Below, one piece after another: positions 1 through 64,000 of a DNA stretch of 64,000 nt. The position numbers were made by a program, and so were the translations under genes. This stretch comes from Sphagnum compactum (Eukaryota). Within the stretch, counting starts at the first letter, position 1; every line of letters starts with the position of its first letter. The DNA is taken from positions 7,678,213 through 7,742,212 of the forward strand of contig OZ234493.1 in NCBI GenBank assembly GCA_965153455.1, given 5' to 3'. Below the pieces are notes generated by a model. That model had not been told where the DNA came from, did not search any database, and saw nothing but the letters and a program-made list of their open reading frames with translations.

Positions 1-779
1 AACTTAGCTGGAAAATTTGCTGGGTGTCAATAACTGAACGAGTGGAATCCAACACTGTATGCAACATGTATGCAGTGGAGTTCATTGAGAAGGATCGTTA
101 CAGCTGCAGTGTATGGCTGTAGCTCTATTTTTAATCATATTGCTTCTGGACACACCTGTTCTCACTTCAACTAGCCCTCTTTTATGAAGCCAATGGCCAA
201 AGGAATTTGATTGCCACCTGCTGGGCCTTTCATTGAAGAAGAGCACTGTGATGGAATGGGGAATTGATCACAAGCTCCTAAGCTGGGTCATTACTTACTT
301 TGCAACACATTGTCTCTCACTGCCTGAGTGCTTCACTTGCAGTTCTTGCATCTTCAGGTGGACAAGAAGGGTTTAGGGTTCTGGTTATACAGATAGACCT
401 GCATTGCAGCTTTCTGGTTAGGTTCGGTGTTGGGCAGTTCTCTGGTTTTACTGATAATCATTGGGTATGGATTTTAAGAAGAGTGTAAGATTTGTCATGG
501 TTCTTTATCTTCATTTTTTTCATCTTCAAGAAACTTGGGCTGGGTTTCAAAATTTCGAAAGAAATGATTTCACCTGCTTTTCACAGTGTTGGTTCTCACA
601 CATTTGATCCTAGCCAGTTTTCCAAGGCGATTTTCACATATCAATTATCAAAAGTTCTATTTTTCCAACATGAAATTTTTTATTTCAAACATTTTATACG
701 TTCACAATTTCATCCCATTCAAAACGAACTTTCAAAGTTTTCTAACTTCTCTAAATCTAGATCCTTTTCAATTAACTCC

Positions 780-1500
780 ACCAAATTGAAATGTGGTTTG
801 CAATCAAGATTATGATCACTTGACCAATTTTTGCTTAGAAAAATGAATTTTTCTAGATTGTCTCTAGATTGTCCAATTGTAAATGGCATGTCCTTAGGTT
901 TATAAATATGCCCATTGAAAAAAAATCCTCATTCTCAATTTGCGATCCTATAATGCTTAGGACTTGGCAAGTTAAAAAATCAACAATAGGAAACATGGTT
1001 TTACATTTTCCTCACCATTGAAAAAAAACATTTGATTTCGTTGGGATCCACTTGGTAATGTTTGAAAATCAATGACAAGTTCTTTCGCAAGTTTAATTGT
1101 GCTAACACTCTACTAAAAAAATCCAAACTTGAATCTTCATCAAGTATTTGTTTTACACAATACTTTAAGTTCTATCATTAAATGCAAATGATGATAGCAC
1201 TTCATAAGCATAGGATCGCCTATCATATTATTCAACAATACACACCTTCCTTGCAACCAATAAAAGAAAACATTAAATGAAGGCTTTTAAACTTAGGGTC
1301 TAACATCAAAAATAACATATTGGAACTTTTTTTCATATTTTTTAAAAAGAAAAGAAAATTCCAAAACACCACAAATTTCTTTTCTAATGTTGGAATCAAA
1401 CAAAGTGAATTCAAGAAAAACCCCAAAACCATCATCAATCAAATTGACTTGGGTTGGTGAATTTGTAATTTCTTCCCTAAATTTTAAGCACATAATAGTA
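780..1500 (-). mobile_element. Degenerate hAT-superfamily transposase remnant (C-terminal half and dimerisation domain)
   Basis: Minus-strand translation gives 'NMLFLMLDPKFKSL' (hAT LDPRFK motif; ORF 1232..1438). Around 1030-800 it gives 'QW*GKCKTMFPIVDFLTCQVLSIIGSQIENE..IFINLRTCHLQLDNL..KFIFLSKNWSSD', matching the hAT dimerisation domain (WW...FP...LA..IL.I..S...ERIFS). Many stops and frameshifts. The element may extend further right into the AT-rich 1.5-2.8 kb region. Confidence 0.75.
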
Positions 1501-3719
1501 GTAGTTTACAATGCATCATAAAATAACTAGTGGTTATTAGACTGGTTCAAAACATTCACAACAGGAGAAAAAAAATCTATAATTATTTTTTAAATGTCCC
1601 AAGTAAGAAGAGGTGGCATTCTTTCAATGATTTTGACAATATTATGTTTGCTGTAGCAAAGGATAATGATATCCTTGAATTGTAAAGCCTCTTGGAACAT
1701 AATGATTTTGATAATAAACCTACAATTAAAATTATAATTACAATGTTAATGTTTTCTTCTAATACAATCCAAAGAAGACTAAAATATAAAATAAGCAAGT
1801 AATAAATATTAGAAATTTACTTTTGTTTTCAATAAACTATTCAATTTTTGGGGTTGAAGATGAGAATTTTCATAAGCCTTGTTCCATTCATGTTTGCTTT
1901 TCCCAAATTTTAAGGCCAAATTATACATTTATGTAAACTTAATTGTGTAAATTTGATTGAAACATATCTCAAATTTCTATAACTTTTTCATTAATTGTAA
2001 CATATTAACATGTTTTTAAAAAACATAACCAAAACAAATATTCTGAAAACTTTCATCCAAACTTAAAGCCTCACATTTCCCAATAAATTTTAGGACAATT
2101 ATCATGGTATTCAAAATTGACTCTTCATTTTTGACATAGGTAATGATTTTTCTTTGAATTCTTAATTCATATTGGGGTCCAAATTTTTAAGGTGTATCGT
2201 GACATTGCATCATTTTTTCTATATTTTCAATTTAGTCTTATTTTATCATATAATGACACATCTATGTATGATTATGGTGGAATCTAAAATTGCAGTGGTC
2301 TAGAATATGATATTATGAAATTTAAAATTTTTTGATTCAATAATTTGATGAGGATCAAAACATAAGGAAAAAAAGGATTTTATTAAAAATTAAACCCTTT
2401 TCATCTTGGGTAATACACCTTAAAAGAGTTTTACCCATTGATCAAATAATTTTGTCAAATTGTTAGCTGAGGCTTGACCAATTGTCTTTATTGTTTCAAA
2501 CAAATCAACATTCACATATTTAGGCTACAAACCAAATCCTAAGAAGTTAATGATAAGAACAAATATATCATGAACCTCCTAAGACATCCATTAATTAGAA
2601 CTTGATATTGCATAAATACAATTTACCAATTTTGACAAAATATACTGTTTTTTAGTTTTCTTCACCAAATTTGATAATAATTCTTAGAAAAATATTTTTT
2701 GGATGGGAAGACAATTTGAAAACACAAGCGTAAAATCAAATGCTTCAACTAAATGTTTTCTCCAAATTGCAAAGATAATTGATTCTTCACAACTAAGAGA
2801 TTAAGCTTTTGCAAAAATTCTTTTTGTTACACATCATACTTTTTACAAAAGATTTTTCACACCCAAAAATTAGATATTGCACTTATGAGCGAGCAGCCTA
2901 CCAGGGCTAGACGGTTATTCAAAACTGCACCAAACTCCCTCCAGGTTTTTGAAATAACTGGAACCAGTGGTTCTTTGATTATGAATTTTTTCAAAATATT
3001 GAGAACTGGTGGATTATTGACCAATTCAAAAAACCACCCAACACTTGACAAATTTGTATAACCTTAGACAATACCAGCCTTGCGTCGGCATGATCTCAGT
3101 AATGACCATGTATCAAACCAGTCTGGTATTAGATAGTGCTGATACCTAACATATAACCTTATTGGTGTAGCATTTCCTTCACAAATATTCTGGTTGATGA
3201 CCTACTGGTTTGGTTGGTGGTCGAGTTTTTGATATTACCTCATTTGAGTAACATGGCCATTTTGTGAGGAAAACTTAGGTACAAGTATGTTCTTCATTGT
3301 TGATGTTGAACTTTGAAGCTGACAACATATGATATAGTAGAATATGGATTTGGCCCGCCCTTCCCAGGGTGAATGTGAAAAGCAAGGTTTGGTCTGGGGC
3401 TGTTGTGTTCTATATAGACACACAGTTGAAAAATATTGTCATTCACTTGATTTTTAATCAATTGTGTCCAATTGTGAATGCCAAGGTGAACGTGCCTAGT
3501 GGGGTACCTTCACCTTCTTGAGTGAGGACCCTAAACCCTAAACCTATATTGGAAGAAATGGAAAATATTAAATTTGGACCAAGAATCAGGTCTGATTTTC
3601 AAAATCAAAATTGAATTAATTTTTTTTTTAAAGAATTGGATCCAGAATTGGTTCCATAGTTCGTTTTACATTTAGAACCACAATCAAGAGCTGTGATTTT
3701 GGAAAAAAAAGAAAAGTGA

Positions 3720-3900
3720 ATGGAACCGAGGTTAACCTGTAATCAACCATTGGTTCCAATCTGAGTTAGTAAGAACCAAACTGGAACCAGGTCTGAGTTT
3801 CGGAACTGGAACTGGAACTGGAACTGGAGGTTTTTGAAGAACCAGACTCAGAACCTGGATCATGGTTCCATTAATGTATTGAACTGGAGGTTCTGCATAA
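3720..3900. repeat. GGAACT/GGAACC-rich low-complexity repeat
   Basis: (GGAACT)x4 at about 3802-3825 plus scattered GGAACC/GGTTCC motifs. Related motifs occur at about 2900-3010 and 33780-33890. Confidence 0.5.
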
Positions 3901-6452
3901 AATACTAAACAAACTGCCCAACAGTGCTTTCTACCATGGTATGGTATCAGTGCAGGTGCAGATTGCTCACCCAAGGCAATGTGGAAACCTGTTGAAACGC
4001 ACCCCAAGGTTTAGAAAAGTCCCATGATAGTTGAACCATGGTCAATTTTGAAAGGCAAAATGTTAGAAAATTCCCATTGCAGAAGCCTAACGAAAGGTTA
4101 GAAAAGTCTGTTAGTGGAAGCATGGTGAAAGGTTCATGGTGGAAGCATGGTGAAAGGTTTCGAATTCCCTCTCTGACTTGTAGCAGCCAAATTTTGGCTA
4201 GGCTCTGTTGTAAATGATGGCCAGCCCACCTAACCTCAAGGGAAGTCACAAAATAAAAAATCCTGCCACAGAGATATCTGCAACAAACAAAAAGATAGAA
4301 TGAAACTCAGAAACTCAGATTTGGCCAAATTTGGTGCTAATCTGAGTTCCAATCCCCCTTGAAGCCCAGTGTCCTTTTTTCACTGTTTTTTTAGAAATCT
4401 CACCCCTTTTATGACCAAACAAGCTTTCCTTACTTTGCGGATATCTCTGTGCAAGAAGAAGCCGGGTGAAAAACAATTAGGTTACAAAAGTCTTGATGTG
4501 GGAAGCCAGGTGAAATATGAGAAAAGTCCCATTGTGGAAGCACCAGTGGTGAAAGGCAAAAAAGCAGCTCAAAATGTGGGTGTGAAATTGACTAAGTTAC
4601 TTCCAACAGGATTTGCTTGCTACTTCGTCGCTAGGGCAAAAGCTTGGCTGTCATTCCATTCTTCTTCTTCTCCTTCTTCTTCCTCCTTCCTGCCTGTGCA
4701 CAAGCGTCCTTCCTAAAGATCCTCGACCATCTCGGTTTGTAGCTGGTGCTTCCCACAAATTTTTCAGATTAAGTGAGAGGAACGCTCGAGAGCTCTGTAT
4801 TAAGTGGTAGAGGTAACGATGGGAGGATGCATAACTAGTCTCGTGTCGACGACTCGGTGAGAGCTCGCTGAACACTTCTTTGGTACTTATACCTGGCAGG
4901 CCGGGCTTGGATGCCTCCGTGTCGCCGTGCTGCAGCGTTTGATAAGCGTTGATGAACTGATGTTTGTCCAACGACGAAGCAGGCCAGGGAACATATTATA
5001 TCGGACTAGTCTAGAGTGGCCGCCGTGATCGACGATATTCGTGGATGTGTTGGTGGTGGTGCAGGTGAGGAGCGGCGCGCAGCGGCGTTGGGGGTGGTGG
5101 CCAGTCTCATACAGCAGCTTTGGTTCGTTGCACCTGAACGAGACTGACCATATTAACCTTTTGTGTGGCTTGAGGACTACCTAAGTCACTTAGAAGTTTT
5201 AATGAAAGCTGGCTTAGAACATTATGAATCGCGGAATCTAGAAAACGTTTTGGTGCATTTTCGAGAGACTTACTACATCTTTTGGTGTACCTATGATGGA
5301 TGATGATATGCTTCTCCTCTCAGCAGCTCGCAGAGTAAAGCACAAGCTCCTCAAGGCCCGCTGCTAGGGATTGTAAGTAATACGTGGGTTTTAAACACGA
5401 ATTTGCTCCAGCCGCTTTGCAATAACGTTGTTCACCAAGGTCGAGGCTGTTTCTAGCTAGCATAGATGTTGACCTGATCAGCAAGTCCGTGATTTCTTTA
5501 AAGTCATATACACTTTGACATCGGGGAATCATTGTCAGGTTCGTGCAGGGCCGGCCGTCGGACCTGGCGGAAATTATACCACTACATTGGATCTCATAGA
5601 GCATAGACACTTGACGTTACTAGAAGCTGATACACCTCTAGACTTTTACATTTTGTGGTGGTTGTCCCAGTTTCACACATCTCCAGGAGTTTGTGACGAA
5701 ACTGACAGGCCTCTGAAGCAAAGCTTCACCTAACTCATGATGTGGTCCACATCATGAAAGGCTGAAACTTGAAACCATAGCATTTGGCCGCAAGGAAATT
5801 GTGGAGTCCGCTGTGGGAAAGATCAGTTGGGATAGTCTTCACGTGACACGGACCTCGATTGCATCCCTAAACACGCGGCTTACTCGTCTGTCTTTTCTGT
5901 CGAATGTATAATATTGTGTGTTCAAGCTCGCGGATTGAGGAATTGCACAGTTTCTTTAGCGGAAGCTTGTAGATGTTTTTATCAGTTGGTTTCTTGAAAC
6001 CAGAATTAATATGTTGCGTGTTTTCCATCTCAGTAGAATCAGATGGGGTGCAACAGCTTAATATTGATCAAACAATTTCCTCAGACTATAGACGACGATG
6101 CTAGCTAGGCTACTGGCATAGAGAGACGCCAGCGCCCAGAGAATATATGCGTTGTTGACATCCCTCACGATAAGACCATGATTTGACCAGGGCGTCGATA
6201 TACTTTTGAACAACCAAGATCCAACAAGGTATTTCTTGGTTTGCAGACTACCACCACAGTGGGTCGGCGCGATCTCCATCAATTTAATTCTCATGATTTT
6301 TGCTATGTCTCATGCTCCGCTGCATTTCCTGTGATTGTATACATAGAGCTGCATCCATATGTTACAAAATATATAGATAGAAGAAGGCGGCGAGTCGAAG
6401 ACAAGAAGTTGACTTCAGTCTAGCCAATCTGCAGGAACGTCCTGGTCCAGCC

Positions 6453-9400
6453 ATGGGAAGGGTGAAGCTCGAGATCAAGAAGATTGAGAATCCGACCAAC
6501 AGGCAGGTGACATACTCCAAGCGACGCAATGGGTTAATCAAGAAGGCATACGAGCTCTCGGTGCTTTGCGACATCGACATTGGTCTTATCATGTTCTCAC
6601 CGTCCGGGAAGCTCACGCAGTATTGTAATTGTAGGTTCGCTGCTTCCGCCTGAAAGTTCACTTGTGGATTTCAACACAATATTGTGCTCGGTCGTGTCGG
6701 CTTTTTTGGTACTGAGGTATCTGTTGCAACAACCTTACATGGTGATCCTGCTGTACAGTACAGCTTCAGATTCTAGTACAAGAAAAGGTTCTCTCTCGTG
6801 GATAGGGAGGAACAGGTTGAAGAAGTGCTTAAGGGTTTCATGAAGAAGATGGAAGAGTGGTCCTGTCAATGATCATAATATTGACGTTGAATTCTCGGGT
6901 GGGGGGGATGCCGCGGGGAGCAGGATGGAAGATGTTATCACTCGTTTCGCCAATCTGCCGCTGCACGAGCGGAACAAAAGGTACTTGTGGCCATGATATT
7001 ATTCTTGTATTGTTCGAGCTGATTCGGAGCTCTTCTTCTTCTCCTTCTTGAGCTCCAGCTAGTGAAATTAAGTGGATTCTGCCTTAAGCGCTCAGTTCAT
7101 TTTCAGCGAGGTTGTAGCGCGCGGATCATACGGCAGATCATCAGATGGCCAACTCTTCTCATGACTTCAATTACAACGTTCTACTAGCTGTAGTCCTGCC
7201 GCTCTCCTCTTTCCATCTCCTCTTGACATGCCTTTGATACAAGTTCATTGAGATGCTCATTACGCTCTCGGGAACTTCTTCCTTGTGGGTATCTCTATAC
7301 AGTGTTTGTCAAAAGTCTTGACAATCTCCTGGATTGAGCGCTTTCTGCACCAGCACTGCTTCACAGAATTCAGCAGGTTTTTGACAAGTTTGTCTTACAT
7401 CATCAAAACCCAGACTGTAGTCCGTCATGGATACTGATCAATCTTGGGCATATTGTATGTGTGCGTGCATGATTCTCGCCATTTCTACATCCTCAACCCA
7501 CACGACATCAACCTGCAGAAAGAGCGAGAATCTGGAGGTAAGCTTTGGATATAACCTTCTGGTGTTACTAACCGTGTAGCTATGACATATGCAATCTCAA
7601 CGGATGCACGATGAAGCTGATCAGGTGTTATAATGAGAACACCAAGAAATCTAGTAATAATTACTTAGTTCCTCATGTGAAATATATAACGGATGCAACC
7701 TTGCTTGGACAGCATTTGCACAAGACCGTGAAGAAGCTTGCAGCAGGAGAGGAGGATCGGGTGTTCAGCTATCAGGTGGCTTCCGGATCAAGGTGATGAG
7801 CCGGCGCCTAGATATAATATCAGTTATAAGGCTGCATCGTGAGCTGCCGCACTTGCATCTCAAAATTCTGTCCATCTCCTCTTGAAGATTGATCTTCTGG
7901 TGTTTATCTTAATTACAATCACTTCTGCAGCTGGCTACGTCTGGTATTTCCAGGAATATTTCTCCAACAGCCTGAGATTATAACGCTAATTAACGTTTAA
8001 ATATTATATGATAGGCTCGGCAAATCATGTGTGTGCGGAATGTGAACTCTTGCAGTGAGAATTATGATATTGCGATGTTGCAAGAAGAGATGAAGAAGCT
8101 AACACAAGAGAAAGAACTGCTGGAACAACGGGCAAGGTAAAGAAATTCTTCGTGAGGGTCGCGGTACCTCCTAGCTTCTGTGCAATTAGTACTGATCCCT
8201 GACAACACACTACTGTGCCATTGAAATCTACCTGAATCGTCTCTTGGATCATGTCCGGCATTGGACATCATCAACTCTGTCGTTTGTTGCTTTAGCATTA
8301 ACGAAGCTGCTGAAGTTGGAGTCCACGAAAGGTCAATGCATACACAATGCAAGTGTAGGAAATGAAGGGAGTGGGGATGATTTCTATATGTGCCTGCAGA
8401 TTAATTCTTGCAGATGAACAAATGCTTCAACGTGTAACATCGGTCCAGCAACTGGAAGACATGGAAACAGAACTAGAACAGGCTCTTGAAAGAGTTCATG
8501 AACGTAAGGTACGATATACGTCTTCAAGTACTACTAGCTGTAGTTTAGCTTACTCGTTTCTACTCATGCTTTTGTGTTCAAATTCTCAAGCTCGAGTACG
8601 CCTCACATGAGAGTCACATATCTTGTCATGAAGCTGTCTGAAGGAGCAACCATTATTGTGTCTCATGGGGTTCCTCGGGGTTGAGCAGAGCTATGTCATG
8701 AACAGCACCTTATATGGTCAATCTGCCAGCGGCATACAAAGACAGGTGACACACAATTTTCCCTTTGACATTGGTTCTAAGAAGGATTTCTAAAAGGTAT
8801 AACTAAGAGCTTTCCCACATTGCAGGTGCATAGGAAGTTGTACGAAAACTCGCTGTGATAATTGATTCCCCAGACATGGCATTCTTCTTCTTTACATCTT
8901 CTGTCCCCCTTGAACTCTTGGTCGTCACCTTTTATCCCTCTAGTAATTGACAGCGTGCATGACATGCGAGTACTCCTGCAATGATCTATAGCAGATGTAG
9001 ATAAGCTAACGAGCGTGCTGCGATTAGCGCGAGTTCATGCAGGGGACCAATATGCGGCTGATGGGCATGCAGCATGGAGAAGGAGCAATGACAGGCACAA
9101 AAGCTGCAGCTCCCAGCTCGTTTTTACATTGGAATATCATGCGAGAGCGTGATCAACCAGCTGCTGCTACTCTTCAACAGTACATAGACCATGATCAGTC
9201 TATTTTACTTGCCCAGATGCAGTCCAGGTAGCAGCAGTTCTTGAGTATGGCGAATTGCTTTTACTAGAGTATGTGATCAGGGATTGCTCCAATGTATTGC
9301 ACATCATCGGTCAACAAGAATCTGATTGTTTTTTTTTTGTTTCTTTTTTGTGTCTCGCGCCGTTCATACATCAGTAAGGAACTGGGAAGTACCAGCGCCG

Positions 9401-9879
9401 GCGGGGCAAGCACGTCCGGTTTCTTTCCAGCTGCATCGCAACCAGACTTGCACGATGATCATCAGACGGCGATAGGCCGCGCCCGGATCATAAGTCTGCC
9501 AACGCTGGGCACGAACACGGCTTCTACCGCACGCGGCGGTCTCGCCATTCACGAGTTGCAGGGCGGCAATATTGACAGCCAGTCCGTGCGGCACTACGCG
9601 GAATACGAGCTGAAGCTGAAAACTGAGTTGGAATTAGGTGATGATGAAAACAGCAATAGTATGGCGGCGTTTGCGGCAGCAGCTTCAAGTAGCCGCTTGA
9701 GTCATGGGCAGCTGCCTACTGCAAAGCTGGGAGCAGAATTAGCTGCTGATCACACTATTGGAATTATAAGTAGTGCAGCCGAGCAATTACAAGAGGATGC
9801 AGTTTGGAATTCACCTCATCAGCAAACCTACTCAGGCGCACAATACCCAGGAACGTCTTATTTCACACGGATGATCTAG
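6453..9879 (+). CDS. MIKC*-type MADS-box transcription factor (9 predicted coding exons)
   Basis: MADS domain [54 protein letters not shown]. Predicted exons: 6453-6634, 6924-6980 ([20 protein letters not shown]), 7519-7537 (KSENLE), 7713-7792 (HLHKTVKKL...), 8056-8136, 8400-8508 (K-box-like [21 protein letters not shown]), 8689-8745, 9028 or 9043-9228, 9375-9879. All introns are GT-AG and frame-consistent. A multi-exon I region with the 'F..L...ER.KR-K.E.LE-.L.KT.KKL' pattern is diagnostic of MIKC*. Confidence 0.9.
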
Positions 9880-12800
9880 AACATACATCACAACCTCGTA
9901 AAGCCAATATACCCAATATTGTAGGGCGTGCACCTCATGAAAAGTGGAGCTTTTTTTTTTTTAGTTTTTTCCCCCTTGTGTTGGTTTTTTTCTTTCCCCC
10001 AGTTATGAAAGTTCTTATCTAGGCCCAAAGTCTTTCTTTGACTTACAACAGAAGTTTTTAAATTATCTTGTTCTAGTGGCTTTCTTGATTTAATTGTGAG
10101 TATGGAGATTTCTGGATGCTTTTGAGAGTTATTCTTGCTATACTTATAATGGTTGCAAACTCTAATAAATACTAAATTCTGGTCATATCTCATTTGTGCT
10201 GCATGTGTCTGTCATTCGCATGGCCTAAGAAGCATAATTATTACATGCAACTATAAATAAACATCATTCTTTGAGTCTGTAGAGCTTTCAACATGAAGAA
10301 GAAGTGCGCAAACTTCAGCTAGAATATTCATTATGCTTCTTAACACAAAATCCGGATTCTGATATATTCAGTTGAGCAAACTTCAGAGTTAATGTTTCTT
10401 AATACACTTGTCACTCTAATAATTGATTTCCTTTTTTTTGCAGAATTTGGATCCATGGAAATAGTGGCTGGAACTGCAGAATCCTGCATGAAAGTGTAAT
10501 GGGCTGATCTAGAACTGGATGGTAAAAAATTTGATCATCGAGAGCTTGCTGCATTGAGTTCATGTTGATCTAGAGCATATGAGTTAAGAGCAATTTGATC
10601 AACTTGGTGTCTGATTACTGCAGTTTAATTTTCTCATCTAGATGATAATTACTGTTGACCCAGAGCTCTAATTAGTTTAATCATCAGATTTGAATAGACT
10701 GCAATTTCATAAGCTAGACTTGTAGTCACCAGGCACATGTCTGCATTTTTGTTTGGAAAGTTTAGTTTGCTCTGAAATCTGAGTCAAATTTTCACTTGGG
10801 TGTGCATTGTAACTCCTTCCATTCAGGCTTTAAAGCTGCATTTTGGTAACTATTCCTGTCCAGCTTGGGTTCAATGCAGCTGGGGTGCTTTGCTATTTCC
10901 ATGTTGCTTTGAGCAAACTTGCAACCTGCATGTGTGTACTGTGCTGAAAGTAGCTCGATGTGGGCTGGCGGTCAAATTAGCAGGGATATATATCACATGT
11001 AATTTGCATGAGCACATGATGTTATGCTTTCTAGCTCTCTCCCCTTGTTTTTCTTTTCTTTCTTTTTGGGTTCCTGCGGGCTGTGCATATTTTGGCCTTC
11101 CCTTTTTGTGTCCCTTGTGATGGTTTCAGCCATCAATCTTTTATTGGACCTTTGGCTTGATGCTTTCTAGACTCCTCTACAGACTGTTCTTTGATTAGGT
11201 TGATTGTGTTAAGATTTGCTTCCTCTTGAGATGAGCTTGCTTGAACATTACATTATAATTTCAGGACCTTTTCTTTAATGAGAACTGAGGAACTTATATG
11301 AATTTTTGTTTTTCCCTGGCCTGATTTCAACACTATATATGTCTATGATTGTCATGGTTTTAATAAACTTGCACAAAATAGCAAAAATTCAACACATCAT
11401 TGGGCCTATTTTGTTACATTTGATGGATGGTCAAGCATAGATTGTACAAGTTTGTAAATAATTGACGTGTTCCCTTTTTTAAGCTTTTTTTTTGAAATCT
11501 TTAAAAGTAACTCTAAAAGATAAAATAAGAATTTATTTATATTGTAAAAAAAATCATTCATGATGCAAATGAGATAAATCTTAAATCAATGTAGTAAGTA
11601 GGTAAGTTGGTAGGTAGGTTTTTAAGTCAATTGTTTCAAAACCAATTCCAATCTAAATCCAATGGAATTTTAAAAGAGTACTTGCTATTTAAATAAACAT
11701 CATTCACCAAAAAAAGAAATTACCAACATTATGCTAAGCCTTCCTTGAAATAGTAAACATCAAAAAAATTCTCAAGTTTTACATTAATCCTTCATTTTGA
11801 AAGTAATCATTGATTTTAATATACCAAGTTTGTGGACCCTTGCTAAGGGTTTTTTCTATTCTTTTTAAATTTAGGATTCTTATCTTTTAAGCTTTCTAAT
11901 TCTGGTTTATCAACAAGTTGCAATAGATCAATAGTTATAGAAAATCAAATATAATTTATTTTTTTCAAATGCGCAAGCAAAATTAAATTAGTCTTGCATA
12001 GTAAATCGAAAAAATGAAGATATCTAAGTTTTAAGTGAGCTTATTCATAAACCAATAATACAAGCAAAAAGTAGTCTCCAAAATTACAATAAGTTCCAAA
12101 AAGATCTCTATATCAATTCTCACATCCTTCTATTTATACCAAATATAGCATTGTTTTAAATTTAACAATGATTAACCAATAAAACTTGAGTTAAACTATA
12201 ACAACTATTGGTCACAAGTTTAAACTACCATGTTATTGTCAACAACCAATAACTATACAAGCTAATTACCAATTAAGTTAACCCCTGATTATTCTAACAC
12301 CTTGTACTAGTTATTTCAACAAACTGGTTCACTTAAGATTTTGTTATCCAACAATAACTATACTAAATTTAAAAGTTACATTGCCTCAACAATTACCAAT
12401 TGATAACAACCAATTAGTATATAAACACTTGAAACATTGGGTTAACAACCATGGTAAGGGCTTTTTCTAATTCGTAAAACCCCGCTTAAATAATTTGCAA
12501 TCCTTGCTTGCTTAAATAGTGTCGAATGTTTTGGTTATTTAATAAGCATCTTTCCAATCAATACATCATTCAACTAAGGTGATTTGAACATCAAGATATA
12601 AATTGGTTATCCATTATTTGCCTTTCCACTTGCAAGGATAATAATTATTTTGAGACTCTTGGGTACATTCACAATTGACCTATCACAAGAAAAAACATAT
12701 AATCTTATTCTATGTTAATGTGTTTTTGAAGCAAAATGAATGTTCAAAACATTTTAACAATCGAAGGTGGATATAAATGTTTAATTTTTCAATCAACAAG

Positions 12801-14134
12801 TGCAAAAATGGTTAATAAAAAAATAGATGAACAAATTATTAAAATATAGATAAATTTTTTATTTGAAGTGTCAAAATTTTATTAAGAATATCAATTAATG
12901 TCCTTTTTTTTTATTCACATCTCCCCAATTTCTTTCTAAACCTTTGAATTGTAAATTAATTATTAAAAATAATAACATGGTTGTCCTTATTAATGTAACC
13001 TCTTTATGAAAAAAACAATTATAAATTTAATTCCAAAATATTTGATATTATATAATACTAAGTTTTGTTGTCATCATGTACAACATATTTTAATTTATTT
13101 GTGGTTTAAATATGAATTTTTTTTAAAAATTATTGCTCTTTTTTTTTAAATGTCAATAAAATTGCACAAGTGAACAATATTTTCATCATGTTTTCAAACA
13201 TTTTTCATCATCAAAATTATCATTATTTTTTACCATATCAATCCTAATGTACATTTCTATCTAATGAAACAATAAAAATGATATAATTTTAAAATTACAT
13301 TAATCACAAAAATTAAAGTTTAACATGATTTTGAAGGCAAACATTATTTTTGTGTACCCCGATTATGAATGTACTTTCTTATACTTGGACACAAGTGCAC
13401 ATATGTTTCATAAGAATGCACTCATGAACAAGTTTGAAATAACCAATCATGCCTTGAATGAGGCAATAATGTTAATTTATGTTTGATTCATTTGTTAATT
13501 TGATCATTATGCATAGTAACCATTCAATTGTTATGGGCATTGTCAGATACTACACAGCCACATGTAGAGAAAGCAAATGAGTTGCTTAATAATGTGCTTC
13601 ATCTATGCTCACACAAGAGTTTCTTGGTTTTTGTATGCAACAAAGGTTTGAATAGGCTACAGTGGAAGATGATCTTGGTGCATGGTTTTGAATAGGCTTT
13701 TTTACTGTGAAAGATGAGCTTGGTGCATGGTTAAATTGAATTGGCAAGACACCCCATCAGATGGTTGTTGTTGATTTCATGCTTCTTCACCACACTTCAT
13801 GCTTCTTCAAAACCAGATAGGAAAGGTTTGGCAGCAACAGTAATGACTCATCATTTCGTCTCTCAAAATGAAGCTTCTTCCATTTCATAGAAAGATCAAT
13901 CCACCAAAAAAGCATTCCCAAGCAAAACTCATGGTAGCTATGAAGTGCCAAGCATTGTAATAATATTTTCTGTTCCGTCATAAGATATGAGAAGAAGTTC
14001 ACAGGTTGTAGGAGGAGATCTTCTGCTCAGAAACTATCAGAAGAGCTTCTCCAACCTCCAGATACAAGATGTGGTTCTCTTTGCATATAGTCTGATGCCA
14101 TAACAAAAACAGAGCAACAATTGCAAATGGTGTT

Positions 14135-16103
<1,969 letters not shown>

Positions 16104-17999
16104 TTAGACAATACAAAACCAAAAACTGCCTTGCAGAAACAGGAAACAGGTGTATTAGAAGGTGCAGGAAGTTGCGCACAACAGAGATGGAAAAGAAGAA
16201 GAAGGAGAGCTTCGAGCGAGGCGTGTACGAAGACGCCCCCGGGAAGAAACAATGGCCATGGCGCTGCGAGGCATCGCCTTCGTCTCTTTATCCTTCCCAG
16301 CCGCAATCGCACACACTCTTGTACTGCCGCTTCTTTTACGTAAATCCCCCGCATCTTTCGCAATTTCTTCCTTGACCGTTGTCCATAAAACGGCGTCACT
16401 TTTGTCTTTTACTCAAACCGTCGTCTTTTCCCTCTATCTTCAAATAGTTCCAAATTCAAACTTTCAAACCCCTGGAGTTTCGAAGTTTCGATCTTTTACT
16501 CAACCCCCGCCGTCTTTTGTCTTCATGTCTCAAAATGCTTTGAAGTTTCTGAATGTACGTACTAGTGTTCATCGTGAGTTGTGAAAATCGAACGAATGCA
16601 ACATTCTGTGTTGACGGTGACCGTTCCGCAAATTGAAAAATGTCCATGACGGACGGTTCCGCCGTTGTAGAATGTATATATAATAAAGCTTTTCCATCCT
16701 CACTAGTAAGACTGTTACATGGTGAGCAATTGAGGGGGGCCACATTACAGACCAAAAATCAAAAAATAAATAAAAATTGTAAACTTTTACAACTCCAAAT
16801 ATTAGGCTGCTGGTGAGCGAACAAACACTTAAGAACTCAAGGGAGGTGTTGAGTCCTACCACCTTCTTCCTCCAAAAACAATTGTAGCCCTTTTGGAACC
16901 CCACTATCACTCACCCTCGTCCTGTGTTTTCTCTTTCTCCTTTGCTCCTTCACTTCTGACAACTCAAGGAACATGTATGTGTAGCCCTCCAGTTTCCGCG
17001 TCCAATGACAAAAAAAAAATGGCTCAATTTGGTTAAGCAATGAGGAAAATTATTGAAAATTGTTTGATGATAGCTACATTTTTGGCAATAAGTACGTGTT
17101 TGATGATGGGCAGTTCTACCCTCGCCACTACTAGTGACTTACCTTCTTGTTCTCGGAAAGTGCTTATTGCCTTGAAGTGAAGTAGTACTCGAACTTCCTG
17201 ATTGAGTTTTCCTAGGGCCTTCGATGTTGTTTGGAGCAGATCGGGATTGGATCTTGCCTGATTTTTGTAAGAGATGGGATTGATGGATGGACCCATTGGG
17301 TTCATTTCTTTGTTGTCAAAAAAGGATTGAAGTCTGCTCTTCATCTTTGTCAGGGACATAATGAAGTTCCACAATGTTCTCTGACAATCTTATCATATAC
17401 TCTTTCTTAATCTGAGCACAATATTACAGCCAACAACATTCATTCATTCATTCAGTTCTTGCACATCATGTAAAAGAGTACTATACCTCTCTCTGAATAC
17501 TTATATAATGCAAATACTTTTGGCAGAAATCATTTTTTAAACATTGAAAGAAATGGGGGCCCAGTTAGCCCCAAAAATGAATAGGTATCTCAAATTTTGA
17601 CAATTTTGTAATAAGTTTACAACCCATGTGTATAAATCTCTTTTAATAATTAAGATGGTATGAAAACTTAGCTTCTGCAACAAACAAACAAACACATAAA
17701 CAGGAAGTTGTGACAGGAGGTTGTAAGTTTAAAATCATGAAGGGGGGGAGGGGTTCTTTCAGATGCATTAAATGTGATTTTTTTAGTTCAAAATGGCTAT
17801 TTCTCAACCAGAGAAATGTTAAATCTGGACTCCGAGACCTTGCTTCAGTCTTAGTGTGGAATCTATCTATGAAGGAAGGCAATTTGTTTTGTTTTGTAGT
17901 TATGAGATCCACTGAACTGGGATGCTTCAGATCGTGTTGTTGTTCGTGGTCTTTGGAAAGCTCTGGACAAGGAGGGGTGCCTGGGCTTTGGTTCCATGA

Positions 18000-18308
18000 C
18001 ATTTGGACTTGCCGTGCAAAAGTTCTTGAATATTAGATAATTTCTTCACTGAAAATTAAGTTAAATCATAGCTGAGAATTTTGGAGGAATTGGAATGTGC
18101 CTTGGGTGTTCCTTGGAAAGATCTTGATGAACAGGATTTAATGGAATTTTATGTGGTAACATTTTGGATTCAGAATGTGGGAGATACTGATTTTTAAGTG
18201 ATTTCTGCTGCTGAAAATTCAAAATAAATTCCCAAAAACCATGTTTTGGAAGGAAAGATCAGTTGAGGACATGGTAACCACTTGGGCCAACGGCACAGGC
18301 CACACTAG
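18000..18308 (+). mobile_element. Probable non-autonomous Helitron-type 3' end
   Basis: Ends in a GC-rich mini-hairpin (GGCC-aacggcaca-GGCC) followed a few bases later by CTAG (18305-18308) and then T, the canonical Helitron 3' terminus. The 5' boundary is uncertain. Confidence 0.4.
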
Positions 18309-21300
18309 TATTTATAATGTTTAAAAGAAACTGAAAAGGATTTGGGGTCTTTTAGCACAGTACCATTGTAGGAGCTGGTTTGCCCAAGGTGGAGTCTTTT
18401 GTTTTCCTTATTTTTTTGTTTTGGTTTCTTGGCGTTTCAGGAGAGCAGATCATCTCAAAAACACAAATTTCGGACTTGTATTATAAACTAAAAGACTCGT
18501 TTAAAAAGTATTAAGTTTTTCTCTCTTCTTTTCCTCCAAGGTTGTCGTTCATCTGGTACAACCCATCACCACCTTGCAGCCCATGGCCGGCTAGTACTGA
18601 AATCCATCAACACCTTGCACAACACAACAAGCTTGTACCAAAAACTCATCACCATCTTTCTGAACTTGGCCAAGTTGTACCAGAGCCCATCACCACCACC
18701 ACCACCACCACCTTGTCCTAAATGGAGTTTACCTTATGATAGAGGCCAGAGAGAACCAACAGCCATCACTGCACCATCTCTTGGAAGCCTACTATGAATG
18801 AATGGGCCTAAGATAAGACAGTGGATACCACTGTAAAATCCTTCCTCTCAAGGAGCAAAGCTTAAATATGTCTTCTTGTGAAAGATCTGGGGTTTCTTTT
18901 TGTAGTGTAGATTGATATTGCATTTTACAGCTTTGCAAACCATCTTCAAGTTCATTGAAATGAAATTACACTTTGATCAAGATATGAATTTACTTACATT
19001 TTTGCCAACTGGGAATTATGTTTGCCTTTTTGCTTGCCTGCCTTACTTTCCCTTCGCTCACCTACTTGCCATTTTATCCATCTTTGTCATAACCCTGACT
19101 TCAGTACATGAATAACTCTAAAGATGGTTCACAAAATGCTAGTCTGAAGATGAAGAAAGGTGAGTGAAATCCACTCAAGTAAGAGATTGAAACATCAAAT
19201 GAATGCAACAGAGTGCAACCACACTTTCACACGAAGTGGAAATGTGTGCAAGTGGAAAGGGAGCACTCTTAGGACTTTCGATTTGAATTCAGATCTCAAA
19301 AGTTCTAAATCTTAACAAATTATCCAAATTAAGCCTTCTTTCAATCATTGGAAAAGGTTTTGATCATGATTACAATAAAGTGAAATTGCATACTCAAAGA
19401 AACATTTATAACATAAATGTTATAAATTATAGTCATTTGAAATGGTCATTAATCGAATTACCAAAATTATCTTCGACTGTTTAAATGACAATTTCTTAAA
19501 TCAAATCATTTTCAATTACGAGAATTGCTGAAAAGTTTTTTCCAAAAACCCACAAGTCTTTTCTTAGGAAAATTTATTTGTATGTGAATGAAAAAGTTAC
19601 AAACCTTCAAAATTATGAGATTCAAAACTTGACAATTTTCATTTGAAAGTTCTTTTTAAAATGATCATTTTGAAATAATCCTTGTGAGGAGTTACAAAAT
19701 TTAATATTTAAAAAAATATTGACTCTAATCAAGTTTGGGCCATGGTGAACCTTACGAGTCAATTGTTTATTTGTGCACTAATTTCACTTTAAATGTATTA
19801 ATCACTTCTTTCATTTCATTTATCCATTTTGATCTATTTGTGAACATAATTTAAGGAACTTGTATTAATATTGTCCCAATGCTTGAAGCTAGGTGACACA
19901 CTCCTAAGTTTGTTCAATGGAATCAAGAGAAAAAAAACATTGCCGATTTTCAAATTTGCAACAAAATACAAATCCAAGACATGTTATCTAATCGTGAAAT
20001 TGCGGTCAGAATTCTTGGGTGGGATTAAAATGAAATCACAAACAAGAATCCAATGTACGATTAACTTGCACAATTTAGAAAGAAATCAATAAAATCAACT
20101 TGGAGCCAAAATGGTGCACATGTGAATCATAAGTGACCAAAACAACACGACACACCACAACCCAAATTTGGAGGTGAGTCACCATCTCTTTTTATATAAT
20201 ATATTTTATTACAAATAGTGGGGGCTAGATCAAAGTGACTAAACCTCTTTAAATTCTTGTGAGGAAATACTGATATGTTTTTATTTTGTTAAATTATAAA
20301 TTTCACAATTTTATATGCTCATAATTCTCACATATGAGCTTCAATTGAAAAGTTTTTGGAAAAAAGTTGTCCAAAGTTATATTACATGTTCAATTTAAAG
20401 GTCATTTAAACATTGTTTCATGGACAAATTTTTTTCTTAATGAAATTTTTACAAATTTCAACTTGAAAATAATGATTTTGATTTATACAAAAGATTTCTC
20501 ATGAAAATATTAGCCCAAACTTGAAATTTTTCAAAGAAAGAAATCTGAATCATTATATTTCTATGATAAGTTCCAATTGAGAGCCAAAAGTTTGTGTTTA
20601 TTTTCATATCTAATACATAACGAAATATAACTAAGTCATCTTATGGATGATCATCATTTTACCTATCATAGTACCTAGGTGGCTTTAGCATAAATTAAAT
20701 TATTCTCAACTTTGTTGAAATTTTCACAAAAAAAAACCTTTTCTACCAAAATTTTCAAAAACACATTCAAGCTACCAACTAGTTTTGAACAAAAGACCTA
20801 TCTGACCAAATCAATTACTTTACATCCATCTAACCATTAACATAATGAAATATCTTTAAAATGTTGATGAATTTTATTACATATATTATACATATGCCGA
20901 AAATTTTAAAATTATAAAGGTAGTTATTACGAATGTCAATGCCATGGAGTTCATTCCTTTGAATGTTCATTCATGATTTGTAATAAATTTGACTCTTAAT
21001 TGATTTTTAATTAAATATTAGTTAACTTTTAATTCACTTTTAGTTAATTTATAATTCACTTTGAATTCACTTCCAATTCATTTTGAATTCATTGTAATTA
21101 ACTCTTAATTATTTTTAATTAAATTTAAATTCACTTTTAGTTGAATTTTTGTTCATTCATAATTCACACATGGGTGCACATTGGTGTGGGTGCACATTGG
21201 CGCACACGGGTGAACATGGGTCACATGTAAATTGGAAATTTTTTAAGAAACTTTTTTGAACTAAATGCCCAATGGGTATAAATCCAAGTAAAATTTTTCA

Positions 21301-22538
21301 TTACCTTTAGTCTATTCACGACTAATTTTGGGTATGTTTTCTTGTTATAGCCTTGTTTTACATTCCTTCTTTGCAATAAAATCTTGTTGGACTCTTGTTT
21401 TGTACATGTCTGTTCTTGTTTTTGTTTTCTTTTTTCATGATCTAGATTTGAAATTAAACATGTCTTTGTTCTTGTCTTAATTTAGGAAATCCCATAATCT
21501 TGGTTGTTTTTGTGCCTATGATAATAGTTGTTGAACCAAAAATTTTGGATTAATTATTCGACAGAAATGTATCGAAGCCGCCCAAGTACTATGATATATC
21601 ACAAATTTGAAAACCAAAAACCTTGTTATTGGGCTACAATGGTAAGCAGTAAATATGTCAATTTAAATTTTAATCACAATTTGACCATGAATTTTAGTTC
21701 AAAACCAAAATGAAAAAAATGTCAACCCATTTTCAATATCTAAATTTCAAAACCCTTCCAATGATATAGTAAAGGTCCAATTTGGACATAATTTCCCATC
21801 TATTCAATTTTTTTTCAAAGATTCAAAATTCTTATGAGATTACAACGTTCAAAATGTTCTTCACTTGGGAATGCTTGAATTTCATTTCCTTGCATTCTCC
21901 TACATTCAACACTTTGTGAAAATATGCTTGAATCTGAAAAAACTTTCTAATTTACTTTCATTCTCATACCTTTGCCTTGGTCACAAACTCAAGACTAAGA
22001 TTGCAATGTTAAAAAATGCATGGGAAGCTTTCAAATCATGCACAATGCACTTTATTAAAACAATGTGTATCAATTTTATTTTCGTTTTGCATTTTACCTT
22101 ATCAATTTGAAATCTTAGGAAAGAAAAACAAGCTATGCTTTTCACATCATGTAAAGCCTTCAAAACAAAGCTACAATATGAAATCCCATTATCATTTTCA
22201 CCTCATGTGAATCCATTATTTTCCCATAACCCTACTTATCAAAGTTTACCTCATAAGTAAAATCTTACTTTGGTTTTTTTTAGTATATTTAAAAGGCATG
22301 CTACCGAATGTATTTTTTAAATTTCCTACTATTTGAATTGGACGGCAATTTTTTTAGAATCGGCTAAAAATAAGTGAAATTTATTTATTTATTAATTCAC
22401 AAAATCATTGTCAAAAAAAAATCAATGAAATTGACAAACAAAACAAAACAAAACAAACAAACTACCTTGCTTCATAGATATTCACTGTGTTTTAACTTAC
22501 TTTTTACTACAATAATAATTACTGCTGTTTGATTCAGC

Positions 22539-22574
22539 TTTAGGGTTTTGCCATTTAGGGTTAGGGTTAGGGTT
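22539..22574 (+). promoter_or_regulatory. Telo-box / interstitial telomere-like repeats upstream of the PPR gene
   Basis: TTTAGGG at 22539 and TTTAGGG-TTAGGG-TTAGGG at 22554-22572, about 110-145 bp before the ATG. Confidence 0.65.
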
Positions 22575-22682
22575 GGGGGAAGGTGGAGAGGGAGGGAGAC
22601 GAGGGAGAAGAATGAGCGACAGCCATCTCTAGGAGTTGCGGGAGGAGTTGGAGGAGCAGAAATCAGAAGTTGAGAGTTGGGA

Positions 22683-25091
22683 ATGGCGGTGTTGCGGCAG
22701 AGAAGCTTGTTCTATCTTCGTAGCTTTAGTCATTGTTGGATTCAACTTAGAACCGTGGCACTTGAGCACAAGAGAATTGAGGTTTCTGATTGCTTTGAAG
22801 AAGAAGGTAGCGCAGGAAGAAGAAGGCACACATGGGAAGTGGGTTTTTTTTATCGTTTTCTATTGCCTGCCTCAGAAGAACAGAGTGCTTCTTCTGTCGA
22901 TCATGGCACCAGAAGTTATGGCACTAAAGCGATGGAAAACGATAGTGATGATATGTCTGATGGTGAAGTCGAAGACGTGATTCAAGATGGCAGCAATGGC
23001 AAACGCTACGACGAGATTGCTGACAGATTTGAGAAATTGCTCCAAAAATGGAGCTCCAATACGCCGCAGCTTCTTGAGCGTTTGCAGGTTAGACTGAATC
23101 CGTCCATTGTGTGCAGAGTTTTGAGGAAGAGCATTAAGTCTGCTGCTGCATGGAAATTCTTCATATGGGCAAAAGCACAAGAAGGTTTTCAACACGATGT
23201 GTACACATACACTGCCATGATAGAGCAGTTTGGGAAGGCCAAAAACTATGCAGCCATTGAGACTGTTGTGGCTGACATGCGGGAAGAAGGCTGCAAGATG
23301 AGTGTTGTCACGTTTACAGCTCTCATGCACTGGTATAACAAAGCAAAGAACATCAAATTTGTCCGCAAAACGTGGCAACAGATGCAAGAGCAGAATTGCA
23401 GACCTAACGAAATTACCTACACGACGTATATCGATGCTCTCGTGAAAGCAGGCTGCCATCTGGAAGCTCTTGACGCATATAAAGAGATGATAGAGGCAGG
23501 ATGCAAGCCAAACATCTTCACAATGACTGTACTGATCCATAGTCTCACAGAGACAGGGAAGCTAGATGGTGCCTGTGAGCTTTTTGCCAAGTTGAAGTCA
23601 ATTCAGTGTCGTCCAAGTCATGTCACATATTCCCTGCTCATCAGAGCTCATGCGAAAGCTGGGAGCTTGGAGAAGGCAATGTTCTTCTACAAAAGCATGG
23701 TGGAGGCAGGTATGGCTTTACCTCCTGCAGTCAGGAATTTGTTGTTAACAGCCTTGAGAGAAGGCGGGAAGGAAGTAGAAGCTCAGCAGTTAGTGGCACA
23801 ATTGGAAACATCAAGCACAACTTCTTCAAGTGCAAGTGTGGGTCAACAGCCCAAGAAATCAAAGGCACGGTCTGGTTCTTCAGTTCCTCTAAAAGTTGGT
23901 TTGCCAAAACCTGAGAAGCTTGCAGCTTTGATCTGCAAGTGGAACACAGATACAGCTAAAGCCCTGGAGGTTGTGAAGCTCAAGCTCAGACATCCTTATG
24001 TTTTGAATGTGTTGACACTCCTGAGTAAGGAACCAGATGCTGCTTGGTGGTTTTTTGAATGGCTCAGAGCTCAAGAAGGTTACAAGCACACAAAGTATGC
24101 ATATACAAAAATGCTGGACATTATTGCAAAGCATCAGAATATTGAGCTGCTGAGGACAGTACTTTCAGAAGTTGAACGTGCAGGAAAGGCCAACACAGTT
24201 GCATATAATACACTTATCCAGTGCTACAGTCAAAACAAGCATACGGATGCAGCTATCCAGGTGGGTCTTTTTCACTTCCCCCCCACCCCTACTATTATGT
24301 CAATGTTCTTGAAAACAGCCTTAAACTTCTAGCCAAAAGCTTTTTCTCCTTTCATGTTTTTTCATGTGCATTTGTTTCAGTTCTGTCAAATCTACAAGTG
24401 GTTTTGAGAGGAGAAACTGGAACTTGGGTTTTGAATCAAATTACTTGGGCTGGTGGTAAGCCCCAACTTGGTCTACATCAGGGGCCTGCATTGGGCTGTT
24501 TGAGGAACATGCGTACATGAGTAATTTTGTTGTGCTAATGTGTCACAGGTGTTCAACCGGATGAAGGAAATTGGGTGTGAACCCAATGAATATACATACA
24601 CCATGCTCATCGACTTGGTGTCAAGAACTAAAAACCATCATGAGGCTATGAAATTTTATGGGCAAATGATACATGCAAATTGTAAACCAACTGTGAATAC
24701 TTATACTGTCATAATGCACAGTCTAGCACGGTCTGGAAAAGTAAATGCAGCAAACACACTCTTTGAAAAATTGCCTTCCCTAGGTTTCCCACCAACTGCA
24801 GTGACCTACACAGTGCTCATACAAGCTTTTCTGAAGGAAAGGGATATTGACAAGGCAATGGAACTCTATGAGCGCATGCGGGAGGAAGCTCTTACACCCT
24901 CACGAGTCTCTGTCAAAATTCTAGCAAAAGGGCTTCGGTTTGCGGGTAGACATGATGAGGCAGAAAGTCTGACTAATTCCATTCCGTATTTGCAAGAGGA
25001 GTCAAATAGGACTGAATCTTCTGAGAGTAAGGAGGCAGAGAAACTGGTCAGCAACATTGTAACAAGACACTTTAGAGCTCCTGCAGGTTGA
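22683..25091 (+). CDS. P-class pentatricopeptide repeat protein (about 706 aa, 2 exons), probably organelle-targeted
   Basis: Exons 22683-24260 (CAG|GTGGGT) and 24549-25091 (CAG|GTG). Tandem 35-aa PPR motifs, e.g. TYTTYIDALVKAGCHLEALDAYKEMIEAGCKPNIF and TYTVIMHSLARSGKVNAANTLFEKLPSLGFPPTAV. Arg/Ser/Leu-rich N-terminus MAVLRQRSLFYLRSFSH. No E or DYW domain seen. Confidence 0.92.
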
Positions 25092-26859
25092 CTTGGAATG
25101 AGATAGTTATCTTTGGGACACATGCCATCCAACAATTTTTCAAGCTGATGACAAGTCTGTCTAGCAAGATGGCCAGATGTCACAGCAATGAATCAAGCAG
25201 AGCTTCATTATTGGAGCTTGGTGAACTTAATCACTCTCAGCTCTGTGATAAAAGGTTAGTCCGATATGCTTATTGTTGTACCTTGCAACCATGCCATGTC
25301 TTGGTTTTGACAAATGCAGACAGGTCATGTAGAAGAGTGGTTTGCAAGTGTATGCAATTGGGTGGTGGTCAGTTATATAGGGTCCTTATTATGTCAGACG
25401 CCTTGGAGGGTTCACACATATATTTGTGAGATATGCAACTAATCATCCTCTTGTACATTTTTGTTTATGCCAAACCACAGATACTAGAGGCCATGGATCT
25501 AACCAGATGGAGCTGATCAGGAATTATCCAAAGAATGGCAGTTCAGACAGGCTGACTGGAGGAGGATACAACAAACGTTCTCTCCCAGTAAGACTCTTCC
25601 TCTGGTCAGGTTTAGTAGGGTTGGAGGTTGTCAAGTCCTGATGATATGAATTTTAGTGTGTTTGCTTGTCCATAGCTGTCAAGCATTACCATGGATAGCA
25701 CCACACCAGTAAAGCTGGAGATCAGTTTATTCTGATCCCCTGCACAGAATGCAAGTTTATTTAAGAGCTAGTTGTATTTATCTAAAGAGGGTCAGGAGGC
25801 TTGGTTGTAGTTGGCTTCCCATGTAATGTTTCTGGAGAAGAGTTAACCACCTGCCCAACTGCAGGTGTTTACTTTCTTGAAACTCCACATCTAAATGGCA
25901 GCAACACTTATTTTTGGAGTCATTATTCTTTAGGACCCAAGCCTTCTCTAGGTGCCATGAACTCTTCATCATGCCTTCTTAAACTATACGTGGAAGGTGT
26001 AGACCATTGTGCACTAAAGTTAGGGGACATGGCTGCCCTTTACAGGCCACCCTATGAGCCTGGGGGTGAACCCAATAAGGCAAGCCACAAAGTGGAACCA
26101 ACACCCCTTCCCTAGTGTAAAATAGCTTGAGTAGAGATTAGGTAGGTGGATGTGGTTGAATTGCAAATTGTTTCAACAGATTTGTATCACTTGCTTCATT
26201 TGGAGTTGATGAATTAAATGAAAACAATAGAAATTTGGACCCTGAACTAAGATCACCTATAGGGTTGTGAAATTTTGTTGATGTTGCAGTTAATGTAGTT
26301 TGCATTGGTGCCTTTTTCTCTGGCAGATTTAAAAGAGAAAATGAGAATGATAAATGGTTTTGGCATTAGTTAGTTGCCAAATTTTGGGGGAAAAAGAAAG
26401 AAGATTAGAAATTGACAGATTTCTACATTATATTCTAGTATGTAGCCAACAATAGAAAGCGCTTCAGTTTTAAAACTCTCTTTTCTTGTTTGTAGCCAAA
26501 TTTAGTGAAATCTCCGATTGATGATTACCACACCAAATTGAAAAGGCTACATTACAACATTGGAAAAAACAGGAAAAACATTGTTTTGCACGATCATGTG
26601 ATGAATATTTTTTTCCATGTACTTAACTGAAATTTTGCAATCATTAATATTGTATGAGATGAAATTGCCCAAAGATTTGGTGCAGTATTTTCCATGGCCT
26701 TTTTGGCATGTGATTAGTTTTTTAAATTGCACATTACTTTGATATCAATGCAGCTTGGTGTGTTTAAATGTCAATTTTTTTCCCACCTGTTTGAGGTTGC
26801 TTTGATTATCTCTTAGTATATTGTATCAAAAAAGGACTAAAAAGGGACCTTATGTAATT

Positions 26860-27070
26860 TCTTCAAAGCATGTACAAAATGAAGGATGTTGTCCAACTTC
26901 TTCAAGCCATGTGTATTCAAGTGTTGGTCTAATATGGTGTTTTCTAAAGATCCCACTTCTTCAAGGCATGTCCATACAAATGTCGGTCTGGTATGGTGTT
27001 TTATAAAGATCCAAGTTGTTCAAGGCATGTATGTCTATACAAGTGTTGATCTAACATGGTGGTTTTTAAA
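26860..27070. repeat. Degenerate tandem repeat, about 58-62 bp x 3
   Basis: Recurring TTCAAG(G/C)CATGT..AAGTGTTGGTCTAATATGGTGTTTT..AAAGATCC units. Confidence 0.6.
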
Positions 27071-27745
27071 TACTAGAAGGTTCTTGGTAGTCAAAGAAGT
27101 TATTTGATGTCAAGTAAGGTTTTTGAATGTCCAAAATCACAAATTTTTGGTTCCAATGCTCCTCTAGGTGAATTTGCATACTAGATGGCCAAATATGAAC
27201 TTGGATCTTGGTATTGACTGTTTTAAATTAGTAGAATAATATTTCCTGTTTTTTTCCATCAAATGTAACTGAAGTACCGAGCAAATTACAAGCAACAAAC
27301 AACAATCCAATCTAAAGTACATGAAGAGGAATTATGCCACGCATGTTAAAGGACATGTTCATTAACACCTAATGCCCATGTGAACCCTTTATACTTTGGT
27401 TGTAAATACTTGACAAAAGCAAACAAAAGAAATATGAAAAGTGACCATTTGACAAATATGGTATTGAGGAGCTATAACCCAAAAAAAGAGCAGGAAACAA
27501 CTATTCCCAAAACTGACAATGTCCATTGCCCTAATCAGGTTGTGTAGAACTATAGCACCAATAAGAACCTTAAGAAGATGACAATAATGCAATGTCTCAA
27601 ATCTTTGTTGACTATCCAATGCTAAGCTATGGGTCATAAAGGGATTGGCACTCTCCAACTTCTCTTCAATTAGTTATGAATTTGTGAAGAATTATGTTAT
27701 AGGCTTCTTTGTATTCTGAATAGGCTTCTCTATGAATCATAGATG

Positions 27746-27940
27746 TAACATCTCAAATCCTCAAATGTATTTTGAGATGTTACTAGCTTGATATGGTCAA
27801 ACAAATCTTTTAGGGTTGGATGTGGTGTCCATGCTAGAATATTTGTTTGACCGTATTAAAGCCCAAATATCTTCAAAAGATATTTGGACTTTTTTAATAT
27901 GGTCAAACAAGACACCACATGGGCTCAAATTGGGATGTTA
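27746..27940. mobile_element. MITE-like foldback element with nested inverted repeats
   Basis: Imperfect terminal IRs TAACATCTCAAAT (27746) and AATTGGGATGTTA (27928-27940). Internal long hairpin at 27820-27920 (ATGTGGTGTC..TTGTTTGACCGTATTAAA..CCAAATATCTT / AAGATATTTGG..TTTAATATGGTCAAACAA GACACCACAT). Confidence 0.55.
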
Positions 27941-30900
27941 AATGGTTTGGATTTGAAAAACATTATCGACAGAGAAAAAAAGCATTCTTTAAACATTGAA
28001 GAGCCTTCTACACTTTAAGTACCACTTACTTAGGCAATCTTAAACAAATGGATTGTAATCACGTACTTATTGAGTTAAATTTAAAATGACAGTAACTTGA
28101 CAGGTACTGCAATCACACATTCCAAAACAAATTAAACAATCACAAATGCCCATAGGAAAGCTTGTTGAGGATCACCTCCTGCTGTTGGCTGCTTCTACCT
28201 TACTATACATCAGATGACAATGGACGCAAATGAGGTAAAGTGAACATGGGGATGTGTTTTGAACAAGAGTACAGTCCTTACAAGGCACCCCCCCACCCGC
28301 CCAATCGAGCTCTGTCTGGCGCTTGTTTCCCTTGTTTAGTAGTAGTAAGTTAGGAAACCTAGACCCACAACCATGTAGACTGGAAGGTCTGACAAGCAAG
28401 CCAATTAAGTCAGTTGATTTGATGATGTACGTCTGATCCCAATATTGAAGAGTACATCATTTGTTGTCTTGTCTGATTTCTGTGAACTGGCAACATTATT
28501 GGTACTACCCATATCAAGTTCTTCTTTAGTAAATCCCAGAATCTCCAGTATATGTCTCAATTATATATTGCATTTTGGTGCATTTTCAAGAGTAATCCAG
28601 CAAAAAAAAAGCTACCTTGAGCTTTAATGTTCATTCTTAAACTCCACTTTTTTTCCCTTCATTCACTCCTCATCCATCCATCTGTCCATCCAGGAAAATT
28701 ACAACTTGCAGCCCTACTCTAAGTCAGCAAATACTGTAGGTAGTGAGTGAATCCATGGATAATGTTGCTGGCAGAATGTATGTTTCATTGAATGGTGTCA
28801 CGAAAACAATCAGAGTAGTACAATGGAACGCATAATCATTCAATCTGAAGTTCCCTTGACAACAATGTTCTTCATAGTGCATAAACCTGGCATTCTTCAT
28901 ACCTCTGCATAACTATGCCTTTGTAATTGAGTTGGTAGTTTCAACAACATACCCAAACCATTAAGTACTCGAACAGCTGGGAATACGGGTTGATGCCCAG
29001 CCCACCTTAGAAGTTAGGAGATTGTTGACTCCTGTGTACTCAAACCTTTCACAAGCTTCAACATCACTTACATGCCAAGCAACAACCATGTTGTGTGTAA
29101 CATGTTTTTTCTCAAGCAGGTGAAAACACAAGTATGACACAACCTTTCAATACCTGTCGGAAGCCATTTGAAGATTCATCATTTGCCCACAGTGAACCAA
29201 CACCCACTAGCTTACTATGAAGGATGGATGATATGTGGACAGCAAACAAGTTTTCATTGTCCCATAGCTAACCAGAGTGGTTAGCTATATACTAACCATC
29301 CACATGTACCAAGCTACCCGGTAGTCACCAAGTGCCTCACCTACTTACCTACCTACACAACAACCAATTACATTCCTTATTTATCTATGATACTTATCCA
29401 TGTACATAGGTACTCTAAGATGAAAGTAAGAGGGCTTATGCACAATATGTTACCAAGGTGAAACATTAGATGAATCACAACTGAATCATAATGGCTCTCC
29501 GATGGATGGTGCACTGGTGGGTGCTGGGTCACATAATCCCATCAGTTCCCACCGAGATGCAACTATCCATGACCTACCCTTTTGAAAGCTCGTGGGAATG
29601 TACTCATCAAACAGGAGTATTTGGCCCCAGAAATGCCTCCGAAAAGTTGAAGTAACTTTCTAATACCAGTTGAATATCTGAGTATGGTTCTATACTACAA
29701 GTAAGATCATGCCTTGGTGGTAGTCGCATTATACTACGACTATAACTACTGTTACAGTTTTTATGGTACTATAGCCTTTCATGGACTTGACCAAGAGGTA
29801 AGTAATAGGTTCACCCAAGTAGTATAATGGAACTGGTGTATTGAGTGGTCTCAAATTTACACTTGGAGGCCAAATTTGGGTTGTCCTGCCAGAGAAGCCA
29901 TTAGCTATCTATAAGCCATTATAGTATTCATAAGTTTTTGGAGTTCTTCTAGGGTTTAGCAGAACTATAGTAAGTAATAGATTAGAAAATTAAACCCTTC
30001 AATAGGTAAGGTAACTCAACCTAAAATAAACACTGCTCCTTTTTGGGCACCTACTTTTGTGCCTAAATGTGGTGCTCATTAAGCCTTAACTAGGCTTGTA
30101 TTACATCTAACTAAACAAATCTCAGCCACCTGCTCTCATTTCATGGGTTCATTAACAGATTCTTGGGTGTTCATTTGTTGCTGCTACAATGTTATTAAAG
30201 GTCTAGTCTAGAAGCCACATGCAAACTTGAACTTAGCTACGTAAGGGGTGAAATGGCGATAGTTTAATGTTGGGTTGAGTCAGAACATGGACCATTACTA
30301 ATTACCATTATGATTATTATAAATCATTCATATATTTATTAGGTGCCAGTAAAAAGGTGATTATAATTCCATTTTGCTTCTTGTGTAGATGCAGGCATGA
30401 ACACTCATTATCGTAATTACATGTTACACGTGATCAGAATTACTTGTTACTTATTTTGTAATACATATTGTCCATTTTAGGTCCATAATTATTCCATCTT
30501 TGTTTTGTGTGAACATTGCAAGCTACAATGATTCATAACAATGTGAGTCATAGCAATAGACCAAGCCAAATGTTTTAATTATTGTCTGACATAGACTTGG
30601 CTAAATCACAAAGTATTGAACCTAGTTTTGAAGATTTAGAGTGCAATTCATTAGAATGCATGGGGTCCCAATTTGAATGTGCACAATGAGTGGATTCAAA
30701 TCCATCAATTGAACTATAGCTACGTTCATTTCTATCTATAGTACCACTTAGTTCTTGGAGGTTGAACATTCACAATGCACTACCAAGCACACTACAAACT
30801 AGTTTGTTTGCATGTCAAGGTGATGCAATGCAATTTCGCGTGAGCACCCCAACTCCAATCATCGACAACTAGTTGTGATGGACCCAAGGCAATGGTGATG

Positions 30901-31199
30901 GCAATCATGAACATAATGAAAATGTGCATGCATTCAAAACCACCCGACAAATATCTAGTCGGTCAAGTAGGCCAGGCAAGGTTGAACAATCAACAAGCAC
31001 ACATGGTCTAATGCCAATTTAAATTACTACAAGCACACATGGTCCAATGTTGATTTGTGTTGCTGCAAATGCACATGAACTTGCAATTCAAATTGGTGAT
31101 ATCCCAAACGCAAGCACAAACGATCTTGCAACTCAAATCCACGACGCTCCAAGTGCACACAAACCTGCAACTCAAATTGGAAGGCAACAAAAAAATCTG

Positions 31200-33140
31200 A
31201 AAAATAATGGAAATTGAGATGATGCATTCCTAGTTTTTGCAATGGATGTTATTGAAGGTGGCTCAAAAATTCAAACTGCTAGCAAAATGTTTGGTGTGCC
31301 TATCACATCACTAAGAAACCAATTGTATGGAATAGCACGTGATAATCGCATATACGAAGCAAAGCTGGAGTGTTATAGAAAGAAAAAAAATTTGTTCAAT
31401 ATGTGAAGAAGATGCAAGGCATCAGCCATCCAATAACATTGACACAATTTAAGTTAAAGGTGGCAAAAATTATAGAAAAGAGGATCACGCCTTTCAAAAA
31501 TGGAATTCCAAGGTGGGGATGGTTCATGTGGTTCAAGAGGCGTAACCCTGATTTGTTACTACGTGTGTCATAGGGTTTGGAGGCTTATGCCCATTAAATG
31601 TTGAAACCTTTTACAAAAACTTAGCATAAACATACAATTTGCATAGCTACCACCCAAGTCAAATATGGAATTGTGACGAGAGTGGTGTGTATGTTGGTTG
31701 AAACAAAAGGGCCCTAATTTTGGCCAAAATTGGCTTCAAGTTTGTGCATTCTATAACATTAGATGAATATGAATGGTTGCCAGTATTATCTTGCATCAAT
31801 GCAACAAGTCGTACCTACCAAAATTTTACATTTCCAAAGGTAAATAATTCTATCGAAATTATGTTGAATGATGTAAATTTGGGGCTACTATGGCTATGCA
31901 ACCAAAAGCTTGGATGATTACATTTCTATTTGACATATGGATTTCACACTTTATAACTTCTATTCAAGCTCGTGGAGGAAACTTGGCTTTAACTAATCGA
32001 CATTTAGTAATTTTAGATGGCCATAATTTGCATGTGACTGTTGATATTGTGCACAAGGTTAAAAGGGTGGGGCTTGATCTAATCACTTTGCCATCACACA
32101 CAAGTCATGCGTTGCAACCTCTTGATGTTACATGCTTTAAGCCTTTCAAAACTGCATTTAGAGCTTATAGAGGTGTCTGGATTTTTGTTAATAAAAAAAG
32201 GGTGTTGGCAAGGAAAACCTAATACAATGGGTGTCTTTAGCTCTTAAGAAAACCTTGAGTCCACATAACATATGTAAAGGATTCAAAACAACTATAATAT
32301 GGCCACTTGATCCAAATCCTATGGAAGGCAAAATGCAACTCAATGAACAATTTATGCAAACTAAAATATATTTTCAATTAATCAACTTGCAAGTCAACTC
32401 CTAGTTAGGAAAGTTCCCAAAAAACTTCCTTATTTGATGCACACATAGAAGCCTCCGTGGAAGTTTCCTTGAACCACGTCCCCAAAGGGATATAAATAGG
32501 AGTACGACCCCTCATTCCTTCAATCTGTTCAATGCTAGTTTTAGGCATGATCTTGCATCACAACCTTGTTATGTTTTTTTCATGTTCATGTTTGCATATG
32601 TTAACATAATAAAAATTTGTTTTCATGTTTATTTTGCACATCTTGTGTTCTTATTTTTTAATCATATAATCTTGTCTTGTTCCTTGTTTGGAAGTTAGAC
32701 TTAGACCTTTCCTTTAGTTTTTGTTCTCTTGGTTTTTCGTGTCCTTGACAATTACAACCATAGAGAGAAAGCATCACAAGCAAATGATGATTAAATCGAA
32801 AAAGGCAAAAACAAACAAAAAGGTTGGAAAAAAATTTATCAAGCACCATTGTTTTGATGAAAGGTTCATGAAAATAAAATTTGATGAAGTTTGGTCTGCA
32901 AAGCAATGTGCAAAAGTCAATGAAACACTATACGTTGCCATTTGAGATAATGCACCTCTACCAAGCACTAGCTATCAAGCTGTATTCTGAAGGACCAAAC
33001 CTTAGATATGAAAATTCAACATGAAGGTGGCCATGGAAAACGAAAAGCTAGGAAGGAAGGTCAAGATCATTCACATATTGTTCTAATTGAACCAACATCA
33101 GTACACAAACCCAATCCTCACTTTATTCCTGTCGAATGAC
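31200..33140 (+). mobile_element. Degenerate pogo/Fot1-like (Tc1-mariner superfamily, DDE_1) transposase
   Basis: Psq-type HTH 'AMDVIEGGSKIQTASKMFGVPITSLRNQLYG' (about 31240-31330). CENP-B/Tc5 HTH 'HPITLTQFKLKVA..TPFKNGIPRWGWFMWFKRRNPDL'. Catalytic motifs 'QIWNCDESG' (about 31660), 'HLVILDGHNLH' and 'LPSHTSHALQPLD' (ORF 31890..32222). Interrupted by stops and frameshifts; TIRs not identified. Confidence 0.88.
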
Positions 33141-36100
33141 TATTGAAATAACTCTGATGAAGATGGTGATGGTTAGACTCCAGACACATGGTTTAAGGTG
33201 TAACACTAGTTTGTTTACACCTAGCATGTCTTCAATTTAATGACACCTACTTGTCATTTTCATGTAGTGAGGTGATGCACCTCAATAAACAATTTTTGTT
33301 ATTTATGGAGCTAGGAACTATTTATTTTTGGGACTGGGAAGAGTTTATTTTGGGAGCAAGAAGTGTATTTTTAGTGATCATGTAGTGTTTGTTTTGAGAC
33401 CATGAAATGTTTTTGTCCCTCGGCAAGTAGTGTTTGTTTTGGGGCACCTGTGGTAATGGATTTTAAGTGATAGCCTACTTATTCACAATTTCTCAAAGAA
33501 CTTAATAAAGGCATCATTACAAGTCAGTGTGGGAGGGCCAAGACTAAAAGTAGAAACCCAACAAATTATGGTGCCCATAATAGGTGTCAAAATATCAAAA
33601 CTTTGAAATTTTATATTTAAATGGAGGATGGACAGAAAATTAAGGTTTTCAATTCTGTCCGAGTACACATCCATTTGCTAATCAGAGGCCTTTTTTCCAT
33701 CCTGCCTTGCTTTATTTACTATGCGTTGCCATGAAACTTGTCCATTTAAAGTTTGACTACATTACTTTCCAGTGGTTGCTTGCTTGATCCAGTTCTGACT
33801 TCCAAGTTTTGAAGGAAACCTCCTGTTTCAATTTTGGTTAAATTTTAATTTGATAGAAACTCCAGTTCCGGATCCAGTTCTGACTGGTAATAATTTTTTC
33901 CTTTGATGGAACCTTTGGTGAGATTTTCAGCTCAGATCTTCAAATTCCTGGTTTCTTTAAAAATCTATAGTTCCACCGACCTGTACATAACCAAAGATTG
34001 GAGTTGTGTACATACCACATTGTACAACCACTTAGAAGTGGTCACCTGACTAAAAGTACAACTTATATGCAACTTTTTTGAAATTGTAATATCATGATAA
34101 CAAGGAAAATACATACCTACTTTAAAAACCGAAAGTCGCATAGAATAACTACATCCAAGTTCCAATTATGGACTACATCACATGCACATGTGAGCATCCA
34201 AACTATTCGTGCTAACCTGCATGTTCAAGCCGATTACCGTCATTGAACATAACTGTTTGTATGGCAGCACCAAACTTATGGGCTATGGGCTACACAGAAG
34301 AGGGTGAGTTATGAGGTTCAACCAAGGGACAACCAGCAATATGCAAAAGGTATTAGGGATACAAGAATGTGAGAAGGCAGCAGGATATGTGATATAACTG
34401 AGGAGCTCTTGTCCAATGGCAGGCTGCCACATTAGCGAGATGCTCCTACAATTGGTTATGATTCATAATCCAGAAAGAGGCTTGTTCCAGGGTTTAGGTC
34501 TTCTAATTTTGGTCCAAATAGAAAAGAAAAACTGATTCCAAGTCTGAATTCTATTCTCTTCTTCCAGTTTTCCAAAGAAGAGAACCTGTGCACTAGTGCA
34601 GGTGTTGCTTCACAGGAGCCAACAATGTTCATTTTGTTACTCTTACTCATAACAAATGCTCTTGGATTAGTGGTGATGATATATTTCTTCAGCTGCTTAC
34701 CAAAACTGCCACCACCCAATCTCTCTGCTTCAATCTTGGCCTCAAATGGGTTTCTGTCACAGACAACATTGCATATCACATTCAGATGTTGTGGGTACTT
34801 TTAGACTAAAAGATATGCACCTTAGGCAAAGAGGTGGTGTAGCATGTTGTCTGCAGAAGGAATCCCCTGCAGCCTGTGCATGAAAATATTGTGACCCAGC
34901 AATTGCCAAAACTGCCCTATGATGCCAAACTCAGAATGATGGATGGAAAGCTCGCTTGTTTATTCCATTTCCCTTCACGAGCCTGCAGAAACTCAGAATG
35001 AGAGTAGCTGCTAGAACATGTAAAACTAGTTCATTGCTTAGACAGCTTTGCAAAATTGTGTCTAGGCTGGAGATTGTTGCACTGTAACATGAAAAGTGGT
35101 TGGGTGAGGCTAAACCTTTCCCAAAACCTATTTCAAATGCATTGAAGATCTGATTGAAGTCAACAGATGCTTCTTTCACAGCCAGACCACTCCTTGCTGA
35201 AATTGTTATAAGTCACAGAAGCCACCACCACCCCAAGTCTGTCAGTGATAGTATTTGACAACACAAATTGGTACCACAATGACTCTGGAAGTCTCAAAGG
35301 CTAAACTGTCAACCAAACTTTAGAATTGCAGTGCAGACTCCTGAACGAATTTTCAGCACTGCAAGCTTTGACTTACTCTATATTGAGAAATTTCCACATT
35401 GAGTCAAAAGATTCAACACATATTGTAAGATAACTCCCTGCATCCAAGAAAAAGGCAGGCAATAAACAGATTATCAACTGGGAGACTGAACATTCAAAAT
35501 TACCACAAGGAGATGGTAGATTACCAACAGATTTTACTTCATACAAAGAGAAATGGAAAACAAGTCTCTGTTTCATCTTTGAATTAGACTTTTCAAAGCA
35601 CACTGCTGAAAATGGAGCATTGGTATGTGTCATTTACTTGCATTGAAAACCCCAATATTCAACACCCACCAAGTTCAAGAGATGAAGCTACCCACAGAGG
35701 TGTAAACTGCACATGCACAAACAGGAGCTCCTGATAATTTATCAACATTATTACATATGAACAGCATGATGTACTTTCACGCTGTGGACAGAAATCATTC
35801 AATTCCCAATTTTTCATTTGTCTCTGGCATTCTATGCTCTCCTTTTGTGTGCTGCATGTCTGCTGCTAAGGGAAATTGCTGCCCATAGCATGCAGTTACT
35901 GTTCAGCCAGGTTTACAATGTTGAGCAACACCATAGAAACAACAACACTTTCGATACTAATTAGAGAAGATGAATGGCTGAAAACTTTCCATTTATGAGT
36001 TGCTTGCTGGCTAGAAATGACAGTAGGATTGTCTGATGCCAATTTAATCTTATTCTCGCAGAAACCTGGAGGGACTCCTGCAAGCAGAAATAGCAAACAT

Positions 36101-36868
36101 CATGACATTAGAATATCCATTACTTTCAGGCAGACAGCACAAGTGGCAATGTGTCAAGCTTGCAACATCACAGCTTTTGTGTTGATTGTCTAATGGGTGT
36201 AACCAGGCACAACATACACAGAGAAAGAGGATTGGTAAGAGCATCTCCAGGGTGCTCAGTATGTGACCCTGAACTGGAAATCCTGGATGAGGTGCAGCAG
36301 TCCAGTGAATCACTGGAACACTGCTTTGACCCTGGAAAAAAGCACAGCTTTCAGAGCCCTGAAGGAGCCCTGGAACAGTCTAATAAACACAGTCAAACTG
36401 TATTTACTGACTGCTCCCTGTTCCTGATTGGCTAGATAGTTTGATTGGTTCAGGTGGGTTGCTATTAGTAGTCTCCCACCTATTTGCAGTCCCAGTTTCA
36501 GTTCTATGGGGTTGGAAAAAAGTAAGTAACTACAACTTGGATGTGAGAAATATTTTTCCAGGGTCATATTCCAAGCACCGCTGGCGATGCTGTAAGAGAT
36601 GCGTGAATATCCTACAAAGATTGGGGCACAAGGGAGCAAGAGAGAATGTGGGATGGCTACCATAGAGAAGGAGAAACCTTAGTAAAGAACTACAGATGAG
36701 CAAAATTGGGACACAAACACCAAGGCAATAGTCTGAACCCTACTGTGCTGGAATTCATTAGTTATGTTAATACCAAAACAACAAACACTCACAGTTACAA
36801 TTCCCATTATTTGTATGACCAATTGCACAGTCAGGAGACACATCTGACCGAGAGAAAAAGATTACCAT

Positions 36869-39145
36869 TTAGAACAAGATGTCTTCATCTTCCCCTTCAC
36901 CAATAATACCATCTTGATCAACCTTGTGACCAGCGTCTTTTCTGCTCTCTTCCTCCAACAACAACTTGTTTCTTGCAATCTGTTTTTCAACCTACAATCA
37001 AAAAGAAGAAATTTTAGTTACATAAAAAGATCCTGCCTGTTGCTGACTGTCATGATCAAACCACAATCTCCACATGAACCAGTGCTTCAGCCACATAATA
37101 GTAAGGAACAACACAACCAGCATAGCATTCCAAGATCTATTTCTTCATCTTAAGTGTCTGGTGGACAAATATTATGAGATGGTGGACTAGACACCACTGA
37201 AAAAAAACAGCACATACAGCAAGATGTTTGATGTCCTAGAATGATATCCTCAGCATCCATGTAGAAGTTCACTTTGCACAGCCAAATGATAAGCTATGAA
37301 TGCATATCACCATAAGATTTCCTTATAAATTCAACACTAAATATGTTGATCAATGATCTACCAGTACTCCTACCAACAGAGCATGCATCCTGGCTTGTGA
37401 ATAAAATTCTCAAGCTCAGGATGTCAGAGTGAGATCCCTTCGCTATTTTATTGGCCTAACCTGCTCCAATGTTCATATGGATATTCATCGCCTATAAACT
37501 GAAACCAGCAGATAAGCCTATCTGCTTTCACATAGAGAGCTGTGCTTTCCAATCCCAAATGCGTGATACAGATGCAGAAGAGAAAAATCTCTTATAGTTT
37601 CCAAGGAATCAGTGTCCAACCTCATCAATTGACAAAGTACTTGGAGAAAGTCTGAAGGAACAAACACTAGGGTACATTCCATATATAGCCTCTAGCATTT
37701 GTACAAGTCATCAAGACTGGTAGCATCTGCATGGTACAGTTAGGCTGAATAAGGAGAAATAAAGGGGGCAAATTACATTAGTTGTTTTTGGTATCAGTTC
37801 CAACCAAATGACTAAACCCTAACAAATCAGATATCTTGGTTTAAATATATGTGAGTTGAGCTAGAAGCATGCTCCCAATTTGCCAATCCACAATCCATTA
37901 CTGCAGATTAAGAACCCAGAAGTACTTGCAACAAAGCTTGAGCTCAAGAAAGAAGTGGATTCACAATCAGAGCACAAGCTTTGTAATAATGAAACCATCA
38001 GGATGTCCTGGCTCAAAGATGCAGGAAACCCTAATGGTTGGAAGAGTCATGGTCCAAGTTCCAAATGAAGCCTTAGGATGGCCTGCTTCAAAGATGCAGG
38101 AAACCCTAATGGTTGGAAGAGTCATGGTCCAAGTTCCAAATGAAGCCTTTAGGATGGCCTGCTTCAAAGATGCAGGAAACCCTAATGGTTGGAAGAGTCA
38201 TGGTCCAAGTTCCAAATGAAGCCTTTAGGATGGCCTGCTTCAAAGATGCAGGAAACCCTAATGGTTGGAAGAGTCATGGTCCAAGTTCCAAATGAAGCCT
38301 TTAGGATGGCCTGCTTCAAAGATGCAGGAAACCCTAATGGTTAGAAGAGTCATGGTCCAAGTTCCAACTATTCTGGTCGTTCTCCTTCCTCACATTGTCA
38401 GTATCAGATACACATGCGCCGCTACATTGCAGCAGGAGATCAAGCAACTATCGCAAGACTCCTACTCATTCTTGTCAGCACATTATGATAGAGGTCTTAC
38501 TTCTTTCTTCTTGTAAGCCTGGACCTTCTTCAACCTGAAAAACTCTTCCCTCTCCAACTCATCAAGTTCGCCTTTAATGTACTGAATAGTATTCTCAAGC
38601 CGCGGTTTCACCACGTTCTCCAGAGCATTCACTCTCCGGTTGGTGGTTTTGATGGCCTCATCCAGCGTTAGAAAAGACGTCTGCAAAGACGCTAACTCCA
38701 CCAGAATCTCAACCGCCTTGACGAAAGCCGATTTACAGAGCTGGATCTGTTGTCCGCCTCTAGCCAACCCTGTCAAGTCGTTCTTGGTCTCTCCAGCCTC
38801 ACTGAAGTGCTCAAACTTGGGCAACTTGACGCCGGCCACATTCTCCTGCCTGGCTCGCACCTTAATGATGGCGGTGTCCACGTTCTCGAACACGATGTAC
38901 TTAATATTATCCCCAGCCGTATACTTAGCTTCCGTCAATGCGAAAGCCGACGCTTTCATAATCTCCCCCATCTCTTCCTTCGCCTGCACAATCTTCTTCA
39001 GAATTTGCCGGAACTGCATGGTGAGCGCATCACTCTTCTTCTTCAGCAACTGGTGGCCCTTGGTGGCACCTACAAGCCGTGCCTTCACCACCCCCATGGT
39101 GGTGATGGTTGGCACCACATTCAGCCGCTGCCCCGACCCCGACAT
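36869..39145 (-). CDS. VHA-D: V-type proton ATPase subunit D (255 aa, 2 exons)
   Basis: Exon 1 is 39145-38501 (MSGSGQRLNVVPT...GHQLLKKKSDAL...TNRRVNALE...ELDELEREEFFRLKK..KKKE|GTAAG). Exon 2 is 36991-36869 (TAG|VEKQIARNK...GEDEDILF*), with the typical DEDILF C-terminus. Confidence 0.96.
37988..38367. repeat. Intronic minisatellite, 75-76 bp x 5, in the VHA-D intron
   Basis: The AAAGATGCAGG anchor occurs at 38015, 38090, 38166, 38242 and 38318. The copies are near-identical. Confidence 0.95.
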
Positions 39146-39305
39146 CTTGCCCACAGAAACAGCAACGGCAACAGCAGCAACCACTCCAACCTCCTCCTAC
39201 TTCTTTCCCCTCTTGTGCGATCCGATGCAAAACCATAAAGAGTGGGCAAAATCCAAAGACGACGCGAAATCCAAACTCCTTTGAGAGCGGAAGAAGAGCT
39301 TGTGC

Positions 39306-39314
39306 AAACCCTAG
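39306..39314. promoter_or_regulatory. Telo-box in the VHA-D 5' region
   Basis: AAACCCTAG about 160 bp upstream of the ATG. Confidence 0.4.
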
Positions 39315-39464
39315 AGCAGCAGAACGCCAGTGACTTGTTTATGGCCTTTGCCCTTGTGTATGCAGCGAACAGCCAAGTCTCGGAGTTTTTGTCCCTTGGC
39401 CATTTCCGGAGGCCACAAACGCCAACACATTCAAACTCTTTTTACATGAGAAGCGTCCCTATCT

Positions 39465-39815
39465 TGAGGCCCTCTTTATCTTGAGACCGTTCGTACCCTT
39501 CCGAGGGTCTCTTATCTTAAGACCCTTCCAACCCTTCTGAAGGTCTCTATCTTGAGACCCTTCAGACCCTACCAAGGGTTTCCTTCGCACCCTTCCCAAT
39601 CTTAGACCCCTTTTGACTCTTTGAACCTTTTCAGAAGTCCTTATCTTGAGACCTTTTCGACCATTTGGACCCTTTTGAAGATCTTTATCTTCAAGCCCTT
39701 TCCTACTTGAGACCCATTTGATCCTTTGGACCTTTTCTAAGGTCTTTATCTTCTACCATTTTGACCTTTCAAACCTTTTCAAAGCTCTTTGTCTTAAGAC
39801 CCTTTCTAACCCTTT
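39465..39815. repeat. Degenerate tandem array of TATCTTGAGACCCTT-like units (about 35-50 bp period)
   Basis: About 8-9 recurrences of (T)TATCTT(G/A)AGACC and GACCCTT motifs between the VHA-D promoter and the gypsy remnant. Confidence 0.65.
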
Positions 39816-39849
39816 GGAAAAGAAATTCACCAAGGATCAACCAATAATA

Positions 39850-42510
39850 CTTTTGGAATATGAAAAAACTTGTTTAGTTGAAGGTTCAGGTTTTATTTTT
39901 TTATTTTTTTAAACGTCTCTTACAAATGATGCATGTGATATCCTTGGCTCAAGCTAAAAGTAATGATATCATCGATATAACATTTGGCAAAACCAAAACT
40001 CGACAACACTTGATTCACGATCCTTTAAAATTTTACAAGGGTGTTCTTGAAACCAAATGGCAAAAACTTTCATTAGTATCAAAATATTTCTCATCAAAAT
40101 AAATTTTCCAAAGTGTTATTTTGACTTTGTCACCCTCCTTCAATGGTAATTGATGATAACCAAATCACAAATACAAGGTACTAAAAACTTTAACTCTCAT
40201 GAAGCATCAAAAATATCTTCCAATAGAGTTCTGGCATATTGTTTGAACATGTATGCTTATTCATTGGATAATAATCCCCACACATGCAACACACAATCCA
40301 ATTGCCAAAAATGTCCTTATTGTCTAACATCAATATTGTCAAAGCATATTCATCCCTAGAAAATTCTATTAAATCTACATTCAACAACTTTAATATCCAA
40401 ACCTAAACTAAGGCCCTCTCCACCTCACGAAGCTTGTAAGGTCTCTTCAAAATTAGACTATCATTTTCCCATATGATCTGATATCTTACTCCTTTAATTG
40501 ACCCAATTCTTTCAAATTGAAAGCAAACCATGTCCAACATAATCTTGCAATAACCATTGTGTTGTGCACATCTCTTCCCTTATAACCATTGGACCAACAT
40601 CTAGTTCCCATGTGGTCATAGTCAACAGTACCTTGGGCTAGGATGACGAACTATCCCAGTTACCCAAGGCTAAAAACGTAACTTGTGGTTACTATGCAAA
40701 ATATTGGGAGGTACCACACTATTTTGGTGCCTTCACATCACCATTCTCCTTCCCAACACCCATTGAATTTATCTTGACATTTTTAGTCCCACATATGCCT
40801 AGGGTTTGCAACTTATGTTGTTACAACATTACCCCCCCCCCCCCCCCCCCCGGCACCAACATGGTTATTCCAATCGGTTATGCAACAAGTGGAGAATAGG
40901 GTGGACGAACCGGAAAGATTGTGCCAAACATGTTTGTTTAACCGAAACTAAATTAAAAAACCATGTGAGATAATTAAGGTTCATAACTTGCCCAAAAATC
41001 GACCTATGAACTCCTTTAGAAATGTCGAACTTGGTTGTGATGCCAATGTGCAAGCCCATGGCCCATCTTAAATCATCTTGGGGCTTCCATTCCTAAATGC
41101 TCGTGAATGTGGAAAATTCAAAAAATGTTGGTAAGGATGCTTGTGGAAGGCCAACCTTACTAGCCATTGTCAAAGGTGGGTAATTATCATAACAAATCGT
41201 GCATAAGTGGTGTCCTAAATCCAATATGTTATCCACTAACCATTTGGTGATTTGGGATGAATTGATATGTTTGTTAAATCAACTCTAATGGTGCTAGGTA
41301 AATCCACAACTAACAAAATTAATGTGTTTGCAAACCAATTGCCACAACATCCACTTGCATTAACTCAGCAATCCAAGCTTTGATCTAATGTCATCTGGCC
41401 AAAACAATTGGCCACAGGTCTCCCAATGGTAGATATTTTCCCAATATGTATGCACATGGCCACATTTGTGTGATTTGCAAATGTTACAACACATGAGTCA
41501 TTTCCCAAAAAATTCTTAATTTAGGGTTTGAAAGTCTTTGGCCTATGTTAGCCTATGAAAAATTGTTACACATCCATCCTAGAATGCCTAGATCTATTGG
41601 TTCAATCCTATTGAAATCTCGCACCTTAACAATGTGTTGTTGTTTTATCACAAGAAATCTTAAACAATTGATGTTGGTAATAAAATGGGATGTTGTTGTT
41701 GCAACATCTTAACATGACATCTAGAAGAAACAACTCGTGGATTTTGTTTTACATAATGGTATCATCATACTTAAATCCTTGATTGCAACACTATGACTAG
41801 ATTAGAATTAATGCCTTTAAACAACTTTAATAAGCATATCCCATCCTTGGGAATATCCCATTGAATAACCTTAATGTCTAATGGATCCAATCTTAATACC
41901 CCATTACCAACATTCACAAGTGTCTATGGGCTTGGTGATGAAAGAATGTGTCAAGCCTAATTAATAATATGACTAACCAATGCATGTAGTTTGGTCAATG
42001 TGCCCCATGATGGGAGTTACAGTTCAATGTGAAAGCCTAAATGAGTGATCTCTTGTGATCCTAGCATTGCCAATTCCTTATTGGAAGTTCATCCCAATCA
42101 TGGATGTTACCCTCCAATAGTTCAAACTCATGTGGAAGGTTTAAAACTCCATCCAACATAATGGATTTGTTGGATTTTCTAGCTTGCCACCTAATGAACC
42201 TCACTGACAATGAAGCATTGTAGTTAGTTCTCTACCATCTTAGGCGATAATATACAATTTCTTTCCAAAAATCAATGGTAATCCCCAAGGGATACGAAAT
42301 TGCACCCCAATCAATATGTCATAACATGCGTGACCACTCCTTCAACTAATATTGTAGTGTAATCTATTAGTTTGGTAAGATTAATTTGGATCACAATCTT
42401 TTGTTTAATTAACTTTTAAATTGTCTCTAAGCCATCCATTGATGTCAAAATGTGATATGGGCATGGTCCAAGATCAACATTAGTCAATTGAAGACTGTCA
42501 ATAGTGACTA
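39850..42510 (-). mobile_element. Degenerate Ty3/gypsy pol fragment: aspartic protease, DNA cytosine methyltransferase, reverse transcriptase
   Basis: Protease-like 'DLGPCPYHILTSMDG...GVVTH.YDILIG..YPLGITIDFWKEIVYYRLRW' (about 42480-42235). RT 'LIEFSRDEYALTILMLDNKDIFGNWIVCCMCGDYYPMNKHT' (ORF 40190..40387), then 'FGYHQLPLKEGDKVK', 'KFLPFGFKNT', 'AKCYIDDIITFS' (about 39990-39955) and 'HMHHL'. No LTRs, RNase H or integrase visible. Confidence 0.88.
40940..41890 (-). pseudogene. DNMT3-like DNA (cytosine-5)-methyltransferase domain embedded in the gypsy pol (pseudogenised)
   Basis: C5-MTase motifs in the correct order. I: 'GICLLKLFKGI' (41842-41810). II: 'YHYVKQNP'. IV: 'PIDLGILGWMCNNFS*A' (Cys codon 41570-41568). 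V: 'LSNPKLRIFWEM'. VI: 'AYIL' followed by a frameshifted GAA AAT ATC = ENI (about 41450-41432). VIII: 'DVVAIGLQTH*FC*LWIYLAP'. IX/X: 'WAMGLHIG...RSIFGQVMNLNYL' (ORF 40865..41059). Confidence 0.8.
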
Positions 42511-43632
42511 ATTATTTTAGGTAAATAAGTATATACATAAATGAATAAATAAAAATTATTTTAGCATTGATTTAAAAATAATAACAACAAATTATAAATT
42601 TTCTTGTTGTCTAGTTTCATTTGGTTAATTAAAAAAACCTGGTTTAAAAGCCCATTAAAAAAACCTAGTCAAAAAGACTAAATCAAATTGGACAGGTTGA
42701 AATGGACTTGTCCAAGATGACTAGTTAGTCAAGTTTGTGAATGTCACCTTTTGCTCTTTTTTGACCTAATTTTTCAATCAAATAAACTATGAATTCTTGT
42801 AGTGAAGATGGAGCTTGAATCTCTCTTGTTGACCATGATGTGATCCTCACAAGAAAATGTTTTTCTACATATTTTTGAATATTTTTCCTTACATTTGTTT
42901 TACATACATTTTCATACGATCTTATAAAAAACTCTTGTTTTAAAATCTTATGGGGATTTTGCAAGATTCATAAAATTATGCCATATAAAATAGACATGCC
43001 CATTGTGGAACACAAGTTCATAACCAAACATTTATCCATATATTTCAAAAAAATTTGAAATTCAAAAATAACTTAACAATAAAAAAGAAGCAAGAAGAAA
43101 ATGAACATATGTCTATCAAGAAAAGAAACAACATACGTCCGTAGACCAAAATGCTTTACAAGATGCATCAAACCCTCTAACTAAAAGACCCAATATTTTT
43201 TCTCATTTCTTATTCACTTTGAACAATTAAAAAAGAATGGGTGCACCAACTCGAGCATTACAATACCTTTTTTAATTTCAAAAATCCTCAAACTATATTA
43301 AGGATCTTAGTTCCACTTACTTACCTTCCCAAATCAAACATTACTTCCAAACCCTATATTTTCCTCAGTTTTTGTCCATTTGAAGTAATGTTTCATCACA
43401 ACATGTGTGCCAAGTGGAAGTTCACAATGTGTAAGGAAAAATATTCAAAAATATGTAGAAAAACTAACCAAACTATGTCAAAAGATTTTATGCTCTTCAA
43501 AGAATTAAGTATTTGGACACTTGCCTGTTTATCATGCCCCCATTGAAAATGATAAAACCTTTCAACTGAATATTCTTTACATTAAATAACCGGCTTGAGA
43601 GCACCATCCAATCATGAATATTATTTGAAGAT

Positions 43633-43985
43633 GCATGTGAGCTCACCCTAACCTAAAAACCTTCACCCAAATTCCTAGTGTATTTGGAGCAAAGAAGCAT
43701 GTGAGTTCACCCTAACCTAAAAACCTCCACCCAAATTCCTAGTGTACTAGTTTGAACCCCGTGCCTAATGCACAGGTGTGTTATTTCAACAATGTTGGGG
43801 TCATGTTTTAGTTTTTTTTATATATATATATTTTTTATGTGTTTTCTGTTTTATTATTATTTTGTATAATAAAAATAAAGTGTTTCTTTTTCACTTTTGT
43901 ATTTTCCCTAGTGTATTTGGAGTAAAGAAGCATGTGAGTTCACCCTAGCCTAAAAACCTCCACCCAAATTCCTAGTGTATTTTGA
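43633..43985. repeat. About 64-bp unit x 3, interrupted by a 160-bp insert
   Basis: GCATGTGAGTTCACCCTAACCTAAAAACCTCCACCCAAATTCCTAGTGTA units at about 43633, 43697 and 43930. The insert is 43747-43906. Confidence 0.8.
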
Positions 43986-44262
43986 GTAGAGAAACCATGG
44001 GGCATTTCAAACAACGAAATGGTCACACCTGAGGGCATTTCATTTTCCAAAATGTACCCCCTCTTTTTATTTTTACATGGAAGATCACGAAATTTTTTTA
44101 AAAATAAAAATTGTCGAGTTTTACACCATGTAACGGCCAAGGTCGCCGGAATGAGGGCCCGTGTGAAGCGGAACTGATTCCTATAATCCCAGTGGCCTCG
44201 GCTTGCGGACCCAATTCCGGTAATGCCAGCGGCCTCGGCCGTTACCGTACAAGAGCAAGAAG

Positions 44263-44900
44263 TCCTACGTAAAGAACCGATCCTATGTTTTTTTTTTTTT
44301 AGTGTTTTATTCGATCGTTTCTGGGGCGGAAGATTTCAAATGCTCCTTCCAAACGCGCCAGGTCCCTGGTCACTGGTCCCTAAGAACCCGCAAGGCTGTC
44401 ACTGGTGGCTTCCCAAATTTTGGAACGGACCCAAGCTTAATCCTTCTTTTAAGGATACAACTTCTTTTCTTTAAATGCCCAATTTCTTTTTCTTAAGACC
44501 AGATTTCTTTCCAAACCCCTAGATTTCTTTAACTTATGTTTTTTCTTTACAAAAAGATTCTTTATCAGAAAGAAATTAAATGAAAATTTCTTTTACAAAA
44601 AAATGTCAACTATTTAATAAATTCCATCAAATTTTTTAAAAGTCAAATTCAGAGATTTTATTCTTATAGAAATAAAAAACTACTAAAGAAAAATAAAATG
44701 ATGGAAACTAAACTAAGAAGGACAAAGCCAAAAGCCCCAGATGACATAAAAAGAAGGATGAAATTTTTAGGGCAAAAAGTAACGAAGACGGACAGCTTTA
44801 AGGGGGAAAAAGAAAACGGAAAGAAGAAAGGAGTCGAGAAAGAAAAGAGATAAAAGTGACAAAAAGAAAGCGAAAAATAGGATCGGTTCTTTACGCAGGA
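44263..44900. mobile_element. MITE-like element with 24-bp terminal inverted repeats upstream of PIMT
   Basis: TCCTACGTAAAGAACCGATCCTAT (44263-44286) versus ATAGGATCGGTTCTTTACGCAGGA (44877-44900), one mismatch. The interior is non-coding, and no clear TSD was found. Confidence 0.6.
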
Positions 44901-45471
44901 GGAGAAGGTTTCTCCTTTCGGCGTCCCCTCGGCCTCGGTATGCGTCGAAAAATCCGGGAAGGGCCTAAAGGAGAAACCTTCTCCCATACCGAAAACACAA
45001 GTGTTGAGAGCCAAAAAATCCAAGTGTACTGAATTCGCCCATTTGATGCACATGCAGTCAGGCGCCACAAGCGCGTGTACATGCATTACGAACTCACACG
45101 TATGAAATACGCCATGAAGAAACTCGCAGAAGAAGACGCACCTTGCTCAGCGTTGTGCTTTGGTGTTGTTTGTGTGTGATTACTGACTAGCGCTGACTTA
45201 ATTTTCGCCATGGCCTATGTGTGTGTTGAGATGTTTCTGAAGATTCTGCTGAGTGGGTAAAGTGAAGGTCACGAGATTGTGTTTTGGTTCTGCCTTTGTC
45301 TTTTCTTTTTTTTTCCTTTGTTCTTTCTGCCTACATATGTCGGGAGTGAGTTTGCAACGATTGGCTGTCTGTTGTCGTTGCTCTTGTCAACCGCCCCCGC
45401 ACAACCCTTGTGGTGCCACTGTCTTTCGTCAATCAGGTTGCGCTCCTCTTCGTGTTAGCGTCTTCCGCAAC

Positions 45472-47575
45472 ATGGAGGTATGTATGGGTTTTCTTCCTTT
45501 TCTGTGTTCTTCTTCCTCTCTTCATTCCTTTCCTGTAGGTTTTACAATTTGGGAAATGTATCTCTTTTTTTTTTGCTTTTTTGTTTCCACTTTCGGTGGT
45601 ATTCGCTACTGAAATGGTCATCTCCTATTACCGATATTCAGACAAATCAGCAACGGAAAAGAAAATCTCTCAATTCGGTGGTCTGTTTCATGGTCGGCAG
45701 TACACGCAGTGGCAACAATTCACGCCCAGGCATGAGCCTGGGGGCTATTAGGGTTCGCAGTTTGTGGTTATGAAATCCAATGACGACGAGCTTGGTAATT
45801 TGGATGTGAATCTATGGGTCTTATTCTGTGCATTGTTGCTACTGTATTAGGGTTTAGGTTAGGGTCTGTCTTTTCTACTTTCTATGCTGTTGGGGTTTCT
45901 CTATCTTTTCTAGAATGTCAGGAAGTTCATGGAAATTGAATAGCCTGTAGAATTATGTGGATACATTTTCAAGAACATTGTCTGCAGAAATCTGAATGCA
46001 GTGGTATAGCATGGTGAACCTGTGTATGTGGCTTCTAGAAATCTTTGTAGCACTGGTGGGATTGTGGATGCAATGCATAGGTGGTTAAGATACCTTGCGG
46101 TGTTGAAGGAGTTTGACTAGTCCCCAGTTTGTGATAGGTTTGAGGTTTGACAAATGAAAACTAGGAGAATTGACATTTCAGTGTTATGCTTGAAGTCTGA
46201 TATGGTTGTGGGATTGTGGAGCTAACACTACATTGCCTGCTACCTGCAACTTTTCCAGTATTTCTGGAGAGGCCGAACACAGAATAACAGAGAGCTGGTA
46301 GAGAGCCTGAAGCAGAATGGAAGCCTCCAGACCAAGAGGGTTGCAGATGTCATGGAACAAGTGGACAGAGGGCTTTTTGTGCCATCTAATGAGCTTCCTT
46401 ACATTGATAACCCCATGCCTATTGGTTACAATGCTACCATTTCTGCTCCTCACATGCATGCTGCCTGCCTTGAGCTGCTATCAGGACACTTGCAACCTGG
46501 GATGTGTGCCCTTGATGTAGGTGCAGGTGAGAATGCCTTCTATGTACCAGTGGACTTGTATACTCTATTAGTTGGAGGTAGAGCCTTTATTTGCACTTAT
46601 GATTCGAGCTCCCTTTTTGGTGTGAATTTTCTGTCCAGGGAATCAAATACTTCAAAGAATCTATTAGCTGGTTGATCTGTTGCCTGAAAGTCATTATGTT
46701 TCTCCAATCAGATTGATTTCCTCTCTATTCTGTAGTTGTAGGTCAAGCCTTGTGATTGATGCAAAGATGCAACTTTTATGTTGTATTGTGGGGAGGACAG
46801 CATTATGTGGTTGTATGCCATTATGCTTGACCAGTGCAGTTGATGCTGGCTTCTGTTGAATGTGTGTGTCTGCAGGCACAGGTTATTTGACAGCAGCATT
46901 TGGTATGATGGTTGGGAAAGAAGGCCGTGCAGTTGGCATTGAACATATACCTGAGCTCACACACCAGGCAATTGAGAATGTGCAGAGAAGCAGAGCTGGT
47001 CCTTTGCTTGCATCTGGCAGTCTTTCCTTGCACACTGGAGGTTAGTATTACACCTCATCACTAGCAACTGAACTGTGTGTAGTTTTGACCATGAAATTGT
47101 TAGGGCACATTCATTTTAAGGTTCTGGAGACTGGAAAGCTCTGCATCTATGAATTTTTTTTTCTACTTGAATTTAAATCATCTTTTGTAATGTTGGTGAA
47201 TGTGATACTGACATGTTGTGACACCTCTGTCTATGGAAATAGGGAGGAATATGAAGTCTCTGATTATCGAAAATTGTAGAAAAGATTTGCCTAGAGATCC
47301 TGATTGTCATAATGTGGTATGCAGATGGACGAGAAGGATATCCAGCAGGTGCACCGTATGATGCTATTCATGTTGGAGCTGCTGCTTCTGAGGTTCCTCA
47401 AGCCCTTGTTGATCAATTGAAGCCTGGGGGCCGGATGGTGATACCTGTCGGAGATATTTTTCAAGAGCTCACAGTGATAGACAAAGCCCCTGATGGTTCT
47501 CTGAAGCAATGGGGTGCCACCTCTGTCCGATATGTTCCCTTAACCAGCCGCCAATCTCAGTTGGGGCACAACTAA
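45472..47575 (+). CDS. PIMT: Protein L-isoaspartate O-methyltransferase
   Basis: Exons 45472-45477 (ATG GAG|GTATGT), 46259-46526 ([17 protein letters not shown]...[14 protein letters not shown]...ALDVGAG), 46876-47040 ([23 protein letters not shown]) and 47325-47575 ([34 protein letters not shown]...VRYVPLTS). The start may lie further upstream. Confidence 0.93.
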
Positions 47576-50500
47576 TACTACTTGCACATAAGACCTAAAT
47601 TTTGCTTGCTGACTGATCATAGACACTTTGTGTGATTGCTTTAAATGAATCAGGCTACTTGTAAAGCTGATTTCTTGTACATCCAGTTGGCTGCTGTTTT
47701 TTTTCTTGGCTCCTCATCCAGCAGAGGTCACTCTGCATTAGTGTTGATAGTAGTGCAGATACATACAAGTGGTGTGGTGACAACCGATTTTTAATGTGTA
47801 AAGGCCAACCATTGGGACTTTAAAAGATAACAAGGTTGCATGACTGCATGCCCTTGTGAGATTTGAAGAGGAACTGTCACCAGTATTCTTGTTTTTGTTA
47901 TTCTGAGTCTGGAGACTTGTCCATATTAGGTGTGAGGAAGATTTTTTCATAGCGAATAGTCCAAGTAGGAATCACCTGACGAGGAAGCCTTCCATGTTAT
48001 GTGTGGTGTATGCAGGGCACATGAGTGCCCTACTCTCAAGACTTCTGTCCTCAGGTAGTTCCATGTAATTTAGGTTTTGTCTTTGGAAGTCACAAATGCT
48101 CAGAGCTTGGATCAAGTCCATAGGGTTTTCCATCAGCTGACAAATCTTGGGGCCGCAATGATGCAAACATAGGGGTGCAATTTGGCAGTGCAGATAGAGC
48201 ACAGTTATTGCTGAAGGCTGTGCAGCCCATGTCGTGGTTTGGGCAGGTACTGTTCTCTTTTGCACTTTCCTATGCTTTAATGAGACTTCATTTGTGATCT
48301 GTTTTTGGAAATCACAACACAGTGGATGTACATTTGCAGATTTCCACATGGAAAGATTCAGCTCCTGGCGTCCAAGTATGGTAGAATACATACTCTGAGG
48401 CTGCTAGCCAATTTTGGACGGTGAGCATAATTGAACAGATTATATGTAATATCTGAGGTATAAGGATCAAGTATTTCACGACATTAAACATAGTGGAATT
48501 GTATTACCAAATAATGAAGAGACTTAGCAAAACTATGTTTGTCATTCCTAAGCAGCAGTAATAGGCCTGCTGATTGTGACTCCATGATGTGCAGAAATGT
48601 AGATGGTGCAGCTGCAGAAGAAAAAGAGGAAAGAGATGAGGGCAGTACCCAACAAAAAAGAACTTTGTTGCCTGGGGTGGCTGTGACTATTTTTTGTTTG
48701 TTTGTCCTGCCACTCGTCACCAGTACTTTCCTTCAGGCTTGGTCCAGGATATGCGTTCTTAGGCCAAGGCTTGCTTCCCCACCCTTCCAACTTAGTATTG
48801 TTGACACAAATAGTTTTGCTGACATTAATCTTGCCACTTAGGATCAAGAGGAGCACAACTGGATGGAGGAAGATGCACGAGAATGATGGGTACACTGAGT
48901 GTGAATGCTTTCATCTCCATTTCCAAGGTTTGTAAGCTGCTTTCCTTGTCACAGAATAATTATACTGTAGTGTTTAATGGACCAACTCGAGTTTCTTGGA
49001 AGTGCCTCTTTTTCTCTTCTTCACAGTTTTCCAAACAACACTTATGTGGATGAGCTGAATCATGAGTTCTCAAGCAGAATTTGTTGCACTCGGACTCCTC
49101 CTGGAGCTGTCATACAACCACTTGAAGCCTTGGCAAGTTTCAGGCAGCTTTCCAACCACCCAATTGGTGTGCTAGGAGAGTGAAGATGCTAGTTGGATTT
49201 TCTTGTGAATAAAGCTTCTCACTCTGGTAGTGGTTAGCAAATTTGAGGATTAAATTAGTCATGAAGATTGTGATACACTTCACAATTGAAAAGTTTATGA
49301 GTGTGTAGGATTTTAACAGACTCTGTTGAGGAATGTTGTGTAGGTTCTGTTTGGTGATTGAATGCAATGTTTCTGGATGCAGGATCTGCAGCTCTGGTTA
49401 GTACCAGTGGGATGCATCCTTCAGTTTTGGAAGGTCTGTCTTCAGCTTTATGCACCTATTTTGAGCATGTCTGAACTTTATACTTTGTATTCCCATCTTT
49501 CCAGGTCTTCATGTGAAAATAAATCAACAATAAGACCCAGGACACTGTTCAATGTGACCTTGGGTTTGGATGTGCTCCAAATTGAAACAGTGTATCTCTA
49601 TCTTGTCACTTGCCTCATAATATCTAGAACAGGAGTTGCAAAGAAAGTTGGTCACCCTTTTGTCTCAAGTTCAGTACATTTCTCATCCATTCCTTAATTG
49701 CATATTGTCCCCTCTCCAAAAGCTCTAGTTGCCCATTATGCTTTGCCTCGTGCTGGCTGACATCATGAATACCATCGCTTCCAGAAATGCAACAGAAAAT
49801 CAAGATGCAGGTTCGGGCATAATTTTTTCAAATAAATTTCAGCAGATTACATATAATCTACACACATTGGCAGAAGCTGAGGAAGTAAGTGGGAAAGGAA
49901 AAGGCAGCTAGACACTACCATTCATGATAAAAGTGATGGCCTGATACTTCATAATACACAAGGCTGTGACCTCACTCATTCTTGTCATGTTGTTTTTGGT
50001 TTGCTGGAACTCAAATAACAGTAGTTTGGTTACCTTATATGTTTCTCTGGAGTTTGTCTCTGCGATTGGATATTTGTGATTCACCTATGAGGTACTTGGC
50101 AGCTGATTTCTCTAAACTATGTGTAGATAAACTTAATGATATTAGAAAGCAACTGGTTAAGAGAATGTTGTCAAAAAATTATGGATGAGTCTGCGCATTG
50201 GTACTGCAAATGTGTGTTCTGCTGCTGTTTGATATTTGGCAAATATATAATGCTTAATCAGTGGAAATATTGGTGTTGCTCTCAATTTCCATCAACTGTG
50301 TGAACAGTTCCCTAGATGACAAGTTTCTCTTTAGTTCTCTCAATGAGCTGAATATCCCAGACCCTCTTAAATGGTCATTCAATGACCCTCAAGTTTTCTG
50401 GCTGCAGTAAAACTTGAAATTGTTGCTCTTGTTTGAAGCCTCACATGTGGAGAGGACTTCTTACAAGCAGAAGCTTATGGTTGGGCATGGATCCAGATTT

Positions 50501-50596
50501 TGATGTCAGTAGAACTCTTCAGGTAGCTGATGTAATGCATGCACTAATGTTTAAATGATTGAGTCAGTGCAGTAAATGTACATGAGCGTATGCTTA

Positions 50597-51253
50597 AATG
50601 CAAGCATGGAGGGTGCAATTATGGTAGGCAAGTTTTTGGGGCAAAACAACCTAGATATTGGCTCTAATTATACCAAAGTTCTACTATTCCTCTTTTCATG
50701 TAATTGACATGTTCATTGCATCCATTATACCTATCTTTTAGTCTTTTTTGACATCTTAACATAGATTAAGGTCTAATATCTCTTTGCAGTACTATATATT
50801 GGCATGTTCTTAAATAATGATTCTATCAAACATTTGTTCTACCAAATTGTCAACCTAAAGCACCTAGATGGAACCTTGCATTGTAGGCACCTCCAAATTT
50901 TTGGAAGCTACGAACTGATGTTACTTGGTAACAATGTAGATGAGTATGTGGATATGGTGAAGGCTAGGATTATTGACCTAGTGAAGGTTATTAAAATTGT
51001 TTTTACAAATGCAGCTAAATAAGTTATGTCAAAAAACAATTCTCCTCTATTTGTGAAAATTGTGATTTGGAGACTCCAATGGTTTGTGAATGTTTAAACA
51101 ATTCTAATAGTGTATTTGTATTTGGGTGGTTGTAATGTGTCATCCTTGATAACAACTATCAAAGTAGTGTTGGCTGATTTTCCAAAGGAAGAAAAAGAGA
51201 TGGTTGGCATGGGTGGCATGGAGGGAGTAGGTATGGGAGGTACGGACTACTAA
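50597..51253 (+). pseudogene. Intron-retaining 3' fragment of a mitochondrial-type chaperonin-60 (Hsp60)
   Basis: Three relict exons: about 50597-50678 (NASMEGAIMVGKFLGQNNLDIGSNYTK), 50940-51018 (EYVDMVKARIIDLVKVIKIVFTNAA) and 51136-51253 (VSSLITTIKVVLADFPKEEKEMVGMGGMEGVGMGGTDY*). They match the Cpn60 C-terminus including the GGM tail. Splice sites are mutated (ATAAGT donor, TGTAA acceptor). Confidence 0.85.
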
Positions 51254-54199
51254 AGTAAGAAATTCATCATTTCTTGCAACTGTAGAAGCAACCATTGCCC
51301 ACACCACACTCGATTATAACATGAACAAGAGACTTAGTGTAAGAACAATTTTCCAATTTTAAGATTGTTGCTAAACAATGGTTTGAAGTATGTGCAACTC
51401 ATTGAAAGTATACATGATTGAAGGTTTGAATCATTAAGAACGTTAATTAACATTGGCTTGAAATATATGCAAGTTAAGATCTAAGCTTAAAGTACTATAA
51501 TGACGAAGTTTTTGGTTTGGTTTTAATACATGAAGACACACCAACATTGAATTATTGTATAATGCTCCATTATTTGTTGTGTTTTTTGACATGGGAATGA
51601 AACAATTTATGATATTATGAACAATTCACTATTGCAGAAACATGTGGATTCAAGAGGGCCAAAAAAATTGAAGTCCAAGGAGTGGAAGATGGATTTTATG
51701 GCACTTGGTTTCTTGTGACATTTTTTAAAAGATTTTTAGAGAAATGTTTGTGAGATACGATGAATTTGTCAATGAAAAGGAGAACTCAAAAACATTTACA
51801 TGAAATGGTACAAATTTCACAACTTCGACCAAATTTTCCAAATATAAACAATAAGTCATGGGTCAATAATGATGCAGTTGAAGTCTATGAATTCAATTAT
51901 TGGTGGGTTAGAAATATTATAAGGTGCCTACCTTGTGAAACCAAATATGTTGTATATTTCCTTGAAAGTTCACAAGAAATGCAAATTGATGCATCATGCA
52001 TATGTATTTGTCAAAATTGGGTGTAATTAAACAATGTGTGTGATTTTACTTGGCAACTACACATCATTGGCATGGTATGCATTATATTTCATTCAACTTC
52101 ATTCATTTTTTATGAAGTTTGATTTGCAATATGTTTGAAAAAACATTCATTAATGAAAAATATATTGATGGTTATTGTGTGCACCTGAAGATTCAAAGGT
52201 TACAAAAACAAAATCAAGTTCAAAACAACCCAAAAAAAAGATGGAGTGATTAATAAAAAGTTTCATAGATTGCAACATGAAGGTGTATCTAAAATTTTTA
52301 ATTGCACTACATGTTGAGAAAAATATTTAAACCAAAGTAGAACACTTTCTGTTAATGGATGTTTGTAAAATCTTTAGTATCAATGAGTATTCAAGTCAAA
52401 TCGCTTATTAAAAAAAATGTTCAAACATGATTAAGATGCTATAATTTGGTATAAAACTTGTTACAAAATAAATAAAGTTGGAAAAACAATGTATTATTTT
52501 CAAAATCATTGTAAATTTCACCAATTTCTATATGTTTGAAAATGTTGATGTTTGAACTTGTCAACAAAGTTTGAATCATTACAATTTATTCGTACCTTTT
52601 TTGCTTTCTTTGCCATTGGATATTGTCCTAGATGCCATAGGCACCACATATGTTTATGCTTCATAACAACATATGGCATTAACTTTAGAATGGCAAATTT
52701 GACGAATTTTTTTTCATTTTCTGAATTTGTAAAAGCGATGATTTTTTAATGTTGAAAAACATGATTTTTTAATTGTTTCTGCAAAAAAATTGTGAAAGTT
52801 TTTACAAAAATTGTCACAAATGTGTCAATTTTTTTCATTTCACAAAAACATCAATTTTTTTGTTGCAAAAGAATTTTATATTGCAAAGATATACATTTTT
52901 CAACTTCTCTTCTCAAATTTTGCTAAATAGAAAATGTTTGCCACAATTTTTTTGATTTCACAAAAGTGGAAAAAAATTCTTGGAATTTTTTTTTTCAAAC
53001 TAAAAAAAGAATGTTTCACCAATTTTTTTTGTAAAATAAAAAATTAACAAAAAAACATCCCAAGAAAGAAAAAACAAATGCATTACTCGACATTCAAAAA
53101 TAAAAAACTTTTCACCAAAAGCCTACTACCCCTATAGTTAAGGGCGAACCCTATGCCAGTCATTTCAATAATTTTAAGCCACAATAGGTTGTAGTTGTCT
53201 AGCTTTCAAGTGATAGTAGATAATTGGTCGTAACAATATGGGAATTCAATACAATTATCCATAAAGTAAAGGAAACACATCACTAGAACCTTGAATTTCA
53301 TCATGCACGAGGTTAGATTAAAAAAACCTACAAAAAAACACATTAGCATCCAAGGGGGCAAGGGTGAAACTTAAAAAGCCATAAATTTTGGTGATTAACT
53401 GAGTTTCATCCTATTTTTCCTTTTTCTTAAGCGCCTCCATTGCTACTACATATATTTTCATTGCTCCTACCTATATAACTATTATAATTACTCTCAAACC
53501 TCGTGCATTAAATGCTGAATATTAACATCTCAATATTTCCTATGCAATTTGTGCTTTGCATGATCATGTGATCAACACCCAATTTCAACATCGACTTCAT
53601 TGCAAATAAATAATATGTGATCATTTTGGTTTATGAACTTTAGTAGAATTTCATAATCTTCATTGCATTACAACACGGTTGTTTGCATGCATTTCAAATA
53701 ATAAAAAATAACTTGTTTTCCTTTTGTGTCAAATTTCTTGGTGTGTTTAAGGTTTGTGAGAAAGGACATTATTGGAACAAATTCTAAAAGAAAAAAAAAA
53801 TGTTCCTCCCTAGATTTAGGGTTTCAAACATATTATCATTACCACATTGCTATTGGTGAAATTGTTGTTGCAAACTTTTTCTCCTTTTCAAATGTGCAAT
53901 TGGATGTTTATTATAATGATGAAATGATGCATTGAAAAGAAATGTCAAATGTGCAAGAAATTCACAATCCAATTTTTTTATGTGGGATTTTTTATGCCTT
54001 ATGCTTAGATGTTTGCTTGCACATGGGGGCAAGCTAAATTTCTATTTTTCCTTCATAAAACATCTTGTTCACACTTTTTTTGATTTGTGTTGTATTTTAA
54101 GTTGAAAGCTTGATTATCAACCTGTCTTTGCTTCTTCCTAACCAAGAAAATAAAGTTTAGAATTGAGCATGCGATCTAAGACCAACGTGTGTGACAAAA

Positions 54200-56650
54200 T
54201 TAGGAAATAATGCTTGGAATATGATCAAACGCGGAGTTTAAAAAATGAATTAAATGAAAAATGGAGAACAAAAATTTCTTCTTTTTTTCACAAAATGCAA
54301 TATTGTGCCATTGTGCAGAGTTGTGAAACTTTTTAACAAATTTAAACATTACAAAACCTTGCGTAATATGTACAGCAATGCCCCAAATGAAAAAAAAAAA
54401 AACAACTCCTATGACATGGCAAATCTTGGAATGACACCTTACACAATTTCCAATAATGTAGACATGGTGCACCTTTGCATCAATTGCCATGCCAATAAAA
54501 AAAACATCAAAACACATCTTATGTTGTGTACCAATCACCTTCATGCATGGCTGCATTACTCTCAACACAACCATTCCACATCCAACTTTTTTCTTTTCTT
54601 GACATTAGGATGCACATGGAGTCCAAGAACTAGGGCTTTACTATAGGCCAAATTGTGGAAATAAGTCTTTTAAACAACCCTTTTCTAAGTTGGGACAACA
54701 TCTTAGACCACAATTAGAACACAAATGAAATAGCTAAGTCATTGGGCCCAATATTATCATAGAATGTACACACAAATCCTTGGTTCCAAACATATATGTC
54801 CATTTTTTAACAACCCAAAAAAAAAAAAAAAACATGTGCATTCTCACATTGGACGTGGTACAAGATATCATTGAAAAACACGTTACACACAACACAACAT
54901 TCATGACCATGGACATACTAGAAACTTGACTTTTTTGTTTGACATGCATGTACAAAGAATAACAAAAAATTAAAAAGATTATTACATAATTGGTTGTGTG
55001 GAACAACATGGAATTGATGGAAAACCACAAACATCTTAAACCATGATTGTGTGAAAAACCACATTGAACTTCACAACACAAGTTATTTCCTTGGAAACAA
55101 CCTTGTTCCCATTTTTATTCCTTCATGGACATGGAGCTTATGATGGCAAATACCCTTCAAAGACGATATAAAATATTGAATGAGTCCATTATTTTCACCC
55201 TTTACATTATACAAACCATATTTGCTTTATATGTACGATCTTTGATAATCTTTACAATTAATCAAACAAACCTCAAAAACATGCCTACAAAATGACCTTA
55301 AATTTCTTTTACAAAATCCACATATGAACTGAAAAAATGCTTTGAAACAACTTGTCAAATACAATTTCCCCTCTAACATATTATAATTTTCCACACAAAA
55401 GTCAAAAGATTCATGTAATAACTATTATTATCACCACATCAACTACTTGGCCATTTTTTTTAAAAATTCATATGCTATGAAGTTCAACATTGTGGATTGT
55501 TACATGCACACATTATCCTTTGGGTCGCAAAAAATGATGTTCAATAAGTCACATATGAAATCATTGTGTTCATTCTTGCAACATTAGACGAAAACATACA
55601 TGTTTCAAGAACCCATAGACCCCATGCAAGTGACACTTTACAAAACTTCACACATGTGGAAACAAATGTAGTCACAAAACCTTTCAAAATCAATGCAAGT
55701 ATGGATTTCCTTTCAATGCACATTTAGAACACCATTCAAAATTCAACAACTACACGAATCGTTGGTAGTATTACCAACCACAACATGAAAACCATAATGT
55801 TATGCCGCACCATGCATCTTTACTTCTTTTATGGGGTGTTCATTTGAACATTTAATGCATCATTTCCTCCTATTGGTCATATTATCTTTTCAAATATGCC
55901 ATGAAATGTGAACAACACAGAGCAATTAATTTGAACAAAAGAAATGCAAAACGTTTAGGTTTAAAAGATGTATCAAACACATAATTATAATTCATTTCTT
56001 TTCTTATCATTAACAAACCTATATTTCCAGCAAAAGCTACATTCACATGTCCACAAATACTTGTGGTTAAAAAAAGTAAAGTTGTAAGATTTATTGATTC
56101 AAAACCTCTTCAAATGTGTAAAAAACTAATCACAAAGTCAAGAATTTTTAAGTTTCATCCCATTGATGTATACAAAAATCAACCTTCACATTTTGAAAAC
56201 ATGACTTTCATTTAGTACTTTACAAAATTTGAATATAACAAAATGCAACATCCATTTTCACAACATTGCCATGATCAAGATAACTTAGGAAATTTCATTT
56301 ACATGACCAACAAATTAACAAGATTCACAAATTTCCATCCCGCACATAACACTAAATAATGTTTTTACAACATATTATTACGAAAAATAACATTTCGAAA
56401 TGAAACCGAATTATTATCCACATCAAATTAAAAAAATAGCTACGTACAAGAATGTCACATTCGCAGCCTTTTTTTTATCAGAATCAAATACCATTTGAAC
56501 ATTTTTGATGAAATAAGCACATAAAAACCTCTTAGAAATTGAAAAACAATCACAACTGCTTCAATAAACATTGCATTAACTTTTAAACACTTTGATTAAA
56601 TTAACAAAGAAATTGATTTTCACACAACTCTTGGATTAACCAAAACTTCA
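54200..56650 (+). mobile_element. Degenerate Helitron RepHel (Rep/HUH endonuclease region and linker; no helicase seen)
   Basis: 'TLFPFLFLHGHGAYDG' (about 55095-55150). HUH motif 'YEVQHCGLLHAHIILW' (55476-55523). Motif 3 'YYLFKYAMKCE' (about 55880-55912). Linker 'VYKNQPSHFENMTFI*YF' and 'CFYNILLRKITFRNETELL' (about 56170-56420). Many stops. Confidence 0.85.
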
Positions 56651-57496
56651 GTTTTACAAATTACATTGGAAGGCTTAGGCAATATGGAGAATAAAGATTC
56701 ACATCAAAGATTCCAAATATCCATCAAAAATCAAAGTCAACATTTTGCCTACCACTAAAACCATAGGTACATCATATTCGCATCACCATTATTGCCTTTC
56801 TCTAGCTAGTAGATTCATTCTAAACAACAATTTACACAAATGTCTTATTCAACTCATGGCTTTTTGCTCGCCCGTATTTAGGAAAAGGTCCATTTGTAAT
56901 AAGCCAATTGCAACTAATATCAAATTTTCCTTAATCTCCACATATTACATGTTTTTACAAGACCAAAAACAAAAAGCTCCAAACCTATTGCAACTTCATC
57001 CAAAGTATAATGTCCAAGCAATTCTACTCTATTTTGCATGGAACTATTATAACTAGTGTTGCTAGAATTTAAATTGGCCATGACCTTGCAATTATTAAAA
57101 GCATGTAGAGTTCGTTCCTTCATTTCCTCTCAATTATTTTTGATTTCCTTCCTTGTCGCCACCACTTCAAGTGCATTTCTTTTAATATGTGTCTTCTATC
57201 GGAAAACTTCATGTCACATTTTCCATTTTACATCTCCTTACTTAGTTGATCTCAACTTTCAAATGAAATCAATGATTTATCCCTAAACATGTTTCTTCAT
57301 ATTATCCATAGAAAATAAAGTGTTTCTTTTTCACTTTTGTATTTTTCTTTATTTGGATGCAAGTTTGAAGTTTGGAGAACGAAGACACACCTCATTCTTT
57401 TTCAAGTAGGGTTTTTCTTCATTATTATAAGTTTTATTTTTTCTTATTTTCTACTCTTTATTTGGTTTCTTCTTTTTTGTAATTTTTTGTCTTTTA

Positions 57497-57637
57497 ACTA
57501 GTTTGAACCCCGTGCCTAATGCACAGGTGTGTTATTTCAACAATGTTTGGTTCATGTTTTAGTTTTTTTTTTAAACTTTTATCTTTTTTGTTTTGTATTT
57601 TTATGTGTTTTCTGTTTTTATTATTATTTTGTATAAT
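57497..57637 (-). mobile_element. Helitron-type 3' terminus; second copy at 43746-43870
   Basis: The minus strand reads ...CCTGTGC-attag-GCACGGG-gttcaaa-CTAG|T, i.e. a hairpin followed by CTAG before T. The same sequence occurs at 43746-43870. Confidence 0.55.
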
Positions 57638-58430
57638 GTGCCTCCCCGCACCAAGGGAGGGCCCTAGGCCTTAGTGGCTCGTTTATGGTTTAAGAAACTC
57701 CACTAGGCTATGTTGGATTTGAAGAGAAAAAGGGAAGGGGGATTATGGATGGATGGGAAAGAGCAGCAACAAACTAGGTAGTCGTGTTAGACCTACTTTC
57801 CGCGTGTCTGTTCTGTCCAGTGAATGCATGGCAAGTCAGCTTCACGCAAGTCGTTGTAGCGTCGCGTCACCGTCGTTCCGTGGAAGGAGGTAAAGTACTT
57901 AGAAGCAACGAAAGGAGAAGACGAGAGACGGAAAAAAGAAGTGCATCGTCGAGTCGTACACTAGAGGGAAGGTGTACTGGCGTATTGGAAAGCTCCTACT
58001 GCGACAGCAGCGCCGTTAGAGAGCATCCCTCAGCGGTGCTCACCGTATGTGACCCTACAAAAAAATATTTTTCACATCCAAGTTTAGTTATTTATTTTTC
58101 TTTTCTTTTTCCAACTCTACCCATCATTCCCGGGACTTCCCGTCGATGATGTGGAGCTGTTTCTTACACTGCTGACACAGCACGGAAGATTTGCAGTGTG
58201 TACTGAGAAAACAATTTCTTCTTGTAGCGTCGGTTTCGTTTGGTCAAGCAACAAAAGGAGGAGGAAGAAGAAAGCGTACTAAGGTCGGAAGCTCAGTTCT
58301 TGGTAGATCCGGTCTGGTTCTTCTCTCGCATCTCAGCTGCAAAGAGGAGGAGGAGGAGGAGGAGGCGAGGTAATCGATCGCGTCGTTGAGGACAATATTG
58401 AAGAAACGTGAGAGGAAAGAGATAGCGATC

Positions 58431-61400
58431 ATGTCTATCGATTTAGAACCCAGCAAAATTGTGAAAGGTGCAGGTGGTGCTATTCTGGAAGATGTTCCGC
58501 ACATCACAGATTGGCTTCCTGACCTTCCGGTGAGTCATTGCGTTAAGCTCTCTCAATGTGCGAGACGGCTATCATTGGCTTCTATAACTAAAGAGGAAAC
58601 GAAAGCACACGCCTCTCTTTTTTTTCGTTCCTTATTCATGCCTAGGAGACGCATCCTTCAGTTTAGTATCGCTCCTATCTGAATTGGCTTTCCGCATTGT
58701 GAGGATTGGCATTATGGATGCTTTGTCGATAGTCAATTTGCAGAGCTGAACTTGAGGGAGGAGATAGATTCGCAGCAGATCGAAGCCAAAATCTCAAGTG
58801 ATAGCGCTCCGTAGCATTGGCACAGGGTTCAATCCAGAGCTGGAAGTCCTTGTGCAGATCCTGATCTTGTGCATGACATCTTGCTAATCCATTATTGAAA
58901 CAGTCCATGTGCTATGTCGAAATGCTGAAGTTTCTTATAGCAGATGGAAATACTGCTGTGGCTCTGAAGGATTTTGTTTTGTTTGTTTGATTTGCTTGAC
59001 AATTGGCCTGAACTTGTTTGATCTGTACATATTGTGTGCAGACCTATGCAAATCCTTTGAAGTACCATCCTGCGTATGCTGCTGTGAGGTGAGCTTATCC
59101 AGTTTTATTCAACATTGTGAGAAGGGATTGACATGGTCAGAAAGATACTCTGTATGGATATATTACAAAATGGCTGGTATGGCAGAAATTTTCTTGCTTT
59201 CACTAAAAGGAAAAATGTGAAAATGATAATAACCTTGAGCAAGGCTCATTGAGGACCTTCTGCATGCTGTTGCTGTTTTAACTACCCAAGCTGAAAACCT
59301 TCAAATTTGTAATTTCTCAAAACATGTCAAGCACCTGTGTTATAAACATTGGGTTTGGTGCACAGGGCAAGTGGGGGAAATTTTAAGTGATGAAAACTGA
59401 GATTGCCATTTGATCGTATACTTTTGGGCTGGCTTTTGTGATGCAGGCAATACTTTGTGGAAGAAAATGATGTTGTTGCAAAGGATGTAAGTTTGATTAC
59501 ACACTTTCCTTGAAATCCCAACATGAGAACTGGATTTGCTGGGCCTGGTCATATATTGTGCTTCTCTGTTGGGCAGTCACATTTTCTGCTTGAACATTGA
59601 AGAGAGAGTTCAGTTCATCTCATCATGCACAAGGTTACATCATTTGATGTCTGAGACACCAACATTGTGCATGAAAGCAGACAAGGTTGAACTGATTTGG
59701 TACTAACTTTCAGTCTAGACTAAGGACAGCCATGTATGTGTAACAGGTGGTGGTCAATGTGAACCGCACTTCAGGTGCTATTTACTTTCGGCGAGCTGGA
59801 CCTCGAGATAAGGTTCTCTCCATCTCTCTCTGTCTCTCTCTCCTGGAAGATACATTTAGAACATGGGAGAATATTGGATCACATCTGTCAATGGGAGTTT
59901 CTGCCCCATCATGAGCAATGCTGTTGTAATTCCTTTTCCAGGGTGTAGAAGCTTGACTGCCTATTGCAGAGTACATACAGTCCATGCTTATATAAGTCTT
60001 TTTGTTTTCATATTAAACTCTGCTTTGCTTTGTTTCTTTTCCAATTTTGCAGATCTACTTCAAACCAGAGGATGTGAAAGCCTGCATTGTTACATGTGGG
60101 GGCCTGTGTCCTGGTTTGAACACTGTGATTCGGGAGATAGTGTGTGGGCTTTGGACCCAGTATGGTGTCCGTGAGATCTTTGGCATAATTGTATGACATT
60201 TCTAGCTAATGCTCTTCAAATTTCATGACGGCAAGCTGCACCATGGAGAATTGTCCAGCATTAGGTCTTGCGTTGCATGCATTCTAACAAGTTCCTGAAT
60301 TGGGGTAATGCATGACAGCTGGTGAGGAATTTCCATGGTCTTTAGAGGTTGCTTACTGTGGAAGATTTATTGGACCTATGAGGACTAGTTTAAAGTTAGG
60401 TGGGTACATAAGTGTGCTGCCATTAAAGTTCAGCTTGTGGGTGCAGGGAGGCTACAGAGGATTTTATTGCCGAAATACCATAGATCTTAATCCGAAATTT
60501 GTGAATGACATCCACAAGCGGGGAGGCACCATTCTGTGTACCTCACGTGGTGGTCATGAGACTTCAAAAATTGTTGACTCTATTGAAGATCGTGGGATCA
60601 ATCAGGTGAGTGATGCAGTTTCAATTCCTAATTGTCATACTAATTTCTGGAGATCTGAAAAAGATTAGTATCTAATTGTAGGACAATACCTGCCCTGCTG
60701 TCAATGTGTTATCCAGTGGTTTCACAATTCCTTGCTTTGCTGACACACTGGGTTAAATTCTCCAAGAGCTTTGTTGGCACTGTGTTCTCTCTTGTATGCA
60801 AAGTGTCTCCTTCATTGATTTGAGATGAGTGAACTTTCATTGATGAGAAAGTTATATACTCATTAGGGACTTGCTTGAATTATTGATCCCATTGAAAGAC
60901 CAAAGCATTTATCTTTTAGTAGTGTTACACAGTCAATATCTCTCATAAAAACTGTGGGCAATATGTTTTCTGCATTCACAAGTAATCAAACGTTAGGGGA
61001 GATTATTGGTCTTCAGACAGCACTGAATGAACTGGTCAAGAAACACACTATGTTTCACTTCACCAGAGAAGTAGTTGCTCAACTTACAACACTGAAATTC
61101 TCAAGAGGGACTTGGCTTTGAAGTGCTCTGTTAGGAAGTCATCACCTTGTTGATTGCTCACTGAGTGTCCAGAACTCAGATGAAGTGGAATGTGACAACT
61201 GTGAAGGTGTACATCATAGGTGGGGATGGTACTCAGAAGGGAGCTTGGGCCATTCATAAGGTATACTCTATGTCTCTTGAGATGATCCCCTCCCTCTTCT
61301 TTAATAGATCAAGGCTTGTCCCTGTATGTTATGGGAGAGATGATTGGAGCTCTGGGTGCTGACAGGCAGAGGTCATAATTTCTCCATGCTTGATTCCTGC

Positions 61401-64000
61401 TAATGCACAGTTGTAGCCAGGGCCAGGTTGCAGTCATCGACCTTTCAATGGATGTAGGCTGAGCTGTCTGAGTCATCTGAGGTAAAGCACTTCATGTCAA
61501 CTTATGATTGAGCCAGTTTTGATTGCTGATGAGATGTTGGGGTCATTTTTGAACTGTAGGAATGTGTAAAGCGAAGTTTGGAGGTGGTTGTTGCAGGCAT
61601 TCCAAAAACGATCGATAATGACATTGATGTAAGTTTACACTGTGAACCACACTCCATTTGTCATCTTGATTGCTCTCACTAACCTTTAGAGCAGCTCCAC
61701 CTGTTCTACTCTTACAAATTCCTGATAACCATTTGTGCTGAATGGTGGGGTGCCTTGATTGCAGTATTGAGCCACGCTGGTGCCACATTAGCTTGTCCAC
61801 CAGACTGATGTCTTCTAATCTTTTTATGTGAAAAGTGTTGGAACCTAGAACTGCCAGAATCCAACATTTGACTTGTCTTTCTAGCACAAGCAAGGGAGGT
61901 CTGTGCATGTGATGCTTTTTGGGTGTAAGCCTTGTTGACCATTTTCTGTGGACCCCCCTATGTTTTTGGGGGATTGTTGGTGTGCCATTTCCAAATTTCT
62001 CTGGTGTCCATGTCAATGGGCTGTGGGTAAACAGGTCATAGACAAGTCATTTGGGTTTGACACAGCAGTGGAGGAGGCTCAACGTGCAATCAATGCAGCT
62101 CATGTTGAAGCTGGGAGTGCCCAGAATGGTATTGGTCTGGTCAAGCTTATGGGTCGCTACAGTGGTATGTGAACCTCTTGTCCCTTTCTGTTCCATTCCT
62201 CTGTTATGGGTGCCTGCTGAGGCATCTTTAGACTTCTCAGAAAATCCCCTTGGCTCTTCTTCAAGTGAAACTGAATGGTTCTTTGTGATACAAAACTAAT
62301 ATGTGAGTGTTTTGTTCCAGGATATATTGCAATGTACGCCACGCTGGCAAGCCGTGATGTGGTAAGACATTTCTTATTTGGTTTCTTCTGGATATACCCA
62401 ACTACTTTTTCTTCTTTGTCATCCCCTTCTCCTTCTATGATATTTAGCAGTTCACCTCCAGGATTGTCCCCAGATCTCAGAGAGTGGACATAATGTAGTT
62501 AGTACCTACCTGTTCCGACAATGGGATACTGGAACATGCTCTTGCTGTTTCTTCTTTCAGGGTTTTCCTGGGCTTGACTGGATGTTACAGTTCTCACCCT
62601 TCTGCTAAATCAGCACAAGGAATAGTTACTGACTAGATACTGATTAGATGTTCTTGGGGATGGGTGGTGAGGATGCAGGACTTATGTTTGATCCCAGAAG
62701 TGCCTTTCTACTTGGAGGGACCAGGTGGGCTGTACGAGTTTGTAGAGCAGAGACTACATGAGAGTGGGCACATGGTGATTGTTGTGGCTGAGGGTGCTGG
62801 CCAGGAGTTAATTGCAGAGAGCATGGGTTCTCATGACAACCTTGTTGATGCGTCTGGAAACCCCTTACTTCTGGACGTTGGTCTGTGGCTCTCTCAAAAC
62901 TTGAAGGTGTGCCTGCTTTTGATTTCCATTCCACCTATTGGTGCAAGCTTCATTTGTGAAGTCTCTGCTTGTGCCATCCAGACTCACTAGATGGCTACAA
63001 TATGGCCAGTGTAGGAAGACTGTTGTCCAAGCATGCATTCCATGTGGCACCAGTTGTGCAAGGGGAGCTCACACATGAATTCTTTAGCATGCTTGATTTG
63101 CTGGAATCATTCTGTTGTTGACCACTCTGGACTGTTTCAAGAGGGAAATTTGTAACAGCATCAGAAATATGATGCAACAAAATTGTCTGAGACCGTGAAC
63201 CAGTAACTCTCCTCTCTTTCACTTGATATAGTTAGTGCCAAGAACAACTGACTGGCTAGGGGCACTCTTTTGTTGTACTGCAGAGTTACTTTGCCAAGGC
63301 TCATCCCACTTTCAAGGAGCCTCTCACTTTGAAATACATAGGTATCAGCAATGTTCATACTGTTACCTATTTTGCTTCTGTGGGTAGTAAGTAAAAGCTT
63401 GTGACATGCTGTAGAATGACAGATTCTTCTAATACATACAGATCCAACATACATGGTGAGAGCCATTCCTAGCAACGCATCTGACAATGTCTACTGCACT
63501 CTATTGGCTCATAGTGCCATCCATGGTGCAATGGCGGGCTACTGTGGTTTCACTGTGGGCCCTGTGAATAACCGCCACTGCTACATTCCTATCCCGGTAT
63601 GTGTTCAATACAGGAACACTTGTATCTTCAAGCAAAAGCCTTCAATGTCGAAATGTACTTTTGTTCTCAGCAAGCTGATCTTATTGTGTTACCAAAAAGT
63701 TTCCTGTGACCTTCCAGGCAGGTATTTGATATATTACAATCAAGGAGAACACGCATTTTCTCTCCATCTTCATCTTATTGGTTGTCTGACGGCCTGGTAC
63801 ATTTTGCAGAGAGTTGTAAGGACACAACGGCATGTGAATGTGTCTGACCGCATGTGGGCTCGTCTTCTATCTGGGACAAATCAACCTGACTTTTTGCGCT
63901 ACGAGGTAGTTATGGAGGAGAGGCGAAGAACAAAGGCCTTGAAGCAAGCTGAGAAAAAGGAGGAAAATGTGCCCGAGCAGATTTCAAAATCTCCTCCAGT
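58431..64000 (+). CDS. PFK: ATP-dependent 6-phosphofructokinase (plant PFK; 3' end beyond the window)
   Basis: Predicted exons 58431-58529, 59042-59088, 59447-59486, 59747-59812, 60053-60190 ([19 protein letters not shown]), 60447-60605 ([11 protein letters not shown]), 61207-61260 ([12 protein letters not shown]), 61560-61628 ([10 protein letters not shown]), 62035-62164 ([20 protein letters not shown]), 62321-62361, 62679-62906, 63284-63341, 63442-63596 (DPTYMVRA) and 63810->64000. GGDG rather than GGDD indicates ATP use. No transit peptide is seen, suggesting a cytosolic enzyme. Confidence 0.96.

Follow-up and report, generated by a model that had tools for sequence, protein, structure and literature searches.

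A decayed, probably Ty3/gypsy-type retrotransposon fragment whose relatives carry a DNMT3-like methyltransferase domain flanked by protease and reverse transcriptase

Results

A truncated pol fragment on the minus strand

The window (the whole stretch of 64,000 nucleotides analysed here) contains a minus-strand pol fragment at 39848–42502, in which the C-terminal part of a protease (PR) is followed by a DNA methyltransferase (DNMT), a linker, and a reverse transcriptase (RT) that extends to its YIDD motif (Table 1). When 148 proteins were compared with the whole window by tblastn, 197 HSPs from 127 proteins were obtained at E < 1e-3, all on the minus strand within 39848–42502, and the best match outside these limits had an E value of 0.025. 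The limits are almost identical to those claimed in the initial annotation (39850–42510). The fragment is truncated at both ends. No LTRs, repeat pair, or second copy of the fragment were found in the window, nothing gag-like was found in it upstream of the fragment, and it contains no RNase H or integrase downstream of RT. Therefore, the assignment to gypsy rests on the relatives of the fragment.

Table 1 Features of the fragment (window positions) and the evidence for each.
Feature	Position	Strand	Evidence
Protease C-terminal part, in three frames	42235..42502	-	tblastn with P0107 and P0111: three short collinear HSPs, summed E 2e-5 to 1e-4
PR-to-DNMT linker, with LLEGN stretch common to relatives	42017..42234	-	P0100 HSP 42306–42091; P0085 42300–42082, E 0.008
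Methyltransferase N-terminal part, motif I	41663..42016	-	P0100 HSP, 38% identity over 123 residues; A1 profile 2–75, i-E 1.2e-11
Motif I, LKLFKGI	41830..41810	-	aligns with LFGGI in relatives
Methyltransferase middle part, other frame, motifs IV, VI, and VIII	41256..41618	-	P0100 HSP, 36% identity over 121 residues, ungapped; A1 87–215, i-E 3.4e-23
Motif IV, GWMCN (GWMCNNFS)	41579..41556	-	aligns with invariant GWPCQG
Motif VI site (ENI at 41443–41432)	41447..41432	-	site of ENV in relatives
Motif VIII, TH*FC*LW	41327..41304	-	aligns with AHRxRxWW
Methyltransferase C-terminal part, motifs IX and X	40883..41236	-	P0100 and P0120 HSPs; A1 214–341, i-E 2.2e-12
Motif IX, LRWAMGL	41071..41051	-	
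Motif X, IFGQ (IFGQVMNLN)	40999..40973	-	aligns with LLGQ
DNMT-to-RT linker, with homopolymer G-run at 40849–40832	40535..40882	-	reads cut at 40822–40862
RT N-terminal two thirds through YIDD (39979–39968), 3′-truncated	39848..40534	-	RVT_1; P0120 residues 1365–1564, E 5e-13 (tblastn)

The protease piece, where the fossil breaks off on its 5′ side, includes a YPLG...W motif at 42294–42235 that lies within the P0100 HSP as well. A retropepsin-like segment had been placed at about 42480–42235; a C-terminal part was indeed found at 42499–42235, but the match is weak and the catalytic Asp motif (D-S/T-G) is not recognizable in this piece. The gypsy-type RT with YIDD was borne out by the match to the RT of P0120 and by RVT_1, which reached 29.2 bits on the fossil (E 9.4e-7), 0.4 bits below the Pfam cut-off of 29.6. 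The spacing between DNMT and RT resembles that of ca. 360 nt in the metagenome loci L003 and L008.

The methyltransferase had been described as a segment of about 310 codons. The domain is present and complete, though ruined, at 42016–40883, but it measures ca. 378 codons. Motifs I, IV, VI, VIII, IX, and X were all found (six of six sites) in order and aligned to those of the relatives; the earlier readings of motifs I, IV, VIII, and X hold. Motif VI occupies the exact site of ENV in the relatives, although it is one base off the flanking homologous frame, in which ILGKY is read at this point. In related contigs, one base is missing at 41440, and ENI is thereby in register. The catalytic residues of the fossil are ruined: motif IV has Met at the site of Pro, giving MC for PC, ENI is out of frame, and both Arg sites of motif VIII are occupied by stops.

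Homology of the methyltransferase segment

Direct searches with the fossil gave little. Pfam scans of 33 stop-free pieces and three X-read-through frames matched RVT_1 only, with no match to DNA_methylase, and a phmmer search of PDB returned nothing up to E 10. Taken literally, the C5-methyltransferase HMM match expected in the initial annotation did not materialize on the fossil itself. We take the Pfam blank as a failure of sensitivity on decayed sequence and not as absence; the identity of the segment as a methyltransferase rests on transitive and family-profile homology.

A read-through translation of 40868–41923 was compared with 1.84 billion proteins, and 92 matches were obtained at E ≤ 1e-3, including 11 at E ≤ 1e-10 and 2 at E ≤ 1e-30. 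Pfam scanning of the 23 longer relatives among these 92 placed PF00145 above its cut-off in seven and yielded one weak match to gag-asp_proteas; the PF00145 cut-off was passed by eight of the ten relatives in a further Pfam scan. Marchantia Mp_4g09160 (P0100) aligned with the window in four collinear HSPs spanning 42306–40883, with a summed E of 4e-45 or 6e-42 in two tblastn runs. We also built a profile from an alignment of 18 relatives (A1; 369 positions), which matched the six-frame translation of the window three times, collinearly, covering positions 2–341 of the 369, and nowhere else. The catalytic motifs PCQ, ENV, and RxR are invariant or almost so among the 18 aligned relatives, with the P, C, Q, and G and the E, N, and V columns invariant.

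Searched against PDB, the A1 profile matched DNMT3A/B/C with E values of 1e-22 to 1e-16, followed by DRM (4e-14 to 2.5e-12), DNMT2 (3e-10), and M.HhaI (2e-9), and P0085 alone ranked the classes in the same way. An AlphaFold model of P0151 (pLDDT 76.7) was submitted to Foldseek, and only DNMT3A/3B chains appeared among the listed ranks 1–49, the best with an E of 1.4e-16 and a target-normalized TM of 0.80. Thus, the host enzymes mammalian DNMT3A/3B/3C are the best matches of the family in both sequence profile and fold, and the methyltransferase domain of the family appears closest to DNMT3A/B/C, as judged on the relatives and not on the fossil. Both the profile ranking and the predicted fold sustain the label DNMT3-like for the family. 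The motif order from I to X is that of host DNMT3 and is not rearranged, unlike that of DRM. The family differs from host DNMT3 in that no PWWP or ADD surrounds the methyltransferase, which is instead embedded in gag-pol, in a predicted extra insert of ca. 35 residues modelled at low confidence (269–303 of the model), and in motif IV, where alignments to PDB place PCQG against PCN of DNMT3A. PCQG at this motif also occurs in many bacterial and DNMT1-type enzymes. The closest ESM Atlas clusters all belonged to PF00145; one was streptophyte and two were phage, with equal scores for the phage and streptophyte clusters, which leaves the classification unchanged.

Architecture of the family

The better-preserved relatives have the architecture gag(CCHC)-PR-DNMT followed by RT-RNaseH-INT-PHD finger, encoded either by a single ORF or by a pair of in-frame ORFs separated by one stop after DNMT. 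In P0120, PR lies at residues 663–711, DNMT at 953–1137, and RVT_1 at 1443–1596, followed by RNaseH, INT, and PHD; P0125 and P0119 are organized similarly, and their DNMT and RT parts were collinear with the window by tblastn. Pfam domains in the relatives include zf-CCHC in P0125 and P0097, Asp_protease_2 in P0120, P0125, and P0104, and, as the C-terminal reader module, the PHD finger PF00628. The order PR-RT-RNaseH-INT within Pol was seen in P0120 and P0125 and, e.g., in L024 and L027. A sister architecture, in which DNMT lies between RNase H and integrase, was found in P0137, P0124, and L033.

A metagenome scan gave 42 loci, 34 of which are family members. RT followed DNMT in 21 of the 25 loci with at least 1200 nt downstream and was absent in the other 4, and PR preceded DNMT in 22 of the 26 loci with at least 900 nt upstream, no recognizable PR being present there in 4. 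These counts agree with the earlier expectation that the methyltransferase-like segment is consistently located between PR and RT. LTR-like direct repeats ca. 8.7 kb apart were present in L027 (342 bp, 92% identity) and L004 (307 bp, 94.5%), and L024 has long ORFs of 1359 and 1043 aa. Most copies are decayed too, and a stop-free DNMT stretch was found in 4 of 29 metagenome copies. The only usable pair of six, L024/L026, gave a dN/dS of 0.14, which is too thin for any statement on general constraint. At the DNA level, the fossil and the 42 loci shared four short matches only (65–84% identity), and none of the loci was a close intact relative suited to a substitution analysis.

The PR, DNMT, and RT pieces of the fossil are collinear with the full polyproteins P0120, P0125, and P0119, with the spacing usual for the family, in agreement with the earlier reading, in which a DNMT3-like domain of a gypsy-type fossil sits between protease and RT. 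We consider it very probable that 39848–42502 (minus strand) is an old, truncated, and non-functional fragment of a Ty3/gypsy-type LTR retrotransposon, whose family encodes a DNMT3-like C5 methyltransferase between PR and RT. We class the element as KnitGypsy-Dnmt3-like.

Decay of the fossil and its sharing among species labels

The homologous frames of the fossil contain 25 in-frame stops (9 TAG, 9 TGA, and 7 TAA) and several frame slips. Six stops fall in the N-terminal, seven in the middle, and one in the C-terminal part of the methyltransferase, and ten in RT. The observed/expected ratio of CpG is 0.25 in the fossil, and the whole window is depleted as well (0.39). An origin of the stops at sites of Arg, Gln, or Trp in the relatives was also considered; several fit (in motif VIII and at the two codons that follow motif I), but with the mix of stop types the pattern is not clean, and CpG depletion is all that we claim here. 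In one run, the depth of polyA RNA was 0 over 39302–42475, save 1.5 in one RT bin, and the neighboring V-ATPase D gene had a depth of 40–91 in the same run. With its stops, frame slips, two truncated ends, and zero polyA reads in this run, the copy is dead, as had been claimed; the fossil itself is presumably inactive today, and its functional consequence is nil.

The same fragment occupies the same locus under three species labels; in organisms B and C, contigs run across each end of the fossil into the same flanking sequence. The fossil diverges by ca. 1–3% in organism B and 6–8% in organism C, with many indels. Because it is common to the three labels, it is a dated relic. The fossil lies ca. 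550 bp upstream of the V-ATPase D gene, whose product has its closest matches among liverwort proteins (89% to Marchantia), in keeping with the bryophyte-like host suggested at the outset. A search of sequencing runs listed no RNA run, and gave small shares (0.06–0.08) in runs labelled moss metagenome and plant metagenome and in those of organism C; apart from run X11, these shares carry no weight in the present analysis.

Alternative explanations

The order PR-DNMT-RT would be accidental if a fragment of a host DNMT3 (or other host methyltransferase) had fallen by chance in or beside an ordinary gypsy element; the single copy and the lack of LTRs in the window would fit such an event, and host DNMT3 genes exist in bryophytes, as noted in passages of Yaari et al. 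(2019). Against this, the same order and spacing are found in the single-ORF polyproteins P0120, P0125, and P0119, the order is repeated in the independent metagenome loci at the frequencies given above, and the fossil matches gag-PR-DNMT proteins of Marchantia best (E 4e-45). Furthermore, the summed contig depth over the methyltransferase was far above that of the single-copy flanks in three runs (e.g., 785 versus 36 in X9); crude as it is, this measure fits a repeated family. Since the same PR-DNMT-RT order recurs in metagenome loci, a chance nested fragment of a host gene is effectively excluded, and we regard accidental insertion as very unlikely. The same low probability attaches to the idea that the stretch resembles a methyltransferase by chance or belongs to another class (bacterial/viral or DNMT1/CMT type). 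The blank Pfam and PDB searches with the fossil itself, PCQG in place of PCN, and the phage clusters that equal the streptophyte cluster in the ESM Atlas are compatible with it. Chance, however, is difficult to reconcile with E values of 1e-54 to 1e-6 against the 1.84-billion-protein library and with three collinear profile matches. Another class is opposed by the PDB ranking of A1, in which DNMT3A/B/C precede DRM by at least 8 and M.HhaI by 13 orders of magnitude, by the absence of any DNMT1-named chain among the 57 PDB matches listed, and by the listed Foldseek matches, which are all DNMT3A/3B.

It could also be proposed that the host co-opted the fragment, e.g., as a regulatory piece upstream of V-ATPase D, and that it was therefore kept in three species. 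The short distance to an expressed gene and the presence in organisms A, B, and C would suit this idea; however, the divergence in B and C with its many indels resembles ordinary drift, no RNA was seen, the sequence carries 25 stops and is depleted in CpG, and common descent explains the sharing without any function. We regard co-option as extremely improbable, even less likely than the two explanations above, and retain the reading of the fossil as a decayed member of a methyltransferase-encoding gypsy family.

Discussion

Comparison with known retrotransposon-borne methyltransferases

Retrotransposon-borne DNMTs are known from dinoflagellates and one charophyte alga, according to passages of PMC5890265. 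The initial annotation had cited this work (de Mendoza et al. 2018) correctly: KnitGypsy-Dnmt3 is described there in the Pol ORF of a gypsy element of Klebsormidium nitens. In that description, KnitGypsy-Dnmt3 shares with the present family a non-rearranged DNMT3-type domain in a gypsy Pol polyprotein, a streptophyte host, and intronless copies. It differs in its host, a charophyte, whereas the host here is bryophyte-like and the named relatives come from liverworts, a Sphagnum moss, and a zygnematophyte. As far as descriptions can be compared, DIRS-like repeats are given for the K. nitens elements (PMC5890265), and L027 and L004 have plain direct LTR-like repeats. No K. nitens-named protein occurred among the 53 and 75 matches of our protein searches. 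SymbioDIRS-Dnmt3 and SymbioLINE-Dnmt of Symbiodinium, as portrayed in the same paper, also carry a C5-methyltransferase within the Pol ORF, and two domain positions coexist among them, as PR-DNMT-RT and RT-RNaseH-DNMT-INT do here; they are, however, a DIRS element with tyrosine recombinase and a LINE, from another eukaryotic supergroup. In yeast, SymbioDIRS-Dnmt3 produced de novo CG methylation, and KnitGypsy-Dnmt3 produced no methylation, a result that the authors judged inconclusive (passages of PMC5890265).

Distribution and possible role

The named relatives belong to Marchantia, Calypogeia, Sphagnum, and Spirogloea, and Marchantia gene models with intact motifs lie in a cluster of 18 near-identical sequences. 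Some relatives in liverworts and peat moss are apparently intact, as read from their sequences. In the main texts of openly accessible papers, we found no description of retrotransposon-borne cytosine methyltransferases in bryophytes, and the opinion paper PMC6338049, in one of its passages, argues from the absence of such elements in land plants, "such as tracheophytes". Tentatively, and with a little less than even confidence, we suggest that DNMT3-type gypsy elements may be an old streptophyte lineage that survives in liverworts (Marchantia and Calypogeia), Sphagnum moss, and the host of the window, and whose long-ORF copies (Marchantia and L024) may be mobile and may methylate themselves. 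If so, such copies would be an unrecognized input to bryophyte methylomes.

In live copies, the methyltransferase would be made as part of the polyprotein and, by analogy with the proposal in de Mendoza et al. (2018), might methylate DNA reverse-transcribed from the element itself, or its new insertion. These retrotransposons bear a type of enzyme normally used for silencing retrotransposons. The value of the fossil is that of a pointer to a large family sharing this architecture, which extends over bryophyte genomes and many environmental contigs. Such a land-plant system, which includes the tractable model Marchantia, would be suited to two questions: how a transposon benefits from encoding a de novo methyltransferase, and whether these enzymes spill over onto the genome of the host.

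The PHD finger at the C-terminus may direct integration or methylation towards certain types of chromatin. Chromoviruses, which are gypsy elements with a chromodomain after integrase and were reportedly described from mosses by Novikova and colleagues in 2008, also have a gypsy-type pol in which a chromatin-reader module sits C-terminal of integrase. In the present family, this module is a PHD finger, as opposed to the chromodomain of chromoviruses, and the pol carries a methyltransferase.

Searches with the sequence of the fossil and its relatives

Around the Ty3/gypsy pol fragment of the window (39848–42502, minus strand), 68 stops were found in a single minus-strand reading frame of 39700–42700, and any gene there is therefore dead. 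No relevant match was obtained when 33 stop-free pieces of the fossil were searched with Pfam, and reading its three frames through with X gave RVT_1 as the sole match (29.2 bits, E 9.4e-7, cut-off 29.6). The methyltransferase-like stretch also had no match among PDB sequences. The Pfam searches thus yielded no C5-methylase match on the fossil itself, the outcome that, taken literally, the initial annotation had named as refuting its reading.

We then used the read-through of 40868–41923 as a query against 1.84 billion representative proteins. Of the 92 matches obtained at E ≤ 1e-3, 11 reached E ≤ 1e-10 and 2 reached E ≤ 1e-30; the majority of the 92 were short ORFs of equally decayed copies. 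When 23 longer matches were scanned with Pfam, DNA_methylase (PF00145) was above the cut-off in 7 and a weak retroviral-protease match was found in 1. P0085, a relative of 1775 aa, contains gag with a zinc knuckle, protease, and methyltransferase in this order. Exact look-ups assigned two matches to Calypogeia fissa and one to Spirogloea muscicola. A search with the P0085 domain provided 53 long proteins, including six Marchantia polymorpha gene models; many of the 53 were polyproteins in which RVT_1, RNase H, integrase, and a PHD finger were present. When shorter proteins were searched in the same way, 75 more were obtained, four named Calypogeia and one Sphagnum troendelagicum. The relatives' gene models are public yet unnamed ("hypothetical protein" or "unnamed protein product"). 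P0159, a member (455 aa) of this eukaryotic retroelement methyltransferase family, bears an NCBI label that assigns it to a "Candidatus Obscuribacterales" metagenome-assembled genome; its contig is probably of plant or algal origin and was binned with bacterial ones.

Extent and motifs of the fossil methyltransferase

When 148 proteins were compared with the whole window (tblastn), 197 HSPs at E < 1e-3 were obtained from 127 proteins, all on the minus strand within 39848–42502; the next best match elsewhere had an E of 0.025. Marchantia Mp_4g09160 (P0100) gave four collinear HSPs (summed E 4e-45), and in P0120, P0119, and P0146 the methyltransferase C-terminus followed by RT was collinear with the window. 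A1, a profile HMM of 18 relatives' methyltransferase domains, matched the six-frame translation of the window in three pieces, which were collinear and together spanned positions 2–341 of 369 (i-E 1.2e-11, 3.4e-23, and 2.2e-12), and nowhere else in the 64 kb, indicating that the domain is complete in extent but ruined. The protease is the weakest-supported part (three short HSPs, summed E 2e-5 to 1e-4); its homology starts just past the relatives' catalytic Asp position, and no Asp motif is visible in it.

Motifs I, IV, VIII, and X, as originally proposed, could be aligned with the relatives, as could motif IX. The ENI proposed as motif VI occupies the place of ENV but lies one position out of register, and the frame homologous on both sides reads ILGKY there. 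Since one base at 41440 is missing from related contigs in two runs, so that ENI is in register there with the upstream residues, we accept it as the likely relic of motif VI.

Table. Features of the window and contigs covering the locus.
Feature	Window position	Strand	Remark
Protease tail and linker	42306–42091	−	P0100 HSP
Methyltransferase, N-terminal part	42016–41663	−	P0100 HSP
Motif I	41830–41810	−
Methyltransferase, middle part	41618–41256	−	P0100 HSP, different frame
Motif IV, GWMCNNFS	41579–41556	−	Relatives: invariant GWPCQG
ILGKY	41447–41433	−	At ENV place
ENI	41443–41432	−	Motif VI relic, likely
Motif VIII, TH*FC*LW	41327–41304	−	Relatives: AHRxRxWW
Methyltransferase, C-terminal part	41236–40883	−	P0100 HSP
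Motif X, IFGQ	40999–40973	−
Homopolymer G-run	40832–40849		DNMT–RT linker; reads cut there
RT	40534–39923	−	P0120, P0119, P0146
36-bp tandem repeat	39476–39579		2.9 copies
V-ATPase subunit D, first exon	38486–39301
76-bp tandem units	37988–38367		Five units, 97% matches
Open stretches	46226–46675, 46860–47045	+
Organism B, record 17	38338–40148		22 differences
Organism B, record 22	41839–42712
Organism C, record 1	38338–40523		134 differences, 36 gaps
Organism C, record 4	40498–43300

The methyltransferase as an integral part of the element

A methyltransferase between protease and RT might be a nested host-gene fragment, and its recurrence in other copies bears on this. In Pfam scans, single ORFs carried the order PR (663–711), DNMT (953–1137), RVT_1 (1443–1596), RNase H, integrase, and PHD (2300–2344) in P0120, zf-CCHC (558), PR, DNMT, and RVT_1 in P0125, and PR, DNMT, and RVT_1 in P0119. 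Scanning JGI metagenome contigs with a motif-IV pattern gave 42 loci, of which L001–L034 are family members (E ≤ 3e-49) and L035–L042 are distant. RT lay at most 1300 nt after the methyltransferase in 21 of 25 family loci having at least 1200 nt downstream (exceptions L012, L028, L029, and L033), and protease preceded it in 22 of 26 having at least 900 nt upstream (exceptions L014, L015, L016, and L020). The DNMT-to-RT spacing is ca. 350–390 nt in the window versus ca. 360 nt in the loci. The recurring order in polyproteins and metagenome loci and the similar spacing exclude a nested host-gene fragment, and the evidence indicates that the methyltransferase is integral to the element. The observation in the initial annotation was confirmed, and its interpretation is supported.

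Direct repeats ca. 8.7 kb apart flank the coding region in L027 (342 bp, 92% identity) and L004 (307 bp, 94.5%). L024 has two long same-frame ORFs separated by one stop after the methyltransferase, ORF1 (1006–5085; 1359 aa, gag-PR-DNMT) and ORF2 (5098–8229; 1043 aa, RT-RNaseH-INT-PHD), indicating a gag-pol-type boundary between DNMT and RT. This layout accounts for the many gag-PR-DNMT proteins of 1150–1775 aa, including the Marchantia models. In a second architecture (P0137, P0124, and L033), the methyltransferase lies between RNase H and integrase (RT-RNaseH-DNMT-G-patch-INT-PHD); therefore, the domain either changed its place in pol or was acquired in two separate captures. The family ends with a PHD finger (PF00628) after integrase (P0120, P0146, P0137, L005, L011, L014, L024, and L027), at the place where chromoviruses have a chromodomain.

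Class and proposed role of the methyltransferase

Class comparisons were made with the relatives' domains, not with the fossil. Against PDB, P0085 matched DNMT3C/3A/3B best (E 5.5e-10 to 4e-8), followed by DRM (2e-4 to 6e-3) and M.HaeIII. The A1 profile ranked DNMT3A/B/C (1e-22 to 1e-16) ahead of DRM (4e-14 to 2.5e-12), DNMT2 (3e-10), and M.HhaI (2e-9), with no DNMT1-named chain among the 57 matches listed. In Foldseek, the AlphaFold model of P0151 (pLDDT 76.7, pTM 0.81) matched DNMT3A/3B chains only among the matches listed (ranks 1–49; best E 1.4e-16, target-normalised TM 0.80). DNMT3 thus ranked best by profile, single sequence, and predicted fold, in agreement with the "DNMT3-like" reading.

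The 18 aligned relatives have invariant or nearly invariant PC, ENV, and Arg motifs, and dN/dS was 0.14 in the one usable pair of intact copies; on these thin data, both point to a working enzyme in the family. In live copies, the methyltransferase would be translated inside the gag-pol polyprotein, beside RT, and the PHD finger may, speculatively, contribute chromatin targeting. According to de Mendoza et al. 2018 (PMC5890265), newly reverse-transcribed DNA is the proposed target of such enzymes, Symbiodinium DIRS enzymes methylated CG sites de novo in yeast, and the K. nitens gypsy enzyme gave no signal in yeast, which the authors considered inconclusive. KnitGypsy-Dnmt3 is a known example of the same kind, a DNMT3-type methyltransferase in a gypsy element. 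The words moss and Physcomitrella have no occurrences in the text of that paper, and full-text searches of the open literature found no bryophyte description of such elements. The new aspect seems to be the presence of such elements in land plants. The fossil in the window is itself inert, and what makes it of interest is the family to which it points.

State, age, and setting of the window copy

Of the 25 in-frame stops in the homologous frames, 14 fall in the methyltransferase, 10 in RT, and 1 in the protease tail. The frame changes at least three times, apart from the local slip at motif VI. Neither an LTR nor gag, RNase H, or integrase was found in the window. CpG observed/expected was lower in the fossil (0.25) than in the window as a whole (0.39) or in the adjacent exon (0.78). 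In polyA RNA-seq (one run, same species label), the V-ATPase D exon was well expressed (depth 40–91), and 39302–42475 had depth 0 save one RT bin (depth 1.5) whose reads continue into unlike sequence. The copy had been called dead, and the stops, frame changes, missing parts, and RNA depth bear this out.

The same fragment occupies the same locus in contigs of two other species labels (organisms B and C), indicating that insertion and truncation are older than the split of the three. In each of the three DNA runs, the element had a summed contig depth many times higher than its flanks; this value is not a copy number and is consistent with a multi-copy family. Among metagenome copies within L001–L032, 25 of 29 are fossils too, their methyltransferase stretch containing 1–18 stops, and some near-identical decayed pairs came from different samples (L014/L015, L025/L027, and L019/L021).

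The window DNA is eukaryotic. The fossil adjoins a V-ATPase subunit D gene (Pfam ATP-synt_D, 221 bits), whose protein has liverworts as its nearest named relatives (Marchantia 89%, Riccia 88%, and Calypogeia 86%), and ends ca. 550 bp upstream of its transcript start, with a 36-bp tandem repeat in between. At 38499, 68 reads have loose ends resembling a splice junction of this gene. Just past its exon, joints inside the 76-bp array in reads and contigs of four runs suggest varying copy number. The plus-strand open stretches resemble, by eye, protein-L-isoaspartate O-methyltransferase exons.
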